DNA from: an uncultured Mycoplasmatota bacterium
GTDB lineage: Bacteria > Bacillota_I > Bacilli_A > RF39 > UBA660
DNA: 60,542 nucleotides
NCBI GenBank assembly: GCA_949288035.1
Contig: CASEIJ010000048.1
Coordinates: 1 to 60,542, forward strand
Reading direction: 5' to 3'
The notes under the pieces are model-generated. The model did no database searches. It saw only the letters and a list, made by a program, of their open reading frames with translations, and was not told the origin of the DNA. Numbering within the stretch: the stretch's first letter is position 1; each line of letters begins with the position of its first letter. Shown one piece after another: positions 1-60,542 of the stretch. Position numbers and translations under genes: made by a program.

Positions 1-1
1 C

Positions 2-238
2 TTTCAAGTTTTCTCATCTTATGTTGAAACCAGTGATTTTGATTATTTAAATTTAGAAAGTTATAATGGCCTTACTTGGTTAGAACATTTACAAAAACTA
101 AAAAATAAATCCCAATATCAAACGGATCTTTCATTGGAAGAAAATAAAAAAGTATTAGTGTTACAAACATGTAGTTTTGATACAAAGTATAAAAATTACC
201 GTCAAAAATATCGTGTTGTAGTAGCAATTGAACAATAA
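2..238 (+). CDS. srtB: Class B sortase, C-terminal fragment (5'-truncated by window edge)
   Basis: Hand translation of frame 2: FQVFSSYVETSDFDYL...VLVLQTCSFDTKY...RVVVAIEQ*; LQTCS matches the sortase TLxTC motif and F..FS.Y.....DY matches the SrtB family. Confidence 0.7.
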   Translation, partial: FQVFSSYVETSDFDYLNLESYNGLTWLEHLQKLKNKSQYQTDLSLEENKKVLVLQTCSFDTKYKNYRQKYRVVVAIEQ

Positions 239-283
239 TTATATGGACACTTTGAAAAATTCTCGCATATATTATGGTGAGGG

Positions 284-844
284 GTGAGTAAAGTGGCCAC
301 ATATAAAGAAATTGTAACAAAAGCTGTCATTGGGAAAGGGAAAAAATATTTTAAAAATAGTTATTCTTTAAAACCAGCTGATAAGCCTTCAAACGTTCTT
401 GGTTGTTGGGTGATTAATCATCAATTTAAAGGCTATAAGTCCGGAGAAAACGTAGGTGTGGATGGCTCTTTTGATGTAAATATTTGGTATTCTTATGAAA
501 ATGATAGTAAAACGACAGTTGTAAACAAAAAGATTGAATACAATGAAGCATTTCATGTAAAAACAAAAGAAAATACAAGTTTAACTGGCGATACAGATAT
601 TATTGTAAGAAGTTTAAAACAACCAACTTGTAATAATGTGCAAATAGATCAAGATGGTACCATTCATTTTGATATTGAAAAAGAATTAGGAGTAGAATTA
701 GTCGGTGAAACAAAAGTAAAAATTGCCATTGAAGATGATGAAGAACCATGGGAAGAGATAGAAGATGAACCAACGGAAGAAGTTATGAAGGAAATTGACA
801 ACCAAGTAAATGAAGATTATATCCATGAAAACACCAATGAATAA
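284..844 (+). CDS. cotE: Outer spore coat morphogenetic protein CotE
   Basis: YKEIVTKAVIGKGKK, LGCWVINH, G.FDVNIWYSY and acidic C-terminal tail match CotE; GTG start. Confidence 0.88.
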   Translation: MSKVATYKEIVTKAVIGKGKKYFKNSYSLKPADKPSNVLGCWVINHQFKGYKSGENVGVDGSFDVNIWYSYENDSKTTVVNKKIEYNEAFHVKTKENTSLTGDTDIIVRSLKQPTCNNVQIDQDGTIHFDIEKELGVELVGETKVKIAIEDDEEPWEEIEDEPTEEVMKEIDNQVNEDYIHENTNE

Positions 845-938
845 TTGGTGTTTTTATACATATATTTAACTGTCAACCAAAAATAGTTGACAATAAATGA
901 AGATTATGTTAGAATGATTACAGATTGGAGGGAATACT

Positions 939-1217
939 ATGGCAGTTAAATTAAGATTAAAGAGAATGGGTGCTAAGAAAAAACCATTTTATCGTGTTGT
1001 AGCAGCTGACTCTAGAGCAAAAAGAGATGGAAAAGTGATCGCTGAAGTTGGAACTTATAATCCATTAAAAAATCCTGCTGAAATTAACTTAAACAAAGAA
1101 GAAATTATGAAATGGTTAAGTAATGGAGCAGAACCTACTGATACTGTAAGAAACATCTTAAGCAAAGAAGGAATTTTAAAAGAATTCCACGAATCAAAAG
1201 CTAAGAAAGCAAACTAA
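939..1217 (+). CDS. rpsP: 30S ribosomal protein S16
   Basis: [26 protein letters not shown]...GTYNP. Confidence 0.98.
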
Positions 1218-1218
1218 A

Positions 1219-1464
1219 TTGGATTTCGTACCACTTACTGAATTTTTAGTAAAATCAGTTGTAAAAGAACCAGATATGGTTCGTGTAAAAGCTTTTGAGG
1301 ATGATGAAGACAAAGTCGTAATTGAAGTATTAGTAAGTCAAGAAGATATGGGACGTGTAATTGGAAGAAAAGGAGCAATTGCTAATGCAATTCGTACCAT
1401 TGTACAAGCTTCTAGTTACATCCATGAAAATAAGTTAATCACAATTAATATTGATTCATTTTAA
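1219..1464 (+). CDS. khpA: KH-domain RNA-binding protein KhpA/YlqC
   Basis: DMGRVIGRKG (GxxG loop); canonical position after rpsP. Confidence 0.92.
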   Translation: MDFVPLTEFLVKSVVKEPDMVRVKAFEDDEDKVVIEVLVSQEDMGRVIGRKGAIANAIRTIVQASSYIHENKLITINIDSF

Positions 1465-1494
1465 AGTAAGTTAGGATTTCCTAACTTATTTTTC
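1465..1494 (+). terminator. Intrinsic terminator of rpsP-khpA
   Basis: agtaagttagg-attt-cctaacttatt hairpin followed by T run. Confidence 0.75.
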
Positions 1495-1578
1495 AAATAA
1501 ATGTCTAATAGAAAGTAAATGATTCATTTTCTCACATATTTTTGAAACATCTATGATAAAATAAAAATAGAAAGGAAA

Positions 1579-2271
1579 ATGTCTATGGCAAAGAAAAAGG
1601 AAAAGAAAAAAGTAACAAAAAAACCGGTTAAAGTAGAAAATGCGCGTTCTATGAAATTTGCTTTGATTGTTATTTTAATCATTGGTGGATTATATTTAAT
1701 TAGTCCTGAAAAACAAAAAGAAGAAATTAAAGAAGTAATCCCATCTGTACATGAAACAGAAACAATTGCTTTAACGGATGATATCAAAAAAGAATATGAA
1801 GATTGGATTAAAAATATGAACGATGGGTTAGGTGCAATTAGTACTGGTACTTTAAAAGAAGTAAGTGATGAAAATAAATTAAAGTTTTTATTAATTCATA
1901 TTAAAAATACAAATCCATCCCAAACTTATCCATTAAAAGAAGGAAGTCCAATTACATGTATTAATAAAGATCAAGCCAATACTCTGATTGCTACTTATTT
2001 TGCCAATGCATTTTCCGATGTTTCTATTTTACAATATCAAGAGGGAGAAAGTTATCAAACACCATTTAAAACAGATACAGGTTATTGTTATCAGATTACA
2101 GAAGATGATTTAAATATTACGCTTCCAACGACTTTAACGAATATGAAATTAGATAAAGAAACCAATATTTATACATTAACCTTTATATCAGAAAATTCTA
2201 ATACTGTTTTAACATTAACCCTTAAAATTAGAAATAATATGAAATTGATTCAAGAAATTTCTTATTTATAA
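1579..2271 (+). CDS. Hypothetical membrane-anchored protein
   Basis: Lys-rich N-terminus, one TM helix (FALIVILIIGGLYLI), soluble C-terminal domain; no family recognised. Confidence 0.6.
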   Translation: MSMAKKKEKKKVTKKPVKVENARSMKFALIVILIIGGLYLISPEKQKEEIKEVIPSVHETETIALTDDIKKEYEDWIKNMNDGLGAISTGTLKEVSDENKLKFLLIHIKNTNPSQTYPLKEGSPITCINKDQANTLIATYFANAFSDVSILQYQEGESYQTPFKTDTGYCYQITEDDLNITLPTTLTNMKLDKETNIYTLTFISENSNTVLTLTLKIRNNMKLIQEISYL

Positions 2272-2304
2272 AAACGGAAATATCCGTTTTTTTTATGTCA
2301 ACTA

Positions 2305-2333
2305 TTGAACAGATGTTCGCTATTTGTTATAAT
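2305..2333 (+). promoter_or_regulatory. sigmaA promoter overlapped by a Gram-positive LexA (Cheo/SOS) box
   Basis: TTGAAC(2305-10)-17 nt-TATAAT(2328-33); GAAC-AGAT-GTTC at 2307-2318 fits GAAC-N4-GTTC. Confidence 0.7.
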
Positions 2334-2395
2334 GAAATTACAATCACTATTTATGGTTTAAATATGATAGAATAGATAAAGAAGGATGTGTTAGT

Positions 2396-4774
2396 ATGAC
2401 GAAGTTAATTCTGGCAACGATAGAAGAAAAATACCGTATTCTAAAACAATATGAACAACAACAAACATTAGATGATTTTAAATTTATATCACTTGCTGAT
2501 TTGATGGAACTGTTTTATGGTACTTATCGGGATGATTATTTATTAGAAATGTATAAGAGGGGGTATTTACCAAGTGTAGCGAGTGATTTAAAAAATATAT
2601 TGTGGTTTGTCCAGACTGGAAAAAGTGGGAAAATCGAAAAACTATATCAATTACAACAAGAATTGATTGAACAAAATATTATGATACCATCTACTTATCA
2701 AAAAATATATTTAAAAAAACAACAACTTATCATATGTGGTGAAATGAAATATCAAATACCAACTCATATTTTAAATGATTTAGAAAAAGAAGGAATTATC
2801 ATTCAGTATCAAGAAGATATCATATGTAAAGAAGCAATTTCTTATACAGAGTTTTCTGATATTCGTGAAGAATTAAGTACGGTATGTCTAGATATATTAA
2901 AGATGCGTCAAGAAGATGTTTTACTAGATCAAATCCATATTTGTAATGTCTCATCAGATTACTTAGGTTTTTGTATTCATTTATTAGAATTATTTCAAAT
3001 CCCATATACAGTAAAAGAACAATCATCTATTTATTCTTTACCACTGATTCAAGACTTTTTAAAACAGATAGAAATACAAGACGGTTCTATCCAAGAGATC
3101 GAAGAATTGATTCAGAAAGTGATTGTTAAAAATGAAGTAGAGCAAGATGCATTAGAAAAACTAGCACGTATTTATGGAAAATACCGTCATAGTGATACAT
3201 CTATTTCTATATTTTTACCAGTACTCATTTACGAATTAAAACATCTTTATTTAAAACCTACATTCGAAAAAAATGCCGTAACAGTTGATACATCATTAGA
3301 AAGTTATGGAAGTCAAGATGTATATTATGTCGTTGGTTTCAATCAAGAAACAATGCCCCCGGTATCTTTAGATTTAGATTATATAAGTGATGATGAAAAA
3401 AGAGAAATTGGCTTTATGGATACAACTACCAAAAATGAGCGTAATAAACAAAAAGTACTTACTTATTTACAAAGTAAAGAAAAGTTATGGATTAGTTATG
3501 CGAAAGGAAGTTCATTTGCTAATTTTGAACCTTCTCCTTTGTTAGAAGTATTAAAACAAACGAGAAAGATAGAAGTAAAAGAAAAAGAATCTATCTATCA
3601 AAATCAAGCTTATAATCGTTATTTACTAGCCCGTAGTTTAGATACTTATTATAAATATCAAGAAAAAACAGATGATTTTCACGCTTTATTTCAACACACA
3701 TTTATCGAAGATTATCAATCTTATCAAAATCAATATCAAGCAGTAAACGAAGATTATTTAAAAGAATATGTAAAAGGGGAAATGACACTTTCTTATTCTT
3801 CTATGGATACATTTTTTCACTGTCCTTTTCGTTTTTATTTAAAACATATTTTAAAAGTACCAGAAAAACCAACAGGGAAAGCAACCATGATAGGAACTTT
3901 CTTTCATGAAGTGTTATCTAAATTGTACCAAGAAGAAGAGATCGATATATGTATTGAAACATCCATTCACGAAGTAGATACATTTACCAAAGAAGAACAA
4001 TTTTATTTAGAAAAATATAAAAAAGAGTTAAAAGAAATTTGTACTTATTTAAAAAAGGAATTAGAACGAACAGAGTTTGAAGCAAAATACTTTGAAAAAG
4101 AATTTGAAATAGAGTTAGATGAAAAAGTAAAAATTCGTTTCATGGGAGTCATTGATAAAATCATGACTTTTACAGATGATGAAAATACTTATGTGATTGT
4201 AATTGATTATAAAACTGGTAATACTAAGTTAGATTATAATAAAGTAATCTATGGATTGGATATGCAATTACTAACATATTTATATTTTTTAAAACACCAT
4301 CCAGTGTTTCAAAATATGAAAGTAGCAGGATTTTATCTACAACATATTCTTCCATCTGTTATGAATTATGATGAAAAGAAAAGTTATGCATTACAAAAAG
4401 AACAATTTTATCAGCTAGATGGTTATACAAGAAATGAAATTTCATTATTACACCATTTAGATCAACACTATTTAGATGGTGGCATGGTAAGAAGTTTACG
4501 TGTCACAAAAAATAATACTTTTTATTCCACTGCCAAAGTCATCGATGAGGAAACATTAAATAAATTATTAGAAATTGTCGATGACAATATTCATACGGTT
4601 GTAGAAGCAATTCAAGAGGCTGATTTTAAAATCGCACCAATTCAAATAGGTAATGAGAAAAAAGAAGATGCAACAGGTTGTATGTACTGTCAATACTATG
4701 ATATTTGTTTTAAAAAAGCAAATGATTATAAAACAGTAAAAGAATATAAGAATTTAGAATTTTTAGATGTATAG
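2396..4774 (+). CDS. addB: AddB/RexB-like helicase-nuclease subunit (PD-(D/E)XK)
   Basis: SYSSMDTFFHCPFRFYL, GVIDKI, IIDYKTG-like VIDYKTG, CMYCQYYDIC (four Cys of the Fe-S staple); directly upstream of addA. Confidence 0.85.
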   Translation: MTKLILATIEEKYRILKQYEQQQTLDDFKFISLADLMELFYGTYRDDYLLEMYKRGYLPSVASDLKNILWFVQTGKSGKIEKLYQLQQELIEQNIMIPSTYQKIYLKKQQLIICGEMKYQIPTHILNDLEKEGIIIQYQEDIICKEAISYTEFSDIREELSTVCLDILKMRQEDVLLDQIHICNVSSDYLGFCIHLLELFQIPYTVKEQSSIYSLPLIQDFLKQIEIQDGSIQEIEELIQKVIVKNEVEQDALEKLARIYGKYRHSDTSISIFLPVLIYELKHLYLKPTFEKNAVTVDTSLESYGSQDVYYVVGFNQETMPPVSLDLDYISDDEKREIGFMDTTTKNERNKQKVLTYLQSKEKLWISYAKGSSFANFEPSPLLEVLKQTRKIEVKEKESIYQNQAYNRYLLARSLDTYYKYQEKTDDFHALFQHTFIEDYQSYQNQYQAVNEDYLKEYVKGEMTLSYSSMDTFFHCPFRFYLKHILKVPEKPTGKATMIGTFFHEVLSKLYQEEEIDICIETSIHEVDTFTKEEQFYLEKYKKELKEICTYLKKELERTEFEAKYFEKEFEIELDEKVKIRFMGVIDKIMTFTDDENTYVIVIDYKTGNTKLDYNKVIYGLDMQLLTYLYFLKHHPVFQNMKVAGFYLQHILPSVMNYDEKKSYALQKEQFYQLDGYTRNEISLLHHLDQHYLDGGMVRSLRVTKNNTFYSTAKVIDEETLNKLLEIVDDNIHTVVEAIQEADFKIAPIQIGNEKKEDATGCMYCQYYDICFKKANDYKTVKEYKNLEFLDV

Positions 4775-4783
4775 AATCGAGAG

Positions 4784-7700
4784 GTGAGAACAGTGAAACA
4801 AAAACCAGCAAATAGTACATGGACAGATGGACAATGGGAAGCAATTGCCACAAGAGATACTTCAATTTTAGTAAGTGCGGGTGCAGGGAGTGGAAAAACA
4901 GCAGTTTTAACAGAACGTATTCTAGAAATATTAAAAGAAGGACATTCTATTTTAGATTTAATTGTTTTGACATTTACCAATGCTGCAGCAAAAGAAATGA
5001 AAGACCGTGTGAAAAAGAAATTATTAGAGGCAATTCCCAATGGATATCCTAAGTTACAAAAAGAATTACAACTATTAGATCTAGCAAGTATCTGTACGTT
5101 TGATAGTTTTAGTTTAAACCTAGTCAAAAAATATCACTACTTGCTTGGAATTGAGAAAGATGTATCGATTGGAGATGGAATTTTGATCGAAACATTAAAG
5201 CAAGAAAGTATTGATGAAACATTTCAAGAATTTTATGAACAAAGTAATTCTGAATTCTTAAAATTATTAGATACATTTACTGTAAAAGATGACACAAAAG
5301 TTCGTAAGATAATTTTAAACCTTGCTAATTCATTGACAAGTCGTATTCATATTGAACAAGAACTAGAAGATTGTTATCAAAATTGTAATAGAAGTGAAAT
5401 TCAAAAACAATTAGATCAATATATCAAAGAGATTCAAAAACAAGTAAAAGTAGTTACAGAAGACATCAATCAAAGTTTAGAAAATGCTCCAGAACCATTG
5501 TTACCGATATTAGAACAATTGAAGACGGAAATGGAAACTCATCAAAATACATATGAAGAAATTGCTTCTGTCTTTCACACTATCAAATTACCATCGTTAC
5601 CACGCTCTAAAGAAATTGATGATGATATCAAAGATAGAATGAAAGAAATCTATCAAAATATAAAAAAGCAGATTCAAGAAATTACGAGTCTTTGTGTCTA
5701 TCCAAATCAGGAATCATATATCGAAGAAGTGTTAAAAACAAAAGAAACAATTGGTATTTTAAAAGATATATTAAAAGTTTATTTTGAAAAATTATTGCAG
5801 AAGAAAAAGAAACAAAACATATATGAATTTCACGATATTGGACGTTTTGCAATCCAACTGTTAGAAGAACATGAAGATATTAGAACATATTATCAGAATC
5901 ATATTTATGAAATCATGATTGACGAGTATCAAGATACGAACGATATTGGAACCTACTTCGTATCAATGATTGAAAATAATAATGTATATACGGTTGGAGA
6001 TGTAAAGCAATCTATTTATCGCTTTAGAAATGCCAACCCTAACATATTTATGAATAAGTTTTATCATTATCAAAAAAATGAGGGTGGTAAATTAATTACA
6101 CTTTCTAAAAACTTTCGCTCTAGAAAAGAAGTCGTTGATGCGATTAACTTTATTTTTCAAGCGATTATGGATGAGAAAGTAGGGGGAGTTCATTATTTTA
6201 ATCAAGAAGAGATGATTTTTGGAAATCTTTCTTATGAAAAAGTAAAAGATCAAAATACCAATTATGAGATTGAAGTATTAGATTATTCATATCAAGAAAG
6301 TGAAGAGGCAAAAAGATATCGCAAAGAAGAAATAGAAGCGTTTATGATTGCGAAAGATATTAAAAAGCGAATCATGAATCATGAAATGATTCAAGACAAA
6401 GGGCAATTGAGACCTGTCACTTATTCTGATTTTGCGATATTACAAGATCGTAAAACAAATTTTGACTTATATAAAACGATTTTTACCTATTTAGGAATTC
6501 CAATTATGATTCATAAAGAAGAATCATTTTATGCGACGGATGTTATTTATACAGTGAAAAGTATTATCCAATTAATTGATTGTATCGTAAGAAGAAAAGA
6601 TAGTAAAGAAGCTGTTCTTCATCCATTTTTATCGCTTTCTCGCTCTTTTGTAGGCGGTTTTAGTGATGATAGTATCTTCCGTTTATTAAACCGTTCTAAG
6701 AAAGAGAAAAGAACTATTTTTCAATGTATGCAGGATGAAAGTGATTTTAATCTTTTATATGAGCAATTAAATGAGCTTGCTAATTACTCTAAAACACATA
6801 CAATCTCCTCCTTGATGAGAGAAATATATCACACGTTTCAATTGTTTGATGCTGTCATTCAATTAGGAGATGTAGAACTAAATAGTGATAAATTAGTATT
6901 TCTTTTAAATTTATCTAAAACACTAGAACAAAATGGCTATGATTTAAGAAAATTAGTAACTTATTTTGAACAGTTAGATATGAATACATTAGATGTAAGT
7001 TTTGATGTCAAAAAGGAAAGTAATGTCGATGCAGTGAATTTGATGACAATTCATAAATCCAAAGGATTAGAATTTCCTATCTGTTATTTTTCAGGTCTTA
7101 CGAAGTTATTCTCTAAAGCAGATACCAAAGAACGTTTCTTATATCAAAAAGATTTTGGGATGATCGTCCCATACTTTGAGGATGGAATTCGCGAAACATT
7201 TTATAAAAAATTATTTATTGCTAAAAATGATTTAGATGATATTTCAGAAAAAATACGTGTATTTTATGTTGCTCTTACAAGAGCCAAGGAAAAAATTATT
7301 TTAGTAGCTCCACTTAGTGATGCCAAAGAAATAACTCCTTTTATTCAAATTGTACCGGAGAAAATTCGTAAACATTATAAGAGTCTATATGATATCGTTG
7401 CATCATTAAAAGAGTTATTCACACCATATACGACCCATATTTTATTAGAACAATTACAATTAACTAAAGAATATGATCAAAGTCATTTTGAAGTGTTAGA
7501 TACAAAAGTAGTAACCCCATTTTCCGATTTATTATCTATTCATGAAGAAAAAGAAAGCATGACCCATTCTACATTTTCTCATAAATCAACTACCATTTCT
7601 TTTGAAGATATGGATAAAATGGAAATAGGAACCAAAATGCATCAATACTTAGAAATGATGGATTTTCACCATCCTGAAGAAAGTTTTGCTTATTTAAATT

Positions 7701-8020
7701 TAAGTGCATTTGAAGAGAAAAAAATAAAAGCTTTCCTCCAAACAGATTTTATGAAAGATGTGAGTCAATATCAAGTATTTCACGAGTATGAATTTATCTG
7801 TACAACAGATGAAGGGGAGAGTAATGGAATTATCGACTTACTATTAGTAGGAGAGAAAGATGCAATGATTGTCGATTATAAATTAAAAGAGATTCATAAA
7901 GAAGAATATCAAAAACAAGTAAGAGGATATATGAATTATATAAAAGCAAAATTAAATATTCCAGTATCTGGATATTTATATTCTATCTTAGATGAAACAT
8001 ATCTTTCTGTAGAACAGTAA
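4784..8020 (+). CDS. addA: ATP-dependent helicase/nuclease subunit A
   Basis: SAGAGSGKT, LTFTNAAAKEM, IDEYQD, VGDVKQSIYRFR, NFRS, MTIHKSKGLEF, FYVALTRA, C-terminal GIIDLL/IVDYK nuclease. Confidence 0.95.
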   Translation: MRTVKQKPANSTWTDGQWEAIATRDTSILVSAGAGSGKTAVLTERILEILKEGHSILDLIVLTFTNAAAKEMKDRVKKKLLEAIPNGYPKLQKELQLLDLASICTFDSFSLNLVKKYHYLLGIEKDVSIGDGILIETLKQESIDETFQEFYEQSNSEFLKLLDTFTVKDDTKVRKIILNLANSLTSRIHIEQELEDCYQNCNRSEIQKQLDQYIKEIQKQVKVVTEDINQSLENAPEPLLPILEQLKTEMETHQNTYEEIASVFHTIKLPSLPRSKEIDDDIKDRMKEIYQNIKKQIQEITSLCVYPNQESYIEEVLKTKETIGILKDILKVYFEKLLQKKKKQNIYEFHDIGRFAIQLLEEHEDIRTYYQNHIYEIMIDEYQDTNDIGTYFVSMIENNNVYTVGDVKQSIYRFRNANPNIFMNKFYHYQKNEGGKLITLSKNFRSRKEVVDAINFIFQAIMDEKVGGVHYFNQEEMIFGNLSYEKVKDQNTNYEIEVLDYSYQESEEAKRYRKEEIEAFMIAKDIKKRIMNHEMIQDKGQLRPVTYSDFAILQDRKTNFDLYKTIFTYLGIPIMIHKEESFYATDVIYTVKSIIQLIDCIVRRKDSKEAVLHPFLSLSRSFVGGFSDDSIFRLLNRSKKEKRTIFQCMQDESDFNLLYEQLNELANYSKTHTISSLMREIYHTFQLFDAVIQLGDVELNSDKLVFLLNLSKTLEQNGYDLRKLVTYFEQLDMNTLDVSFDVKKESNVDAVNLMTIHKSKGLEFPICYFSGLTKLFSKADTKERFLYQKDFGMIVPYFEDGIRETFYKKLFIAKNDLDDISEKIRVFYVALTRAKEKIILVAPLSDAKEITPFIQIVPEKIRKHYKSLYDIVASLKELFTPYTTHILLEQLQLTKEYDQSHFEVLDTKVVTPFSDLLSIHEEKESMTHSTFSHKSTTISFEDMDKMEIGTKMHQYLEMMDFHHPEESFAYLNLSAFEEKKIKAFLQTDFMKDVSQYQVFHEYEFICTTDEGESNGIIDLLLVGEKDAMIVDYKLKEIHKEEYQKQVRGYMNYIKAKLNIPVSGYLYSILDETYLSVEQ

Positions 8021-8115
8021 TGATACTGTTCTTTCTTCGAAAATAGACAACTTTTAAAATATTTGATATAATGTTTAAGTCTTTTAACATGAAAAAAAGA
8101 AAGGAGAGATTATTT

Positions 8116-9762
8116 TTGAGTAAAATAAAAATATTTAGTCTTGGTGGATTAAATGAAAATGGTAAAAATATGTATATTGTAGAAGTCGACCAAGATATTT
8201 TTGTATTTGATGCCGGGTTAAAAAATGCAGATGATAATATGCTAGGTGTAGATTATATTTTACCGAATTATGACTATTTAAAAGAGAATATAGACCATGT
8301 CAAAGGGGTATTTATTACCCATGGACATGATGAACAATTAGGGGCATTACCAGATATTTTAAAAGATTTACCAAATCTAAAAATATATGGAACCAAATTT
8401 ACACTAGAAATATTAAAAGAAGAGTTAGATAATTCAGAAATAAAAACCGCAAAATTAATTGAAATTAAAGCACATCGTAAAATTAATTTTGGAAAGAATA
8501 GTGTATTTCCAATTAGTTTAAGTCATTCTGTACCAGATACAGTAGGATATGTTTTAAATACCGATCAAGGTGCAATTGTTTATACAGGAAACTTTATGTT
8601 TGATCCTAGTATGGTAGGTAATTATCAAACTGATATTGGAAAACTTGCTTATATTGGTAAAAAAGGTGTTTTATGTTTAATGAGTGAATCCTTATATGCA
8701 CCAAGAAAAGGTTTTACTTCTCCACAACACCGTATTCAATCTCTTGTAAATGAGACATTGTATAAATATGAAGGCAGAGTTATTTTCCATGTTTCAAGTA
8801 CACAATTATATCGTATTCAAGAAATATTTAATTCTATCATGGATACCGATCGTAATATCGTAATTATGGGAAGACATTTAGAACATTTAATTCATACAGC
8901 CATTGATCAACACTATATGTCATTTGATAAATCACGTATTCAAAATTTAAAACATTTAAATGATAAAAATATTTTAGTATTAGTATCTGATGAAAGAGAA
9001 AAACCATATTCTAATATCAAACGTATTTTAAGAGGCTATGATAAGTTCTTAAAATTAACGGATAAAGATACCATTGTATTCGCATCTCCTGTATATGAGG
9101 GAATGGAAAGAACCGTTGCGAAAATATTTGATAATATATCTAAAATTGGTGCGAATTTCGTAGAAGTATCAGGGAAAAAATACTTAGACCAACATGCTTC
9201 TTCAGAAGATTTAATGATGATGATTTCATTAATGCAACCAAAATATTATTTTCCAGTGATTGGAGAATATCGTCATCAAGTAGAAAATGCGAAAGTCGCT
9301 CTTCAAGTGGGAATGAATGAAGAAAATATTTTATTAAAATTAAATGGACAAATCGCAACATTTATCGATGGAAAATTAATTGATAAAAATGAATCTGTAA
9401 AAGTAGATGATATTTTAGTAGATGGTAAAACAGTAGGAGATGTTGGAGAACTTGTATTAAAAGATCGTGAACTATTAAGTGATAATGGAATTGTGATTGT
9501 CAGTGCTACCATTGATCGTATTACAAAACAAATTTTAGCTGGTCCAGAAATTTTAACCCGTGGTTTTATTTATGTAAAAGATAATATTGATTTAATTAAA
9601 GAAGCAGAAAAGATTTCTTTAGAAGTAATCAATGAGAATACAAAACCAAATTATATTGAATTTAATAAAATCAAATCTGGTATTCGTGATAAGTTAGGTA
9701 AATACTTATACCAAGAAACAGAATGTAAACCGATGATTTTAATTGTCGTTCAAGAAGTTTAA
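8116..9762 (+). CDS. rnjB: Ribonuclease J (J2-like)
   Basis: LGGLNENGKNMY, FITHGHDEQ (J2-type degenerate HxHxDH), RGFIYVK; TTG start with AAGGAG RBS (ORF track starts at 8071). Confidence 0.88.
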   Translation: MSKIKIFSLGGLNENGKNMYIVEVDQDIFVFDAGLKNADDNMLGVDYILPNYDYLKENIDHVKGVFITHGHDEQLGALPDILKDLPNLKIYGTKFTLEILKEELDNSEIKTAKLIEIKAHRKINFGKNSVFPISLSHSVPDTVGYVLNTDQGAIVYTGNFMFDPSMVGNYQTDIGKLAYIGKKGVLCLMSESLYAPRKGFTSPQHRIQSLVNETLYKYEGRVIFHVSSTQLYRIQEIFNSIMDTDRNIVIMGRHLEHLIHTAIDQHYMSFDKSRIQNLKHLNDKNILVLVSDEREKPYSNIKRILRGYDKFLKLTDKDTIVFASPVYEGMERTVAKIFDNISKIGANFVEVSGKKYLDQHASSEDLMMMISLMQPKYYFPVIGEYRHQVENAKVALQVGMNEENILLKLNGQIATFIDGKLIDKNESVKVDDILVDGKTVGDVGELVLKDRELLSDNGIVIVSATIDRITKQILAGPEILTRGFIYVKDNIDLIKEAEKISLEVINENTKPNYIEFNKIKSGIRDKLGKYLYQETECKPMILIVVQEV

Positions 9763-9886
9763 AAGCAATAGAACGCGCTATTGCTTTTTATTTTGCTATC
9801 TTTTTCTCATAACCAATACAATTGTACGATAGGTCTTTTAGATGGTATGGAAATGTGTTATAATACACAAGGAAGTTGGTGATAAA

Positions 9887-11308
9887 ATGAAACTACCAAA
9901 TTTAATGGAAGCGAAAAAGCGTACCAATGAAAAGGTAAAAACAAAGACAAATGAATATATTGTAACCCATGAATTACAACACTTAGGAGAAGGATTATTC
10001 TACTATGTAAAGACATATGGATGTCAGATGAATGAACATGATAGTGAGAATATTAAAGCCATCTTAGAAGATATGGGATATAAAGAAGCAAATAGTATGG
10101 AAACAGCTGACCTAGTTATTTTAAATACATGTGCGATTCGTGAAAATGCGCATAATAAAGTATTTGGAATGATTGGTAGATTAAAACATAGTAAAGAAAC
10201 AAACCCTAATTTAATGATTGCTGTCTGTGGTTGTATGGCTCAAGAAGAACATGTTGTAGAAGAGATTATGAAGAAGTATAAAGCGGTTGATTTAGTATTT
10301 GGAACTCATAATATCTATCATTTACCACAACTATTACAAAAAGCTTTAGAGAAAAAAGGACAAGAAATTGAAGTGTATAGTATGGAAGGGGATGTCATTG
10401 AAAATATTCCTACCAAACGTGATAATCCATATAAAGCATGGGTAAATATTCAATATGGATGTGATAAATTCTGTACTTATTGTATTGTCCCTTATACAAG
10501 AGGAAAACAAAGAAGTAGAGAAAAAGAATATATTATCGATGAAGTAAAACAATTAGTAGAAGACGGATACTTAGAAATTACTTTATTAGGCCAAAATGTC
10601 AATGCCTATGGAAAAGATTTATATGATGATTATACCATGGCAAACTTATTAGAAGATGTTTCTAAAACAGGTATCAAACGTCTGCGTTTTGTAACAAGTC
10701 ATCCATGGGATTTTACCGATGGAATGATTGATATGATTGCGAAATATGATAATATCATGCCATATATCCATCTTCCTTTACAAAGTGGAAGTGATCGTAT
10801 CTTAAAATTAATGGGACGTCGTTATACAAAAGAATCTTATTTAGAACTATATCATAAACTAAAAGAAAGAATTCCAAACTGTTCTATTACTACAGATATC
10901 ATTGTTGGATTCCCAGGAGAAACAGAAGAAGACTTTAAAGACACATTAGAAGTTGTAAAAGAATGTAAATATGATTCAGCTTATACATTTATCTTTTCTC
11001 CTCGTATTGGAACACCAGCGGCTAAAATGAAAGATGATACCCCACTAGAAGAAAAAGAAAATAGATTATATGAATTAAATGAATTAGTGAACCAATATGC
11101 CAAAGAAACCAATGAAAGATATGTTGGTAAAACAGTGCCTGTTTTAATCGAAGGAATTAGTGGGAATAATAAAAACATGGTGATGGGATATACAGATACC
11201 CAAAAATTAGTGAATGTCAATGCGAGTAGAGAGACTATTGGAAGGATTGTTCCAGTAAAAATAACAGAAGCTAGAACGTGGAGTTTAAATGGAGAAGTGG
11301 TAGAGTAA
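9887..11308 (+). CDS. miaB: tRNA-2-methylthio-N6-dimethylallyladenosine synthase MiaB
   Basis: TYGCQMNEHDSE, NTCAIRE, radical-SAM CDKFCTYC, C-terminal TRAM domain. Confidence 0.96.
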   Translation: MKLPNLMEAKKRTNEKVKTKTNEYIVTHELQHLGEGLFYYVKTYGCQMNEHDSENIKAILEDMGYKEANSMETADLVILNTCAIRENAHNKVFGMIGRLKHSKETNPNLMIAVCGCMAQEEHVVEEIMKKYKAVDLVFGTHNIYHLPQLLQKALEKKGQEIEVYSMEGDVIENIPTKRDNPYKAWVNIQYGCDKFCTYCIVPYTRGKQRSREKEYIIDEVKQLVEDGYLEITLLGQNVNAYGKDLYDDYTMANLLEDVSKTGIKRLRFVTSHPWDFTDGMIDMIAKYDNIMPYIHLPLQSGSDRILKLMGRRYTKESYLELYHKLKERIPNCSITTDIIVGFPGETEEDFKDTLEVVKECKYDSAYTFIFSPRIGTPAAKMKDDTPLEEKENRLYELNELVNQYAKETNERYVGKTVPVLIEGISGNNKNMVMGYTDTQKLVNVNASRETIGRIVPVKITEARTWSLNGEVVE

Positions 11309-11354
11309 TCTACCTTTCTTTTTTTATATGTGTTATAATATGTTTGGTGATACT

Positions 11355-12068
11355 ATGAAAAAAATAGGATGTTTATTATTGTTTATATTATTATTTACAG
11401 CTTGTGGAACAAGCCCCAAACAAATTGTTAATGAAGCAATTGAAAAATTAGAACTCGTAGATACTTATCAAGAAACATTAACTGCTAAAGAGGAAGTAAA
11501 AGTATTAAATAAAGTAAATAAAAGAACCATTATATGGACAAAAGAAAAAGACTTAGAACATCAAGTTGAAAAAATAAATACCAAAGTAACAAAAAATAAT
11601 GAATTATTAGAACAAGAAGAATATTACTATGATGTAAAAAAAGAAACGATGTATGCCCAAGATGAAGTGACAAATGAATGGCAGAAAGAAAAAAAGAATG
11701 ATCAAGGTCTATTAGATTATTCTATTCTAACAGCGAAAGATGTAAAAGTAGAAGAGGTAAAAACAAATAAAACGGGTATTCGTAAATATAAAATAGAATT
11801 ATCAGAAGAAGATATGAAACGCTTATTTTATCGTAATATCAATGATGAATATATCAGCATGATCATCAATCAACCAGGCGTTGTTTATCTATCTATTAGT
11901 ACAACAACTGGATATTTAACACAAGTTGATATTGATTTAACAAATATTGTAGATATGCAAGATCCTGATTCTCGTTGTGAGAAAATGAAATTAGAAATGA
12001 AATATCAGGAATATAATAATTTAGATCCTATTGAAATTCCTGATTACGTTTTAAAAACGGCTCAATAA
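11355..12068 (+). CDS. Lipoprotein (LolA-like / DUF6612-like fold possible)
   Basis: MKKIGCLLLFILLFTAC lipobox; C-terminal YQEYNNLDPIEIP pattern. Confidence 0.7.
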   Translation: MKKIGCLLLFILLFTACGTSPKQIVNEAIEKLELVDTYQETLTAKEEVKVLNKVNKRTIIWTKEKDLEHQVEKINTKVTKNNELLEQEEYYYDVKKETMYAQDEVTNEWQKEKKNDQGLLDYSILTAKDVKVEEVKTNKTGIRKYKIELSEEDMKRLFYRNINDEYISMIINQPGVVYLSISTTTGYLTQVDIDLTNIVDMQDPDSRCEKMKLEMKYQEYNNLDPIEIPDYVLKTAQ

Positions 12069-12094
12069 AAGCAAGGCATGATGTCTTGCTTTTT
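12067..12094. terminator. Bidirectional intrinsic terminator between lipoprotein and yoeB
   Basis: aaaagcaaggca-tga-tgtcttgctttt. Confidence 0.7.
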
Positions 12095-12228
12095 CATAAA
12101 ATGATTATAATTAATAAAGGAATTTGATATTTAAATCCATTTCTGGTTCTAGTATGTGAATTTTCTTATGTTACTATATAGTATTACACGTTTGGAAATT
12201 TTTAAGAAGGTTAATTTCTAAAAATACA

Positions 12229-12501
12229 TTATAAATTATCATAATGAGTCCACATTCTTAAAATAAATATTTCTTTTTTATTCTCATCTATCTCATACAC
12301 TAGTCTATGCTGATAACTTATTCTTTTTGAACAAAGACCATTTAAGTTTCCTTTTAATTTTTCATATGTCGGTGGTGCTTGATAAGGATCTATTGCTATT
12401 AAATCTAGTAATTCTTTTGCTTTGCTTTCGAGTCCAGCTTGCTTTAATAATTTTTTGTCTTTATCGGCTAATTTAGAAAATATTATTTTGTATTCTACCA
12501 T
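12229..12501 (-). CDS. yoeB: Txe/YoeB family toxin
   Basis: PYQAPPTYEKLKGNLNGLCSKRISYQHRLVYEI...RMWTHY. Confidence 0.93.
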   Translation of the reverse strand: MVEYKIIFSKLADKDKKLLKQAGLESKAKELLDLIAIDPYQAPPTYEKLKGNLNGLCSKRISYQHRLVYEIDENKKEIFILRMWTHYDNL

Positions 12502-12749
12502 TCTTCACCTTTTTTATAAACAGTGCAATTATTTTTATCTTCCTTCTTGGCATCATTGATAGATTCTACAAATCCAGGTATAGAATTTAAATAAATAGTT
12601 TCTTCTATATCTCGCCAATCACTTTCCGATAACAATATAGCATTTTCACCTTTGTTGTTAATTATAGTGACTGGATTAAAACCTTTATTTACGTCAGAAA
12701 CTAATTGAAATAAATTTTGTCTAGCATTCGTTATATTTATAGTATTCAT
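12495..12749 (-). CDS. yefM: Phd/YefM family antitoxin
   Basis: NITNARQNLFQLV...ILLSESDWRDIEETIYL; overlaps toxin start. Confidence 0.92.
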   Translation of the reverse strand: MNTINITNARQNLFQLVSDVNKGFNPVTIINNKGENAILLSESDWRDIEETIYLNSIPGFVESINDAKKEDKNNCTVYKKGEEW

Positions 12750-12766
12750 ATTTTCACCTCAATTAC

Positions 12767-12795
12767 ATTATAACGTACTTTTTTATGTACGTCAT
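12767..12795 (-). promoter_or_regulatory. TA promoter with palindromic operator
   Basis: Minus strand ATGACG-17-TATAAT; inverted repeat acgtac-N8-gtacgt (12773-12792) lies over the spacer. Confidence 0.65.
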
Positions 12796-12878
12796 AACTT
12801 TTAATATTATTATATGCCAAAATAAAAAATGAATACATAAAAAACTCAAACTTTTATAAGCTTGAGTAATTATCAATC

Positions 12879-12955
<77 letters not shown>

Positions 12956-12997
12956 GTCTTGTTTTACAACAAGACAATTATACTACAGGATATCTTA

Positions 12998-13969
12998 TTA
13001 ATCAAGGGTTTTTAAAACAGTTTTACAAATTTCCTCATTTCCCACCTCAAATGAAACTTGACTTACATCATAGTTATCTTGAATCGATAGAGCAATGGTA
13101 TAGATAACTTCTTCTAGAATTGGTTCTTCTTCCAAATGACTTAATATATTTTGATTAAATTGTAGTGTTAAAGTATCTTCTTCTATATTGGCGGCTTCTA
13201 GTTTTGTGTTACTATCTAAATAACTCATGAGATTACTATGATAAACTTGACTACTAGATAATTCATCGATAATAATTTTTACTTTTTCTCTATCATCATT
13301 TACATATTTTGTGACTGGAACATAGTATTGTTCTTGATTATATTTTTTTAAGAAATATACAATTACACTTTGAATATGATCTGTATTTGCAATTTCAAAT
13401 GTTTTATTAATACCAAAATTACGATCTAGGGTAGCAGGTATATAAGTTTTTGACTTTGGTAAATAGGTGAGAGTATCACCATCCATATAAATAATGACTT
13501 GTTTTACATTCTTATTACTTGTAGCAGTAAATACGATGGCTTCGATGATTTTTTCTTCCATATCTGCTTTTACATCTAATAGATCACTAGAAAAATTGAT
13601 TTTATAGACCCCATTTTCAAAAGAACTACTAATAATTTTTGTATCACTCGGAATGATGGCTTGAAATCCATTTGGTACTTTGCTTTCATTCATTCCATCT
13701 TTTATTAATACAGATATCGCATCGGTCACTTGTCTGTTAATATCATTCTCATCTAATACACTACTGACGTATTCCGTTTTTCCTAACATACCATCTTGAT
13801 CCATTAAAAAAACAGTTTTTAAATTTTCATTTTCCGTTACATAATTGACTTCCTGTTTTATATCTTTTAATGTATAAACTGTATCTTTTGGTATCATATA
13901 AATTAAAAATAGGGCAAACAAACAGAGACTACTCACGAGAATTTTTTTGGTAATTATTTTCTTTAACAT
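12998..13969 (-). CDS. gerM: Spore germination/engulfment protein GerM
   Basis: Two GerMN repeats (IIPSDTKII...KINFS..; IVFTATSNKNVKQV; YYVPVT; IALSI..YDVSQVSFEV). Confidence 0.85.
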   Translation of the reverse strand: MLKKIITKKILVSSLCLFALFLIYMIPKDTVYTLKDIKQEVNYVTENENLKTVFLMDQDGMLGKTEYVSSVLDENDINRQVTDAISVLIKDGMNESKVPNGFQAIIPSDTKIISSSFENGVYKINFSSDLLDVKADMEEKIIEAIVFTATSNKNVKQVIIYMDGDTLTYLPKSKTYIPATLDRNFGINKTFEIANTDHIQSVIVYFLKKYNQEQYYVPVTKYVNDDREKVKIIIDELSSSQVYHSNLMSYLDSNTKLEAANIEEDTLTLQFNQNILSHLEEEPILEEVIYTIALSIQDNYDVSQVSFEVGNEEICKTVLKTLD

Positions 13970-14021
13970 AGTCCACCTCTGATAGAAGTATATGAAAAAA
14001 ATCGCTATTTCATGCGATTTT

Positions 14022-14228
14022 TTAAACAGTTATTTCGCCAAGCTTTAATAGTTCAACAATAGCACTTGCTCTTCCTTTTACACCTAATTTCTGCATCACA
14101 TTAGAAATATGATTGCGGACTGTTTTTTCGCTAATCCCCAATTTGTTTGCGATATCTTGTGTTGAATTATTTTGAATTAAAAGATCAAATACTTCTTTCT
14201 CTCGTTTGGTTAGAATACTCTTTTTCAT
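14022..14228 (-). CDS. gerE: Spore coat regulator GerE (LuxR HTH)
   Basis: LTKREKEVFDLL...ISEKTVRNHISNVMQKLGVKGR...VELLKLGE, nearly collinear with B. subtilis GerE. Confidence 0.93.
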   Translation of the reverse strand: MKKSILTKREKEVFDLLIQNNSTQDIANKLGISEKTVRNHISNVMQKLGVKGRASAIVELLKLGEITV

Positions 14229-14272
14229 AATACCTCACTTCCATACTTGGGGTGGAAATTATTTCTTCATAG

Positions 14273-14300
14273 TATTTTATGTAAAAAGAATAAAACAGTG
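14273..14300 (-). promoter_or_regulatory. Putative sigmaK promoter of gerE
   Basis: Minus strand cAC-16 nt-CATAAAATA matches the sigmaK consensus AC-N16-CATA---TA. Confidence 0.6.
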
Positions 14301-14341
14301 CGTGTCATTTATCTAAAGGAAAAGAAAAAAGACATAGGTCT

Positions 14342-14863
14342 TTATTTTTGAAATTTGACAGAGATATACATTTTCTCATCAAAACTAGATTGTACACTTC
14401 GCATAATGTTATTGGCAGTCTTTTTATCTAATTTTTCAGTATTTACAACAACACGAATCTGATCACCATCCATTTTTACAAAACTATTTAATTTAAATTC
14501 TTCTTTTATCTTTTTCTCAAGTGTTTCTTCTTTTCCACGAACAGAGTTTAATTCTTTCATTCTCTCAAAAGCATCATTTTTTTCTTCGCTTGTGGCATCT
14601 TTACTAGTCAGTACCGACTTTAATTCATCCATTTCTTTTACCATTTCATCATTGGCTTCCACACGAAGAGATGTAAGTAAATCACTTTCTTTCATGGTTA
14701 CTTTTGTTTCTTCTTTTTTATTTTTGGTATCTTTTTCTTCTACTGTAGAATTTTCTATGTTATTTCCTAAAAGTAATTCACTTGGCATAGTGATGTAGTA
14801 AATACTTAATACTAAAATTAAACTAAATAGTGTTAAAAACCAAATACTTTTTTTATTAATCAT
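14342..14863 (-). CDS. spoIIIAH: Stage III sporulation protein AH-like
   Basis: KKSIWFLTLFSLILVLSIYYI N-terminus, Lys/Glu linker, C-terminal ring-building motif (LRVE...E..LE..IK...V.V.V...L....A..I). Confidence 0.85.
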   Translation of the reverse strand: MINKKSIWFLTLFSLILVLSIYYITMPSELLLGNNIENSTVEEKDTKNKKEETKVTMKESDLLTSLRVEANDEMVKEMDELKSVLTSKDATSEEKNDAFERMKELNSVRGKEETLEKKIKEEFKLNSFVKMDGDQIRVVVNTEKLDKKTANNIMRSVQSSFDEKMYISVKFQK

Positions 14864-14936
14864 TCTATCCCTCCTGGACTTTACTAATACACTATATGTA
14901 TGTTTTGAAATAATAGAACCAAATCATTCCAATTCG

Positions 14937-14978
14937 TTAGCACTCTCTCTTGACAATTGCTAAAAAAGGTGTTATAAC
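14937..14978 (+). promoter_or_regulatory. CIRCE (HrcA) operator overlapping the htpG sigmaA promoter
   Basis: TTAGCACTC-N9-AATTGCTAA (14937-14963, 7/9 right arm) covers TTGACA(14950-55)-17-TATAAC(14973-78). Confidence 0.78.
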
Positions 14979-15007
14979 GATTATGTAAGAAAGATGGAGA
15001 TGATAAT

Positions 15008-16888
15008 ATGAAGAAAAAAGCATTTAAGTCAGAATCAAAAAGATTATTAGACTTAATGATTCATTCAATTTATACCAATAAAGATATTTTTTTAAGAGAG
15101 TTAATTTCTAATGCGAGTGATGCAATGGATAAACTTGCTTATCGTGCTCTTACAGATAAGAAAGTTAAAGTAGATAAGGATCAGTTAGAAATTTATATTG
15201 ATTACGACAAAGATAAGAGACTACTTACGATTGAAGATACTGGAATTGGAATGACAGAAGAAGAATTAGAGAAAAACTTAGGAACAATTGCTCAAAGTGG
15301 TTCTTTAAAATTTAAGGAAAATCTTTCCAAAGAAGATAAAATCGATATTATTGGACAATTTGGAGTAGGTTTTTATTCTGCCTTTATGGTAAGTGATAAA
15401 ATTGAAGTAGAAACGAAATCCATTGATAGTAAAGAAGCATATCGTTGGACTTCTAGTGGTGTAGAAGGATATCAAATAGATGCTTGTGAAAAAGAAAAGA
15501 ATGGTACCAAAATTACACTTCATATCAAAGAAGATACCGATGAAGACAATTATAGTCAGTATTTAGAAGAATATGAATTAAGAGAATTAATTAAGAAGTA
15601 TTCTGATTATATTCGTTATCCAATTAAAATGAAAGTAACAAAACAAGTATTAAAAGATAAAGAAAAAAATGAATATGAAGAAAAAGAGGAAATTGAAACA
15701 ATCAATAGTATGATCCCTCTTTGGAAGAGAAATAAAAAAGATGTCACAGAAGAAGATTATAATCATTTCTATATGGATAAATTTAATGATTTTGATAAAC
15801 CATTAAAAGTGATTTCCACTTCTGTAGAAGGATTATGTTCTTATAAGGGATTATTATTTATTCCAAGTCATGCCCCATATGATTATTATACAAAAGAATA
15901 TGAAAAAGGACTTAGTTTATATGCCAGTGGCGTATTGATTATGGAAAAGTGTTCTGATTTATTACCTGATTACTTTAGCTTTGTAAAAGGTGTTGTTGAT
16001 ACAGAAGATTTATCTTTAAATATTTCTAGAGAGATGTTACAAAAGTCAAAGAGTTTAAATTTAATTGCAAAAAATATTGAAGCTAAAATTCGTAAAGAAT
16101 TAGAAACAATGTTAAAAGAAGATCGTGAAATGTATGAATCATTCTTCCAGACATTTGGAATGCAATTAAAATATGGTGTTTATGATAACTATGGTATGAA
16201 TAAAGATAAATTACAAGATTTCATTATGTTCTATTCTTCTAAACGTAAAAAATTAATTACATTAAAAGAATATGTAGAGAAGATGAAAGAAGGTCAAGAT
16301 AAAATCTATTATGCCGCAGGTACTTCAGTTGAGAAAATAGATTCTTTACCACAAGTAGAACAAATTAAAGAAAAAGATTATGATATCTTGTATTTAACAG
16401 ATTATATTGATGAGTTTGTTTTATCAGCGATTCATGAATACGAGAAAAAGACATTTGTCAATATTGAAAAAGATGACTTAGATCTTGAAACAGAAGAAGA
16501 AAAAGAAAATACGAAGAAGATCAATAAGGAAAATACAGATTTATTAAAAGAGATGCAAAAGGTAATTCCAGAAGTAAAAGAAGTTCGATTCACGAATAAA
16601 TTAAAAACACATCCAGTTTGTTTAACAAGTGTTGGTGATATTTCAATAGAGATGCAAAAAGTATTTGCTGCAATGCCAAATACACCAAATATGAAAGCAC
16701 AAACAGTATTAGAAATTAATGAGAAACATCCAATTGCTAATAAATTAAAAGACCTTTATCAAAACGATAAAGATACGTTTAATAAGTATACCAAAATACT
16801 ATATAGTGAAGCCAAGATGATTGCGGGATTACCAATAGATAACCCAACAGAGATTTCTAATTTAATCTGTGATGTGATTGCAAAATAG
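15008..16888 (+). CDS. htpG: Chaperone HtpG (Hsp90)
   Basis: IFLRELISNASDA, DTGIGMT, IGQFGVGFYSAF, LNISREMLQ. Confidence 0.97.
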   Translation: MKKKAFKSESKRLLDLMIHSIYTNKDIFLRELISNASDAMDKLAYRALTDKKVKVDKDQLEIYIDYDKDKRLLTIEDTGIGMTEEELEKNLGTIAQSGSLKFKENLSKEDKIDIIGQFGVGFYSAFMVSDKIEVETKSIDSKEAYRWTSSGVEGYQIDACEKEKNGTKITLHIKEDTDEDNYSQYLEEYELRELIKKYSDYIRYPIKMKVTKQVLKDKEKNEYEEKEEIETINSMIPLWKRNKKDVTEEDYNHFYMDKFNDFDKPLKVISTSVEGLCSYKGLLFIPSHAPYDYYTKEYEKGLSLYASGVLIMEKCSDLLPDYFSFVKGVVDTEDLSLNISREMLQKSKSLNLIAKNIEAKIRKELETMLKEDREMYESFFQTFGMQLKYGVYDNYGMNKDKLQDFIMFYSSKRKKLITLKEYVEKMKEGQDKIYYAAGTSVEKIDSLPQVEQIKEKDYDILYLTDYIDEFVLSAIHEYEKKTFVNIEKDDLDLETEEEKENTKKINKENTDLLKEMQKVIPEVKEVRFTNKLKTHPVCLTSVGDISIEMQKVFAAMPNTPNMKAQTVLEINEKHPIANKLKDLYQNDKDTFNKYTKILYSEAKMIAGLPIDNPTEISNLICDVIAK

Positions 16889-17000
16889 AGGAATGTCCTC
16901 TATTTTTTTGTATCTAATTTCCAATAAAAACATAAAATATCATAGATGTACTATTGCACTCCAAATAAATATTTGATATAATCGAATTGTCATTTCAAAT

Positions 17001-17074
17001 GGGCTCGTAGCCAAGTGGTAAGGCATGGGACTGCAACTCCCTGATCGCTGGTTCAAATCCGGTCGGGCCCTCCA
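17001..17074 (+). tRNA. tRNA-Cys(GCA)
   Basis: GGGCTCG acceptor stem pairs with CGGGCCC; GGGA-CTGCAAC-TCCC anticodon arm; TTCAAAT T-loop; U73, CCA. Confidence 0.95.
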
Positions 17075-17119
17075 GTGAATATCAAGAAAATCTAATTTAG
17101 ATTTTCTTTTTTTATTAAG

Positions 17120-17149
17120 TTGACAAATTTCGCATGATTTGGGTATGCT
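17120..17149 (+). promoter_or_regulatory. Putative sigmaA promoter of the ubiquitin-domain gene
   Basis: TTGACA(17120-25)-18-TATGCT(17144-49), after the tRNA terminator hairpin (~17083-17108). Confidence 0.55.
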
Positions 17150-17176
17150 AAAACTAGGAAGGTAGGATGAGGTTAG

Positions 17177-18547
17177 TTGAAAAGTAGGATAGGAAATATG
17201 GTATGTTTTTTTGTTTTTACAGTTATGTTATTAATTGCGCCGTTAAAAGTAGATGCAATGCAGATATTTGTAAAAACATTAACAGGAAAACATATTACAA
17301 TTGAGGTAGAACCAACAGATAAAATAGAAACTGTAAAAGAAAAAATATATGATAAGGAAGGGATTCATCCGATTTTACAAAATTTAATTTTTGCTGGGAA
17401 AGAATTAGAAGATGGAAATACGCTACAGTATTATAGTGTACAAAAAGATAGTACATTACACTTAGTATTTAAAGATGTGCAAGTAAAATTTGGCGGACAA
17501 AGTGTTTCATTAGCGACATCAGATGATGGATTATATGTTGATGATTATGAAGATAATAAGTATACTTATAAAGGTACAAATCCAAATAACTATATCCAAT
17601 TGAATAATGAATTATGGCGTATTATTTCCATTGATACAAATGGAATGATAAAAATTATAAAAGCAAATCCATTATCAAATTCATATCAATTTGATCAAGA
17701 TAGTTTGAATCAGTGGGAAACATCTGATATAAAAGCATATTTAAATCATGAGTTTTATACGAATATGGGGGAGCAAGCAAAGAAATATATCACATCTCAT
17801 ACATGGAATATTGGAGCTGTTGAATTTGCAAATGATAATATAATCGGTCAGATTCAAAGTGAGAGTGCGATACAATCTCAAAGTGCTTATGTTGGATTTA
17901 TAACTGCAAGTGAATACTTAAGAGCCAATTCCAATCAAACAAAGTGTGATACAATGTGGACTCATAATAGTCTTGATGATTATTGTTTAAAGACCAATTG
18001 GATGCATCAGAATGAATCTTGGTGGACATTAACTCCTAATCAGGCAAATGCGGATACGGTTCTTTATGTATCAAATCTTGGGGGTATTAGTTACGGATCA
18101 GCAAATGCTACGTTGGATGTTTATCCAGTTATGTATTTAACTTCCAATGTTGTTTTATATGGGACAGGAACTGAAACCAATCCATATAAAATTGTAGATA
18201 TTCGAGTTAAAAATACAGAACATGGAGATATTCAGTACAAGGTAGATGACAATGGAGTTGTAACAATTAAAAATATACCTGAGGAAGGTTACGAGTTAGA
18301 TCAGTTGATTGTAACGGGAACAAACGGTAATATCGTGATTCATAATGATTCATTTCAATTACCAGATGATGGAATTGCCAATATATCAGCTACATTTAAA
18401 AAAATAACAAGTCAAGATATTGAAAATGAAGTAGATAATCCTAATACGAGCGATATGGGAATGATATATATGGTTTTTAGTGTGATATCATTCAGTTGTA
18501 TGTTATATGCAGGGTTACAATATAGGAAAAAGGGAAAAGTAAGATAG
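17177..18547 (+). CDS. Secreted cell-surface protein: signal peptide, eukaryote-like ubiquitin domain, DUF6273-like domain, divergent InlB B-repeat-like domain, sortase-type anchor
   Basis: Signal peptide ending VDA; [19 protein letters not shown]...STLHLV at 17258-17467; [19 protein letters not shown] central domain; NPNTSD + TM + RKKGKVR tail. Confidence 0.88.
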
Positions 18548-18687
18548 TAAATTTATTATCTTCTTTTTTTTGTTAAGTGTATGACAAAAGTGGAAAGAAT
18601 TCGACAAAATCGAAAAATTTATAGTTGCGAACTTGTCCTATTTCAAAATTTACGATATAATGTTGTAGTACCTTAGGAGGCTAAATC

Positions 18688-20685
18688 ATGAGAGAAAAGC
18701 AAAAGGCAAAAGAAAGAACAAAAATAAAAACAAGTTGGATGATTGGGATGATACTCTTACTTGTATTAAATATAGGAGCGACAGGATATTTCCTTTATTC
18801 TCTAACATTATTAGGGTCTATTGAAACATTTCTTCGCTATGTTGTAGGAATTGTATTAATTGGATTGATGATATTTTTCTTTTTCCATTTACGTAAAACG
18901 GCTCGTAGGAAAAAGAAAGTACGTTTTATCATAGATGTTATTTTATCGTTAATTTATAGTGTTATTTTAATCTTTGTTGGTGGAAATATTATTAAGACAA
19001 TTGGTAAGGTTGGAAATTTAACGGAACGTGAAACAACATATTCTGCTAGTATTGTAACGCTAAGTTCTAATAAAGCAACAAGTATTAATGATATTAGTAG
19101 TAGCAAAGAAATGGGAATGATTAAAGATAAAAAATCAGTAGATGGATATCAGATTCCAAAACAAATTATGGAAGATAAAAACTTAAAAAATAAAGTGAAG
19201 TATTATGACAATTACACTGATCTATTAGCTGATCTATATGATGAAGAAATTGAATATATTTTCTTGCCTTCTGGATATCAATCTATGTTTACATCGATTG
19301 ATGCATATAAAAATATTTCGGAAGATACGAAAGTAATTTATACACAAAAGAAATCCGTAAAACAAGAAGTAAGTGCTGGAAAGTCACTAAAAGAACCTTT
19401 TACAATTTTATTAATGGGAATTGATAGTGATACCAATGATTTATCACAGAGTAGCAGTTTTAATGGAGATTCTCTTATGTTGATTACATTTAATCCAACG
19501 ACATTAAATTCTACTATCTTAAGTATTCCTCGTGATACATATGTACCAATCGCATGCTTTAATGGAAAACGTAAAAATAAAATTACTCATGCAGCATGGC
19601 AGGGAGAACAATGTATGATGGATACAATTACTGGATTTACGGGAATTCCAATTGATTATTATGTAAAAATCAATTTTAAAGGTGCAGTGCAATTAGTGGA
19701 TGCACTAGGTGGTATTGATGCAGAAGTACCAATTGGTTTCTGTGAACAAAATAGTGATCGTGCATGGGGTGAAAATACGATTTGTGTCGATGCTGGATAT
19801 CAACATTTAAATGGAGAACAAGCATTAGCTTGGGCCAGACATCGTAAGAGTGCTGGATTTGATGACTTTGTTCGTGGTCAAAATCAACAATTAGTTGTAA
19901 AAGCCATGTTAAATAAATTAAAAGATGTAAGAGATTTAGATACAGTTTATAAAATACTAGATACAGTTGGTAATAATATGGCAACGAATATGACAACGAG
20001 TGAAATTCTATCTCTTTATAATATCGGTAAAGATGTATTAACAAGAACAAAAGATATGGCTGTAGAAGATGTACTTAGCATGCAACATTTATATATTAGT
20101 GGAGCAGATGCAAGTATTTATGATTACAGTACTATTAATGGTCAAGGAACAAGAATGAGACTTTATAATTTCGTTCCATATCAAGAAAGCTTAGATGCCG
20201 TGATTGAAGCTATGAAAATTAATCTTGGAATGATTAGTCCAAAAATGACAAAAACATTCTCATTTGATGCGAGTGTTCCATATGAAGAAAATATTATTGG
20301 TAAGATGTCAAAAGGATCAACCAATTTAACATTACTTCCAGATTTTACCGGAGATAGTGTCTCTTATGTACAAAGTTATGGAAGCAGTCATGGTATTCGT
20401 ATTATTGTAAACGGAAATGGTTCTAGAGTAGTTAGTCAATCTGTCCCATATGGAGCAGATATCGAATTTGTTAAAACATTAACCATTAATACAGGTTCAA
20501 CAACAACGAAAAAAGAAACTGAGGACGATGAGAAAACAACAACCAAACCAACACCGTCAACTGAGCCAAAACCATCAGTAGAACCAGAAGAACCTGAAGA
20601 ATCAACACCGCCTAAGGAACCAGAGTCTACTACTCCTCCAGATCATGAACCAGATTTACCAGAGGAAATAGTTCCAGAATCGTAA
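18688..20685 (+). CDS. LCP (LytR-CpsA-Psr) family cell-wall polymer ligase with extra N-terminal domain, PASTA-like repeat and P/E/T-rich tail
   Basis: TILLMGID, DSLMLITFNP, SIPRDTY, INF.G...LVDALGGI, LNGEQALAWARHR, RGQNQQ; three N-terminal TMs. Confidence 0.9.
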   Translation: MREKQKAKERTKIKTSWMIGMILLLVLNIGATGYFLYSLTLLGSIETFLRYVVGIVLIGLMIFFFFHLRKTARRKKKVRFIIDVILSLIYSVILIFVGGNIIKTIGKVGNLTERETTYSASIVTLSSNKATSINDISSSKEMGMIKDKKSVDGYQIPKQIMEDKNLKNKVKYYDNYTDLLADLYDEEIEYIFLPSGYQSMFTSIDAYKNISEDTKVIYTQKKSVKQEVSAGKSLKEPFTILLMGIDSDTNDLSQSSSFNGDSLMLITFNPTTLNSTILSIPRDTYVPIACFNGKRKNKITHAAWQGEQCMMDTITGFTGIPIDYYVKINFKGAVQLVDALGGIDAEVPIGFCEQNSDRAWGENTICVDAGYQHLNGEQALAWARHRKSAGFDDFVRGQNQQLVVKAMLNKLKDVRDLDTVYKILDTVGNNMATNMTTSEILSLYNIGKDVLTRTKDMAVEDVLSMQHLYISGADASIYDYSTINGQGTRMRLYNFVPYQESLDAVIEAMKINLGMISPKMTKTFSFDASVPYEENIIGKMSKGSTNLTLLPDFTGDSVSYVQSYGSSHGIRIIVNGNGSRVVSQSVPYGADIEFVKTLTINTGSTTTKKETEDDEKTTTKPTPSTEPKPSVEPEEPEESTPPKEPESTTPPDHEPDLPEEIVPES

Positions 20686-20774
20686 GATTAGTCAATTTTG
20701 ACTAATTTTTTTTGTGAGATTGAAATCAATGTAAAAATATGTTAAAATGGAATGTATGCAAAAGAGGGATGACT

Positions 20775-21545
20775 ATGAGTGTAGCAAGTGCTTTAGGAGC
20801 TACTTTTATTGTAGGAGTATTTATATTAATTGGATATTTTATTGTCATGACAACGAAAAATAATCATCGTGTGATGAATTTTTCGATTAGTATGGCATTT
20901 GGTGTTATGACATCATTGGTATTATTGGAATTATTGCCGGAGAGTTTTGAGCATCTAAGTGATGGACAAAACGAAATGATTACGATTTGTTATTTAATCT
21001 TTTTTATTGCCGTTGGTATTTGTGTATTAAAATTTTTAGATTTTTTTATTCCAGATCATCATGCTGATGAGAAAAAAGAAATCGATGAAGAAAATTTAAC
21101 ACATATTGGAATTGTATCTAGTATTGCCCTTATTGTTCATAATATGATTGAAGGGATGGCTATTTATACCAGTGTATTAAGTTCTTTAGAATTAGGGGTT
21201 TTAATGTGTATTGGAGTAGGACTTCATAATATACCTATGGGAATGGTATTAACTTCTACTTTTTATACCTCTGATAAGAAGTGGAAGACAACTTTATTTA
21301 TGATTTTATTAACGTCTATTTCTACGTTTATTGGAGGACTTTTGATGTTCTTTATGAGTAGTATTATGAATGAATTTGTACTAGGTATATTACTAGCAAT
21401 TACAACTGGAATGGTTTCTTATATTGTTATTTTTGAATTATTTCCTCATTTAGTAGAACATAAAAAAGAGAAGGGAACAATCTTTGGTGTATTAGTGGGT
21501 GTGATTATATTAATGATTAGTGTGATGTTAGGCCATCATCATTGA
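20775..21545 (+). CDS. ZIP family metal transporter (ZupT-like)
   Basis: ELLPES, His loop PDHHADE, HNMIEG and HNIPMG motifs, multiple TMs. Confidence 0.88.
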   Translation: MSVASALGATFIVGVFILIGYFIVMTTKNNHRVMNFSISMAFGVMTSLVLLELLPESFEHLSDGQNEMITICYLIFFIAVGICVLKFLDFFIPDHHADEKKEIDEENLTHIGIVSSIALIVHNMIEGMAIYTSVLSSLELGVLMCIGVGLHNIPMGMVLTSTFYTSDKKWKTTLFMILLTSISTFIGGLLMFFMSSIMNEFVLGILLAITTGMVSYIVIFELFPHLVEHKKEKGTIFGVLVGVIILMISVMLGHHH

Positions 21546-21576
21546 CAAAAGAGAAAAAAAGATATATGATGTTAAT

Positions 21577-21782
21577 ATCAAAAGCAATGATTAGGACATG
21601 ATATTTTAAATTTCTTTTTAAAAGAGAGCAGGGTATGGTGAGAACCTGTAAAAGAGTTAAAATATTACTACCTATGAGCTGAACTCGAAAGAGAATTCCG
21701 GTCTATGCCGTTATCTAATTAAGTACAAATAAGGATGGTACCGCGTATACACGCTCCTGGTTTTCAGGTGGCGTTTTTTTAT
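21577..21782 (+). ncRNA. T-box leader of thrS
   Basis: Promoter TTGACA(21542)-17-TATGAT; AGAGA and GGTGA motifs; ACU specifier at 21667-69; T-box AAGGATGGTACCGCG (21731-45); terminator acgctcctg...caggtggcgt-T run. Confidence 0.9.
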
Positions 21783-21800
21783 TAGAAAGAAGGAGAAATT

Positions 21801-23537
21801 ATGAATAATATTAAGTCAGATGAAAAGTTAAGTGTTTTAAATCACTCGTGTGCTCATTTACTTGCACATGCAGTAAAAAGATTATATCCCAATGCGAAAT
21901 TTTGGGTAGGACCTGTCATTGATGAGGGATTTTACTATGATATGGATCTTGGGGATAAAAAATTATCAGAGGATGATTTAGATCAAATTGCAAAAGAAAT
22001 GAAAAAAATTGCGAAAAGTGATAAGAGAATTACACGTGTAGAACTTTCTAAAGAAGAAGCTTTAGAGATGTTCCATGATGATCCATATAAGATTGATTTA
22101 ATCGAAAATATGCCTGATGGAGAAGTAATCAGTGCCTATAAACAAGATGATTTTATCGATTTATGTAGAGGACCACATGTCGAATCTACGAAAAAATGTA
22201 AGAACTTTAAATTATTAAAAGTAAGTGGTGCTTACTATAAAGGAGATTCTAAAAATAAGATGTTACAACGTGTTTATGGAGTATGTTTTGAAACTCCAGA
22301 ACAATTGGAAGAACATTTAGAATTCTTAGAAGAAGCTAAGAAGAGAGATCATAAGAAAATCGGAAAAGAATTAGGACTTTTTATGTTTAGTGAATATGGT
22401 CCAGGATTTCCTTTCTGGTTACCAAATGGTATGACTTTAAGAAAAACGTTAGAGGATTTCTGGTATGAAGAACATAAAAAAGAAGGATATTTATTTATTA
22501 AAACACCAATTATGTTAAATCGTGATTTATGGGAAATTTCAGGACACTGGGCAAACTATCAAGATAATATGTATACATCTAAGATTGATGAGAAAGAATT
22601 CGCTATTAAACCAATGAATTGTCCAGGAGGATTACTTGTTTACAAGAATGGATTACATTCTTATCGTGATTTTCCACTTCGTTTAGGAGAATTAGGGCAA
22701 GTTCATAGACATGAAGCAAGTGGTGCTTTAAATGGTCTTTTCCGTGTTCGTACGTTTACACAGGATGATGCACATATCTTTTTAACAGAAGATCAATTAG
22801 AGGATGAAATTATCCGTTTAATTGCTTTTATTGATCGTATTTATCGTATCTTTGGATTATCTTATGAGATTGAATTATCAACTCGTCCTGAAGAGAAATA
22901 TATTGGTTCAATTGAGGTATGGAATAAAGCAGAAGAAGCACTTGCCAAAGCTTGTGAACACGCTGGAAAAACATGTAAAGTAAATCCTGGAGATGGAGCT
23001 TTCTATGGACCAAAATTAGATTTCCATGTGAAAGATTCTCTAGGTCGTGTATGGCAATGTGGAACAATTCAATTAGATATGAATTTACCAGAACGTTTTG
23101 ATATTACTTATGTCGATAAAGATGGAAGTAAGAAACGTCCAATCATGTTACACCGTGTTATCTTTGGCTCTATTGAAAGATTTATTGGAATTATTACAGA
23201 ACATTTTGCAGGACATTTTCCAACTTGGTTAGCTCCTGTACAAGTAAATATTATTCCAGTGAATAGTGAATATCACTTAGAATATGCCGAAAAAGTAAAA
23301 GAAGCATTAGAACAAATTGGAGTACGTGTTGAAATTGATAGTCGTGATGAAAAGTTAGGCTATCGTATGAGAGAATCACAACTTCGTAAGATTCCATATA
23401 ACTTAGTATTAGGGGATCAAGAAAAAGAAACAGAGACAGTCAACGTTCGTAAATTTGGTCAAAAAGAAGAACAAAAAATAAAATTAGAAGCATTTATTCA
23501 AAATATCAAAGAAGAAATTGACGAGAAAAGGAGATAA
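21801..23537 (+). CDS. thrS: Threonine--tRNA ligase (no N-terminal TGS domain)
   Basis: HSCAHLLAHA, DLCRGPH, KRDHKKIG, KPMNCPG, RVRTFTQDDAH, GAFYGPK, QCGTIQLD. Confidence 0.98.
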   Translation: MNNIKSDEKLSVLNHSCAHLLAHAVKRLYPNAKFWVGPVIDEGFYYDMDLGDKKLSEDDLDQIAKEMKKIAKSDKRITRVELSKEEALEMFHDDPYKIDLIENMPDGEVISAYKQDDFIDLCRGPHVESTKKCKNFKLLKVSGAYYKGDSKNKMLQRVYGVCFETPEQLEEHLEFLEEAKKRDHKKIGKELGLFMFSEYGPGFPFWLPNGMTLRKTLEDFWYEEHKKEGYLFIKTPIMLNRDLWEISGHWANYQDNMYTSKIDEKEFAIKPMNCPGGLLVYKNGLHSYRDFPLRLGELGQVHRHEASGALNGLFRVRTFTQDDAHIFLTEDQLEDEIIRLIAFIDRIYRIFGLSYEIELSTRPEEKYIGSIEVWNKAEEALAKACEHAGKTCKVNPGDGAFYGPKLDFHVKDSLGRVWQCGTIQLDMNLPERFDITYVDKDGSKKRPIMLHRVIFGSIERFIGIITEHFAGHFPTWLAPVQVNIIPVNSEYHLEYAEKVKEALEQIGVRVEIDSRDEKLGYRMRESQLRKIPYNLVLGDQEKETETVNVRKFGQKEEQKIKLEAFIQNIKEEIDEKRR

Positions 23538-23567
23538 TTCTCCTTTTTTTACATATATTGAATTAAG

Positions 23568-23960
23568 GTGATGCTTGTGACAAAAGTAGATGCATTTAAA
23601 ACATTTGTAAGAAAGAATCCTAGTTTAATTAAATATGTTCGTACAGGAGAGATGGATTGGCAGAAGTTTTATGAGATTTATGATTTATATGGAGAAGATG
23701 AAAGTGCATGGAATTCTTATATAAAAAAAGAAACAACGGTTTCATCTAATCCCCCGTCAGCAGAATCTAAGAATATAACAGAAGGATTATTAGGAATGTC
23801 TTCGTTATTAAAGGGGATTGATTTAAATACGGTTCAAAATGGAGTTTCTAGTTTACAACGTGTTGTTGGACTATTACAAGAACTGGGAAGTAAAGCACCA
23901 AAAGAAGAAGTAAAACCAGCTTATAAACCACGGCCAATTTATAAGCACTTTGAGGATTAA
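23568..23960 (+). CDS. ylbD: YlbD-family spore coat protein
   Basis: FKTFVRKNPSLI..VRTGEMDWQKFYEIYDLYGEDESAW. Confidence 0.8.
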   Translation: MMLVTKVDAFKTFVRKNPSLIKYVRTGEMDWQKFYEIYDLYGEDESAWNSYIKKETTVSSNPPSAESKNITEGLLGMSSLLKGIDLNTVQNGVSSLQRVVGLLQELGSKAPKEEVKPAYKPRPIYKHFED

Positions 23961-23961
23961 T

Positions 23962-24186
23962 ATGTCATTAGAAACACAATTTACCCTGAAGAGTCATGAA
24001 CAATATATTACATATTTAAGAAGTCATTCTTATTGGTATAAAGAATTGAATCGTAATCCTGAAAAACTAAGAGATTTTATCGAAGAAGTACGTGTTTTTT
24101 ATAAGCTAAGAACGAGTGATCGTATCGAAAAAGCAATTGAAACCGTTGAATTTTTAGAATCTATTTTATCTACAATGCAACCGTAG
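23962..24186 (+). CDS. ylbE: YlbE-like protein
   Basis: YLRSHSYWYKELNRNPE; follows ylbD as in Bacillus. Confidence 0.75.
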   Translation: MSLETQFTLKSHEQYITYLRSHSYWYKELNRNPEKLRDFIEEVRVFYKLRTSDRIEKAIETVEFLESILSTMQP

Positions 24187-24239
24187 CATTTGCACCCCCT
24201 GACCAAAAAGTGTTATAATAACAACGGAATTGAGATGAT

Positions 24240-24788
24240 ATGATGAGAGTCATTAGTGGAAAATATAAAGGAAGATTTTTAGATGGTCATAAAATTGCTG
24301 GTACAAGACCAACCATGGATCGAGTCAAAGAATCTATGTTTGCTATGTTACAAAATGATATTCCTGGATCTTGTTGTCTAGATTTATTCAGTGGTTCTGG
24401 TAATTTAGGGATTGAAGCAATTAGTAATGGTGCGAAAAAAGTATATTTTGTAGATTTTAATCAAATCTGTATCCAAACAATTGAAAAAAATTTACGCACT
24501 TTACAAATTACAGAAGAAGCAGTTGTTTTAAAAAAAGACTATTTAGAAGCACTCCGTTATTTTAAAGAACGTAATATAGAGTTTCAAGTCATATTTTTAG
24601 ATCCACCTTATAAATATCACTTTATGACACAAATTTTAGAAGAGTTAGATACATATCATTTATTAAAACCAGGTGTTAAAGTAGTCTGTGAAACAGATAA
24701 TGAAGAAAAAATTGAAACTTCATTAAAACTATTAAAAGAAAAAAGATATGGTTCTAAATGGTTACATATATATGAAAAAGAAAATTAA
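24240..24788 (+). CDS. rsmD: 16S rRNA m2G966 methyltransferase RsmD
   Basis: MRVISGKYKG, TRPTMDRVKES, LDLFSGSGNLGIEA, FLDPPY. Confidence 0.95.
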   Translation: MMRVISGKYKGRFLDGHKIAGTRPTMDRVKESMFAMLQNDIPGSCCLDLFSGSGNLGIEAISNGAKKVYFVDFNQICIQTIEKNLRTLQITEEAVVLKKDYLEALRYFKERNIEFQVIFLDPPYKYHFMTQILEELDTYHLLKPGVKVVCETDNEEKIETSLKLLKEKRYGSKWLHIYEKEN

Positions 24789-24858
24789 TTCTTTTTCATT
24801 TTTTTTGCAGGAATTTATCATCCTAACCTAGTAAATAAAAAGTAGGAGAGGATGAAGT

Positions 24859-26937
24859 ATGAGAAAATTTCCATGTTATATACAAGAAGAAAAAAATGAT
24901 TGTGGCCCTGCTTGTGTAAAAAGTATTTTACGATATTATCAAGGTGACTATGATTATAAGAAATTAAAAGAAGAACTTCACTTAACAAAGCAAGGAATAA
25001 GTGCTTATCATATCATCACTTTTTTGAACGATCATGGTTTTTACGCAGAAGGGAAACGTTATGATTGGAAACATTGGGTAGAAGGTAAATTTATTTTACC
25101 AAGTATTGCTGTTATGAAAAATGAAGCTTTAGAAAATCACTATGTCATTGTTTATCGTATTATACCTAGAACGGAAAAAATATGGATTGGAGATCCAAAA
25201 GAAGGAATTCGCGTCCTATCTTGGAAACAATTTCAAAGTCAATTTACGGGAATTATGATTCATATGATTCCGACAGGGGTGATCACCTGTGAGAAAAATA
25301 AAACAATTGACTATATATTAACCTCATTTATAAAACAAAATAAAAAAACAATATCTTTGGGATTTGTTTTAATGATTGTATTTTTATGTTTACAACTCAC
25401 ACTCTCATTTACTGCCAAATATTTTATGAATGGTATTACTTTACAAAAAGAAAAAAGTTATTTTTACCTGGTGTTTTTTATCTTTTTCTTTCTTTATCTA
25501 TTTCGGAATTGTTATGCTTATTATACTCAAAAGTATTTATTTTCTCTGCAATTGAAACTTCAAACTCTCCTAGATGTTTATTTGTATCATTCTATTTTAA
25601 GTGATCATAGAGAAAGCAGACATCAAAGTCAACCTTCCTTCTTTACTGAAAAAAGAGAAGAGTTGTATGTATGGATTACCTCATTATTTCAATGCATACA
25701 ATTTCTTTTCTTTGACTTTCTGCTTGCTTTTTTCTTATTTTCTTGTTTATGTTTGATACAAATGCAAACTTCTATTTTCTTATTCCCATTTTTCTTATTT
25801 ACAGTTTGTTATTATCTATGGATGGCAAAAAAGTTACAACGTATGGAAAAAATATGTCGTCAGGAAATGAATACAAATCATACTTTTTTTCTGGAGAGTA
25901 TGGAAAATTGTTCTTTTATTTCAACTGCCCATCTAGAATCTAATTTCATGCATAAGTATCAAAAAAAACTATTTTGTTTTAATGAGTCCATGTACCATTA
26001 TTTTCACAAACATAAACGAATGGAATTGGTATACCAACTGATATTTACAACGTTTCATTTATATTTATTCTTATATTTTAGTTTGATGACAAGTACTGGA
26101 AAAATGACGATGGGAAATTTCATTTTGTTTATTACCGTATGGCAATCTATTGTTCCAATATTACAAAATACATCACAAATGAGTGATGTTAGTATGAAAG
26201 TGAAATATTACTATGATAGAATACGTCCATATTTTATGAGGGAAGAAACCTCTCCTTTGTTTTTAGAATTTTCTTTCCAACAACTTTCCTGTCAAAATTT
26301 CACATATGATTATTATAATGATCAGTATATATTTCAAAATGTCTTTTTAAACATATATCAAGGAGAGAAAATTTTATTAACCGGAGATAGTGGAAGTGGA
26401 AAAAGTACTTTCTTAAAATGTATGAGTGGACGATTAGAAATTATGCGTCATCAAATATTTATAAATCAGTTAGATTTATGTGATTATCAAAAAGAACAGT
26501 TACAATCCAGAATTGTTTTATTAACTCAGGAAGAGAGTTTATTTCAGGGAACGTTATTTGAAAATATTACATTGGGACGTACGATAAAAAAAGAAACATT
26601 GGTGAAGATACTGAAGTGTACATGTGTGGATCGGCTGATAAAAAAACATCCGCTCGGCTTACAACAGATGATAACAAACCATGGTTATAATTTATCAGGA
26701 GGAGAAAGACAACGGATTGTTCTAGCACGACTCTTATTACAACCATTTGAGGTATTATTAATCGATGAAGGTTTTAGTGAAATGGATGTCTTATTAGAAC
26801 GACAGATTATGAAGAATTTATTTTATACTTTTTTTCAAAAGACGATTATTATTGTTTCTCATCGTCTTAATAATCGCGATTTATTTGGTCGTCATCTTAT
26901 TTTGAGAGAACAAAAAATTGTGGAGGAAAAAGAATGA
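24859..26937 (+). CDS. Peptidase-containing ABC transporter (C39 + TMD + NBD) for double-glycine peptides
   Basis: QEEKNDCGPAC (catalytic Cys), NHYVIV (His), IGDP (Asp); GDSGSGKS, LSGGERQR, LLIDE, IVSHR. Confidence 0.92.
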   Translation: MRKFPCYIQEEKNDCGPACVKSILRYYQGDYDYKKLKEELHLTKQGISAYHIITFLNDHGFYAEGKRYDWKHWVEGKFILPSIAVMKNEALENHYVIVYRIIPRTEKIWIGDPKEGIRVLSWKQFQSQFTGIMIHMIPTGVITCEKNKTIDYILTSFIKQNKKTISLGFVLMIVFLCLQLTLSFTAKYFMNGITLQKEKSYFYLVFFIFFFLYLFRNCYAYYTQKYLFSLQLKLQTLLDVYLYHSILSDHRESRHQSQPSFFTEKREELYVWITSLFQCIQFLFFDFLLAFFLFSCLCLIQMQTSIFLFPFFLFTVCYYLWMAKKLQRMEKICRQEMNTNHTFFLESMENCSFISTAHLESNFMHKYQKKLFCFNESMYHYFHKHKRMELVYQLIFTTFHLYLFLYFSLMTSTGKMTMGNFILFITVWQSIVPILQNTSQMSDVSMKVKYYYDRIRPYFMREETSPLFLEFSFQQLSCQNFTYDYYNDQYIFQNVFLNIYQGEKILLTGDSGSGKSTFLKCMSGRLEIMRHQIFINQLDLCDYQKEQLQSRIVLLTQEESLFQGTLFENITLGRTIKKETLVKILKCTCVDRLIKKHPLGLQQMITNHGYNLSGGERQRIVLARLLLQPFEVLLIDEGFSEMDVLLERQIMKNLFYTFFQKTIIIVSHRLNNRDLFGRHLILREQKIVEEKE

Positions 26938-27347
26938 GAAGCGTATGGACAATCGAACAAACACTGAATAGAAATGCCAATATATTATTAATAATAACAA
27001 GTATTTTTTTACTCGTATTTAGTGTTTTATTTCTCTTGTTACCAACAACAAAAAAGAGAATGGTCTATGGAATTATGAGTGAGAAAAACCATTTACAAAC
27101 TTATCTTACAAAAGAGGAATTAAATACCATTCAAACATGGAATTGTGGTCACACATTATGTCAAGTTACCTATATCTCTTCAGAAGAACTTGAAAGAGAA
27201 GATGGGCAAAGTATGTATCTTGTTACACTGAAAGTGAGTTTAGAAAAAGAAAAAAATAAGAAAGGTAATTATATATTGTATGAAATGACAAAGAAACAAT
27301 CAAAATATCAACAATTACAAGATTGGATAAGGAGTGTGATATCATGA
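26934..27347 (+). CDS. Small membrane-anchored accessory protein (short HlyD/MFP-like or immunity)
   Basis: One N-terminal TM then a beta-rich domain; translationally coupled (ATGA overlaps) to the exporter and the first peptide. Confidence 0.5.
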   Translation: MRSVWTIEQTLNRNANILLIITSIFLLVFSVLFLLLPTTKKRMVYGIMSEKNHLQTYLTKEELNTIQTWNCGHTLCQVTYISSEELEREDGQSMYLVTLKVSLEKEKNKKGNYILYEMTKKQSKYQQLQDWIRSVIS

Positions 27348-27484
27348 GAAAATTAGAAACAGAAGAATTAAAACAAGTATATGGAGGAGAAATCAATATT
27401 GGAATTATATTAGGAATTGGTAGTATGGTATCCTTTGTAATCGGTGTAATAGATGGCTTTGTCCATCCTAAAATATGTGAATGA
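27344..27484 (+). CDS. Double-glycine leader peptide A (46 aa)
   Basis: Hand translation MRKLETEELKQVYGG|EINIGIILGIGSMVSFVIGVIDGFVHPKICE; AGGAG RBS; absent from ORF track. Confidence 0.85.
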   Translation: MRKLETEELKQVYGGEINIGIILGIGSMVSFVIGVIDGFVHPKICE

Positions 27485-27645
27485 AACTATCAAAAGAAGA
27501 ATTAAAAAGTATATATGGAGGAGATATCAGTGGTTCTATGTTATCTTCTATGGTAAGAGGAATTACAATTCTATTAGAATTAGGGCGTAGTCTTGGTTCG
27601 TCACTTCGTAGGGTAATGGATGGAAATATGTGCTCTTATAAGTAA
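27481..27645 (+). CDS. Double-glycine leader peptide B (54 aa)
   Basis: Hand translation MKLSKEELKSIYGG|DISGSMLSSMVRGITILLELGRSLGSSLRRVMDGNMCSYK; ATGA overlap with peptide A. Confidence 0.85.
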   Translation: MKLSKEELKSIYGGDISGSMLSSMVRGITILLELGRSLGSSLRRVMDGNMCSYK

Positions 27646-27745
27646 TGTGATTATTTGACAAATTTCTTATATTTCTTATCTTTTTGTTGAAAATAGGGGA
27701 TAAACATGGTATAATAGCTCTAGCAAAAGAAGGGAGGGAAATGTC

Positions 27746-27949
27746 ATGGAAAGAGTAGTTGTGAGAAAAGATGGACTTGATAGTGCTTTAAGAATGATGA
27801 AACAAAGAGGCATTAAAAACGGCTCCCTTAAAAAAGTGCGTGAACGTCAGGAAGGATATTTAAAACCTGGAGTAAAAAGAAGAATTCGTAAAGAAGAGGC
27901 TAGAAAGAATAGTCGTAAAAAGGAACGTAGGGAAAGAAGTTACAACTAA
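27746..27949 (+). CDS. rpsU: 30S ribosomal protein S21
   Basis: VVVRKDGLDSALR...YLKPGVKRR..KEEARK; precedes yqeY. Confidence 0.85.
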   Translation: MERVVVRKDGLDSALRMMKQRGIKNGSLKKVRERQEGYLKPGVKRRIRKEEARKNSRKKERRERSYN

Positions 27950-27990
27950 TGAGAAGCCGCAAGGCTTCTTTTGTGAATGGAGGGATATGT

Positions 27991-28437
27991 GTGAAAGATC
28001 GTATTTTAAAAGATATTGTAACAGCAATGAAAGAAAAAGATAAAGAAAAATTAACAGTACTTCGTATGGTGAAAGGTGCTATGCAACTAGAAGAAATCAA
28101 TCAAAAGAAAGAATTAACAGATGAAGATGTGATAGGTATTCTAGCAAAACAAATTAAAACAAGAAAAGAATCAATTGCAGAATTTGAAAAAGGAAACCGA
28201 AAAGATTTAATTGATCAGACAAATGCAGAAATAAAAATTATAGAAGAATATATGCCAGAACAATTAAGTGAGGAAGAAGTAGATGAAATCATCGACCAAG
28301 CATTTGCTACTGTGAATCCAGAAAGTATGAAAGACATGGGGCGTATTATGAAAGAGGTTACACCAAAATTAAAAGGCAAAGCAGATATGAGTACTGTTAG
28401 TACGAAAATTAGAAATAAATTGTCAGAAATATTATAA
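27991..28437 (+). CDS. yqeY: GatB/YqeY domain protein
   Basis: AMKEKDKEKLTVLRMVK, KTRKESIAEFEKGNRKDL, YMPEQLSEEE, KDMGRIM; GTG start behind GGAGGG. Confidence 0.93.
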   Translation: MKDRILKDIVTAMKEKDKEKLTVLRMVKGAMQLEEINQKKELTDEDVIGILAKQIKTRKESIAEFEKGNRKDLIDQTNAEIKIIEEYMPEQLSEEEVDEIIDQAFATVNPESMKDMGRIMKEVTPKLKGKADMSTVSTKIRNKLSEIL

Positions 28438-28498
28438 AAAGAAATGGTCATATTTCTTTTTTTTTTGCATATTTTTAATGCAGCGAAAGGAGAAATCT

Positions 28499-28771
28499 AT
28501 GGAACTAGAAAAACAAAAGCATTACTATTTACAAGCTCAATATCACCATTTAGATATTCAAGCAAATGATTTGGAGAGTGGTATTTCTTTTTATATGCAT
28601 CGTATCAAAGAAGGGTTATATTTATTTATCATGGATCAAACGCCATATCTATTAAATACAGAGAAAGATATCTCTTTTACTTCTGACTATTCATTTCAGG
28701 TAGGAGAATATATATTTACATTAGTAACTCCTGTAAAAGAAAAGCCGTTTTGCCTTACAAAAACAAAATAA
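28499..28771 (+). CDS. Hypothetical protein
   Basis: ORF with AAAGGAG RBS; no family recognised; sigmaE-like promoter upstream. Confidence 0.55.
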   Translation: MELEKQKHYYLQAQYHHLDIQANDLESGISFYMHRIKEGLYLFIMDQTPYLLNTEKDISFTSDYSFQVGEYIFTLVTPVKEKPFCLTKTK

Positions 28772-28837
28772 AGATATTTCTTTAGAAATTGATAATAATA
28801 CTTGCTAACAGAAAGCCATTTGTGGTATATTAATTAT

Positions 28838-28930
28838 GGCTTTTTTATTACACACATTGTGAATTTCGATGCCGAGTGCCAAAAGGTGGTGTCGTTTCGA
28901 AACAATGGAGGCTTAACAAAAGGAGGAATG
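28838..28930 (+). ncRNA. rpsB 5' leader (S2 autoregulatory structure)
   Basis: ACACAC motif followed by the cattgt...acaatg stem and GGAGG, behind TTGCTA-17-TATATT; resembles Firmicutes rpsB leaders. Confidence 0.6.
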
Positions 28931-28935
28931 AAAAT

Positions 28936-29991
28936 ATGACAGTTGTGTCAATGAGTTATTTACTTGAAGCTGGTGTTCACTTTGGACATCAAACAAAACG
29001 TTGGAATCCAAAAATGAAGGAGTATATTTATACTTCAAGAGATGATATTTATATTATCGATTTAGAGAAAACTGCACAAAAGATTGAAGAAGCTTATGCA
29101 GCTCTAAAGAAAATTGCTGATAATGGTGGAAAGGTTTTATTTGTTGGAACTAGAAAACAAGCACAAGAAGCAATGAAAGAAGAAGCGATCCGTTCTAATA
29201 GTTACTATGTAACAGAAAGATGGTTAGGTGGAACGTTAACAAACTTTAGAACAATTCGTAAAAGAGTAAAACGTTTAGAAGAAATCGAAAAGATGGAAAA
29301 AGATGGTACATTTGATGTATTACCTAAGAAAGAAGTTATCGGTTTAAAGAAAGAATACGATAAATTAAATAAATTATTATGTGGTATTCGTGATATGTAC
29401 AAATTACCAGATGCATTATATATTGTAGATCCATCTAAGGAAGCAAATGCAATTCATGAAGCTAGAATTCTTGGAATTCCAGTATTTGGAATTGTAGATA
29501 CAAATTGTGATCCAGATGATGTTGATTATGTCATTCCAGGAAATGACGATGCAATTCGTGCAGTACGTTTAATTACTGGTGTTATGGCAAATGCAATTTG
29601 TGAAGCAAATGGTGGAAAAATGAACGAATATGTAAAAGCTGATGATAAATCACAAGCAAGTGAAATCATGGCTCGTGCTGTAGATAGCGTAAAACGTAAA
29701 GAACCAAAGAGATTTGAAAAACGTAATTTTAAAAAACCATTTGATAGAAAAGCAAAAGAAAATAAAGAAACAAATTCTAACGTAAAAGAAGAAAAAAATA
29801 AAGAAGTTGCTAAAGAAGTAAAAGAAGAGAAGAAAGTAGAAGTAAAAGAAACAAAAAAAGAAGAAAAAGCCAATACGAATACTGACTTATCTAAAATGAC
29901 TGTAAGTCAACTTCGTGAGTTAGCAAAAACAAAAGACATTAAAGGATACTCAACAATGAAAAAGGCAGAATTAATTGATGCTTTAAAATAA
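28936..29991 (+). CDS. rpsB: 30S ribosomal protein S2 with long K/E-rich extension and C-terminal Rho_N-like domain
   Basis: [48 protein letters not shown]; tail [15 protein letters not shown]...KKAELIDAL. Confidence 0.97.
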
Positions 29992-30043
29992 AATACGTTA
30001 GATGATTTTTATCATCTAACTTTTGTAAAGAGGAGGAAATGTT

Positions 30044-30910
30044 ATGGTAAGTGCTAGTGCCGTAAAAGAATTAAGAGAAAAAACGGGAGCAGGAATGCTA
30101 GATTGTAAAAAAGCATTAGAAGCAAATAATGGAGATATGCAAGCTTCTATTGATTGGTTAAGAGAAAAAGGTATTTCTAAAGCTGCGAAAAAAGCAGATC
30201 GTATTGCTGCCGAAGGACTTGCAGAAATTAAAATAGATGGAAATAAAGCTGCAATTGTAGAAGTAAACTCTGAAACAGACTTCGTTGCCAAAAATCCTGA
30301 GTTTAAAGAATTAGTAGATGCAATTTTAAATACAGTTTTAAAAACAGATGCTACTGATGTAGAAAGTGTATTAAACGAAGATGGATTAAATGATTTATTG
30401 GTTGCTAAAATCGCAAAGATTGGAGAAAAATTAAGTTTCCGTCGTTTTGCAAAAGTAGAAAAAACTGATTCACAACATTTTGGAGCATATATTCATATGG
30501 GAGGTAAAATTGCAGTGCTTACTGTAATTGATGGAGCAACAGATGATGTAGCACGTGATGTTGCAATGCATGCTGCTGCAATGAGACCACAATATGTTAC
30601 TAAAGAAGAAGTTCCTGAAGAAGTTGTAAATCATGAAAAAGAAGTATTAACAGAACAAGCAATGAATGAAGGAAAACCAAAAGAAATTGCTGAAAAAATG
30701 GTAATGGGAAGAATTAATAAATTCTATAAAGAAATTTGTTTAGCTGAACAACCATTTGTAAAAGATGGAGATGTAACGGTATCACAATATGTAAAAAATA
30801 ATGGTGGTACAATTGTTAATATGATTCGTTTTGAAGTTGGAGAAGGAATGGAAAAACGTGAAGAAAACTTTGCAGAAGAAGTTATGAATCAAATTAATCA
30901 AAATAAGTAG
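30044..30910 (+). CDS. tsf: Elongation factor Ts
   Basis: [38 protein letters not shown]. Confidence 0.98.
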
Positions 30911-30941
30911 TTTGTAGTTTGTTTTAAGTTGTAAGTAGTGT

Positions 30942-31457
30942 GTGAATACATACTACTTTTTTGCGCTTAGAAAGGACTTATTTATGATAAAAAGAGAAAA
31001 TATTTATTTGGGAATTAGAAATAATAAAGGAGTAATTACTCCATTGGTAGGAGTATATGATCACAATCAAGTAAGAAATTTAGAGAATGGAGAATTATTA
31101 AATCAAACAGGGGAAATATATGGGGCGATTGATGGGTTTCCATCATGTCCTTTAAATCAAATATTGGAAGCATGGCAATTTGAAAATGAATTAACAGACC
31201 AAGAAGTACATATGATTACAACGATTTTTCGATATCCAGAATTAGTTCAAAGAGAGATGAAAAGAATTAATACGGACTTATTAGATCAAGAGGCTTTATG
31301 GATGTTAGAACATGTTTATATTATGACGCAAAATACAAATATAAAAAAACAATCACTAGATGGAATAGAAAGACAAAAAGAAATGTTGTCAGCATATCGT
31401 GATCACATCTTTCAGCAATATATAGGAACGAAACAAAAAAGAAAAGAATGGCGTTAA
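30942..31457 (+). CDS. Hypothetical protein
   Basis: 171-aa ORF, no family recognised. Confidence 0.55.
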   Translation: MNTYYFFALRKDLFMIKRENIYLGIRNNKGVITPLVGVYDHNQVRNLENGELLNQTGEIYGAIDGFPSCPLNQILEAWQFENELTDQEVHMITTIFRYPELVQREMKRINTDLLDQEALWMLEHVYIMTQNTNIKKQSLDGIERQKEMLSAYRDHIFQQYIGTKQKRKEWR

Positions 31458-31459
31458 TG

Positions 31460-32047
31460 TCATTCCTTTTTTGTGCGATAACATGTTTCTAATTGTACAA
31501 CTTGAATATGAGAAAGTAATAATAATGATTGTATTTCATCCTGATTTATATATCCCTCGTATGTAATTTGTTCTAAATAAGTTTTATTTGTGATTTCAAA
31601 ATTTGGATATTGTTTTAAAATGGTTTGTTCTAAATCATAAGGAAAAGTAATTTGGATATGTTGTTTTAATATGAACGGAACTATATTTGCTTGATTTACA
31701 CCATGAATTGTTGCGTTTGAATAAGCACGAACAAGACCACCAGCCCCTAGTTTAATTCCACCAAAATAGCGAATTACAATTGCTAAAATATAGTATAAAT
31801 GGTGCTTTTCTAATACATTTAAAATAGGTTGTCCAGCTGTTTTAGAAGGTTCTCCATCATCACTACATCTTTTATCATGGAGTAAGATATACGCATAACA
31901 GTAATGCGTTGCTCCCGGATATTCTTTTTTGATTTGTTCTATTTTCTCTTTTACATCACTGCTATCTGTAACCGGGATAAGACAAGTAATAAAGCGAGAT
32001 TTTTTAATTTCTATTTCACAAGTTACTTTTTCTGTAATTCCAAACAT
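31460..32047 (-). CDS. yigZ: YigZ/IMPACT family protein
   Basis: IKKSRFI, ATHYCYAY, SDDGEPSKTAG, RYFGGIKLGAGGLVRAY. Confidence 0.93.
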   Translation of the reverse strand: MFGITEKVTCEIEIKKSRFITCLIPVTDSSDVKEKIEQIKKEYPGATHYCYAYILLHDKRCSDDGEPSKTAGQPILNVLEKHHLYYILAIVIRYFGGIKLGAGGLVRAYSNATIHGVNQANIVPFILKQHIQITFPYDLEQTILKQYPNFEITNKTYLEQITYEGYINQDEIQSLLLLSHIQVVQLETCYRTKKE

Positions 32048-32125
32048 GAATACACCTCAATATTTATTATACCAATCTTGTCAAAAAATGGAAAGTAAAT
32101 ACATAGACTATAATAGGTGAAAAGT

Positions 32126-32515
32126 ATGTATGATAAAATGTATGTAAGAGGTATCTGTATACAAGATGGTAAAATCTTATTAGAGAAGGTAAAAGGAAAA
32201 TATCAATTACCTGGTGGAATGGTCATTCAAGATGAGTTTTTAAAAGAAGCATTGATTCGTAACTTTTTAACAAAGTATGGAATACATATACAAGTTAGAA
32301 GGGGTAGAGTATACGATGTTAATACAAAACCACTAGAATATGTATATATGGTAAAAACTAATGATACAATTATCGATCCCAGTTTAGAATGGATTACATT
32401 AGAACGTTTTGCGAAAATTCCATTTTATCAAGAAGTGATTCGTGAAGCAATGTTAAAACATATGCCCAGTGAACAAGAAATAGAAGATGTTATTTTAATT
32501 GAAAATGCGAACTAG
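32126..32515 (+). CDS. NUDIX-fold protein with degenerate Nudix box
   Basis: VRGICIQDGKILL, YQLPGG; box G-X5-E-X7-R-NFLTK-YGI lacks the REUXEE glutamates. Confidence 0.6.
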   Translation: MYDKMYVRGICIQDGKILLEKVKGKYQLPGGMVIQDEFLKEALIRNFLTKYGIHIQVRRGRVYDVNTKPLEYVYMVKTNDTIIDPSLEWITLERFAKIPFYQEVIREAMLKHMPSEQEIEDVILIENAN

Positions 32516-32571
32516 GCATTTTTCTTTTTATCTAATGCATGATATAATATTTTTCGAAAGAGGGCAAATAT

Positions 32572-33450
32572 ATGGGACAAGCAAAAAAACATGCGTTTTT
32601 TACAGATGTTGAGATACTTTGTTTCTTATTGAGAATGAATGATATTGGGAAACTACAACCATATCTTTCTATGTCAAATGAAGAACTTGAGGAAACGTTT
32701 GTACAATATCACGAATTATTAGAAACAGAAAAGAACGAGGAATCTCATCCGACACCGGAAATGACAATGGATCCAACAGAACATATGATTTCTATGTTAA
32801 AAAAACGAACCATATTAGTCAAATATCGCAATGTTTTATCTGCATGTTTAAATTTCGAACATGAAATGAAAGAACCTACTGAATCTGAAATAAAGCTATT
32901 AGAACAATTTATCTTAAATGGTTTTTCTGAAGTGTCAGATTATCCAGAATTTACCCCTCAAGAGATGAATGATGTCATTTCAATTATGAATGGTGATCCA
33001 AATAGTTATGCCATATATGATTCTTATATCATGAATGCCTTCTCATATACTTGGAAGAGTAGTACCTTGATCATGAATTCAAATAAACTGAAAAAAAGAC
33101 AAGATAAGCGTTTAAAAAGAACAAATCGTATTGGTAATGCGATACTTTGGATTTTTCTTAGTTATTTTCATTATCAAGAAGAAGCATATTTAAATATCGT
33201 TGGAGATGTTTCTACATTATTGTTATATCAATGGATATTTTACATTAAAAATCACGAAGAAGATCCAGTAAAAGAAAACGAAAAAATAGCGTATATTTTT
33301 AAATGGATGATGTCGAGTGGTGTATTAACAGGATTAGAGGAAAATCAATTGACAAGTATCTCTATCTTTTTATTAATGATATATTACTTATCAAGTAAAT
33401 TATATATAAAAGGTGCTCAGTTAGAAAAAGAAAAACAAATTAGAAAATAA
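32572..33450 (+). CDS. Hypothetical protein with C-terminal hydrophobic segments
   Basis: 292-aa ORF, own promoter and RBS, no family recognised. Confidence 0.55.
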   Translation: MGQAKKHAFFTDVEILCFLLRMNDIGKLQPYLSMSNEELEETFVQYHELLETEKNEESHPTPEMTMDPTEHMISMLKKRTILVKYRNVLSACLNFEHEMKEPTESEIKLLEQFILNGFSEVSDYPEFTPQEMNDVISIMNGDPNSYAIYDSYIMNAFSYTWKSSTLIMNSNKLKKRQDKRLKRTNRIGNAILWIFLSYFHYQEEAYLNIVGDVSTLLLYQWIFYIKNHEEDPVKENEKIAYIFKWMMSSGVLTGLEENQLTSISIFLLMIYYLSSKLYIKGAQLEKEKQIRK

Positions 33451-33462
33451 GGAGGTGTCTTT

Positions 33463-35238
33463 GTGTTAAAAGAAAAATTAAGTTTAGTACCTAATAAACC
33501 TGGTTGTTATTTGATGAAGAATGAAGATGGAACTATCATTTATGTAGGAAAAGCTAAGAAATTAAAAAATCGTCTCAGCTCTTATTTTCGGGGAACACAT
33601 ACTGGAAAGACAGCTCGCTTAGTCAGTGAAATCCGTGATTTTGAATACGTCGTTGTTGGTAGTGAAAAAGAATCATTAGTATTAGAATTAAACCTAATCA
33701 AAAAATACGATCCTAAATATAATATATTATTAAGAGATGATAAACGTTATCCTTATATAGAACTTACCAATGAATCAGTACCACGTTTAACGATCGTTCG
33801 TAACGTCAATCGGAAAAGAAAAAATCAAACCCGTATTTTTGGACCCTATCCAAATGTAACAGCAGCTAGAAATACTGTGAATTTATTAAATCGTATTTAT
33901 CCCCTTAGAAAATGTCGCACCTATCAAAAAAAGCCTTGTCTGTACTATCATATTGGCCAATGTCTCGGTTATTGTACCAACCAAGTACCTAATACACAGA
34001 TTAAAGAGTTAGAAGAAGAAATCTTAAGATTTCTTCGTGGGGATGCTAGTTCTGTATTAAATAAAATAGAAACAGATATGTATGAAGCAAGTAAAAATTT
34101 AAATTTTGAACGCGCTAAAGAATTAAAAGAATTAAGAGATTATATTCAAATTACATTACAAAAACAAAAAGTCGAAATCAATGATACAACTTCTCGTGAT
34201 GTATTTGGATATTATGTTGATAAAGGTTATTTATCAATGCAAGTATTTTTTATTCGTGGCGGCAAAATATTAGAACGTCATTCTGCCATTTTCCCACTCA
34301 TCGATGAAGTAGAAAATGAAGTGATTCGTTATATCGCAACATTCTATGAGAAAGATATTTTACCACCAAAAGAGATTATGGTTCCAAATTTATCTGGTGT
34401 AGAGGAGTTATCTAGTTATTTAGAAGTTCCAATATTTATTCCACTGCGTGGTGTCAAAAAGAAATTAGTAGATATGGCATGTAAAAATGCAGAAATTGCT
34501 TTAAACGAGAAATTTGAATTAATTCAAAGAGATGAAGAAAGAACCATTGGTGCTAATGAAGAATTAAAAGAAATTCTCCATCTAGATAAATTAGATCGCA
34601 TTGAATTATTTGATAACTCCAATTTATTTGGTAGTTATAATGTTTCAGGAATGGTTGTATTTAAACATGGAAAACCAAGTAAAAACGATTATCGTAAATT
34701 TAAAATAAGTGTTGATAAAAACGATGATTATGGTACGATGAGAGAGGCAATTTATCGTAGATATTTTCGTGTTTTAAAAGATCATTTAGAACGTCCTGAC
34801 TTAATTATTGTCGATGGTGGTACTGGTCAAATCAATGTTGCTAGAGAAGTATTAGAATCATTAGGAATGCAAATTCCAGTGGTAGGATTAAAAAAAGATA
34901 ATCACCATGCAACTAGTAAATTACTTGCATTTGATCCGTTAATTGAAATTGATATCGATAAACGTAGTAACTTATTTTATTACTTAGAAAGAATGCAAGA
35001 TGAAGTCCATAACTTTACAATCCATTACCATCAACAATTACGCAGTAAAGGTGCTTTAGAAAGTGTATTAGACCATGTCGATGGAATTGGTGAAAAAAGA
35101 AAGAAACAATTACTTAAAAAGTATCATTCTACTTCTAAATTAAAAACTGTCAGTGTCGCAGAATTAGGGGAAGTATTACCTCAACAAGTTGCTCAAAACT
35201 TACATGATTTTTTGCAAGAAATGGATCAAGAAAAATAG
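33463..35238 (+). CDS. uvrC: Excinuclease ABC subunit C
   Basis: PGCYLMK, IIYVGKAKKL (GIY-YIG), KYNILLRDDK, CLYYHIGQC, ELFDNS, LIIVDGG, HhH tail. Confidence 0.97.
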   Translation: MLKEKLSLVPNKPGCYLMKNEDGTIIYVGKAKKLKNRLSSYFRGTHTGKTARLVSEIRDFEYVVVGSEKESLVLELNLIKKYDPKYNILLRDDKRYPYIELTNESVPRLTIVRNVNRKRKNQTRIFGPYPNVTAARNTVNLLNRIYPLRKCRTYQKKPCLYYHIGQCLGYCTNQVPNTQIKELEEEILRFLRGDASSVLNKIETDMYEASKNLNFERAKELKELRDYIQITLQKQKVEINDTTSRDVFGYYVDKGYLSMQVFFIRGGKILERHSAIFPLIDEVENEVIRYIATFYEKDILPPKEIMVPNLSGVEELSSYLEVPIFIPLRGVKKKLVDMACKNAEIALNEKFELIQRDEERTIGANEELKEILHLDKLDRIELFDNSNLFGSYNVSGMVVFKHGKPSKNDYRKFKISVDKNDDYGTMREAIYRRYFRVLKDHLERPDLIIVDGGTGQINVAREVLESLGMQIPVVGLKKDNHHATSKLLAFDPLIEIDIDKRSNLFYYLERMQDEVHNFTIHYHQQLRSKGALESVLDHVDGIGEKRKKQLLKKYHSTSKLKTVSVAELGEVLPQQVAQNLHDFLQEMDQEK

Positions 35239-35387
35239 TATATGATATCGTTTCATATACTATTTATTTTGAGGTTATGTCAATCGTTTATTGTATCTTG
35301 TATTCCTTTTCCACTTTCTATTTGTAAATGACTTCTCATTTCATAAATAATTTGCTATACTAATGATAACGGAAACTAGGTGAAAGT

Positions 35388-35522
35388 ATGAAGTCCGATT
35401 CATTTGCTAGCTATAAGTTACCATGGGGGGGGTATTTAGCTAATTTTTTCCATGTTTTTCAGAATCGAAATTATCTTTTTCAGCAAAGAGGTAAATATCA
35501 TATTCGTAGTTCAATCCATTGA
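35388..35522 (+). CDS. Possible 44-aa upstream ORF containing a G8 tract
   Basis: MKSDSFASYKLPWGGYLANFFHVFQNRNYLFQQRGKYHIRSSIH; AGGTG RBS and TATACT -10 upstream; coding status uncertain. Confidence 0.3.
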   Translation: MKSDSFASYKLPWGGYLANFFHVFQNRNYLFQQRGKYHIRSSIH

Positions 35523-35559
35523 TTGGTTACACTAGAATATGATAAAGGAGTATAGGAGT

Positions 35560-36858
35560 ATGAAAAAAGTAATATGTATTTTGGTAATACTATGTTGTGC
35601 TGCGACTGGAATCGGAGCAGGGTATTGGTATGCCAATCAATTAGATCAAGAAGAAAAGAAAAAAATAGAAGAGCAAACTATAAGCCAAGCACAAAAAATG
35701 TTAAATCAATTATATCAAGATGAAGAAAAAACAAAACCTCGTTTAGATATAACGCAAAAAGAATTAGATGCATTACAAACATATATTGAGAAAATGAACG
35801 ATCCGAAAGAAAAGAAACAATTAGAAAAACAATTTCAAAAAATCAAATCATTTTATAATTTACAACAAAGATTAAATCATTTCTTTGAAGGTGATGTGAT
35901 CAAGAAAGAAATTACAAAAACAGATTTATTAGATTATCAAAAACAGTTAGAAAAAAGATCACAAGTAGAACAATCCTTATTAAAAGATAAATTAATGCAA
36001 GGAATAGAACAATTAACTCAGACAGAAACAGCTATTTCCAAATTAAGAGGATTATTTCAAGATGATGAATTATCTCAAGTACGGGAAAATGTGAGTCGCC
36101 AAGAGTATGAAGATGTATATCAATTTATGAAGAATTTAAAACAGACATGGGTTTTATCCAATTATGAAGAGAAATTTCAATTAGTAAATGAATACGTGAC
36201 AAAAAAAGAAGAAGAAGCCAAAAGAAAGGCTGCGGAAGAAAGAGAAAGACAAAGACAGCTTGCTTTAGCAGAACAGCGTCGAAAAGAAGAAGAACAACGA
36301 AAAATAGAAGAAGCATATGTTGAGATTACAGGAATTGAATTTATAAACCAAAGAACAAATCAAGTCTTAAATGGTTGTGAAGCTGCCTCTTTATTAATGT
36401 CACTTCATTATCGTGGATATGCAACCACTCATAATCTTGTTTCATTTGCAAATGAAATGCCAAAGCACGATACAGATCCACACTAAGGATTTATTCATTC
36501 TATTTTCGATTTAGAACCGAAAAATGTTACCCATTGGATCGCACCCGATGCACTGGCTCGTTTTGGTTCCAATTATGCAACAACTACGAACATTTCAGGA
36601 AGCTCACCAGAACAGTTAAAAGAATATATTAATCAGAGAAAACCTGTGGTTGTGTATACAACATCTAATTTTAATTATCCATCAACGTGGGATGGAGAAG
36701 TTCCTTTAAATTTACATGTAGTATTATTAACTAGATATAACCGAATTACAGGAAATTATATTGTGTTAGACCCATGGAATGGTAGAAAAATAATTTTAAA
36801 ACAGAAATTTGAATCGATTTATAATTTAATGAGATATGCGGTAGTCGTTCAATCATGA
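35560..36858 (+). pseudogene. Membrane-anchored C39-like (YvpB/C39_2) cysteine peptidase split by in-frame TAA at 36484-36486
   Basis: ORFs 35539..36486 and 36646..36858 share a frame; reading continues DPH*GFIHSIF...; Cys (NGCEAAS) lies before the stop, His (NLHVV) and Asp (LDPW) after it. Confidence 0.8.
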
Positions 36859-36914
36859 CTACTTTTCTCATGGAAAAATAGGAAATTTGTGGTAAAATGA
36901 AAATGGTGATAAAA

Positions 36915-38729
36915 ATGGCAAAAATTCATATTATGGATGAAATTCTAGCCAATAAGATTGCAGCTGGAGAAGTTGTAGAACGATGTAGTTCAGTTGTAAA
37001 AGAATTGGTAGAAAATAGTATAGATGCAGAGTCTACAGAGATTAAAATTGAATTAATTGATGCGGGAACAAGAGAAATTAAAGTAACAGATAATGGTACG
37101 GGAATGGATCAAGAAGATGCAGTAAATGCTTTTGGAAGACATGCGACTAGTAAATTAACATCAGAAGATGATTTATATCGTATTGAGACATTAGGCTTTC
37201 GTGGTGAAGCACTTCCTTCCATTGCTTCTGTCAGTGAAGTGACTTTAACTACCTCTACAGGAGATGTAGGAACGATTGTAAAAATCAATGGCGGTAAATT
37301 AATCTCAGTGGATCGTGGAGATGCTAGAAAGGGAACTATTTTTCAAGTTAAAAATTTATTTTATAATACTCCAGCCCGTTTAAAGCACTTGAAGAGTTTA
37401 TATTCTGAACTTGGAAGTATTACAGACTATGTAAATAAAATTGCACTTTCTCATCCTGATATTAAATTTCGTTTAATTAATAATGATAACGAAATTTTAA
37501 ATACAGATGGAACCAATCACTTACTAAAAACAATTAAATCTGTATATGGATTAAATGTCGCTCGTAAAATGATTGAAGTAAGTGCTAGTGATGATGATTA
37601 TACAGTTTATGGATTTATTTCAATGCCAGAGGTTCATCGTTCATCTAGAAATCACATGGTAACCATTGTCAATGGTCGTGTTGTTAGAAACCAAGAATTA
37701 AATCGTGTGATTAATGATGCATATCATTCTTTTAAACCTGATACGAGATATCCAATCGTTGTCTTAGAAATTCATGTTGATACGAGTTTAGTGGATGTGA
37801 ATATTCATCCTACTAAGATGGATATTAAATTTAGTAAATTAGAAGAATTAAAAGAATTAATTACAAATATGATTCGTGAAAAATTACATCATAAGAATTT
37901 AATTCCTACTGCTGATTTAGAAACAGAATCAAAAGAAGAAGTAAATAGACCAAAATATGTAGAACAGACATTGGTATTAGAAAAAGAAATTGCAGAACCA
38001 ACAGAACCAGAACTAGATTTTGAAGAAGAGAGAATTCCTATCAATACTGATTTTGTAGAAGAAAAAACAGAAGAAACAATTTTAGAAGAATCACAAAAAG
38101 AAAATAATCAAGAAATTGAAATGAAAAAGAGAATGCCAGAAATGTATCCAGTTGGAATTGTTCATGGGACTTATATTATTTGTCAGAATGAAGAGGGAAT
38201 GTTTTTAATCGATCAACATGCAGCCAAAGAAAGAGTAAATTATGAATATTATATGAAGAAAATGGGAAATCCTAATATCGCATCAACCCCATTATTATTT
38301 CCAATTACAATCGAATTATCTAGTTCGGAATTTGTTTATGTGAAAGAAAAGTTAGATGTATTAAGAGATCTGAAATTTGTAGTAGAAGAGTTTGGTTATC
38401 AATCTCTATTAATTAAAGAACATCCAGCATGGTTACCACAGGACTATGTAGAAGATAGTATTCGTAAAATTATTGAAATTATTATTCAAGAAGGAAAGCA
38501 TTTTTCTATTGAAAAATTTAATGAGAAAGTAGCAACGATGATGAGTTGTAAACATGCAATCAAAGCAAATCAATATGTCGATATGAAAGAGATTGAACAA
38601 TTGATTTACGATTTAAGAAAATGTGATAATCCATTCAATTGTCCCCATGGAAGGCCAACAACTGTCTTTTTAACGAATTATGATTTAGAAAAATTATTTA
38701 AACGTAGTGGTTTTGAGAATTTAAAATAA
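36915..38729 (+). CDS. mutL: DNA mismatch repair protein MutL
   Basis: IAAGEVVER..SVVKELVENSIDA, GFRGEALPSI, DVNIHPTK, DQHAAKER, SCK, CPHGRP. Confidence 0.97.
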   Translation: MAKIHIMDEILANKIAAGEVVERCSSVVKELVENSIDAESTEIKIELIDAGTREIKVTDNGTGMDQEDAVNAFGRHATSKLTSEDDLYRIETLGFRGEALPSIASVSEVTLTTSTGDVGTIVKINGGKLISVDRGDARKGTIFQVKNLFYNTPARLKHLKSLYSELGSITDYVNKIALSHPDIKFRLINNDNEILNTDGTNHLLKTIKSVYGLNVARKMIEVSASDDDYTVYGFISMPEVHRSSRNHMVTIVNGRVVRNQELNRVINDAYHSFKPDTRYPIVVLEIHVDTSLVDVNIHPTKMDIKFSKLEELKELITNMIREKLHHKNLIPTADLETESKEEVNRPKYVEQTLVLEKEIAEPTEPELDFEEERIPINTDFVEEKTEETILEESQKENNQEIEMKKRMPEMYPVGIVHGTYIICQNEEGMFLIDQHAAKERVNYEYYMKKMGNPNIASTPLLFPITIELSSSEFVYVKEKLDVLRDLKFVVEEFGYQSLLIKEHPAWLPQDYVEDSIRKIIEIIIQEGKHFSIEKFNEKVATMMSCKHAIKANQYVDMKEIEQLIYDLRKCDNPFNCPHGRPTTVFLTNYDLEKLFKRSGFENLK

Positions 38730-38743
38730 AAAGGAGGAAATTT

Positions 38744-39589
38744 ATGAATATCGATACAACGATAACTTTTGCTCATGATAATGAATTTCAATTAGCACTT
38801 ACAATTGCTGTTCCTGCTGGAAATCCTCGAGGAATTATTTTATTTGTTCCAGGTATTTATGAGACAAGTGATATGTATCAATCAGTCTATGAATCATTTT
38901 TAAAGGAACAATTTATCTGTGCGAGTTATGATCATCGTGGTACCGGAAAAAGTATTCATTTTGAAACTGAAATTGGATATTTAGGGAAAGATGGTGCAAA
39001 TGGATTGGTACAAGATATTTATGTTGTGATTCAAACTATCTCTAAGATGTATTCTGGTCTGGCTATATTTTTAGTGACACATGATTATGCAAGTCTGATG
39101 GCGATTAATTTTCTAAAAGAATATGATGATCGTATTCGTGCACTGGCACTTATCAATCCAATCTCTCTATATTCTGGATTAAAGCGTCAGAGATTGTTCT
39201 ATGAGTATACATCCATTGTAACTCCTACTTATTTTAGAAATCAATTTATGAATCAGATGTTTTATAAAAGAGTAGAAAAGAAAAAAAATCCAACTTTATC
39301 CTTTTTATATACAACAAAAAGCTTATATCATCTATGTGAAGTAGGATATATGATCCAACATCAAGGTACTTATTATTTAAGAAATATGAATTTACCTATT
39401 TTTATGGGGGTAGGTAAGAAAGATCCAGTTTATGAATATGGAAATGCCACTAAAAACTTCCTTACTAGAATTGGTTATACGAATATTGATTATCGTATTT
39501 ATCAAGAAGGAACCCATAATTTATTTCAAGATGATGAAACAAGTAAATTGTTACATGATTTATTATTATTTTTTACGTTAAGTTTATAG
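38744..39589 (+). CDS. Alpha/beta hydrolase (lysophospholipase-like) with atypical nucleophile elbow
   Basis: YDHRGTGKS, THDYA in place of GHSMG, GKKDPV, EGTHNL. Confidence 0.75.
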   Translation: MNIDTTITFAHDNEFQLALTIAVPAGNPRGIILFVPGIYETSDMYQSVYESFLKEQFICASYDHRGTGKSIHFETEIGYLGKDGANGLVQDIYVVIQTISKMYSGLAIFLVTHDYASLMAINFLKEYDDRIRALALINPISLYSGLKRQRLFYEYTSIVTPTYFRNQFMNQMFYKRVEKKKNPTLSFLYTTKSLYHLCEVGYMIQHQGTYYLRNMNLPIFMGVGKKDPVYEYGNATKNFLTRIGYTNIDYRIYQEGTHNLFQDDETSKLLHDLLLFFTLSL

Positions 39590-39675
39590 ACTGATATAGT
39601 ATCAGTCTTTTTACTATTTGCTTTCTTTTTTAAATTATTATATAATAGGGAACAAATTTAAGGGGGAGTTCTATT

Positions 39676-41871
39676 ATGACATCAAAATTTGATCAAAAAA
39701 CAGAAATAGAATTACAATTTTTTCCTGAAATGCTTACTTTTTATGAGAAATGTTTTGAATTGTATCGTAACGCTAAAAGTGAAGCGCTATTTCGCAGTCA
39801 ATTACAAACCATTTGTCCAGAACCATATGTCGATCAAATCCTAAAACAAATTCAATCATTCATTAAAATTGTTACTACTAAAAAACAAGAGGAAGCCTAT
39901 TTTTTACAACTGCAGCAAAAGATTCGTAAAGTGTTTGAGGAGAGAAAAGATCAGTTATCTAAAACAGAACAACAAATTGTTTCTATTTTAATTCGTGCTA
40001 CGAATGAAGATGCCTTTTATAATCAATTAAAAGATCGATATCAATTAAATACAATTCATATGTATCTATTAAGAATTCAATATAAATTATTTGGAGAAAA
40101 AACTGTTTATTCTAGTGATTTATCAAAAGAACCGGATACTGCTTGGACTTATAAAGATTATCAGGCTTTTCAAACTGTATATGAAACATACAAACCATAT
40201 TTTACTGCCAATGAACAATGTATGATGTCTTATTTTTTATCATCTTTCACAGATCAAGAGATTGAACAAAAATTGAGTGATAAATTGTCAAAAAATGCAA
40301 TTACGCTATGTAAGACCAACTTAAAAAAGAAATTATTAAATCCACTTGATTATGTCAATAAAGCCAACCAATTGATGAATTCATTAAAATCATTGCAGTC
40401 TGTTTATGAGCAATATCAAATATATTTTAATGAAAGTGAATGTCTTGTCATGGATACTGTTTTATCATCCGATAGTCAATTAGAAATAGAAAAGAAATTA
40501 CAAGAGAAATTTGCACTTCATTCCATTCGTGTTTATGAGATGGAGATAAAAAGGAAATTACTAAATCCGGAACAATTACTAGATCAAGTGAATAAACAAT
40601 TAATAAAATATCACCAATGGGAAAATATTTATGAAAGTAAACGCAGTCATTTTACTGAAAATGAGCGTATGGTTATGGATGCTTTACTATCTTCCAAAAC
40701 AAATACGGAATTTTATTTAAAGTTAAAAGATAAATTACCTAAGAAAATGATTTCTATTTATAAACAAAGATTAAATAAGAAGTTATCTGCATTTCGAACA
40801 AATGAAAAAAATACAAGTTCTATTTATTATTTATACCAACCATATATTCCAGAAGAGTATCAAGCAGCCTATGAATACATTTGTACATTAGATGAGACAG
40901 AAAGGCCAAAAGAAATAGAACTATATGACAAATATAATACGGTAACACGTTATTTATTACGCTGTGAACAAGCAGTCAAACAGGGGAATTCTCTTCCTAA
41001 GTTTGTTGTGCGTAAACAATCTACCAAACCAGATGCGAGAGAAGTGAAAATTAATGCTTTATTTCCAGGAGAAGTAAGTAATATGCTAGATCGTTCTAAA
41101 GAACTTTCTAAAGATGAAAGAGATTTACTTTGTTTATTTTATGGAATTGGAACGAAAAAACATTCTTTAGAACAGTTGCAACAAATATATTCCATTTCTA
41201 ATCGTAATACAGTAAAAAATCAAATTTATCACTTAATTGATAAATTACAACACGGAAAAAAAGAAGCACATCCTGAACAAAATGCGATGGCTAGAAAACT
41301 GAGAGAAAAATTCGTTTTAGGGAGTTTACAATTATCAAAAGGAGAAATCAAGTTATTAGATGCCTATTATGGATTAACTGGAGAAAAAAAGTCAATTGAG
41401 GAATTATCTACTCTTTATCACAGTTCTAAAGATGCATTATTAAAAAAGATTCATTATGCATCTGAAACTGTTTTAAAAGCCAATACCTATACAAGTCCAG
41501 CAATTGTAAAGGCACTGCAAAATATTTCTATCGAACCATCTCAAAATAAACAATTTCAAGATCGAGAAATTAGAGCATTACGTTTACCAGTAAAACAGAG
41601 TATTTATTTAAAAATGTGTCCACTATCACAATCACAAATCAAACTATTAGATTTATTTTACGGATTGTCAAATGACCGTGCCATTATGAGTACAGAAGAA
41701 ATCGCTATGAAATATCAAATTCCAGTAGATGCATTACGTTATTATCTTTATGAAACAGTGAGATATGTATTAAATTACATGACAGAAATAGAGTTTCAAG
41801 AACAAATGAGGGAAAAAGGCCAGATCAGTGAAGAAACACTCGAAAAGAAATTGAAACTGACTAGAAAATAA
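39676..41871 (+). CDS. Hypothetical protein with tandem helical repeats resembling sigma70 region 4 HTH
   Basis: Four FT.NE..VM..LLSS repeats plus three LS..E..LL..FYG repeats. Confidence 0.6.
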   Translation: MTSKFDQKTEIELQFFPEMLTFYEKCFELYRNAKSEALFRSQLQTICPEPYVDQILKQIQSFIKIVTTKKQEEAYFLQLQQKIRKVFEERKDQLSKTEQQIVSILIRATNEDAFYNQLKDRYQLNTIHMYLLRIQYKLFGEKTVYSSDLSKEPDTAWTYKDYQAFQTVYETYKPYFTANEQCMMSYFLSSFTDQEIEQKLSDKLSKNAITLCKTNLKKKLLNPLDYVNKANQLMNSLKSLQSVYEQYQIYFNESECLVMDTVLSSDSQLEIEKKLQEKFALHSIRVYEMEIKRKLLNPEQLLDQVNKQLIKYHQWENIYESKRSHFTENERMVMDALLSSKTNTEFYLKLKDKLPKKMISIYKQRLNKKLSAFRTNEKNTSSIYYLYQPYIPEEYQAAYEYICTLDETERPKEIELYDKYNTVTRYLLRCEQAVKQGNSLPKFVVRKQSTKPDAREVKINALFPGEVSNMLDRSKELSKDERDLLCLFYGIGTKKHSLEQLQQIYSISNRNTVKNQIYHLIDKLQHGKKEAHPEQNAMARKLREKFVLGSLQLSKGEIKLLDAYYGLTGEKKSIEELSTLYHSSKDALLKKIHYASETVLKANTYTSPAIVKALQNISIEPSQNKQFQDREIRALRLPVKQSIYLKMCPLSQSQIKLLDLFYGLSNDRAIMSTEEIAMKYQIPVDALRYYLYETVRYVLNYMTEIEFQEQMREKGQISEETLEKKLKLTRK

Positions 41872-41958
41872 CAAAAGAAATCAATTTGATTTCTTTTCTT
41901 TTCATATTTGTTGATAGATAGAAAGAAAATATAGTATAATGTTATAGATGAGGGAGCG

Positions 41959-43656
41959 TTGAATATGAAATTAAGTAATCAATTTTTTTATACATTGAGA
42001 GAAGATGCGAAAGATGAAGAAACAAGAAGTGGTAATTATTTAGTGCGTAGTGGTATGATTAAAAAAGTAGGGACAGGTATTTATCTTTTTATGCCTCTTG
42101 GTTTACGAGTAATGAAAAAGATAGAAAATATTATTCGTGATGAAATGAATCAAGCAGGAGCATCAGAATTATTGATGCCATCTTTAATTCCCGAAGATTA
42201 TTATATTCAAAGTGGAAGAAAAGAAGTATTTGGACATGATATGTTTTCTTTGAAAGATCGCTATGATCGCGGTTATGTGTTAGGACCTACACATGAGGAA
42301 TTATTCGTATATGCTGCCAAAGAAATGATTCATTCTTATAAAGATATGCCATTTAATATTTATCAAATTGCTAATAAATATCGTGATGAACCACGTCCAC
42401 GTTTTGGATTAATACGTACACGTGAATTTACGATGAAGGATGCCTATAGTTTTGATATTGATGATGATGCATGTGATGTTTCTTATCAAAAAATGTTTCG
42501 TGCTTATCAAAATATTTTTGATCGAGTTGGTTTAAATTATAAGATTGTAAAAGCTGGTACAGGAGCAATGGGAGGAAATTTATCTGAAGAATTTCAAGCT
42601 GTTGTTGAAATTGGAGAAGATACTTTAGTACTTTGTCCAAATTGTGATTATGCATCAAATCTAGAAGTAAGTGCTTGTATTGTTGATGAAACAGAAAGTT
42701 ATGAAGAAGAAAAAGAAATGGAACTGGTTCATACTCCGAATGCTGGTACCATTGAAGAGATTGCTGACTTTTTAAAGGAAGATAAAAGCCATTTTGTAAA
42801 AACATTGATTTATAAAATTGATGGGAAATTCTATGCATGTTTAATTCCTGGTGACCGTGATTTAAATGAAGAAAAGTTAAAAGGATTACTACATGCGAAA
42901 GAAGCTGAATTAGCAACCCCTGAAGAAGTTGAAACAATTACGAAAGCAAAGGTTGGTTTTGCTGGCCCTGTTGGTATTTCTATTCCAATTGTGATGGATC
43001 ATCATGTACAAATGATGAAAAATTTTATTGTTGGAGCAAATAGAAGTGATTATCACTATAAAAATGTGAATTTAAAGGACTTTAAAGTGAAAAAAATGGG
43101 AGATATTATCAATGTTCAAGAAGGAGATTTATGTCCTAAATGTGGTGCGAAATTAACGTTTAAAAAAGGAATTGAATGTGGTAATACATTTAAATTAGGG
43201 ACAAAATATTCTACTAGTCTCGGTTTAAATTATTTGGATCAACACAATCAACTAAAACCAGTTGTTATGGGATGTTATGGAATTGGCTTAGCACGTATTA
43301 TGACATCTATTGCTGAACAAAGAGCAGATGATATGGGAATTGCATGGCCGGTTCCAATTGCACCATTCGAAATCGCTCTAGTAGTGATTCAACCAAAAGA
43401 TGAAGTTCAAAAGAAAATTGCTGATCAATTATATCAAACAATTGAAAGCATGGGCTTTGAAGTGATCTATGATGATCGTAATGAAAGACCAGGTGTAAAA
43501 TTTAAAGATATGGAATTAATTGGTATTCCAGTTCAAGTAACAGTTGGTAAAAAAGCTGGCGAAGGAATGATTGAAATAAAAAAACGTGGCGGCGAAAAAG
43601 AAGAAATTACGATTGATTTATTAAATGAAAAAGTAATTGAATATTTAAATCAGTAA
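41959..43656 (+). CDS. proS: Proline--tRNA ligase (bacterial type with editing domain)
   Basis: LGPTHEELF, YRDEPRPRFGLIRTREFTMKDAYSF, GIECGNTFKLG, MGCYGIG, PGVKFKDMELIG. Confidence 0.98.
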   Translation: MNMKLSNQFFYTLREDAKDEETRSGNYLVRSGMIKKVGTGIYLFMPLGLRVMKKIENIIRDEMNQAGASELLMPSLIPEDYYIQSGRKEVFGHDMFSLKDRYDRGYVLGPTHEELFVYAAKEMIHSYKDMPFNIYQIANKYRDEPRPRFGLIRTREFTMKDAYSFDIDDDACDVSYQKMFRAYQNIFDRVGLNYKIVKAGTGAMGGNLSEEFQAVVEIGEDTLVLCPNCDYASNLEVSACIVDETESYEEEKEMELVHTPNAGTIEEIADFLKEDKSHFVKTLIYKIDGKFYACLIPGDRDLNEEKLKGLLHAKEAELATPEEVETITKAKVGFAGPVGISIPIVMDHHVQMMKNFIVGANRSDYHYKNVNLKDFKVKKMGDIINVQEGDLCPKCGAKLTFKKGIECGNTFKLGTKYSTSLGLNYLDQHNQLKPVVMGCYGIGLARIMTSIAEQRADDMGIAWPVPIAPFEIALVVIQPKDEVQKKIADQLYQTIESMGFEVIYDDRNERPGVKFKDMELIGIPVQVTVGKKAGEGMIEIKKRGGEKEEITIDLLNEKVIEYLNQ

Positions 43657-43738
43657 GAATCAATGAATATTGATTCTTTTTTTCTAAAATATGACAAAAA
43701 AGGGAATCGATCTATGACATAATGAAGATGGTGATATT

Positions 43739-44194
43739 ATGAAAAAAGCATATTTAATACCCGTTTTATTATCCATTGTAATTGGATTTGTGATTGGAAA
43801 AACAATGTGTGATGAGTATCATACAACGAGTGAAACAAAAAGTGTTTTTCAAACGACGAACTCTTTAAAAGTATATTATCTTCAGTATGGAGTGTATTCG
43901 AATGAAGAAAACATGAAAAAGAGTGTATTAAGTCTGCCATATTATATTTATCGGATCGAAGAAAATCAGTATCACGTTTATATTGGAATTACGAGTAAAG
44001 AAGAAAATGTTGCAAAGTTGCAGGAATATTTTCAATCTTTCGGGTATGTTACTTATAAGAAGGAAGGTTATATTAAAAATCAAAACTATATGGAACAGTT
44101 AAATACTTTAGATGAAATGTTAACGAAAGTAACAGATCAGAAGACCATCAACGATATTAATCAAAAAATATTAGAAAACTATAAGGAGGAGTGA
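43739..44194 (+). CDS. Membrane-anchored SPOR-domain protein (position of spoIIB in Bacillus)
   Basis: N-terminal TM; YYLQYGVYSNEENM SPOR-like motif. Confidence 0.6.
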   Translation: MKKAYLIPVLLSIVIGFVIGKTMCDEYHTTSETKSVFQTTNSLKVYYLQYGVYSNEENMKKSVLSLPYYIYRIEENQYHVYIGITSKEENVAKLQEYFQSFGYVTYKKEGYIKNQNYMEQLNTLDEMLTKVTDQKTINDINQKILENYKEE

Positions 44195-44883
44195 GATTGA
44201 ATTTAAAGATAAAAGAAATACCACAAGATGAAAGACCCAGAGAACGTTTACTTTGTTATGGAGTAGAACAGTTATCGAATGAAGAATTATTAGCTATTTT
44301 ATTAAAAACAGGAACAAGAGATATGAGTGCCAAAGTACTAGGTGCTTATATTTTAAAAGAATTGGGAAGTATTTCAGCATTACAGCATACTTCTTATCAA
44401 ACTTTAGCACAGATGAAAGGAATTGGTCGTGCGAAAGCTTGTACTGTTTTAGCAGCGATAGAATTAGGGAAAAGAGTATTACAAAAAAAGTCTATTTTAT
44501 TTCAAAAATTTACCGATGCATATCAAGTTGCTTCTTATTATCAAGATAAAATTGGAATGTTAAAACAAGAGTATTTTGTTTGTATTTACTTAGATGTTAG
44601 TAAGAAATTAATTCATGAGAAAATCTTATTTATCGGTACTTTAAATCGCAGTTTAGTACATCCTCGGGAAGTATTTAAAGAAGCATATCAAGTAAGTGCT
44701 TGTTCTATCATTTGTATCCATAATCATCCGAGTGGAGATGTATTACCAAGTAAAGAAGATATTTTATTTACATCGCAACTAGTAAAAGTAGGAAAAATGC
44801 TTGGAATAGAAGTGATTGATCATATTATTGTAGGAGAGGATAAATACTATAGTTTTTTTGAAAATAATCGAATAGCACTTTAA
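44191..44883 (+). CDS. radC: RadC family JAB-domain protein
   Basis: RPRERL, LSNEELLAILL.TG, VHPREVF, HNHPSGDVLPSKED, IDHII. Confidence 0.95.
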   Translation: MRLNLKIKEIPQDERPRERLLCYGVEQLSNEELLAILLKTGTRDMSAKVLGAYILKELGSISALQHTSYQTLAQMKGIGRAKACTVLAAIELGKRVLQKKSILFQKFTDAYQVASYYQDKIGMLKQEYFVCIYLDVSKKLIHEKILFIGTLNRSLVHPREVFKEAYQVSACSIICIHNHPSGDVLPSKEDILFTSQLVKVGKMLGIEVIDHIIVGEDKYYSFFENNRIAL

Positions 44884-44923
44884 AAAGTATTTGTTTTATA
44901 TTATAATGAATAAAGGTGATTTT

Positions 44924-45769
44924 ATGTACGAAAAAAAGACGATCAATAAAAAATATATCATTTTGATTGCAGTGTTCGTGGTAGCTTTAGTACTAGGAAT
45001 CACAAATGCGATTATTATGAATAAAGAAGATTTGAGTCCGATTGAAAAGGCGATGAAAGATGCGACTTTAGCAGTCACTAAGATTCTTTATAAACCAGTT
45101 GAATTTGTAAAAGATAAGATGAAAGAACATAGTGAAAAACAGGACTTGTATGAGAAATATAAAGAATTAGAAAAGAAAGTAAAAGAAACAGATTTAATTC
45201 AAAGTGAAAAAGAAGAATTAGAAAGAGAAGTAGAAAATTTAAAAAAGACGTTGGGATTAAATCAGACATTATCTGAGAGTAGTTATTTAAATGCCACGGT
45301 TGTAAATCGTAATTTGGGTTATTGGTATAATACGATTACGATTGATAAAGGCAGTTATAACGGGGTAGAAAAAGATATGCCTGTGATTGTCAGTGAAGGA
45401 TTAATTGGTAAGGTAACCAAAGTAACGAATTTTAATAGTACGGTAAAATTAATTACCAGTGATGATGTCAATAATAAAACATCCGTTAAAATTAAAGTAG
45501 GAGATAAATTTGTATATGGGTTATTATCTGGTTATGACAAACAAAAAAGAACCTTTATTGTCGAAGGAATTAGTGATAATACAGAAATACCAAAAGATTC
45601 TGTTGTTACAACAACAGGGATGGGAGATGCATTTCCAAGTGGGATTGTTGTCGGCAAAGTAAAAAGAGTGACAACGGATAATTTTGATTTAGCAAAAACA
45701 GTGGAAGTGACAAGTAATGTTGACTATGATGATTTAAGCTTTGTTACTATTTTAAAAAGGAAGGCATAG
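44924..45769 (+). CDS. mreC: Rod shape-determining protein MreC
   Basis: TM + coiled coil, ITIDKGS..GV...MPV...GLIGKV, VVTTGMG..FPSGI.VG. Confidence 0.95.
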   Translation: MYEKKTINKKYIILIAVFVVALVLGITNAIIMNKEDLSPIEKAMKDATLAVTKILYKPVEFVKDKMKEHSEKQDLYEKYKELEKKVKETDLIQSEKEELEREVENLKKTLGLNQTLSESSYLNATVVNRNLGYWYNTITIDKGSYNGVEKDMPVIVSEGLIGKVTKVTNFNSTVKLITSDDVNNKTSVKIKVGDKFVYGLLSGYDKQKRTFIVEGISDNTEIPKDSVVTTTGMGDAFPSGIVVGKVKRVTTDNFDLAKTVEVTSNVDYDDLSFVTILKRKA

Positions 45770-45771
45770 CG

Positions 45772-46272
45772 ATGCAATTAGCGATTATCGTAACAATTAT
45801 TTCTTTCTTTTTAGAAAGTTTAGTCAGTAATTTTGTTTCTATTCATAGTAATTTATTTCTTCCACTTTTTAGTATTGTTGCACTTGTTATTATTTATCCT
45901 TACTTTAAAAAAGAACGTTCTAATTATTATAAAGTAGCTGCTATATTGGGATTATTTTATGACATTGTATTTACAGATACCTTGATTTTAAATTTATTTC
46001 TCTTTTTAATGACAGCGTATTTTATTACCAAGATGAATTATATGCTTTCTAATAATTATTTTAATGTCGCACTTATGACTGTACTAGCAATTGCCTTTTA
46101 TCGTTCTATTTCTTTTTTCGTACTAGTAATTATTGGTTATTTGCCATTCTCTTGGTTTGCACTTGGAAGAGGGATTATGACAAGTTTAGTTTTGAATGTG
46201 ATATATGCAGTGATATTGTATGGGATTACAGATTTTATTTCCCACAAATATCACATTACAAAAATCGATTAG
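45772..46272 (+). CDS. mreD: Rod shape-determining protein MreD
   Basis: Hydrophobic, GLFYDIVFT motif, follows mreC. Confidence 0.9.
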   Translation: MQLAIIVTIISFFLESLVSNFVSIHSNLFLPLFSIVALVIIYPYFKKERSNYYKVAAILGLFYDIVFTDTLILNLFLFLMTAYFITKMNYMLSNNYFNVALMTVLAIAFYRSISFFVLVIIGYLPFSWFALGRGIMTSLVLNVIYAVILYGITDFISHKYHITKID

Positions 46273-46318
46273 ATGGAATGTTTCCATCTTTTTTTCATAT
46301 ATCTAATTAGGTGATAGG

Positions 46319-46966
46319 ATGGATATTGAACGTCTAAAAAAAGAAATGAAAAAGAAACATCAATATAGTAATGATCAAGAGAAAAAGATGAAAACGACAA
46401 TTTTTAAAAAGAAACATCAAAAGCAATTGATGTCATTTCTAATTCGTTTTTTAGTCTGCATTATAATTACATTATTATGTCTCATTTTATTAAAGAAAAA
46501 TCCTAGTTGGAAGAGCTCGTTTTATAAATATGTGTTTGAACAAAACTTTCGTTTTGCTTCGATCAATCAAATTTACCAAAAATATTTTGGCAGTCCCATT
46601 CCTTTTTTTGAACAGTTTATAGAAGAACCGACCAAGGCAGTCTTTCATGAAGAATTGACGTATAAAGAAGAAAAGAAGTACCAAGACGGCGTAAAATTAA
46701 CTGTCGATCATGATCTACTCATTCCTTCTTTAGAAAGTGGTATCGTGGTATTTATTGGTGAAAAAGAGGGGTATGGAAATACTTTAATTATTCAACAAGC
46801 AAATGGCGTTGATTGTTGGTATGGAAATATTAAAAACTTAAGTGTAAAATTATATGATTATGTAGAACAGGGAAGTGCGTTAGGAGAAGCAAATGGAAAG
46901 AACTTATTTCTAGTATTTAAAAAAGATGGTTCAGTACTAGATTATAAACAGTATATCAATGGTTAA
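46319..46966 (+). CDS. spoIVFA: SpoIVFA-like M23-fold membrane protein
   Basis: TM, GIVVFIG...GNTLIIQ..NG...WYG, V.QGSALG; upstream of spoIVFB. Confidence 0.8.
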   Translation: MDIERLKKEMKKKHQYSNDQEKKMKTTIFKKKHQKQLMSFLIRFLVCIIITLLCLILLKKNPSWKSSFYKYVFEQNFRFASINQIYQKYFGSPIPFFEQFIEEPTKAVFHEELTYKEEKKYQDGVKLTVDHDLLIPSLESGIVVFIGEKEGYGNTLIIQQANGVDCWYGNIKNLSVKLYDYVEQGSALGEANGKNLFLVFKKDGSVLDYKQYING

Positions 46967-47690
46967 AAAAATATATATTCATCCGCTTTTTCTTCTTTGT
47001 ACAGGAATTATTCTAATGACTGGTTTCATAAAACCATATCTTTTATTATTTTATCTTTTTTGTATTCATGAATTAGGACATATTTTCACTGCTTTATATT
47101 ATCATTGGAATATTAAAAAAATAATGATTTTACCATTTGGAGGACTTACTGTTTTTGAAGAAGCATTCAACCGACCGATGAAAGAAGAGTTAATGATTAC
47201 TATCATGGGGCCAATATTTCAAATCCTTGCTTATTTTTTATTAAAACCAGTTATCAATCAACCGTATTTTTTAACACTCCATCTCGCATTTCTCCTCTTT
47301 AATTTACTTCCTATTTATCCATTAGATGGTTCAAAATTCATATTGTTATTTTTAGAACGATATCTTTCTTTTTACCATAGTTATCAAACCATATTATGGA
47401 TCTCTTTTCTACTTTCTATATTACTATTTTTTATGTTTCCACCAAATTTTATTTTTTTCTGTATGCTTTTTTTCTTATTAAAAAGAATATGGGATGAATA
47501 TCACAAACTTCCATTTACATTTTATAGATTTTTATTAGAACGGTATTTAAAACATATCCATTTCTCTAAATATTTAAAAGTAAAGAAGTTAAATTTAAAG
47601 AAAATGAGACGTGAGAGAAGTCATATCTTTTTGGTTCAAAATAATTGGATGAGTGAAACGACAATTTTAAAAAAATGGTTTGACAAATAA
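46959..47690 (+). CDS. spoIVFB: SpoIVFB-like M50 intramembrane metalloprotease
   Basis: IHELGH, LPFGG, FNLLPIYPLDG; canonical position before rplU. Confidence 0.85.
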   Translation: MVKKIYIHPLFLLCTGIILMTGFIKPYLLLFYLFCIHELGHIFTALYYHWNIKKIMILPFGGLTVFEEAFNRPMKEELMITIMGPIFQILAYFLLKPVINQPYFLTLHLAFLLFNLLPIYPLDGSKFILLFLERYLSFYHSYQTILWISFLLSILLFFMFPPNFIFFCMLFFLLKRIWDEYHKLPFTFYRFLLERYLKHIHFSKYLKVKKLNLKKMRRERSHIFLVQNNWMSETTILKKWFDK

Positions 47691-47714
47691 GGATTTATCT
47701 GTTAAAATTTTATA

Positions 47715-47797
47715 TTGTGTAGTACCCCTTTGGTTGCTACAACCGCACGAACAAGGTTTTAAAACAATTGTTACCTTTTAGGCGAGTCTTAGAATTG
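47715..47797 (+). ncRNA. L21 leader-like ribosomal-protein leader
   Basis: gtgtag...ctacaaccgcac...ggcgagtc pattern behind TTGACA(47680)-17-TAAAAT(47703). Confidence 0.6.
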
Positions 47798-47811
47798 TAA
47801 GGAGGGAAATT

Positions 47812-48114
47812 ATGAAAGCTGTTATCGAAACTGGTGGAAAACAATACTATGTAGAAGAAGGTACAGAACTTTACGTTGAAAAATTAGATGCAGAAGTTGG
47901 AAGTAAAGTGGACTTTGACAAAGTATTGATGGTAGATGGAGCATTTGGAAATCCATATCTATCAAACGCAAAAGTAACAGGTGAAGTTGTAAAACACGGT
48001 AAGGATAAGAAAATTGTAGTATTTAAATATGTTCCAAAAAATAAATACCGTAAGAAACAAGGACACCGTCAACCATATACAAAGGTTGTTATTAAGTCTA
48101 TTAAAGTAAAGTAA
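47812..48114 (+). CDS. rplU: 50S ribosomal protein L21
   Basis: [20 protein letters not shown]. Confidence 0.98.
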
Positions 48115-48115
48115 T

Positions 48116-48433
48116 ATGATTCAAGTAATAATAAAAAAAGAAAAGAATGACATTCAAAAGATTTCACTGAATGGTCATTCAGAATATGAAGTAAGTGGGA
48201 AAGATATCGTTTGTGCAAGTGCTAGTAGTATTTTGATTACAAGTGTAAATGCAATATTAAGATATCAGCAAGATGCGATTTTAGTAAAGCAAGAAAATAC
48301 AGATACGATTCATGTGACTGTAACTGTATTAAAGCATGACACAATCATTGATTTATTATTAGAAAACTTGGTTGCATTATTAACAGAACTTGCTTCAGAT
48401 TATCCGAAAAATATAAAAATAAATAGAAAATAG
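48116..48433 (+). CDS. prp: Ribosomal-processing cysteine protease Prp (YsxB)
   Basis: [14 protein letters not shown]; located between rplU and rpmA. Confidence 0.92.
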
Positions 48434-48444
48434 GAGGTGTCCTC

Positions 48445-48735
48445 ATGCTAGATTTATTAAGATTAAATATTCAATTATTCGCTCATAAAAAAGGGCAAAG
48501 TTCTACAAAGAACGGACGTGATTCTGCAGGTAGAAGACTTGGTGCAAAAGCGAGTGATGGAGAATTTGTAACATCTGGTTCTATTTTATACCGTCAACGT
48601 GGTACAAAAGTATATCCAGGTAACAATGTTAAAATTGGAAAAGATGATACTTTATATACTACAATTGATGGATATGTAAAATTTGAACGTCGTGGTAGAG
48701 ATAAAAAACAAGCAAGTGTTTATCCTACTAGATAA
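48445..48735 (+). CDS. rpmA: 50S ribosomal protein L27 with Prp-cleaved N-terminal extension
   Basis: [12 protein letters not shown]|[15 protein letters not shown]. Confidence 0.98.
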
Positions 48736-48812
48736 AGAGTATTGAAATATAAGACAAAAAAAAGAAGTATGTTGTAATACTTCTTTTTGTGCATCAAAAA
48801 AGTAGAAAATAA

Positions 48813-48841
48813 TTGATATTTTCTAAAAAAAGTGCTATACT
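48813..48841 (+). promoter_or_regulatory. Strong extended -10 sigmaA promoter
   Basis: TTGATA(48813-18)-17-TGnTATACT(48836-41). Confidence 0.7.
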
Positions 48842-48884
48842 TTAGGTGTGAAGAGAGAATAAGAAGGGGAGGAGGTGAAAGTCT

Positions 48885-48914
48885 ATGTGGAGATGGCTAA
48901 CTAGATTTTTCTAA
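48885..48914 (+). CDS. Putative 9-aa micropeptide MWRWLTRFF
   Basis: GGAGGAGGTG RBS 7 nt upstream; tandem TAA TAG stops. Confidence 0.45.
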   Translation: MWRWLTRFF

Positions 48915-48974
48915 TAGGGACATTAACCAAACGTATATACACTGGAATGATATAGAATAGTTAATGTTGACTAG

Positions 48975-49007
48975 TTCCCGGTATTTTAGTGCCGGGAATT
49001 TTATTTT
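48975..49007 (+). terminator. Intrinsic terminator of the micro-transcript
   Basis: ttcccggta-ttttag-tgccgggaa followed by ttttatttt. Confidence 0.85.
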
Positions 49008-49125
49008 ATAACAAAATGAAAGCATCTGGCAATACCTTTTCAATAAATTTTTTTAACTTTACACTTCGTTTTCATTTGTCATTGAAAAAACAATCGCTTT
49101 TTGCTACAATGAACTTAAGATAGGA

Positions 49126-49815
49126 GTGATAAGATTGAAAAATGGGAAAATGACAGAACTATTAAAAGTATTTGCAATTTTTATTATTTACTTAATATAC
49201 AATAGTGTCTTTCAAACAATATTTACAGCCCTAAATATTCATAACGGAATTATTACTATGTTTACTGGAGATGTTCTTTTCTTAATAGGAGTGATTGCTT
49301 TATATTATAAAGATTTAAAAGCTAGTCTAGAAAATCTAGATCAAAGTAAACGTAAATTTATTGGGAAAGTAGCAATAGGCGTCATTTTACTATTTGCTGT
49401 TAACATGGTGGTTGGAATGATTGGAGAAGCATTAGTACCATCTAACACAATTAGTGATGATAATACAACTTCTATATATAATTTATCGCAAATTTCCTTT
49501 GCTTATACATTATTTAAAACCATGGTGTTTGGAGTAATTGCTGAGGAATTATTATTCAAACAATCATTACGTAAAGTAATTCCAAACGATATATTATTTG
49601 TTATTTCTAGTAGTTTAATCTATGCAGTTATGAATGTGATTTATGGTGATTTAAGTAGCCCATATTTACTAACAGATGCATTATCATATTTTGCAGTATC
49701 AGCAACTCTTGCGACATTGTATATTAAAAATCACGATAATATTGTACTTGTCATGTTCATTAAATTCTTCTACAATTTAATTCCAATGTGTATTATGATC
49801 GCGGGGATGTTTTAG
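49126..49815 (+). CDS. CPBP/Abi (CAAX protease-like) membrane protein with degenerate motifs
   Basis: AEELLFKQ (EExxxR), YAVMN (FxxxH), KFFYN (HxxxN); about 7 TMs. Confidence 0.8.
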   Translation: MIRLKNGKMTELLKVFAIFIIYLIYNSVFQTIFTALNIHNGIITMFTGDVLFLIGVIALYYKDLKASLENLDQSKRKFIGKVAIGVILLFAVNMVVGMIGEALVPSNTISDDNTTSIYNLSQISFAYTLFKTMVFGVIAEELLFKQSLRKVIPNDILFVISSSLIYAVMNVIYGDLSSPYLLTDALSYFAVSATLATLYIKNHDNIVLVMFIKFFYNLIPMCIMIAGMF

Positions 49816-49959
49816 ATGAAAGCATTGAATTTGATAAATACATTAGCCGTCGTACAAAAAACTACTTCTGGTCAGAAGAACATGAACATTATAATCATCG
49901 TTGCAGTGATAGTTATTGTAGTTTTGGTAGCTAGTACTGTATTTTCAAACAGAAAATAG
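49816..49959 (+). CDS. 47-aa single-pass membrane peptide
   Basis: Hand translation MKALNLINTLAVVQKTTSGQKNMNIIIIVAVIVIVVLVASTVFSNRK; ATG directly follows the CPBP stop. Confidence 0.6.
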   Translation: MKALNLINTLAVVQKTTSGQKNMNIIIIVAVIVIVVLVASTVFSNRK

Positions 49960-49998
49960 TAGCAATACTATTTTTTTGCCAAATAAGAAGGAGAAATT

Positions 49999-50403
49999 AT
50001 GAAAAAAGAAAAATCATGTGGAACGATTATCATTGATTCTAATAAACGCGTATTACTCGTAAAACAAAGGTTAGGATGGGTTGGATTTCCCAAAGGACAT
50101 ATGGAACAGGGAGAAACAGAAATAGAAACTGCTCGTCGAGAAACCAAAGAAGAAACAAATCTCGATGTCGTTGTCGATGAAAAGAAAAGATATACAATCT
50201 CTTATATTACAGCTACTCAGATTGATAAAGAAGTTGTCTATTTTCGTGCCAAACCTATTTCTGATTCTTTACTGCCACAAGAAACAGAAATTGCTGAAAT
50301 CATGTGGGTCGACATCGATGAAGCAAAACAATACTTATCATTTGATAACTTAAAACAATTATGGCAAACCGCTTTAGATGATTTTTATAAAGAACAAGTA
50401 TAA
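49999..50403 (+). CDS. NUDIX hydrolase (Ap4A-hydrolase-like)
   Basis: Intact box FPKGHMEQGETEIETARRETKEET. Confidence 0.9.
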   Translation: MKKEKSCGTIIIDSNKRVLLVKQRLGWVGFPKGHMEQGETEIETARRETKEETNLDVVVDEKKRYTISYITATQIDKEVVYFRAKPISDSLLPQETEIAEIMWVDIDEAKQYLSFDNLKQLWQTALDDFYKEQV

Positions 50404-50484
50404 GTATCACTTCTAAGTGCATAGAAAAAACTATGCTTTTTTTTTACTTTCGTGTATAATAAAAACTAGAAAAGGAGGGCTTAT

Positions 50485-51756
50485 ATGTTTGTTGATGAAG
50501 CAATTGTTGATGTATTAGCTGGAGCTGGAGGAAATGGCTGTATGGCTATGCGTCGTGAGAAATATGTAGAAATGGGTGGTCCATTTGGAGGAAATGGAGG
50601 CCATGGTGCTGATATTATTTTTGAGGCAGATGAAGGATTAAATACATTACTTGATTTAAGATATCAAAAACAGATTAAAGGCCCTCGTGGAGAAAACGGA
50701 ATGGGTAAGGGGATGCATGGTAAAAGCCGTGATGCGGTTGTTGTCAGAGTTCCAGTTGGAACGGTTGTAACAGATCTTGAAACAGGAGAAGTCATTGCCG
50801 ATTTAACCCAAAATAAAGAACAGGCAGTGATCGCCCGTGGAGGTCGTGGAGGTCGCGGTAATATGGCTTTAGCAACCCATTCTAATCCAGCTCCAAGTAT
50901 TTGTGAAAATGGCGAACCAGGAGAAGAAAAACGAGTGAAAGTAGAGTTAAAACTACTTGCTGATGTTGGTTTAGTAGGGCTTCCTAGTGTTGGAAAATCA
51001 ACCATTATATCAATGATTAGCGCAGCCAAACCAAAGATTGCAGAATACCACTTTACCACTTTAAAACCAAACTTAGGAGTTGTTCGAGCATCTCGACATC
51101 GTTCCTTTGTCGTTGCTGACTTACCAGGTTTAATTAAAGGGGCTTCTTTAGGAGAAGGACTAGGGGATCGCTTCTTAAAACATATCGAAAGAACAAGAGT
51201 GATTGCTCATGTCATTGATATGGGTGGTTATGAAATGCGTGATCCATATGAAGATTATATGACAATTCAAGAAGAATTAAAAAACTTCAAAGAAAGTTTA
51301 TTGCAAAAACCACAGATTATTATTGCCAATAAAATGGACATCGAAGGAGCGAAAGAAAGATTAGAAACATTTAAAAAGAAAGTGGATTTACCAATTTATG
51401 AAGTAAGTGCAGCTATGAATCAAGGATTAGATCAAGTAATAGAAGTACTTGCTGATATGCTAGACCATATTCAAAAACAACCATTAGAAAATAGTGTAAA
51501 AGAAAAAAAACATGTTGTTTACAAATATGAGAAAGAAGAACCATTTACCATTACAAAAGACAATGATACATGGGTGATTCGTGGAAAAGAAATTGAACGA
51601 TATGTTAGAATGATGAATTTCTCATCAGAAGAAGCATATATTCGCTTATCTCGTAAACTACGATTACTTGGTATTGAAGATGAATTAAGAAATCGTGGTG
51701 CAAAAGATGGAGATTATGTCAGAATTTTAGACTTTGAATTTGAATATGAAGAATAG
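50485..51756 (+). CDS. obgE: GTPase ObgE/CgtA
   Basis: MFVD, Gly-rich Obg fold, GLPSVGKS, YHFTT, DLPG, NKMD, OCT C-terminal domain. Confidence 0.98.
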   Translation: MFVDEAIVDVLAGAGGNGCMAMRREKYVEMGGPFGGNGGHGADIIFEADEGLNTLLDLRYQKQIKGPRGENGMGKGMHGKSRDAVVVRVPVGTVVTDLETGEVIADLTQNKEQAVIARGGRGGRGNMALATHSNPAPSICENGEPGEEKRVKVELKLLADVGLVGLPSVGKSTIISMISAAKPKIAEYHFTTLKPNLGVVRASRHRSFVVADLPGLIKGASLGEGLGDRFLKHIERTRVIAHVIDMGGYEMRDPYEDYMTIQEELKNFKESLLQKPQIIIANKMDIEGAKERLETFKKKVDLPIYEVSAAMNQGLDQVIEVLADMLDHIQKQPLENSVKEKKHVVYKYEKEEPFTITKDNDTWVIRGKEIERYVRMMNFSSEEAYIRLSRKLRLLGIEDELRNRGAKDGDYVRILDFEFEYEE

Positions 51757-51800
51757 AAATTTCTATTCTTTTTTGTTACAATAAAATGGAAGGTGAAAAT

Positions 51801-52502
51801 ATGAAAACATTACAAGAAATAATAAATGAAAGTAAAAATATTGTCTTTTTTGGAGGAGCAGGCGTATCTACCGCAAGTGGAATTCCTGATTTTAGAAGTG
51901 ATACAGGACTTTATCATAAATACCCTTATCGTGCTGAAATTATGCTATCTCATTCTTATTTTATGCGTCATACAGAAGAATTCTTTCAATTTTATTTGCA
52001 AGAGATGATTCATAAAAAAGCTAAGCCAAATGCCTGTCATCAAAAGTTAGCAGAACTTGAACAGAGTGGTAAACTAACAATGATTGTGACACAAAATATT
52101 GATGGACTTCATCAAATGGCAGGTAGTAAACATGTATTAGAATTACATGGAACAGTCTATCAAAATACATGTATGAAGTGTCATAAGAAGTATTCTTTAG
52201 AAGAAATAGAAAAAAGTCATATCTGCTCTTGTGGAGGAATTATAAAACCAGATGTGGTATTATACGAAGAACCACTTCCAAGTGGCGTGTTTGAAAAAGC
52301 GATCGCAGCAATTTCTAACTGTGATACATTTATTGTTGGAGGAACATCATTAGCTGTTTATCCGGCAAATAGCTTAGTACAATTTTTTCACGGTAAGAAT
52401 TTAGTAGTTATTAATAAAGATAAAACTTCTTTGGATCAAAAAGCTACTTTGGTAATACATGATGATATTGCCAAAGTTTTTGCCAAAATAAAAACAGATT
52501 AA
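51801..52502 (+). CDS. cobB: NAD-dependent protein deacylase (sirtuin)
   Basis: GGAGVSTASGIPDFRS, TQNIDGLHQ, ELHG, KPDVVLYEE, GTSL.VYPA. Confidence 0.95.
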   Translation: MKTLQEIINESKNIVFFGGAGVSTASGIPDFRSDTGLYHKYPYRAEIMLSHSYFMRHTEEFFQFYLQEMIHKKAKPNACHQKLAELEQSGKLTMIVTQNIDGLHQMAGSKHVLELHGTVYQNTCMKCHKKYSLEEIEKSHICSCGGIIKPDVVLYEEPLPSGVFEKAIAAISNCDTFIVGGTSLAVYPANSLVQFFHGKNLVVINKDKTSLDQKATLVIHDDIAKVFAKIKTD

Positions 52503-52816
52503 GCAATCTGTTTGATTCTTTCGCCAACTTGATATTTTGTGATACCACTTGGGAATTCATAAGTTCCATATCCTTTTTTGTAAAATATAAATCTCCATGG
52601 TTTTACATTTTTCTTACAATATAAAATGATATTATTATAATCGACAATATAAATATCAATAGGAAATCTCATAAAACAAGTATGAATGCTATGGCAATGA
52701 GGAAAGAATAATCCATAATTAGGGATTTCTTTCTTTCCCATAAAACCGAAAAAACGATTTTGAAAGTTCATACAAACATGAACATCTATTTTCTTATCTT
52801 TACTTAATATTTTCAT
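52499..52816 (-). CDS. DUF192-family protein
   Basis: RFFGFMG, CHSIHTCFMRFPIDI, VKPWR. Confidence 0.8.
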   Translation of the reverse strand: MKILSKDKKIDVHVCMNFQNRFFGFMGKKEIPNYGLFFPHCHSIHTCFMRFPIDIYIVDYNNIILYCKKNVKPWRFIFYKKGYGTYEFPSGITKYQVGERIKQIA

Positions 52817-52914
52817 TTTATCACCAAATTTATCATAACATACAAAAAGTGAATTGACAAACACTTGATTTCGTTATACACTATTAATATAAAGAATAGT
52901 ATTGGGAGGGTCAC

Positions 52915-53115
52915 ATGAATAGATTGAATCGTAAAGGACAAGCTTTAGTTGAATATCTTTTAATTATAGCTGTTATTAGTGTTATTGTTGTAGGAATTGT
53001 AAAAGTATTAGGTGGTTATTTACAGGATTCTATGACCAAATCAAGCTGTAATTTAGTAGATAAAGTATACGTAGAAGGTTCTAAACCAGGAGAGGGAACT
53101 TGTGTTGATAAATGA
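52915..53115 (+). CDS. Flp/TadE-type prepilin-like protein
   Basis: Class III signal RKG|QALVEYLLIIAVI (G-1, E+5, Y+6) followed by a hydrophobic helix. Confidence 0.8.
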   Translation: MNRLNRKGQALVEYLLIIAVISVIVVGIVKVLGGYLQDSMTKSSCNLVDKVYVEGSKPGEGTCVDK

Positions 53116-53362
53116 GAAGCATTGCTTCTTTTTTTATTCTTTTTTCTTTACCATAATTTCCCACAAAGTTCTAGAAATTTAACCATAATGTTTTTATAAA
53201 ATGTAGTCAAGGAGGTGATAGGAAAGGGATAAAGAAAACAACTAAATGAACTTACAAAATAATAATCAATAGATAGAAAATATACTCCTAAAAATTATGA
53301 AAGGGTAGTGATAATGTAGAAAAAGAATATGAGATTTGATATACTAATGTAGAGGTGTTATT

Positions 53363-54019
53363 ATGTATAAGATTTGCTTTGTAGAAGACGAAAAAGACCT
53401 AAATGATCTTATGAAGACCTACTTAGAACGTGAAGGCTATGAGGTGCTTAACTTCTATGATGGAAAAAGTGCGCTTGACTATGTAGGTAATCCCGTTCAC
53501 TTATGGATATTAGATATAATGCTCGGTGATAATGTGAGTGGATATGATATTATTAAGAAAATTAGAGAAACAGATAGCACAGTACCAGTTATTTTTACAT
53601 CAGCTAGAGATCAAGATTTAGATAAAATTATTGGTTTAGAACTGGGAAGTGATGATTATGTAACCAAACCGTATTCCCCTAAGGAACTAGTGTTACGTGT
53701 TAATAATATTATGAAACGTGTTTATCTAAAATCAACGGAAAAAGTTACTTATGAGAATTATACCATTGATTTAGATAAAAGAACTGTTTACGATGGAAAA
53801 GAAGAAGTATCATTAACTACATTAGAATTTGACTTATTATTGATGTTTTTACAAAATCGTAATAAATCATTTAGCCGTGAAGATATCTTAGAAGCGGTAT
53901 GGGGACCAGATTATTTTGGAAGTGATCGAGTGGTAGACGATTTAGTTAGAAGACTTCGTAAGAAGATGCCAAATATACATATTAATACATTATATGGATT
54001 TGGATATCGATTCTTATGA
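53363..54019 (+). CDS. OmpR-family response regulator (CssR-like)
   Basis: FVEDE, LDIML, DDYVTKPYSP, LTTLEF, DDLVRRLRKK, TLYGFGY. Confidence 0.93.
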   Translation: MYKICFVEDEKDLNDLMKTYLEREGYEVLNFYDGKSALDYVGNPVHLWILDIMLGDNVSGYDIIKKIRETDSTVPVIFTSARDQDLDKIIGLELGSDDYVTKPYSPKELVLRVNNIMKRVYLKSTEKVTYENYTIDLDKRTVYDGKEEVSLTTLEFDLLLMFLQNRNKSFSREDILEAVWGPDYFGSDRVVDDLVRRLRKKMPNIHINTLYGFGYRFL

Positions 54020-55284
54020 AAAAAACATTAAAATATGATTTAAATCGTCAGTTAATATCGATTGGAATTCTCATATGTGGGATTATATTCATTGCTCTTG
54101 GTATACTCCTCCCAAAAGTATTGACACCGATTTATGAGAACAATATTTATCAATATTTAAAACAACCACTTGAATTAATCGATTATGAAATTGGAGATGA
54201 TGAAATTGGTAGTGATGTCGCATACCTCTATATCACGAGCCAAAAAGAAGTTATCTCTTCAGAAAACTTCTCCAAAGTAATTAATATTGAACCAACTGAG
54301 GTTTTAAGTGAAATTGATAATGATTTCGGAAAATTCCAATATAAAGGAAAAACTTATTATTACAATACCTCTTATAATAAGTTTGTTACCAAAATATCTC
54401 TAACTGATGATTCTTATATCACAGACATGAGAAAAGATATACTATATACTATATTTCCTATTTTACTAATAACCTTGCTAATTATTTCTGGATTATTACT
54501 CCTATGGTCTAGAAAATTAGTAAAAAAAATAGAACACTTAAAACAAAAAGTAGATAATCTTTCGAATGATGATTATGATGACACCTATACGTATGATGAA
54601 GATGATGAATTAAAAGCATTATCGGTTGCCATTGATACAATGCGTGAAAATTTAAAGAAACAAGAAAATTATAAAAACCAGATGTATCAAAATATATCAC
54701 ATGATTTTAAAACTCCTCTCACTGTCATAAAATCATATATAGAAGCGATACAAGATGGTGTTCAAACCGTTCCACAAGGTGTAAAAGTTATTGAGGAACA
54801 AATTAATAAATTAGAATTAAAAGTACACTCCTTACTATATTTAAATAAACTAAATTATTTTAAAGAACGCAAAGATTTAACGGTAGAAAAAGTCAATGTG
54901 CAACAAGTGATTTATAACTCGGTAGAAAAGATGAAAAATATAAGACCTGATGTGAAATGGACTGTATATACAAAAAATTCAGAAACCATTATGAAAGGTA
55001 CTTATGATATGTGGGAAGCAGTTGTCGATAATATCTTAAGTAATTTTGTAAGATATGCTGAAAAAGAAATTAAAGTAACGATTAAGGGAAGTAAATTGAC
55101 GTTTTATAACGATGGACCAAAATTGAACGAAAAAGATTTAGAAAATATTTTCTCACCATATAAAAAAGGAATTAATGGTCAATTTGGTTTAGGGCTTTCT
55201 ATCGTTCGTGAGACACTGGCTTTCTGTGGTTATGAAGTGACTGTAAAAAATGAAAAGAAAGGAGTCAGTTTCATGATTCAATAA
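54016..55284 (+). CDS. HAMP-domain sensor histidine kinase (CssS-like)
   Basis: Two TMs, DELKAL HAMP, NISHDFKTPL, NILSNFVRYA, GLGLSIV. Confidence 0.92.
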   Translation: MKKTLKYDLNRQLISIGILICGIIFIALGILLPKVLTPIYENNIYQYLKQPLELIDYEIGDDEIGSDVAYLYITSQKEVISSENFSKVINIEPTEVLSEIDNDFGKFQYKGKTYYYNTSYNKFVTKISLTDDSYITDMRKDILYTIFPILLITLLIISGLLLLWSRKLVKKIEHLKQKVDNLSNDDYDDTYTYDEDDELKALSVAIDTMRENLKKQENYKNQMYQNISHDFKTPLTVIKSYIEAIQDGVQTVPQGVKVIEEQINKLELKVHSLLYLNKLNYFKERKDLTVEKVNVQQVIYNSVEKMKNIRPDVKWTVYTKNSETIMKGTYDMWEAVVDNILSNFVRYAEKEIKVTIKGSKLTFYNDGPKLNEKDLENIFSPYKKGINGQFGLGLSIVRETLAFCGYEVTVKNEKKGVSFMIQ

Positions 55285-55358
55285 AAAGGGAAGGGTTGCC
55301 TAAATGGATCGCTTCCTTTTTTTTATAAAAAAAAGAAGAATATGTTATAATAAAATAG

Positions 55359-56561
55359 GTGAAATATATGATGGAGGATAAAAAAGGACATTTAATTGGT
55401 GATTATCAAGATCATCGTATTTTAGATTATGAACAGATGAATGATCGTTTAGATCATTTAAAGATATGTATTGAACAAAAAGAAATAGGAAGAACGACAT
55501 TTGATTATCCAATACGTCATTTTACGTTTGGTAATGGCCCATATCATGCGATTTTAACAGCAGGAACACATGCTGTAGAACTAATTACGAATTGCTTTCT
55601 AATTCAGTTTATGGAGTACTTAGAAGCCAATCCTGAGGTGATTGATCCAAGTGTTTATACATTACATTTTATTCCAATTTTAAATCCAGAAGGTACAATT
55701 GTACTTACAAGTGCGATTCGTACAGTGATTCCAAGAGAAACGACTCCTTTTTGGGAAGAATTATTTTGTATTCAATATTATATGAATGCAAAAGTAGAAG
55801 ATGATTATGTCTTAAATATGAAAGATCAAGATACTAAATTACAAATGTGGATGTTTCGTTATGCAACACCTGATTGCATTGACAAGAAACATGAGAAATT
55901 AAAAAAGAGTATTCAAAAAATTATCCAAGAACAACATCTTCCCAAAGGAGTTATGGCACAATGGTCTAGTAATGGGGTAGGAATTGATTTAAATGCCAAT
56001 GTATGGCATCCAAGATATGAAAAAGAAATGATTGAAAGAAAACCTGTATATCATGAGTTACGATTGAATCAAATTTCTATGATTTCGCCTGGTCCGATTG
56101 GTTGTCCTTATCGTCCTTCTAAATTTCAATTAGAACCAGAAAATGGTGCACTTTTAAATTTCTATCAAACACTAATGCAAAAAGAGAAAGTAATTGGTTC
56201 CTTTATTTATCACGCTTGTGGTAATTTAATATATTATTTAGATGAAAAAAGTGAAAAAATTAAAAGAGAAAATGGAAAAGATTATACAGAATATAATGAG
56301 TCAGTTGCAATTACTTATCAGAAATATACAGGATATAAAATTTTATCAAATCATAAAGAAACAACCATGGATTATGTTTTAAAAAAGATATTACCAGGAA
56401 CACTTTTAATTGAACTTGGAAATATACGTGCAACCCCACTTTCACAGTTTGTGGATAGTATTGATTGTGTTTATACAAATATTATAAATGATAATAAAAA
56501 AGCAATCATAGAAACACTAAAAACAATGAAATTACAATATGAAAAGAGCCAAAAAAACTAA
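55359..56561 (+). CDS. M14 zinc carboxypeptidase family protein (gamma-D-Glu-mDAP endopeptidase-like)
   Basis: AGTHAVE (HxxE), PILNPEG, NGVGIDLNAN, YHACG, LLIELG. Confidence 0.75.
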   Translation: MKYMMEDKKGHLIGDYQDHRILDYEQMNDRLDHLKICIEQKEIGRTTFDYPIRHFTFGNGPYHAILTAGTHAVELITNCFLIQFMEYLEANPEVIDPSVYTLHFIPILNPEGTIVLTSAIRTVIPRETTPFWEELFCIQYYMNAKVEDDYVLNMKDQDTKLQMWMFRYATPDCIDKKHEKLKKSIQKIIQEQHLPKGVMAQWSSNGVGIDLNANVWHPRYEKEMIERKPVYHELRLNQISMISPGPIGCPYRPSKFQLEPENGALLNFYQTLMQKEKVIGSFIYHACGNLIYYLDEKSEKIKRENGKDYTEYNESVAITYQKYTGYKILSNHKETTMDYVLKKILPGTLLIELGNIRATPLSQFVDSIDCVYTNIINDNKKAIIETLKTMKLQYEKSQKN

Positions 56562-56626
56562 AGTTTTCCTCTTTTTTTTTACTGCAAAAACATGTATAAT
56601 GTAACTAATGGAACGGAGGCAAAAAC

Positions 56627-57901
56627 ATGGGATATAAACTATCTGATTTAAAAAAAATGTCAAATTTTACAATTACAGAATATCTAACACCAAAATATGT
56701 TTATATTCCTCTTGCAAGTGGCAGAGATGAAAATGTCACTATTTTTGTAAAAAAAGGTGACTATGTCGCAATTGGTACTGTACTTGGTAAACGAAAAGGT
56801 GCAAATAAAGTACCAATTCATTCAAGTGTGTCAGGGCATGTTGTAGGAATTGTAAAAAAATTATATGTAACCGGTGAAATGGTACGTTGTGTAAAAATAG
56901 AAAATGATGGAAAAGAAAGTTATGCAGAATCAACAACCAAAAAGAAATTAAATCAATATACAAAAGAATCGTTTCTAGAAACTATTTTAGATACGGGAAT
57001 TGTTGGATTAGGTGGGGAAGGGTTTCCCACGTATATTAAATATAATACCGATAAAAAGATTCATACATTGATTGTAAATGCGGTTGAATGTGAACCTTAT
57101 ATTACTTCTGATACAGCACTTATGATGGAAAAATGTGAAGAAATATTAGAAACAGTAGATGCAATTATGGAAATAAATCATATTGATCGTGCTATGATTG
57201 CTGTATCAAAGGCGAATACTGAATTAATTCATAAATTGAATAACTTTATTGGAACATATTTAAATATCAAAATAAAAGTTGTACCAAATATTTATCCTAT
57301 GGGATGGGAGCGTAGTTTAGTAAGAGAATTATGTCATACAAATTATAATGATATTCCTTTAGAAAAAGGAATTGTAGTGAATAATGTTTCAACCATCTAT
57401 GCAATTTATGAGGCATTAAAATATCATAAACCGATGATAGAACGTGTTGTTACATTTACAGGGAATGGATTCAAACAACCATGTAACGTAAGAATAAAAA
57501 TTGGTACATTAGCAAAAGATGTAATTACTTCTCTAATCGGATACCAAGCAATAGAAGAAATACAACTAGTAGCTGGAGGACCATTCATGGGAAGTAGTCT
57601 AGCAAATGATAACCTTGCCTTATCTCCAGAAGTAAACTGTGTTCTAGCACTCCCATATGAGAAAGAAGAACCTATTTTACCATGTATTCGCTGTGGTAAG
57701 TGTGCAACTGTATGTCCTGCCAAATTAAATCCAACAGGAATTGATAAAGCCTATCGAAAAAAAGATTTTAAAAAATTAAAACAATTAGAAGTAGAGCGTT
57801 GTATTGGATGTGGACTATGTTCTTATATTTGCCCTGCCAATCGAAATGTTAGAAAACAAATTGCGCTTGCTAAACAGCGATTAAGGGAGGAAGAAAAATG
57901 A
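56627..57901 (+). CDS. rnfC: RnfC/RsxC-like electron-transport subunit
   Basis: PIHSSVSG, GIVGLGGEGFPT, NAVECEP, GGPFMG, CIRCGKC...C and CIGCGLCSYICP ferredoxin motifs. Confidence 0.9.
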   Translation: MGYKLSDLKKMSNFTITEYLTPKYVYIPLASGRDENVTIFVKKGDYVAIGTVLGKRKGANKVPIHSSVSGHVVGIVKKLYVTGEMVRCVKIENDGKESYAESTTKKKLNQYTKESFLETILDTGIVGLGGEGFPTYIKYNTDKKIHTLIVNAVECEPYITSDTALMMEKCEEILETVDAIMEINHIDRAMIAVSKANTELIHKLNNFIGTYLNIKIKVVPNIYPMGWERSLVRELCHTNYNDIPLEKGIVVNNVSTIYAIYEALKYHKPMIERVVTFTGNGFKQPCNVRIKIGTLAKDVITSLIGYQAIEEIQLVAGGPFMGSSLANDNLALSPEVNCVLALPYEKEEPILPCIRCGKCATVCPAKLNPTGIDKAYRKKDFKKLKQLEVERCIGCGLCSYICPANRNVRKQIALAKQRLREEEK

Positions 57902-59019
57902 AAGCTTTTGTATTAAAAGATGGACCATTTATAAAAAGTCAAGTAAAAGCTAGACATCTATCGCTTTACTTATTGATTGCTTTAATTCCTCTTGTTTTAT
58001 TTGCATGGGTAAAAAATGGAATCTATCCATATCTTCATCAAAATATGACTTTCCAAGAAATGTGCTTACCAATCATATTGATTGTTTCTACTGTTATGAC
58101 CAGTATCATAACACATTATTTGATTCAAAAAATAAAAAAAGAGAAAATGAACACTTATCAATGGTTAAATATTCTCAATATTAGTTTCATATTCTCTTTA
58201 TTATTACCTATTCAAACACCAATTTACTTTGTAGTAATTGCTAGTTTTGTAATGACGGTTTTAGAGAGTTGTGAACCACTCAAAAAATATACCAATCCAA
58301 TTGTAATAGGTATTTTATTGATTTTATTGGGTAATATATTATTTTTACAAGGAAATATATATTATAATACTTATGAACAAAAACAACTTGTAGATACACC
58401 AAGCGAAGCAATGATAACAAATAATCAGTTAAGTGGATATCAAGTATTAGTACAACCATATGGAAGAATCTTAGATTTTATATTAGGAAGTGTTCCTGGA
58501 GGGCTTGGTACTACTTGTTCTATTTTACTTATTTTCGCATTTTTATATTTGTGTTATAAAAAAGCAATCGAATGGGAAATTACAATTACTTATATACTAA
58601 CAGTATTTGGTATCAGTGCCTTTATTGGACTATTTTCCAAGTTTGGATATTGGTATCCAATCTATCAAGTGATAAGTGGAGGATTGTTATTTGGGGCTAT
58701 TTTTCTAGCAACGGATCCAATGTCGACTCCAACAACTACAGCAGGTAAAATTTTATATGGCTTATGTTTAGGTATTATTACAACAATATTACGATATTTT
58801 GTAGGATGTAATGAAAGTGTTTTAATCAGTATTTTCTTAATGAGTTTATTTAGTATAAAACTAGATGATATTGGATCTATTGCGAGATTTCATTTTGAAA
58901 AAAGTATTCCTATCTTTATATGTATTTGGATCTGTATCCTAGCCCTTGGTATTTTTATTGGAACAAAATACCAAGTAGAGCAGGGAATAGATGTATATCA
59001 AAAAAGAGAATCGATTTGA
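57898..59019 (+). CDS. rnfD: RnfD/RsxD-like membrane subunit
   Basis: DTPS (FMN-Thr position), LGSVPGGLGT, GGLLFGAIFLATDPMSTP. Confidence 0.85.
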   Translation: MKAFVLKDGPFIKSQVKARHLSLYLLIALIPLVLFAWVKNGIYPYLHQNMTFQEMCLPIILIVSTVMTSIITHYLIQKIKKEKMNTYQWLNILNISFIFSLLLPIQTPIYFVVIASFVMTVLESCEPLKKYTNPIVIGILLILLGNILFLQGNIYYNTYEQKQLVDTPSEAMITNNQLSGYQVLVQPYGRILDFILGSVPGGLGTTCSILLIFAFLYLCYKKAIEWEITITYILTVFGISAFIGLFSKFGYWYPIYQVISGGLLFGAIFLATDPMSTPTTTAGKILYGLCLGIITTILRYFVGCNESVLISIFLMSLFSIKLDDIGSIARFHFEKSIPIFICIWICILALGIFIGTKYQVEQGIDVYQKRESI

Positions 59020-59034
59020 TTCTCTTTTTCTATA

Positions 59035-59208
59035 TTAATTATTTGCCATTTTTTTCAAACTTCTAAGTTCTCTTGCACTCACACGAACTGATTTTCCGTT
59101 AATTGTTACTTTTTGTAAATTAACTCCTTGTTTTTTTCTAGTTGCATTTAAGGCATGACTTCTAGCGTTTCCAAATAATGGCTTTTTAGCTGTTACTTTT
59201 CTTGCCAT
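59035..59208 (-). CDS. rpmB: 50S ribosomal protein L28
   Basis: [32 protein letters not shown]...VSARELR; start refined from 59250. Confidence 0.93.
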
Positions 59209-59271
59209 AATATTCCTCCTTAATAAAAGCTCTGCAATTAACTTTACCATAATATGCTTGATAAGTCAATA

Positions 59272-60144
59272 TTATTCATCATATAATTCTTGTTTCAATG
59301 TTTCAATATTTTGATTCATAATGGAAAGATAATCTTGATTATTTTCACTTTCTTCTTCTGTAATATTAGATAATGTTTTCAATGTTAATGTCTCAACGCC
59401 TGTTTGTTTGATTAGTTTTTGAACCGTTCCATTGGCTTCTTCATTTTCTTTTAAGAAAATATAACTAATTTGATTATTTTCTATCATTTGTTTTACATCG
59501 GCTACTATTTTATCGGTTAAATTATTATTTTCTTCTAAAGAAATAACAATATATCCATATTTCTCTAAAAATTTAAACAAGTCATTGGCTACTACAATGG
59601 TCTTATTAGAACCACTCTCAGCTGCTAATTTAATACTAGCATCGATATTCGAAACATCCACTTTTAATTCTTCATATTTCTCTTCAATTTGTTTTCTTAA
59701 ATAAGGATCATCGATATATTCTTGTAATCCATTTTTGATGTTTTGTGCTAACATCAAGAAATTAGATGGATCTAACCATAATTCTTCTACTTCATTAGAA
59801 TATTCCATACTCATAGAAGTATCAATAATCTTAATATTTTTATTATAGTCAAACATTTGAATCACATAATCTTTTTCTTTTGATAAACCATTAAATATAT
59901 AAATACTAGATTTACTAAAGTCTTTAATCTGTTTTTTATTTAATTCATAATTTTGAATATTCACACCCATCGGATAAATACTATCAATCGTACTATATTC
60001 TCCATATAATCGTTCTGTAATATATTGAATTGGGTATGAAGTAGTAGTAATTTGAATATCTTCTAAGTTATCTCTTTTAAAACAACCAGTAAAAAGAGAA
60101 ACACCAAATAATAAACAAAGACTCAGTATTAATTTCTTCTTCAT
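59272..60144 (-). CDS. ZnuA/AdcA-like metal ABC substrate-binding lipoprotein with non-canonical ligands
   Basis: LFTGC lipobox, [25 protein letters not shown]; canonical His positions replaced. Confidence 0.8.
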
Positions 60145-60365
60145 TTTTTCACTCCTTTTGGTGGTACGGGATCATATCCTCCTACATTCCAAGGATTACA
60201 TCTCATAATTCTTTTTAAACCTAGCCATCCACCTTTTAAAACACCATGGGTTATAATTGCTTCCTTCATATAATTACTACAAGTAGGAATAAATTTACAA
60301 CGTCCATGACTAGATAGAGGCATACTTTGATAAATCGAAATCATACGTATTATTATTTTTTTCAT
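60141..60365 (-). CDS. yidD: Membrane protein insertion efficiency factor YidD
   Basis: [32 protein letters not shown]. Confidence 0.95.
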
Positions 60366-60542
60366 ACATCAATATTATACTAGAATCTTTCTTTAATGTA
60401 AACAAGCATATCATATAAAGGAGGTAGATATAAGGAAAATGAAAAAACATACGAAAAAAGTTGGGCCTAAGTAATAGTTGTGATACAATGGATATGGTGG
60501 TAACATGAAAAGTTTAGCAAAATTAAAAATTCAAACAAATCA

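Follow-up and report, generated by a model that had tools for sequence, protein, structure and literature searches.

A predicted nine-codon peptide gene linked to CPBP-family membrane proteins without catalytic histidines

Comparisons among relatives indicate that MWRWLTRFF, encoded in an uncultured Mycoplasmatota bacterium, is the product of a real gene of nine codons under selection at the level of its amino acids (the window, below, is the whole stretch of 60,542 nucleotides that was analysed). Judged by its signals, this is an autonomous protein-coding gene, with a predicted strong promoter, a near-perfect ribosome binding site and a terminator of its own, and it is very probably among the smallest stand-alone peptide genes known. 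Its linkage to genes for CPBP/Abi (Rce1-like) membrane proteins that have lost their catalytic histidines is strict. We presume that the peptide is translated in vivo, and we consider the question evenly poised as to whether it acts as an unprocessed, cationic, amphipathic, membrane-active 9-mer that is handled by the pseudo-protease next to it.

The preliminary description of this DNA had placed an extended -10 promoter, a near-perfect ribosome binding site, the ORF with its TAA-TAG stops and a strong terminator between rpmA and obg, and all of these elements are found in that interval (Table 1). The promoter scores 10 out of 12 in a promoter consensus scan, with the TG extension present; it is retained throughout the genus alignment, and comparable TGnTAnnnT boxes lie 38-86 nt 5' of the ORF in many other genera. 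The box TAGGTGTGAAGAGAG just downstream is almost invariant in eight species of the genus, with a single G>A change, and shows no conservation in other genera. Instances of the micro-ORF from other genera have GGAGG 6-12 nt 5' of the ATG. The stop codon TAA (48912-48914) is directly followed by a second one, TAG, at 48915-48917. Within the genus, changes in the terminator stem preserve pairing, and a terminator stands 5-73 nt 3' of the micro-ORF stop in 34 of 39 distinct loci.

Signals on either side separate the unit from its neighbours, which are rpmA (48445-48735) upstream and, downstream, the PF02517 protein, a 47-aa ORF with a TM helix, a Nudix gene and obg, starting at 50485. A stem-loop behind rpmA, conserved in the genus alignment, is a probable terminator that sets the micro-gene apart from rpmA; the consensus scan does not list it because its stem has just two G-C pairs. 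Between the micro-gene terminator and the CPBP start most loci carry a TGnTAnAAT box, for which we estimate a chance expectation of about 0.03 per 100 nt at local base composition. Taken together, the gene's own terminator and a separate CPBP promoter in most loci indicate that the two genes are transcribed independently.

Table 1. Positions of the features discussed, numbered from the first letter of the window.
Feature	Position	Strand	Details
Probable terminator of the rplU-ysxB-rpmA operon	48764..48788	+	GAAGTAT / ATACTTC stem plus T-run, read from sequence
Micro-gene promoter (predicted)	48813..48841	+	-35 TTGATA 48813-48818, 17-nt spacer, TG-n-TATACT, -10 at 48836-48841 (extended -10)
Box TAGGTGTGAAGAGAG	48843..48857	+	surrounds inferred transcription start (about 48848)
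Shine-Dalgarno (SD) region GGGGAGGAGGTG	48866..48877	+	GGAGG core 48871-48875, 9 nt 5' of ATG
Nine-codon gene, MWRWLTRFF	48885..48914	+	ATG TGG AGA TGG CTA ACT AGA TTT TTC TAA
Post-stop hairpin	48919..48968	+	arms 48919-48927 / 48960-48968, variable loop
Micro-gene intrinsic terminator	48973..49007	+	12-bp stem 48973-49000, 5 G-C pairs, then TTATTTT
CPBP gene's own promoter (predicted)	49082..49110	+	TTGAAA, 17-nt spacer, TG-n-TACAAT
Partner CPBP/Abi (Rce1-like) membrane protein	49126..49815	+	PF02517; motifs EELLFK, YAVMN, KFFYN
Third module gene, 47-aa protein	49816..49959	+	..LAVVQK.., TM helix, SNRK

The case for a coding gene rests on how the ten codons, stop included, have changed. The unit goes well beyond what chance would give: seven further species of the genus retain it, and the check in relatives that the preliminary description proposed does turn up conservation at the level of codons: one congener (G001) differs from the window in three positions of the ORF, all silent (CTA>CTT, ACT>ACA and TAA>TAG), and another (G006) has lost exactly one codon, in frame, to give MRWLRRFF. 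Other genera preserve M-W-x-W-L/F-x-R/K-F/W-F/L, followed after the stop by unrelated sequence; beyond the genus, only the SD and the ten codons are conserved, with flanks near maximal entropy. There is also a signature of charge compensation: where residue 3 is neutral, residue 6 is K or R in 10 of 10 variants, but in only 6 of the 17 others (Fisher p = 0.001), both positions having been left free by the search pattern. L5 and R7 are constrained as well. Across the whole 1.19-Mb genome this is the sole SD-preceded micro-ORF, among 55, with at least two Trp; a second two-Trp match, MFRWWNY on contig C31, falls within the last part of a different gene and was dismissed as chance (the HTH protein adjoining it is not Rgg-like by Pfam). 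The alternative GTG ORF that had been suggested, MKVYVEMAN from 48875, does exist, though it shares sequence with the SD and other genera have not retained it. The main reading of the preliminary description, a translated micropeptide tied to an Abi/CPBP neighbour, is thus supported both by conservation at the codon level and by the CPBP link, to which we turn now.

Scanning the whole collection, we find the motif MWxW[LF]x[RK][FW][FL] in 36 species genomes, 35 of them MAGs of low-GC gut Bacilli; within the family it occurs in 14 of 401 genomes, and a reversed control pattern in none. A CPBP/Abi (Rce1-like) gene follows in 31 of the 36 motif loci, within about 70-270 nt and rarely up to 1.1 kb. 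The remaining five comprise four with too little downstream sequence or no detectable CPBP and one with a MATE gene, so that the count for loci with enough downstream sequence is 31 out of 31. Synteny gives a view that is unbiased as to peptide: all four rpmA loci with a CPBP gene contain a variant micro-ORF (MWKWLKRWF, MWKWIYRCIRWF, MWAWLKRFL and MWRWLKKFF), and none of 16 rpmA loci without CPBP does. The pair also occurs away from rpmA (L057, L059, L063, L070 and L086), and in some loci the micro-ORF is still intact with 0.5-1.1 kb and other ORFs between it and the CPBP gene. The claimed link to the Abi/CPBP neighbour therefore holds wherever the sequence suffices, loci off rpmA included.

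The association can also be read from the side of the partner. A profile search of 121 genomes of the same family yields 27 histidine-less CPBPs with upstream sequence, and all 27 are preceded by a W/F/R-rich ORF of 7-16 codons with an SD; against the background of the 879 genes in the window's own genome, this loose criterion is passed by 6.8% and the two-Trp criterion by 0.46%. Of 30 CPBP loci examined, 28 are without both catalytic histidines, one (G074) keeps the motif-2 histidine and also has an SD-preceded W/F/R-rich micro-ORF upstream, and one (G033), the single canonical CPBP examined, has no upstream micro-ORF. Peptide types are specific to CPBP clades: MWxWLxRFF accompanies CPBPs with YxxxN/KxxxN, and MWSFILRIFGFH, MSWFWRIFGWH and similar peptides accompany those with NxxxE/RxxxN.

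That the next gene in the window encodes an Abi/CPBP protein, as the preliminary description had it, is borne out by a PF02517 match of 28.1 bits (30.7 bits genome-wide; cut-off 22.4), and its true start is probably TTG at 49135 or ATG at 49150. CPBP motif 1 (EExxxR) is present: the window protein reads EELLFK, most relatives EELLFR. Of motifs 2 (FxxxH) and 3 (HxxxN) neither is found in the window protein, where YAVMN and KFFYN stand in their place; both catalytic histidines are replaced (H->N and H->K), a state that is conserved across the clade. In the corresponding columns, a canonical paralogue encoded on contig C44 of this genome reads FGGLH and HTFHN. The AF2 model of the window CPBP is all-helical (pLDDT 87.9), and a PDB sequence search with the CPBP profile returned nothing relevant. 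A third gene, for a C-terminally anchored protein, follows in nearly every locus where the sequence reaches far enough; the 47-aa protein of the window corresponds to the C-terminal tail of anchored proteins of 194-225 aa that are encoded after CPBP in other genera.

What kind of molecule would this be? Drawn as a helix, the peptide makes about 2.5 turns, with M1, W2, W4, L5, F8 and F9 grouped along one side and R3, T6 and R7 along the other, and its helical hydrophobic moment (0.90) exceeds that of 99.7% of shuffles of the same residues. Its net charge is +2, and variants always carry +2 or more (2-3 K/R). Such an amphipathic design suggests a peptide of the membrane interface, and one that may be membrane-active. 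Lacking both a leader and a processing site, MWRWLTRFF would be used as translated. The N-terminal Met should be retained, since methionine aminopeptidase is blocked when a residue as bulky as Trp occupies position 2.

The peptide is not bound to CPBP everywhere. In Eubacterium sp. UMGS127, a MATE gene (PF01554, 106 bits) begins 33 nt after the ORF for MWKWLRRFF, with no terminator between the two, and a CPBP profile search of that genome gives no match. On metagenome contig L116, three diversified micro-ORFs in tandem, each with an SD, precede a MATE gene whose product is 46% identical to that of UMGS127. Among relatives of UMGS127 the motif occurs in none of 40 and a close MATE orthologue in none of the 30 searched, so that the MATE association comprises two independent loci only. 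The peptide is, in any event, autonomous of CPBP, having a MATE gene beside it in a genome without a match to the CPBP profile. NCBIfam has MATE families named for peptide export, WgkD (tryglysin) and MbnM (methanobactin).

In the explanation to which we give that even weight, the peptide itself would be the active molecule and the neighbouring genes would serve to handle it. The handler in this lineage would be the CPBP/Abi-fold protein, which has kept the substrate-side Glu-Glu and Asn motifs and lost the catalytic histidines, and which may bind or sequester the peptide, as an immunity protein or in the manner of a receptor, instead of cutting it; in other gut Firmicutes the handler would be a MATE exporter. 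Export of the peptide, and a protective or receptor role for CPBP, are suppositions of this model, and the lack of an exporter adjoining the micro-gene in this lineage speaks against it. Furthermore, the chromosomal site of the module is the same across many genera, and conservation is higher in the peptide than in its partner; bacteriocin-immunity pairs seldom show this pattern, which sits better with a housekeeping role. On the subject of immunity, Kjos and co-workers reportedly found in 2010 that studied Abi immunity proteins need their catalytic motifs; the window CPBP has lost these, a point against the immunity reading. The third conserved gene, for the anchored protein, has no role in a simple effector-plus-immunity model and is a point against that model too.

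A somewhat unlikely competitor holds that the peptide stays inside the cell, where it serves a membrane module of three genes (micropeptide, histidine-less CPBP and anchored protein) as a subunit or ligand, sitting in the vestigial substrate cavity and tuning the action of CPBP on or with the anchored protein, in retention, sorting or signalling. The models here are small proteins that regulate larger membrane proteins and the scaffolds SpdC, Abx1 and CflP: SpdC/LyrA, Abx1 and CflP have the CPBP fold without protease chemistry and act as membrane partner or scaffold, so that non-catalytic CPBP regulators are documented (PMC13692083), although their partners are histidine kinases or a glucosaminidase and no micropeptide partner has been described. 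This competitor would account for a linkage exclusive to CPBPs without catalytic histidines and missing at the one canonical CPBP, for the peptide type proper to each CPBP clade, for the fixed chromosomal position and for the third gene, whose motif, TM helix and basic tail resemble the MYXO-CTERM tag. That tag is tripartite (Cys signature motif, TM helix, basic tail) and marks the proteins to which the myxosortase MrtX, a CPBP that cuts it, is tied (PMC11980579). The gene after window-type CPBPs has such a tail in many genera, but MrtX is catalytic, belongs to Gram-negative myxobacteria and has no micro-ORF, and the third gene of the window is the tail alone. What a one-to-one ligand would not lead us to expect are tandem arrays and the occurrence with a MATE exporter where the CPBP profile finds nothing. 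Much further down the scale, and very improbable in our view, is a leaderless communication peptide (an LCP/SIP-type pheromone) that would leave the cell by export, be taken up again and be detected by a receptor in the cytosol. LCPs have 8-10 codons and often an MW start, as in MWLILLFL of S. salivarius; they are described as highly hydrophobic and lie beside a (usually divergent) receptor gene of the RopB/Rgg family (PMC10518010). The format is matched: like SIP of S. pyogenes and the LCP class, MWRWLTRFF would be the direct, aromatic-rich product of a short ORF that begins with MW and has its own SD and neither leader nor processing. Yet LCPs are defined by the adjacent receptor gene, whereas our peptide is flanked by rpmA and a histidine-less CPBP. 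It always has 2-3 positive charges and may differ in this from LCPs, which are uncharged. Moreover, TIGR01716 (Rgg C-terminal) has no match in the window's own genome (91% complete), where a control genome does give matches.

Other readings put the function in the RNA. Control in cis by a leader peptide, with stalling at Trp, Phe or Arg codons, or arrest by a drug or metabolite, deciding whether transcription stops at 48973-49007 or continues into the CPBP gene (elsewhere the MATE gene), strikes us as improbable. The order of ORF, terminator and membrane-protein gene on the same strand would suit it, as would a terminator stem that begins 15 nt or less after the stop, within the ribosome footprint, in about a dozen loci, a wealth of aromatic codons (e.g. 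MGRRKWWWWW) that recalls trpL and pheL, and the MATE gene, which comes after its ORF without an intervening terminator, efflux pumps being typical targets of leader-peptide control. But the distance from stop to terminator varies as given above with unrelated spacers, and in constrained folds of the window the predicted terminator forms at each of three imposed ribosome positions (W4, F9 and the stop codon), with no antiterminator. A good extended -10 promoter separates terminator and CPBP gene in most loci (49082-49110 in the window), the micro-ORF stays intact where the CPBP gene is distant, positions without a regulatory role are constrained (L5, R7 and the compensating pair 3/6), and an attenuator would not be built as three copies in tandem with an SD for each. 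Less probable still, to the point of being hardly credible, is a non-coding small RNA or RNA sponge in which the ORF is incidental. The preliminary description had offered an sRNA, a dual-function RNA and a sponge as options, and there is something to be said for them: the unit takes up only some 160 nt and comes complete with promoter and terminator, shuffled versions fold a little less stably than it does (z = -2.35 for the unit), and cmscan with permissive filters gives a weak match to the Bacillus sRNA ncr952 (RF02453; 24.0 bits, E = 0.0037), which is likewise about 150 nt long, starts with a G-rich SD-like stretch and AUG, and ends in a terminator. However, the gathering score is 100 bits, what aligns is the SD-like 5' end and the terminator, the internal helices are not shared, and ncr952 lies between mutL and ymzD in B. 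subtilis and not between rpmA and a CPBP gene, so that we reject membership on score, alignment and synteny alike; at gathering thresholds, a Rfam scan of the window reports two tRNAs and the L21 leader only, and nothing at the unit. The 3' pairing that had been noticed (gacattaac with gttaatgtt) is present in both the MFE and the consensus fold. Its pairs persist in G001 and G006 via G-U changes, strong compensatory change being absent, and at the same place other genera have non-homologous hairpins or none; the hairpin probably stabilises the transcript. Consensus folding detects hardly any covariation (term -0.53 kcal/mol) and no conserved RNA structure, and outside the genus, where the 3' part has been swapped for unrelated sequence, a covariance model of the whole transcript matches only via the SD and ORF. 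Because the RNA on both sides of the SD and ORF is unconserved, we regard the unit as a peptide gene and not an sRNA; the dual-function and sponge options are not supported either.

Returning to the reading of an active peptide with a handler, there are partial parallels among known systems. In the bacteriocin and Abi/CPBP pairs of lactic acid bacteria (PlnI, SkkI) a gene for a small cationic amphipathic peptide, one that is likely to be membrane-active, likewise adjoins an Abi/CPBP gene. PlnI/SkkI-type peptides have 30-60 aa, leaders, ABC exporters and intact Abi motifs, whereas here there are 9 aa with neither leader nor adjacent exporter, other residues stand in for the histidines, and the locus keeps its chromosomal place from genus to genus. 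Phenol-soluble modulins (20-44 aa, exported by the Pmt ABC system, the exporter being needed for self-protection) are, in the psm-alpha operon of staphylococci, leaderless amphipathic final products in tandem diversified copies, as on contig L116; we know of no CPBP partner for them. In the literature on these peptide strings, and on CPBP with a small peptide, we found no description of the present pair.

Gene callers drop ORFs this short, and the family has accordingly been invisible in annotation, even though it spans many genera of abundant uncultured bacteria of the human and animal gut with genomes of about 1 Mb. The family bears on the minimum size of a stand-alone, selected protein-coding gene and on the ligands of bacterial CPBP/Abi proteins without catalytic residues. 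More tentatively, and with rather more doubt than confidence, we propose that among uncultured gut Firmicutes the genes of 7-16 codons make up an extensive class of autonomous micropeptide genes which has so far gone undescribed. The present member would be either the shortest unmodified ribosomal antimicrobial or effector peptide known, or the dedicated ligand that turned a CPBP intramembrane protease into a peptide receptor or immunity protein. If the peptide proved to be an antimicrobial or signal, it would offer a new minimal scaffold; as a CPBP ligand it would give a handle on a large, poorly understood family of membrane proteins; and either as effector or as ligand it would be the first defined small ligand for non-catalytic CPBPs.

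Two familiar arrangements fit poorly. A class II bacteriocin with Abi immunity is at odds with a product of 9 aa, which leaves no room for a leader (double-glycine or sec), and with a locus that has no dedicated exporter. A type I toxin-antitoxin system would call for a hydrophobic, TM-helical toxin of some 20-60 aa, against 9 aa here, and for an overlapping antisense RNA. The minus strand carries only a consensus-level promoter-like match, running from 49032 to 49003, which we list as putative.

The layout that the preliminary description proposed for 48813-49007 (promoter, ribosome binding site, ORF and terminator) is borne out by the sequence and a consensus scan, each element lying at its noted place, and the 3' part does pair as described. 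A second stop codon, TAG, lies directly 3' of the TAA. On the 5' side of the micro-gene are the L21 leader, rplU, ysxB and rpmA; on the 3' side are a PF02517 protein above the Pfam cut-off, a 47-aa membrane ORF, a Nudix gene and, past these, obg. The next gene is thus an Abi/CPBP protein and the unit sits in the rpmA-obg interval, both as claimed.

Features of the micro-gene and its surroundings
Feature	Position	Strand	Basis or remark
Ribosomal protein L21 leader RF00559	47731-47799		5' of rplU; Rfam, 53 bits; expected for the operon
Promoter TTGATA-17-TATACT, TG extension	48813-48841	+	10/12 (consensus scan)
GGAGG	48871-48875	+	9 nt 5' of ATG 48885
ORF ATG TGG AGA TGG CTA ACT AGA TTT TTC TAA = MWRWLTRFF	48885-48914	+	Sequence
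Hairpin arms	48919-48927 / 48960-48968	+	Paired in single-sequence and consensus folds
Terminator, 12-bp stem then TTATTTT	48973-49000 (stem)	+	Consensus scan
47-aa ORF ..LAVVQK..NMNIIII.., TM helix, NRK	49816-49959	+	Matches only the C-terminal tail of 194-225-aa proteins

The unit had been read as a micropeptide gene or, alternatively, an sRNA or RNA sponge, to be judged by codon-level conservation or RNA covariation in relatives. It is the codons that are conserved. The entire unit recurs in seven further species of the genus. The two most distant are G001, where identity over the region is ~73% and the three changes within the ORF are all silent (CTA>CTT, ACT>ACA, TAA>TAG), and G006, where exactly one codon has been lost to give MRWLRRFF. 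A covariance model of the transcript led to six further genera (MWRWLSRFF, MWGWLKRFF, MWKWLTRFF, MWAWFRRFF, MWKWLARFF, MWKWLSRFF), which have only the Shine-Dalgarno (SD) sequence and the reading frame in common. In 37 distinct nine-codon loci, the flanks have a column entropy of ~1.5-1.9 bits, on the 5' side as far as the SD and on the 3' side starting immediately beyond the stop codon, and variation inside the ORF is found at Leu/Phe synonymous sites, the stop codon and residues 3 and 6; because part of this set was gathered with the ORF pattern, the evidence lies in the free columns and the flanks, not in the fixed columns. Covariation in the consensus fold is almost nil, which, with the variable flanks, speaks against an RNA function, and the Rfam candidate ncr952 was rejected (24 bits against a gathering score of 100; its B. 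subtilis locus is mutL-ymzD). From these comparisons we conclude that 48813-49007 is a peptide gene, not an sRNA or sponge.

Within the family, 14 of 401 genomes (9 of 214 genera) contain the strict motif, and a reversed control pattern has no match in the same 401. Scanning 185,579 species genomes for SD plus motif yielded 36 loci, 35 of them in low-GC gut MAGs that are labelled Bacilli, Tenericutes, Mollicutes, Acholeplasmataceae, Clostridium sp. CAG:710, Ca. Aphodocola or Ca. Pelethosoma and that we take to belong to GTDB order RF39; metagenomes added 31 loci, mainly from the human gut. The window's own genome (1.19 Mb, 29.8% GC) holds a single copy, the sole two-Trp micro-ORF among 55 preceded by an SD.

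Of the 36 genome loci, 31 have a homologue of the window's CPBP downstream, usually 70-270 nt away; in four the downstream sequence is too short or shows no detectable CPBP, and in the last the partner differs. Micro-ORF and CPBP are also paired at sites other than rpmA, such as 3' of proS in L057 and next to Tad pilus genes in L070. As an unbiased synteny test we fetched 20 loci via rpmA, all without the strict motif: a variant micro-ORF is present in 4/4 with a CPBP (MWKWLKRWF, MWKWIYRCIRWF, MWAWLKRFL, MWRWLKKFF) and in 0/16 without one. The window CPBP exceeds the PF02517 cut-off by a modest margin (28-31 bits against 22.4) and, aligned with the genome's canonical paralogue, keeps EExxF[KR], whereas the motif columns read YAVMN against FGGLH and KFFYN against HTFHN; the H>N and H>K replacements are consistent throughout its clade. 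Its predicted structure is confident (pLDDT 87.9), and fold comparison with solved structures returned nothing significant. A profile search of 121 family genomes found 30 CPBP loci, 28 lacking both catalytic histidines, one (G074) keeping the motif-2 His and one (G033) canonical. Where upstream sequence is available, every His-less CPBP (27/27) has, 120-580 nt upstream, a W/F/R-rich ORF of 7-16 codons preceded by an SD; G074 has one too (MLRWLKRFF), and the canonical CPBP has none. When the scan was applied to 879 genes of the window's genome, an ORF of this type preceded 6.8%, and one with at least two Trp 0.46%. A second His-less clade among the profile loci (L153-L164, other family genera; NxxxE/T/Q, RxxxN) has W-rich micro-ORFs such as MWSFILRIFGFH, MSWFWRIFGWH, MWRWFFWWM, MGRRKWWWWW, MSFWKWFKWW, MAAGKWWRWILWWK and others.

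Twenty-seven distinct nine-residue variants, in which the search pattern imposed M1, W2 and W4, vary little, within the limits set by that pattern, at residue 5 (24 L, 3 F), residue 7 (26 R, 1 K), residue 8 (F/W) and residue 9 (F/L). At positions 3 and 6, which the pattern left unconstrained, K/R stands at residue 6 in 10/10 variants with a neutral residue 3 versus 6/17 with a cationic one (Fisher p = 0.001, for phylogenetically non-independent variants), and through this compensation net charge is always +2 or +3. Modelled as an alpha-helix, MWRWLTRFF has a hydrophobic moment of 0.90, above 99.7% of same-residue shuffles, and its polar face consists of R7 and the two variable positions.

We infer the function of the micro-gene only from its anatomy and from comparative genomics, and favour the explanation that the 9-mer would be an effector and the neighbouring CPBP, or other partner, its handling protein. 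In Eubacterium sp. UMGS127 (~40% GC), whose genome has no match to the CPBP profile, MWKWLRRFF lies 33 nt upstream of a MATE gene (PF01554, 106 bits); on contig L116 (139-313) three tandem copies (MWAWLRRWL, MWRWLLRWF, MWKWLRRFF; 66-nt unit, an SD each) precede a 46%-identical MATE. The motif is absent from 40 searched relatives of UMGS127 and a close orthologue of its MATE from all 30 searched, so that the MATE link amounts to two independent loci. Arrays of 2-3 diversified copies (66-70-nt unit) recur outside the lineage (35-53% GC contigs; also L077, L122 and L126), and those in L115 and L123 (658-769) precede an AMP-ligase-like gene. The array in L118, at a contig end, is preceded by a PlsC-like acyltransferase. 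NCBIfam includes MATE families whose names refer to peptide export (WgkD, MbnM). The pairing of the same 9-mer with another handler in a distant lineage speaks for a peptide that acts on its own, and for this reason we rank an effector with a handling protein above a dedicated CPBP ligand within a three-component membrane module. The latter draws on the gene 3' of the CPBP, which in many genera encodes a protein of 194-225 aa that has a signal or anchor at its N-terminus and, at its C-terminus, a tail (..HCS[DE]YFLTGA[VI]VN[DN]..N.NYIIIG, followed by a TM helix and basic residues; ..HCSDYFLTGAVVND..NYIIIG..KK in L020, L021, L025, L067, L074, L075, L078, L080 and L086) and in the window's genus and several others is an ORF of only 47-58 aa, equal to the tail alone. 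The genes for the micropeptide, the His-less CPBP and the tail-anchored protein travel together as a three-gene module. The tail is reminiscent of a sorting tag, much like the tripartite MYXO-CTERM tag cleaved by the catalytic CPBP myxosortase (PMC11980579), an architecture that would support such a module, and the non-catalytic CPBPs CflP and Abx1, partners of other membrane proteins, offer a precedent (PMC13692083).

The micro-ORF might instead encode an attenuator leader peptide for the downstream gene, a reading we retain since in a dozen loci the terminator falls inside a ribosome footprint of the stop codon. We rate it lower, however: the stop-to-terminator distance ranges from 5 to 73 nt with unrelated spacers (terminator in 34/39 distinct loci), an extended -10 promoter lies between terminator and CPBP in most loci (49082-49110 in the window), the terminator persists in folds constrained by a ribosome at W4, F9 or the stop, and in L080 and L044 the micro-ORF is intact despite 0.5-1.1 kb and other ORFs before the CPBP. 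The ~550 nt inserted between micro-ORF and CPBP in L044 (G119) contain an apparent disrupted prepilin-like ORF (MNKKMVLL*, then, in a different frame, a pilin-like hydrophobic segment). As for known systems, the gene shares the format of leaderless communication peptides, which are 8-10 aa long with their own SD, e.g. MWLILLFL (PMC10518010), but MWRWLTRFF is also cationic and lacks their defining RopB/Rgg receptor, of which there is none at the locus and none detectable in the genome (control positive). Bacteriocin and Abi immunity pairs, and PSMs, follow a similar logic, yet the unit differs in size, leader, exporter and catalytic motifs. Full-text searches returned no description of the peptide strings or of a CPBP with a small peptide. 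We class the MWRWLTRFF gene among leaderless-peptide genes; it is linked to a putative pseudo-protease.

Some smaller features accompany the locus. A Nudix gene (49999-50403 in the window) separates the CPBP module from obg in G000, G004 and G007; in G002, G003, G005 and G006 none was found (L002, L005, L006 and L008 compared) and obg comes directly after the module. At the inferred transcription start a box, TAGGTGTGAAGAGAG (48843-48857), is near-invariant in the genus, absent from other genera, and retained in G001 despite a 14-nt insertion 3' of it; it may be an operator or 5' stabiliser. On the minus strand a promoter-like match (TTGCCA-18-TAAAAT, 49003-49032) points into the micro-gene terminator; it could give rise to an antisense transcript or be a coincidence among close relatives, and the TGGCAATAC stretch is retained in most species of the genus.
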